DNA of 6,491 nt, from contig CBFFRP010000157.1 in assembly GCA_965644295.1 (NCBI GenBank), positions 1 through 6,491 of the forward strand, in the 5' to 3' direction. Below, piece after piece: positions 1 through 6,491 of this stretch. Source of the stretch: Paraphysomonas bandaiensis (lineage: Eukaryota > Protista > Chrysophyceae). Both the position numbers and the translations under genes were made by a program. The notes beneath the pieces are model-generated. The model was not told the origin of the DNA, made no database searches, and saw nothing but the letters and a program-made list of their open reading frames with translations. Positions within the stretch are counted from its first letter, which is position 1; the number at the start of each line of letters is the position of its first letter.

Positions 1-1150
1 ATGGAGGACTTGTTGTCCTGATAAAGCACAGTCGAGGCCGCAAGTAAGTAACCGCAGGTCTGAGAGCAGTGTTCTCCGACGAGGATTGGGAATACCAGTG
101 TCTGCAGAGATGAGTTCTGACCGGACGAGGAGCGGCTCACACACTTCTGCTTGACTGACTTTGCAAGTATGGTTCCACCACCGGAGCCTATCTTCATCAC
201 GATGCCTGTATGCCCTTCCCATCTGGGTGAACCCATAACCGCGTCTGCCCAACACTAAGTGCGGGATAGAGTCTGGGTCGAGTGTCAGCGTCAGGTCTTT
301 GGTGCCATTGATGTACGCCAACACTCGCAGCAGCTTGCATCGGTCATGGGTGTCTGGACACTTTGCCCTGGTGGCTAAATGGCTGCACGCAAGGCAAGAT
401 ATCGGGTCTGATCCTCTTGGCTAGGTACATAAGTTTCATCAGGAGGCTGAGATATTCACTAGCGTCCACCGGGTCTCACAGGCTTTGTCGTTCCGGAACA
501 AGTGCTTTTGTCAGCTGGAGTCTTGGCTTCCTTGGATCCGCTCGCCAGGGTCACGAAGTAGCTCGTCAATGCGGTTGCGTATGGAGACAGTGATGTGTCC
601 TTGGTCATGCACGGTGAGGACCATCCCGAGATATGGGATCTGGGATTCGGTTTCTGTGGTTACCTTTCCGAACTTGTCACTGAGGAGCTTCTCGAGCCAT
701 TCGGTGAGCTCCTCGAAGTTGTGGTGACCAGGAGGTCGTCCACGTGGAGTGCTAGTGGTGCACTTGCCACGTTTGGGTTCATATATAAACACACATGGAT
801 CGGCGTCGCTGATTCAGAAATCCGGGCTCAGCAGCACCCCTGAAATGGTTCTGCGCCAGCGTAGTCCTGCTTCGGGTAGTCCGTACAAGGCCTTGACTGC
901 GTCAGCAAGCATTGTCCCATTGGGTTGAACATATTCTTCACAGATGAGCTTGCGTCGCACGTAGACCTCGGTAACGTCCTGAACTGGATGATGTGGGGAT
1001 GCTCGAGGTCGGCGTTTAGGTGGGTAGGCACCCGGGATGTCCATCGTGGCTATGGTCCTCTTCTCATAGGCGGCAACGCTCAGAATTACCGCGACAGATC
1101 TAGTCTGACTGTGGGGGACGATGTGTCACCGGAGGCAATGGTCTGATCCT
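1..1150 (-). pseudogene. pol: Ty1/copia LTR-retrotransposon pol fragment (reverse transcriptase plus RNase H), multiply frameshifted, CoDi-like HVDD type
   Basis: Stitching minus-strand frames gives copia RT/RNase H motifs in the correct order: DTSSPTVRL / SVAVILSVAAYEKRTIATMDIPGAY / LNAD / KALYGLPEAGLRW / F*ISDADPCVF / LALHVDDLLVT (HVDD at 746-735) / YLGM / EAKTPA / YLSLLMKLMYLAKRIRPDIL / KLLRVLAYINGTKDL / WADA / HTGIVMKIG..TILAKSVKQKCVSRSS / SELI / VLYQDNKSS. RNase H runs off the window start. Confidence 0.93.
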
Positions 1151-1419
1151 TCGGCTAAATTATCCGCATACAAACCCATTTTTTTAAAATCAGCCCTACG
1201 AAAACTCATTTTTTCATCATCATCCTGAGGAATTGCAGATATATTCAAAGTTTCAATATTCATACAAAACCCGATGCATTCAACTTCATAATAATCACAA
1301 TCATCACAAGACAGAACTGGTAAAATTAATGTACAATCGTGAGCGCTTTCATTCATAGCATTTATAGACGTAAAATTATAAATAAAACTTTGGTTTCTGG
1401 GGAAATCCATCATAAACAT
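1126..1419 (-). CDS. Hypothetical beta-rich virus-like protein, 3'-truncated at the copia junction (possibly a single jelly-roll minor-capsid-like N-terminus)
   Basis: 97-aa ORF starting at TATATATAATG. Alternating hydrophobic strands (FIYNFTS, CTLILP, YYEVECIGFCMN, LYADNL). The last ~8 residues and the stop come from copia DNA read out of frame. Confidence 0.55.
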   Translation of the reverse strand: MFMMDFPRNQSFIYNFTSINAMNESAHDCTLILPVLSCDDCDYYEVECIGFCMNIETLNISAIPQDDDEKMSFRRADFKKMGLYADNLAEGSDHCLR

Positions 1420-1454
1420 TATATAATATATGTTATATAATAATTTAAAATTAA

Positions 1455-1628
1455 TTAAAGCTTTTTCTTAATTCTCTTTTTCACTGATGTAGCCTTTTTG
1501 TTTATCTTCTTGGCTACCTCCTTACGCTTGTTCTCTGCGTGCTTTGTTACGTCTTGTTTAGCTTTGTTTACTGATGCTCTAAGAGCTTTGTTAATCAGTT
1601 TGTTTACTTGGGCTTGATTCTTCGGCAT
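1455..1628 (-). CDS. Small, highly basic 57-aa protein (candidate DNA-condensing or core protein)
   Basis: MPKNQAQ...KKRIKKKL has 17 K and 3 R against 3 acidic residues. The ATG at 1628 is preceded by TTATTATAT. An upstream in-frame ATG at 1682 would give 75 aa. Confidence 0.6.
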   Translation of the reverse strand: MPKNQAQVNKLINKALRASVNKAKQDVTKHAENKRKEVAKKINKKATSVKKRIKKKL

Positions 1629-1750
1629 ATATAATAAGTGTATATATTTTTTTACAGGATAATAGGGAGTAAAATACGGCATGTCTATATATAGTGTTAA
1701 ACAGGTCTGTTGTTCCGTCTATCTGTTGTAATTGTTCGGTGTTTAAGTCA

Positions 1751-1825
1751 GGGTTGGTCTATCGTTTGTTAATAGGGTCGGTTGATCGTTTGGTTAATAG
1801 GGTCGGTTGATCGCTGGGGTTAATA
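1751..1825. repeat. Three degenerate tandem 24-26-bp repeats, consensus GGGTCGGTTGATCGTTTGGTTAATA
   Basis: Units at 1751-1774, 1775-1799 and 1800-1825, read directly from the sequence. Confidence 0.9.
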
Positions 1826-1851
1826 TGTATAGTATTATTTTATTTTGATTG

Positions 1852-2049
1852 CATTTTTTTTGACATTTTTGTTGAAAATATTTATTTCTGATATTTATTT
1901 TTTAGAAAAAAGTTTTTTTTTAAGAAAAATGTTGTAAAAAATGTAGTGTATACTGTTGCAAAATTTGTGAAAATAAGATTTTTTTTGCATTTTTTATTGT
2001 GAAAGGTGACACGACATTTTTTATGTAAAAAAGTGTATAAAAAAATGTA
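1852..2049. repeat. Two AT-rich imperfect inverted-repeat (hairpin) blocks built from CATTTTTT/AAAAAATG modules
   Basis: 1852-1870 matches the reverse complement of 1925-1943 at 16 of 19 positions. 1986-1997 (TGCATTTTTTAT) pairs imperfectly with 2037-2049 (ATAAAAAAATGTA) and encloses a smaller hairpin at 2014-2036. Confidence 0.65.
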
Positions 2050-2150
2050 ATGTACAATATTGGAAGCACTTGTACGTGATACACAGCGATACCATAGGGG
2101 TAAGGGTTGGTGTAAATTAATAGTTTTTATGGTCACGGTTAACACGGCTA

Positions 2151-2178
2151 GGGTCGAAGACCCCCCCCCCCTCTCTCT
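2151..2178. other. Putative element terminus: GGGTC-GAA-GACCC mini-hairpin, poly-C, then CTCTCTCT
   Basis: Perfect 5-bp stem with a C(GAA)G loop at 2151-2163, C11 at 2161-2171 and (CT)4 at 2171-2178. Confidence 0.5.
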
Positions 2179-2186
2179 GTGTGTGT

Positions 2187-2497
2187 AGTGTGACAACAAC
2201 ACGCTACAACAAAGAAGGTGAATTAAAATCAATACAACATAGATCAGGCGAACACAAAGCTAAAGAGCAGTAATATAGTAAGATATAACAGCATGGGCAG
2301 GACTCCATCGCTCTCTCCAATGCTCAAGTAGGCTTTTGTACACCATTCTTTCTCAACACAATCTCCATAGATGTCCTTCAGTCGCCTTCAGAAACATTGA
2401 TGAAACCTTGTACTCTGGGGGGGTCTATCAGCATCACTTAGTTTAATAATATAACTATGAATTATCATGCACAAGTGTGACAACAACACGCTACAAC
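2187..2497. repeat. Exact 24-bp direct repeat AGTGTGACAACAACACGCTACAAC, two copies
   Basis: Copies at 2187-2210 and 2474-2497, with 263 bp between them. They lie upstream of the MULE transposase. Confidence 0.92.
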
Positions 2498-2716
2498 CTC
2501 TCACACACCAAACTACATACTGAAAACGACTGGTTTGGAAACCAAATCGCATCTTGAAAAGATTTGCAGTTTGCTGGATGCATCAAAGCTGAAACATTCT
2601 GACTGTGCAAGATACTTGCTCCATACCATACGAAGTATTAGTGGTTTAGAGGAGAGCATATAAACAACCATTCTAAGATGAAGTAATCTGATGTATTATA
2701 ATAGCAATAATATACA

Positions 2717-2734
2717 TATATATATATATATATA
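2717..2734. repeat. (TA)9 microsatellite just upstream of the transposase ATG
   Basis: Read directly. It ends 9 bp before the ATG at 2744. Confidence 0.9.
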
Positions 2735-2743
2735 TTCTTACCT

Positions 2744-3854
2744 ATGGATTCTATGAGTCAGTGCTCAGAGGACGAAGTGTTGGTAAACGAGGTTGTGGAC
2801 AGAACTCCGGATACATCTTCGGATCTTCCAAGTTCTTTGGAAAAGCGGCCGTATTTATTATCTTCAGACGAAGATACTGGGGATAATGATGACGACAGTG
2901 ATTTCGATGAGTTGTCGAATATCCCGCTTTTTACGCCGCCAAAGAAAAAAAGGGGTTTTGAGTGGAGAAAAATACAACAATCTCAGAAAAACACCCTCGA
3001 GCAAATTGTGAAGGGTCATTCCTGGCACAGTCCTCTGAGGAATGGGGTGGTGAAGAAGTGTGTTATGCACCAAGACTGTGAGCACTTTGTGAAAGTGCTC
3101 AAGACAGGAGAAGTGTACGAGCGAGGTGTACATAGTACACTCGTCAATGTAAACGTCCCCAAGTCGAGGGGAATATCTCCTCAAATCATTGACGAGGTCG
3201 ATGAGAAAATCCGCGAAGGTTTCATGCCGACATACATTTCCAACTTTTACAAATGCCACTCGGAGTACCGACACGTTGCTCCCACTGTTCACCAAGTATC
3301 GAATCGAAAGAAATTTCTACATAAAAGCACTTTAAAAGTGGACTCAGTGAAGGAGCTGCAGTCCTATCTGCAGTCCAAGACTGTAAGTATACACTTTACT
3401 GATATATTATATACTTCACCTAGACTTATGTTATCAACGTACAGGTACCTATTGCAGGACTTACGTGCCGTGATATTGTGAACTGTCCGGAAGAAGAGAG
3501 CGCAGATATGCTGGTGCTAAAAACTTTCCAGCAGGAAAGTCAGGATGACGATGGCAACCCTGTAGTATGTGATGGCTGGATATTTTCCAGCTATCATGAG
3601 CTCGATAATTTTATCGCTGTACTCAAGGCATACAAGGAGACAGGTCTGTGCCTTTCCGTAGATTCCACGTATAAGGTGACGAATAATGGGTGGACATTGA
3701 CTGCCCTAATTGCCGACAACCTCATAGAATCACGTGGAGGTAAGTATACCTAAAGTACTCATACCTTTAATGTATTTAACATATATATGTATATGACAGA
3801 ACATCATTTGACTAGAAAACCTGTCCCATTATTCCACGCCTGCAGTAGAGCGGA
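2744..3854 (+). CDS. Mutator/MULE-superfamily DDE transposase, spliced (exons 2744-3382, 3445-3739, 3800-3854), interrupted by an LTR element
   Basis: Acidic N-terminus, NLS-like PPKKKR, WRKY/GCM1-like Zn motif CVMHQDC...H, helical RGISPQIIDEV...PTVHQVSNRKK, first catalytic-D motif LSVDSTYKVTNNGWTL, then HHLTRKPVPLFHACSRA. Removing two GT-AG introns gives 329 codons with no stop. Confidence 0.86.
3383..3444 (+). other. Spliceosomal intron 1 (62 bp, phase 0) of the MULE transposase
   Basis: GTAAGT...ACAG, AT-rich. Removal joins ...QSKT to VPIAGLTCRDIVNCPEE..., linking the two track ORFs in frame. Confidence 0.82.
3740..3799 (+). other. Spliceosomal intron 2 (60 bp, phase 1) of the MULE transposase
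   Basis: G|GTAAGT...GACAG|. Removal skips the TAA at 3751-3753 and yields ESRGEHHLTRKPVPLFHACSRA. Confidence 0.82.
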
Positions 3855-4593
3855 TGTAACCCTGGGGGTTTATATAGTAGCAAGTGTAGTAGTGAAATAG
3901 GGTATTCAACAACAAGAAGAGAGTCAACAACAGAAGAAGGACAGCAAACAGTACAAGATAATTATTTACGAAGGAAGTGCAAACATCTAGCCACGAGTCA
4001 CGGAATTACAACAAGCCATTCACACTGAAGTGCATACTTGCGGCTACTCTAGGCAGTTATTAATATCACGACACTCAAAACACGTTACCCAGTATCTCTA
4101 CTACTTGCAATACATGTGAAGCCAGCCGACTGCACCTGTTGTTTTACGACGTAGAAGCAATAAGGGCAATGGAGAGAGACTTAGGTAGCATCAACGTGAT
4201 GTACACACAATTCTCTCTGCATCATCCTCAGAACAGCATAAGAAGGGATCTTCAGATGTTGCTAGTACATCCTGAACATAAATGTCTCAAGTTAAGTGCA
4301 GAACTATGGATGTACACAGCCCAATACCTCTGTGAGCTGCATTTTCATGATGGTGCTCTGGATGTGGAGATGAGCAGGAGTTAGGACCATTCAAGAGCAT
4401 ACTATAGACGCTATGCATGGTGATGCTGCTAAGCAGGCATAGTGGGTGGCTATTATGGCAAGCGTGTGGCTTAAAGAGGAATATATGGAGAGAGTAAAGA
4501 TGCAATACGTTTTATATGAGTTTAGGGAGTATGATAAGAGCAGTAGACTATCAGCGAATACGGTATCACGTTACTCATTTTAGTTAGCTGTTT

Positions 4594-4684
4594 TTCAGTT
4601 TTATCACTATGGTTTTATTTCAGTTTTATGCGTAGTTTCAGTTTTATGCGCAGTTATTCAGTTTCATACGCTGTTATTCAGTTT
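4594..4684 (+). repeat. Five-copy degenerate tandem repeat with core TTCAGTTT inside the LTR
   Basis: Cores at 4594, 4619, 4637, 4657 and 4677 (spacing 25, 18, 20, 20). Confidence 0.88.
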
Positions 4685-4753
4685 TGTTTTATTGTCATAA
4701 TACGTGTGGTATACACGGTGTATGCAAGAATGCATGCGGTGTGGTGTGTGTGA

Positions 4754-4796
4754 TATAAAATGAACTTGGTTCATTCTGTAGATGCGTACCATTCTA
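4754..4796 (+). promoter_or_regulatory. Candidate LTR core promoter (TATAAAA plus downstream YCATTC initiator-like motifs)
   Basis: TATAAAA at 4754-4760, palindrome TGAAC-TTG-GTTCA at 4761-4773, CCATTC at 4789-4794. It lies just 3' of the tandem-repeat block. Confidence 0.4.
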
Positions 4797-5255
4797 TATG
4801 TTATTCCTTGCATGTCATTGTTTTAAGTTACTTGACACTGTCTTAACAGCGATCTTTATTCTTAGAGGGAATACTGCGCGGCGTTATCTAGCGGATATCG
4901 TTGACCGTGTTGGGTGATTTAACAGTAATAATAAGTGTTTACTCACACCTTATTATATATTTTGTTGGGAGCAAACCAGCAAGTCTGGTTTGTGTACAGT
5001 AATATTACTTTTAGTCCCATAAGGCCTTTCATATTGCGTAGTAGTGTAGTAGATAATAATCATCTATATTGGAAGTCATTGACCATTGTGGGAGCGAAGT
5101 TTGAAGCAACAATATCTCATCTGGTACTGTGCCTGCGGACAAGCACGTCTAGACAGTAGATTTGTTACAGAGAGCTTAGCATTCACATAGGACAAAGACA
5201 ACCACCAGTAGCTAGTCTGATAGTAAGATACAATTGTCTTAGCATATAGACAGTA

Positions 5256-6491
5256 ATGGATGTCAATCAAGACGAAGCCACAGACCTGCAGCGTCTAATG
5301 CAGGGATTCGTAGAGCAAATTACAGGCGCGGTAAATACTCTAACTGAGACAGTAGCTGGGGTAAAAGATGACGTAGCTGGGCTCAAGCACGACGTAGCTG
5401 AGGTCAGCGATGAGCTCAAGGAATTGAGAGTAAGAGTAGCTGTCCTGGAAGGGACTTATTCATTTCCGGAACCATCTCCTCCTAGAAATTCACCAGCACC
5501 TGCCAGTGAACTTAGCCAGGAAGAAGCCGTAGAAGAGGCAAAGCCGAAACAAGGACCTGCTGAGAAGCAAAAGAAGGGTAGACCTTCCGTGTTACATGAG
5601 ATTGCTCAGGCGTCTAGAAGGCAGTCTATCGACGCAATTATTCCAACGCGAACTTCAACCAACGATGAATCAGATCCATTCGATGTAAAGTCAGTCAAAG
5701 GTTCTATATTCAGAGAGATTGCCAGCAGCGAGAGACAGGTAGCCTCGAGTGGAGAAGTGGTGATGCGACAGGCTAAGGAGTGCAATGTCAGAATAGATAG
5801 TTTCCAGCTATCGAAGGTGACGAAAGCTATCAAAGCAATCATGAATTTTCAGGAGGAAGAGAACACGAAAGTCAGAGTTCAGAAAATTCTCTCTCAAGCA
5901 TGCAAGGAGCACCTGCGTTCCAAATACCAGTTGACGCAGGGACAACTGGGATCGCTTGGTATTACAGATCTTATTAGAGTGATAGCCAACGAGACCAAAG
6001 TGTTTTCTAGACCAGCGTTTTACAAGGAATTAGAGGAAGCCCTACGACATTCCAGAGTCATGGGATGGGCTGTTGTGTCTCCCGTGAACCACGAGACATT
6101 CTACCATCAACAGCTAAAATTGATATCGGAGTTCGGAAGAATGCTTAACATTATGTTGGAGGGCAACAAGGACTGGTGCCCGAGAATTGATGACAAGCCG
6201 GGAGGACTTATTCGGCTTTTCAAAACGTGCAATGATGCAGAGTACTTCGAACATGTATGGAGTTGCATGACCGAAACTAAGTTTAAGAACATGCAGGAAT
6301 TCTTTGATCAGTACACCGAAATTATTTCTGATGAGTATCAGTTGAGTGTAGCTGTTAGGGAAATCCCCTACAAATGTTTAACAGAGCACAAGGAGAGGTT
6401 GAGAGTCTACAGAGAGAAGAAGGCGAATGAGAAGAAGATATTTTCAAAACCTCGCGTCTTAAAACCTCTGAATGCCATCGAGAAGTTCGAA
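5256..6491 (+). CDS. Gag-like protein (at least 412 aa, open at the window end) with an N-terminal coiled coil
   Basis: Hand translation from ATG 5256 shows no stop to 6491: MDVNQDEATDLQRLMQGFVEQITGAVNTLTETVAGVKDDVAGLKHDVAEVSDELKELRVRVAVLEG...PEPSPPRNSPAP...helical core...KPLNAIEKFE. It is absent from the track because it has no stop. The Gag call rests on position and architecture, not on a recognised motif. Confidence 0.85.
   Translation, partial: MDVNQDEATDLQRLMQGFVEQITGAVNTLTETVAGVKDDVAGLKHDVAEVSDELKELRVRVAVLEGTYSFPEPSPPRNSPAPASELSQEEAVEEAKPKQGPAEKQKKGRPSVLHEIAQASRRQSIDAIIPTRTSTNDESDPFDVKSVKGSIFREIASSERQVASSGEVVMRQAKECNVRIDSFQLSKVTKAIKAIMNFQEEENTKVRVQKILSQACKEHLRSKYQLTQGQLGSLGITDLIRVIANETKVFSRPAFYKELEEALRHSRVMGWAVVSPVNHETFYHQQLKLISEFGRMLNIMLEGNKDWCPRIDDKPGGLIRLFKTCNDAEYFEHVWSCMTETKFKNMQEFFDQYTEIISDEYQLSVAVREIPYKCLTEHKERLRVYREKKANEKKIFSKPRVLKPLNAIEKFE

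What the first reader, a model, noticed from the sequence alone, without database searches (positions are those of the whole stretch)
1151..2178. Candidate end of an uncharacterised endogenous Polinton-like virus
Seen: an AT-rich island, compact intronless genes with a shared start motif, a long repeat- and hairpin-rich non-coding end, and a minus-strand 5'-AGAGAGAG terminus followed by a G run. Established: Polintons/Mavericks have long TIRs starting with short AG or AGT repeats (used in protein-primed slide-back initiation) and ~6-bp TSDs, and protist genomes carry many AT-rich endogenous PLVs and virophages. Inference: ~1700-2178 is one TIR and the two ORFs are the first genes of a possibly new viral family. 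The predicted TSD is GTGTGT (2179-2184). This is the best novelty candidate in the window, although hallmark genes are absent.
Basis: partly seen in the sequence, partly recalled or inferred. Interest (0 to 1): 0.78.

Follow-up and report, generated by a model that had tools for sequence, protein, structure and literature searches.

The report
Broken end of Polinton-like virus
This 1-kb AT-rich island is likely the broken-off end of a Polinton-like virus integrated in a marine protist genome: it carries a cut gene whose full-length form is predicted to fold like a virus capsid corner (penton) protein, making it a new example of a well-known kind of endogenous virus.

Summary
ORF1 (1419-1137, minus) is the first 92 of 162 residues of a protein found whole elsewhere (P0001, 99% identical). 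Its model is an eight-stranded jelly roll whose six best structural matches are all virus capsid chains (Z 7.6-9.2; mavirus penton among them). A homologue lies beside a major-capsid-like gene, whose relatives sit on 9-17 kb contigs with an A32 packaging ATPase. The island begins at 1137, not 1151, where the cut gene abuts a cut copia retrotransposon. Contigs of two other runs leave the window's sequence between 2156 and 2195, so an element end lies there. Not shown: an inverted partner (TIR), the exact last base (2178 or 2186), a target-site duplication, the polymerase, the integrase or the element's own major capsid gene. 'New viral family' is unsupported: endogenous PLVs are common in protists. 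The scan's earlier notes hold no look-alike of this DNA or protein. Verdict: relic of a new member of a known kind.

The parts
1..1135 (-). Left flank: frameshifted Ty1/copia reverse-transcriptase region, cut at 1135 (not part of the viral element)
   Evidence: Weak Pfam RVT_2 hit, E 0.05; copia RT motifs recognised from recall; contigs of depth 70-82 in X5/X11 cover 1-1135 and run on with other sequence
1136..1136 (.). Junction base between cut copia and cut viral gene
   Evidence: Loose ends behind 1135 and before 1137; no listed contig spans it
1137..1419 (-). ORF1: 5' part (92 of 162 residues) of a single jelly-roll, penton-like minor capsid gene; start likely 1419 or 1413
   Evidence: 99% identical to P0001/P0004 over 93-94 residues; model and fold searches
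1420..1433 (-). TA-rich start motif directly upstream of ORF1
1455..1628 (-). ORF2: intact 57-residue basic protein (20-21 K+R, 3 D+E in the near-identical P0009/P0013); the 75-residue form from 1682 is the less likely start; predicted DNA-binding core protein (inference only)
   Evidence: 13-member cluster at 95-99% identity; start motif at 1628; no family hit at curated cut-off
1683..2160 (.). Non-coding, multi-copy terminal region (candidate TIR arm), with three 25-nt tandem repeats at 1750-1825
   Evidence: Single contigs of depth 81 (X5) and 55 (X11) against about 14 and 6 in low-copy parts; repeats
2161..2186 (-). Candidate terminus: C run, (CT)4 to 2178, T(GT)4 to 2186; exact last base open
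   Evidence: Sequence; other copies diverge between 2156 and 2195; both (AG)3 and (AC)3A are published Maverick end motifs (PMC8097293)
2187..2210 (+). Exact 24-nt copy of 2474-2497, likely junction filler templated from the right flank
   Evidence: D5; 2196-2212 not covered in X5, X11, X15 (depth arithmetic)
2213..2542 (.). Right flank: a separate host repeat with another upstream neighbour in X5, X11 and X15
   Evidence: Loose end before 2213 in three runs

Best explanation
The stretch 1137 to about 2180 is likely one end of an endogenous Polinton-like virus, left as a dead 1-kb relic after a likely deletion joined the middle of its penton-like gene to the middle of a copia retrotransposon. 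Shown: the gene is cut at 1137, intact copies exist elsewhere, the terminal region is multi-copy, and other copies have other flanks. Predicted: the whole ORF1 product is a single jelly-roll vertex (penton/minor capsid) protein. [quoted passage not shown] The window's copy cannot make a particle.
For: P0001, 162 aa, 99% identical over 96% of ORF1. Contigs in X15 and X16 run on left of 1137 with letters that encode the next residues of P0001 (read by eye). AlphaFold model pLDDT 78, pTM 0.76, eight strands. Against 48,161 PDB representatives the top 6 are virus capsid chains: PBCV-1 6ncl_a6 Z 9.2 (rmsd 3.6, 130 aligned), 8h2i_bG 8.6, EhV 8rbt_S 8.1, adenovirus 8roq_M 8.1, mavirus penton 6g41 7.9 (rmsd 3.8, 137), Sputnik 3j26_N 7.6; first non-viral row 6.1. 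Best BFVD match: a 161-aa protein of Drosophila-associated adintovirus 2, E 8e-5. Family of 145-160 aa proteins: 11 hits among 1.84 billion representatives, some of them repetitive junk, 17 hits with the profile. Two of the three loci from the metagenome scan are real: L030 has the homologue (phmmer E 3e-9 among 160 ORFs), a tandem jelly-roll paralogue, a fibre-like gene and a 404+ aa gene that resembles double jelly-roll capsid clusters (Atlas 0.97, recognition below the tool's mark; Pfam Capsid_N E 0.099); L029 has the homologue followed by about 1 kb of AT-rich repeat-rich non-coding DNA. The L030 capsid gene finds 6 IMG/VR contigs of 9-17 kb at 37-40% identity; the two tested ATPases hit Pox_A32 (E 4e-11, 7e-11), with D5-type helicase and GIY-YIG genes in others. 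Start motif at 38 of 75 long-ORF starts against 81 of 2924 other ATGs in those 8 loci.
Against: No inverted partner, TSD, major capsid, ATPase, polymerase or integrase was seen for this element itself. Foldseek against PDB gave no match at E 0.001; Z 7.6-9.2 is close to the level the tool calls common, and nucleoplasmin cores score 5.3-5.9. The link to full PLVs takes two steps (ORF1 to L030 minor capsid, L030 major capsid to L032-L037), and the small jelly-roll-like genes of those six contigs do not match the ORF1 profile (0 hits at E 0.01; hhalign probability under 1%). No TIR of 40 nt or more at the ends of the four such loci examined, which may be incomplete. The Atlas's nearest clusters for P0001 are labelled mostly Nucleocytoviricota. 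No listed contig spans either junction of the window, so an assembly join is not excluded. The start motif was defined after seeing the sequences, and intergenic DNA is AT-rich anyway.
Confidence: 0.8

Rival explanations
1. The fragment comes from another capsid-bearing DNA virus, a giant-virus (Nucleocytoviricota) insertion or a virophage, rather than a PLV.
For: Best structural match is a PBCV-1 chain; Atlas neighbours are labelled mostly Nucleocytoviricota; penton folds are shared across these groups.
Against: Sequence homologues lie in compact 30-32% GC contigs beside a capsid gene whose relatives are on 9-17 kb contigs with PLV-type content; multi-copy end with changing flanks.
Confidence: 0.08
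2. It is the end of a short non-autonomous element (a PLV deletion derivative or a DNA transposon) that carries ORF2 and a penton-like gene but no longer belongs to a whole virus; the penton-like paralogues may have another job.
For: The terminal region has several times the depth of this ORF1 variant in X5 (81 against 13); database contigs with these genes are all short, at most about 2 kb; paralogues P0018/P0019 carry an added acidic tail.
Against: Short contigs are expected for multi-copy PLVs in short-read assemblies (PMC10120064 passages); ORF2 and the full ORF1 are open in many database copies.
Confidence: 0.07
3. The element is a PLV, but the window's arrangement (copia, PLV end, other repeat) is an assembly chimera of collapsed repeats rather than a real decayed locus.
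For: No listed contig crosses 1135-1137 or 2196-2212 in the runs laid (the tables are cut and other strains need not share the locus); the copia part differs from run contigs by 45 gaps in 1135 bases while the island matches with 0 differences over 279-335 bases.
Against: Both junctions have non-matching extra letters (one base on the left, a 24-nt copy of nearby DNA on the right), which looks more like break repair than a repeat-driven misjoin (inference); nests of PLVs with transposons and partial viral genomes are published (bioRxiv 2026.07.28.741278 passages).
Confidence: 0.12
4. The AG run is not the terminus: the true end lies at the G run, at 2186, or further out, and the element may integrate by a tyrosine recombinase without a TSD.
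For: 2156-2195 was masked by the tool, so the divergence point is known only to 40 bases; an X5 contig branches inside the C run; flank homology starts at 2187; related PLVs L032, L033, L035, L037 carry a gene with a tyrosine-recombinase-like pattern (motif from recall; no Pfam or PDB hit), and such PLVs lack true TSDs (PMC12220804 passages).
Against: (AG)3 is a published Maverick end motif and lies inside the 40-base divergence interval; CTCTCT starts at only 3 other places on the + strand of the window.
Confidence: 0.3

Closest known systems
Endogenous Polinton-like viruses of protists (Bellas et al. 2023, PMC10120064; Bulzu et al. 2025, PMC12220804; passages read)
   Same: Low-GC insertion in a repeat-rich protist genome, minor capsid gene, multi-copy and poorly assembled from short reads, neighbouring retrotransposons.
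   Different: Only 1 kb of one end is present; major capsid, ATPase, replicase, integrase and TIR pair not seen; group cannot be assigned.
Unnamed aquatic PLV-like contigs L029, L030 (JGI) and L032-L037 (IMG/VR)
   Same: L029/L030 carry sequence homologues of ORF1 (about 28% identity for L030's, as P0045), the same TATAT-ATG start signal and 30-32% GC; L029 has the gene next to a long non-coding repeat region.
   Different: No DNA similarity beyond chance short matches; no ORF2 homologue; in L029 the gene points toward the non-coding region, here away from it.
Maverick/Polinton elements and adintoviruses (Barreat and Katzourakis 2021, PMC8097293; passages read)
   Same: Dinucleotide-repeat end motifs (AG)3 and (AC)3A; best BFVD structural match is an adintovirus protein of the same length.
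   Different: pPolB, rve integrase, protease and 6-bp TSD, which define them, could not be tested; the vertebrate gene order is not seen.
Endogenous mavirus-like elements of Cafeteria burkhardae (Hackl et al. 2021, PMC8547959; passages read)
   Same: 29-38% GC integrated viruses with TIRs of several hundred bases, type-specific promoter motifs, truncated copies, penton of the same fold (6g41, Z 7.9).
   Different: Mavirus penton is about 300 residues with an insertion, ORF1 is 162; no TCTA-type motif was noted at the two starts; no sequence hit to it in the PDB search.

Membership tests
Polinton-like viruses | Single jelly-roll minor capsid (penton) gene | tested here: met
   Predicted fold of the full-length P0001 and its matches; the window holds 92 of 162 residues. 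Fold level only; function untested.
Polinton-like viruses | Double jelly-roll major capsid gene in the same element | not testable with these tools
   Element cut at 1137; no genome; no long contig of the element. A homologue's contig L030 has a candidate; its single-sequence model failed (pLDDT 33).
Polinton-like viruses | A32-type packaging ATPase | not testable with these tools
   Seen only two steps away, in L032 and L033.
Polinton-like viruses | Terminal inverted repeats | tested here: inconclusive
   One multi-copy end with changing flanks; no partner arm in the window.
Polinton-like viruses | Size 14-40 kb with a GC shift against the host | tested here: inconclusive
   GC shift clear on the left, weak on the right; parent length unknown.
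Maverick/Polinton (Polintoviricetes) | Protein-primed PolB and rve integrase | not testable with these tools
   Not in the window; parent not recovered.
Maverick/Polinton (Polintoviricetes) | (AG)3, (AGT)2 or (AC)3A end motif | tested here: inconclusive
   Both (AG)n and (AC)n runs lie in the 2156-2195 divergence interval; last base not resolved.
Maverick/Polinton (Polintoviricetes) | 5-6 bp target-site duplication | not testable with these tools
   The other end is missing from the locus.
Virophages (mavirus-like) | Virophage-type major capsid, cysteine protease and penton | tested here: inconclusive
   Fold match to mavirus and Sputnik chains is tied with others; no sequence match; other genes not available.

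The most novel reading that the evidence does not exclude
The parent is an active PLV lineage, widespread in a marine protist group, whose long terminal repeat itself carries a basic core-protein gene followed by interchangeable penton paralogues (P0001, P0018, P0019 types, two with nucleoplasmin-like acidic tails), and which joins a Maverick-type AG end to the capsid module of non-Maverick aquatic PLVs: a capsid-vertex cassette that varies at the genome ends.
Probability: 0.15. Interest if true: 0.6.

Novelty: new member of a known kind. Interest (0 to 1): 0.33.

Why it matters
It turns an orphan ORF into a recognisable capsid gene and gives a probe (a 150-residue minor capsid family with no Pfam, NCBIfam or PHROGs entry at cut-off in the members tested) for a PLV lineage held in at least 14 studies of marine organisms and metagenomes. 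With a long-read host genome it would give a host-virus link and a test of whether the shared TATAT-ATG signal points to a helper giant virus. The relic itself has no likely function.

Tried and rejected
IMG/VR scans: a 15-mer of the tandem repeat gave 28 loci with one match each and no wider similarity, taken as chance; a terminal 19-mer gave 0; P0001, P0022, P0051, alignment A6 and ORF2 gave no confirmed relative among 42, 4, 1, 69 and 28 candidates. GTDB genomes: none among 62 and 105 candidates. Phage records: none. Pfam, NCBIfam, PHROGs and PDB sequence searches name neither ORF. ORF2 against the basic 180-aa family of the related PLVs: score 2.1 bits, 97 of 500 shuffles as good, rejected. 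The L030 capsid model was too poor to search; its alignment found no PDB sequence. No complex prediction was obtained, so oligomer state is untested. Host taxon could not be fixed: the Atlas gave only scores of 0.82 or less for the 412-aa ORF. RNA contig cover (X16, 1137-1453, depth 3.5) is not taken as proof of transcription. Paper supplements (MCP/mCP HMM sets and genome tables of Bellas 2023, Bulzu 2025 and the 2026 preprints) were not read and may already contain this lineage.

Full report
Setting. The window is a nest of repeats from a eukaryote. No genome is held. I could not fix the taxon.

Observation. The island has G+C 0.315 (1137-2178), against 0.544 on the left and 0.37 directly on the right. 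It holds two minus-strand ORFs, three 25-nt tandem repeats at 1750-1825, imperfect A/T inverted repeats and CTCTCTCT at 2171-2178 behind a C run. The 8-mer alone is not beyond chance (44 of 200 shuffles), and folding of the non-coding part is modest (z -2.46).

ORF1 is a cut capsid gene. A search with the 97-residue ORF returned 2 proteins; P0001 is 162 residues long and 99% identical over 96% of the query. The match ends at residue 92-93; contigs in X15 and X16 leave the window at 1137 and go on with letters that encode the next residues of P0001, while copia contigs in X5, X11 and X15 leave it at 1135. So the left edge is a break inside two different elements, with one unexplained base between them. 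P0001 found 11 representatives among 1.84 billion (three of them, P0020, P0021, P0026, match in many short repeats and were left out of alignments), and a 7-sequence profile found 17 proteins, mostly 145-160 residues. A model built on 18 sequences has pLDDT 78 and eight strands. Against 48,161 PDB representatives the six best rows are all virus capsid chains, Z 9.2 to 7.6, the first non-viral row 6.1; the tool names one of them mavirus penton. That 6ncl_a6 is the PBCV-1 penton A310L, 8roq_M the adenovirus penton base and 3j26_N the Sputnik minor capsid protein is recalled; PMC7019647 (one passage) says only that A310L is an eight-stranded jelly-roll penton. Foldseek found nothing at E 0.001 in PDB, with the same two entries on top, and ranked an adintovirus protein first in BFVD (E 8e-5). 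These Z values are near the range the tool calls common, so the case rests on the run of viral rows and on gene context.

Gene context of relatives. L030 carries the homologue, a tandem jelly-roll paralogue, a fibre-like gene and a 404+ residue gene resembling double jelly-roll capsid clusters. L029 carries the same paralogue pair followed by about 1 kb of AT-rich repeats. The L030 capsid gene found 6 IMG/VR contigs of 9-17 kb (6 of 7 candidates); both ATPases tested hit Pox_A32, and D5-type helicase and GIY-YIG genes occur (12 proteins scanned). Four carry a gene with a tyrosine-recombinase-like pattern (motif recalled, no database hit). Against this link: the small jelly-roll-like genes of those six contigs do not match the ORF1 profile, and none of four examined shows a TIR. 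A TA-rich 5-mer precedes 38 of 75 long-ORF starts but 81 of 2924 other ATGs in these 8 loci, and in the island it marks 1628 and 1419 among 3 of 37 ATGs (motif defined after inspection). This favours the 57-residue form of ORF2.

The right end. In X5 a single contig over 1836-2054 has depth 81 against 13-14 for ORF1 and low-copy DNA; in X11 55 against about 6. The tool warns that depth is no copy number, so I read this only as several copies. Contig breaks and loose ends at 1420 suggest that the shared segment includes ORF2. An X5 contig of depth 47 stops 15 letters past 2155. The stretch 2156-2195 was masked, so the end is placed only within 40 bases. Bases 2187-2210 are an exact copy of 2474-2497, and 2213 onward has another upstream neighbour in three runs. 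Thus the GT run offered as TSD may be terminus or filler; both (AG)3 and (AC)3A ends are published for Mavericks (PMC8097293 passages). With the other end gone, no TSD can be read.

Mechanism. Shown: a cut gene, intact copies elsewhere, a multi-copy end with changing flanks. Predicted: penton-like fold. Inferred: a linear integrating PLV of ordinary size; ORF2 as a DNA-condensing protein from its charge alone (a link to the basic family of related PLVs failed); the end motif as origin; a later deletion with break repair that left this relic. An assembly join is not excluded, since no listed contig spans either junction.

What is known. Endogenous PLVs and virophages are common in protists, assemble as fragments from short reads and lie near retrotransposons (PMC10120064, passages); ends, TSDs and their link to the integrase type are described (PMC12220804, passages; PMC8547959, passages; bioRxiv 068312, passages; PMC7805220, passages); nests with MULE and other transposons and partial viral genomes are described (bioRxiv 2026.07.28.741278, passages); multiple penton genes and module swaps are described (bioRxiv 2026.06.19.733378, abstract and section 7; bioRxiv 2026.10.13.758929, passages). 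Supplements were not read and may include this lineage. The scan's own index has no look-alike of the protein or the DNA.

Verdict. A real feature, correctly suspected: the relic end of a likely PLV, a new member of a known kind. Interest 0.33. The boldest reading left open, a terminal cassette of a basic protein plus interchangeable penton paralogues, rests on contig-length coincidences between the ORF2 cluster and the P0018/P0019 clusters (948, 1081, 1091, 886 bases) and on variant contigs; I give it 0.15.

Noticed in passing
P0018, P0019 (paralogues of window 1137-1419): Penton-like paralogues with an added acidic tail; their clusters share contig lengths with the ORF2 cluster, so ORF2 probably precedes different penton variants. 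A jelly roll plus acidic tail next to a basic protein recalls nucleoplasmin.
   Followed up: partly
window 1258 to 2115: Contigs in X1, X6 and X11 join a diverged ORF1 stretch to 27 letters at 2115 with unknown sequence between: a diverged subfamily or derivative that keeps the same near-terminal motif.
   Followed up: no
window 1820: An X15 contig has a 22-T loose end before 1820, which could be a poly(A) tail of a minus-strand transcript from the terminal region; X15 is only guessed to be RNA.
   Followed up: no
window 1137-1453: A contig of a marine metatranscriptome (X16, depth 3.5) covers ORF1 with no difference and begins 34 bases upstream of its start; weak hint of expression of an intact copy.
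   Followed up: no
window 2744-3850 (+): ORF pieces separated by GT..AG intron-like gaps near 3385-3444 and 3742-3799, with a DSTYK motif that I recall from Mutator-like transposases; no family hit.
   Followed up: partly
window 3885-6491 (+): High-depth LTR-like repeat starting TGTAGT at 3885 followed by a 412+ residue gag-like ORF with no family hit.
   Followed up: partly
window 2428 to about 2747: In X15 a contig joins 2428 to sequence like 2747 onward through a short shared word, a form lacking about 320 bases.
   Followed up: no
window 1-1135: The copia stretch differs from run contigs by 37 substitutions and 45 gaps while the island matches with none: old decay or unpolished assembly.
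   Followed up: no
L037:4400-5672: 159-nt inverted repeat pair (94%) around a 263-residue ORF inside a related PLV contig, possibly a small mobile or invertible cassette.
   Followed up: no
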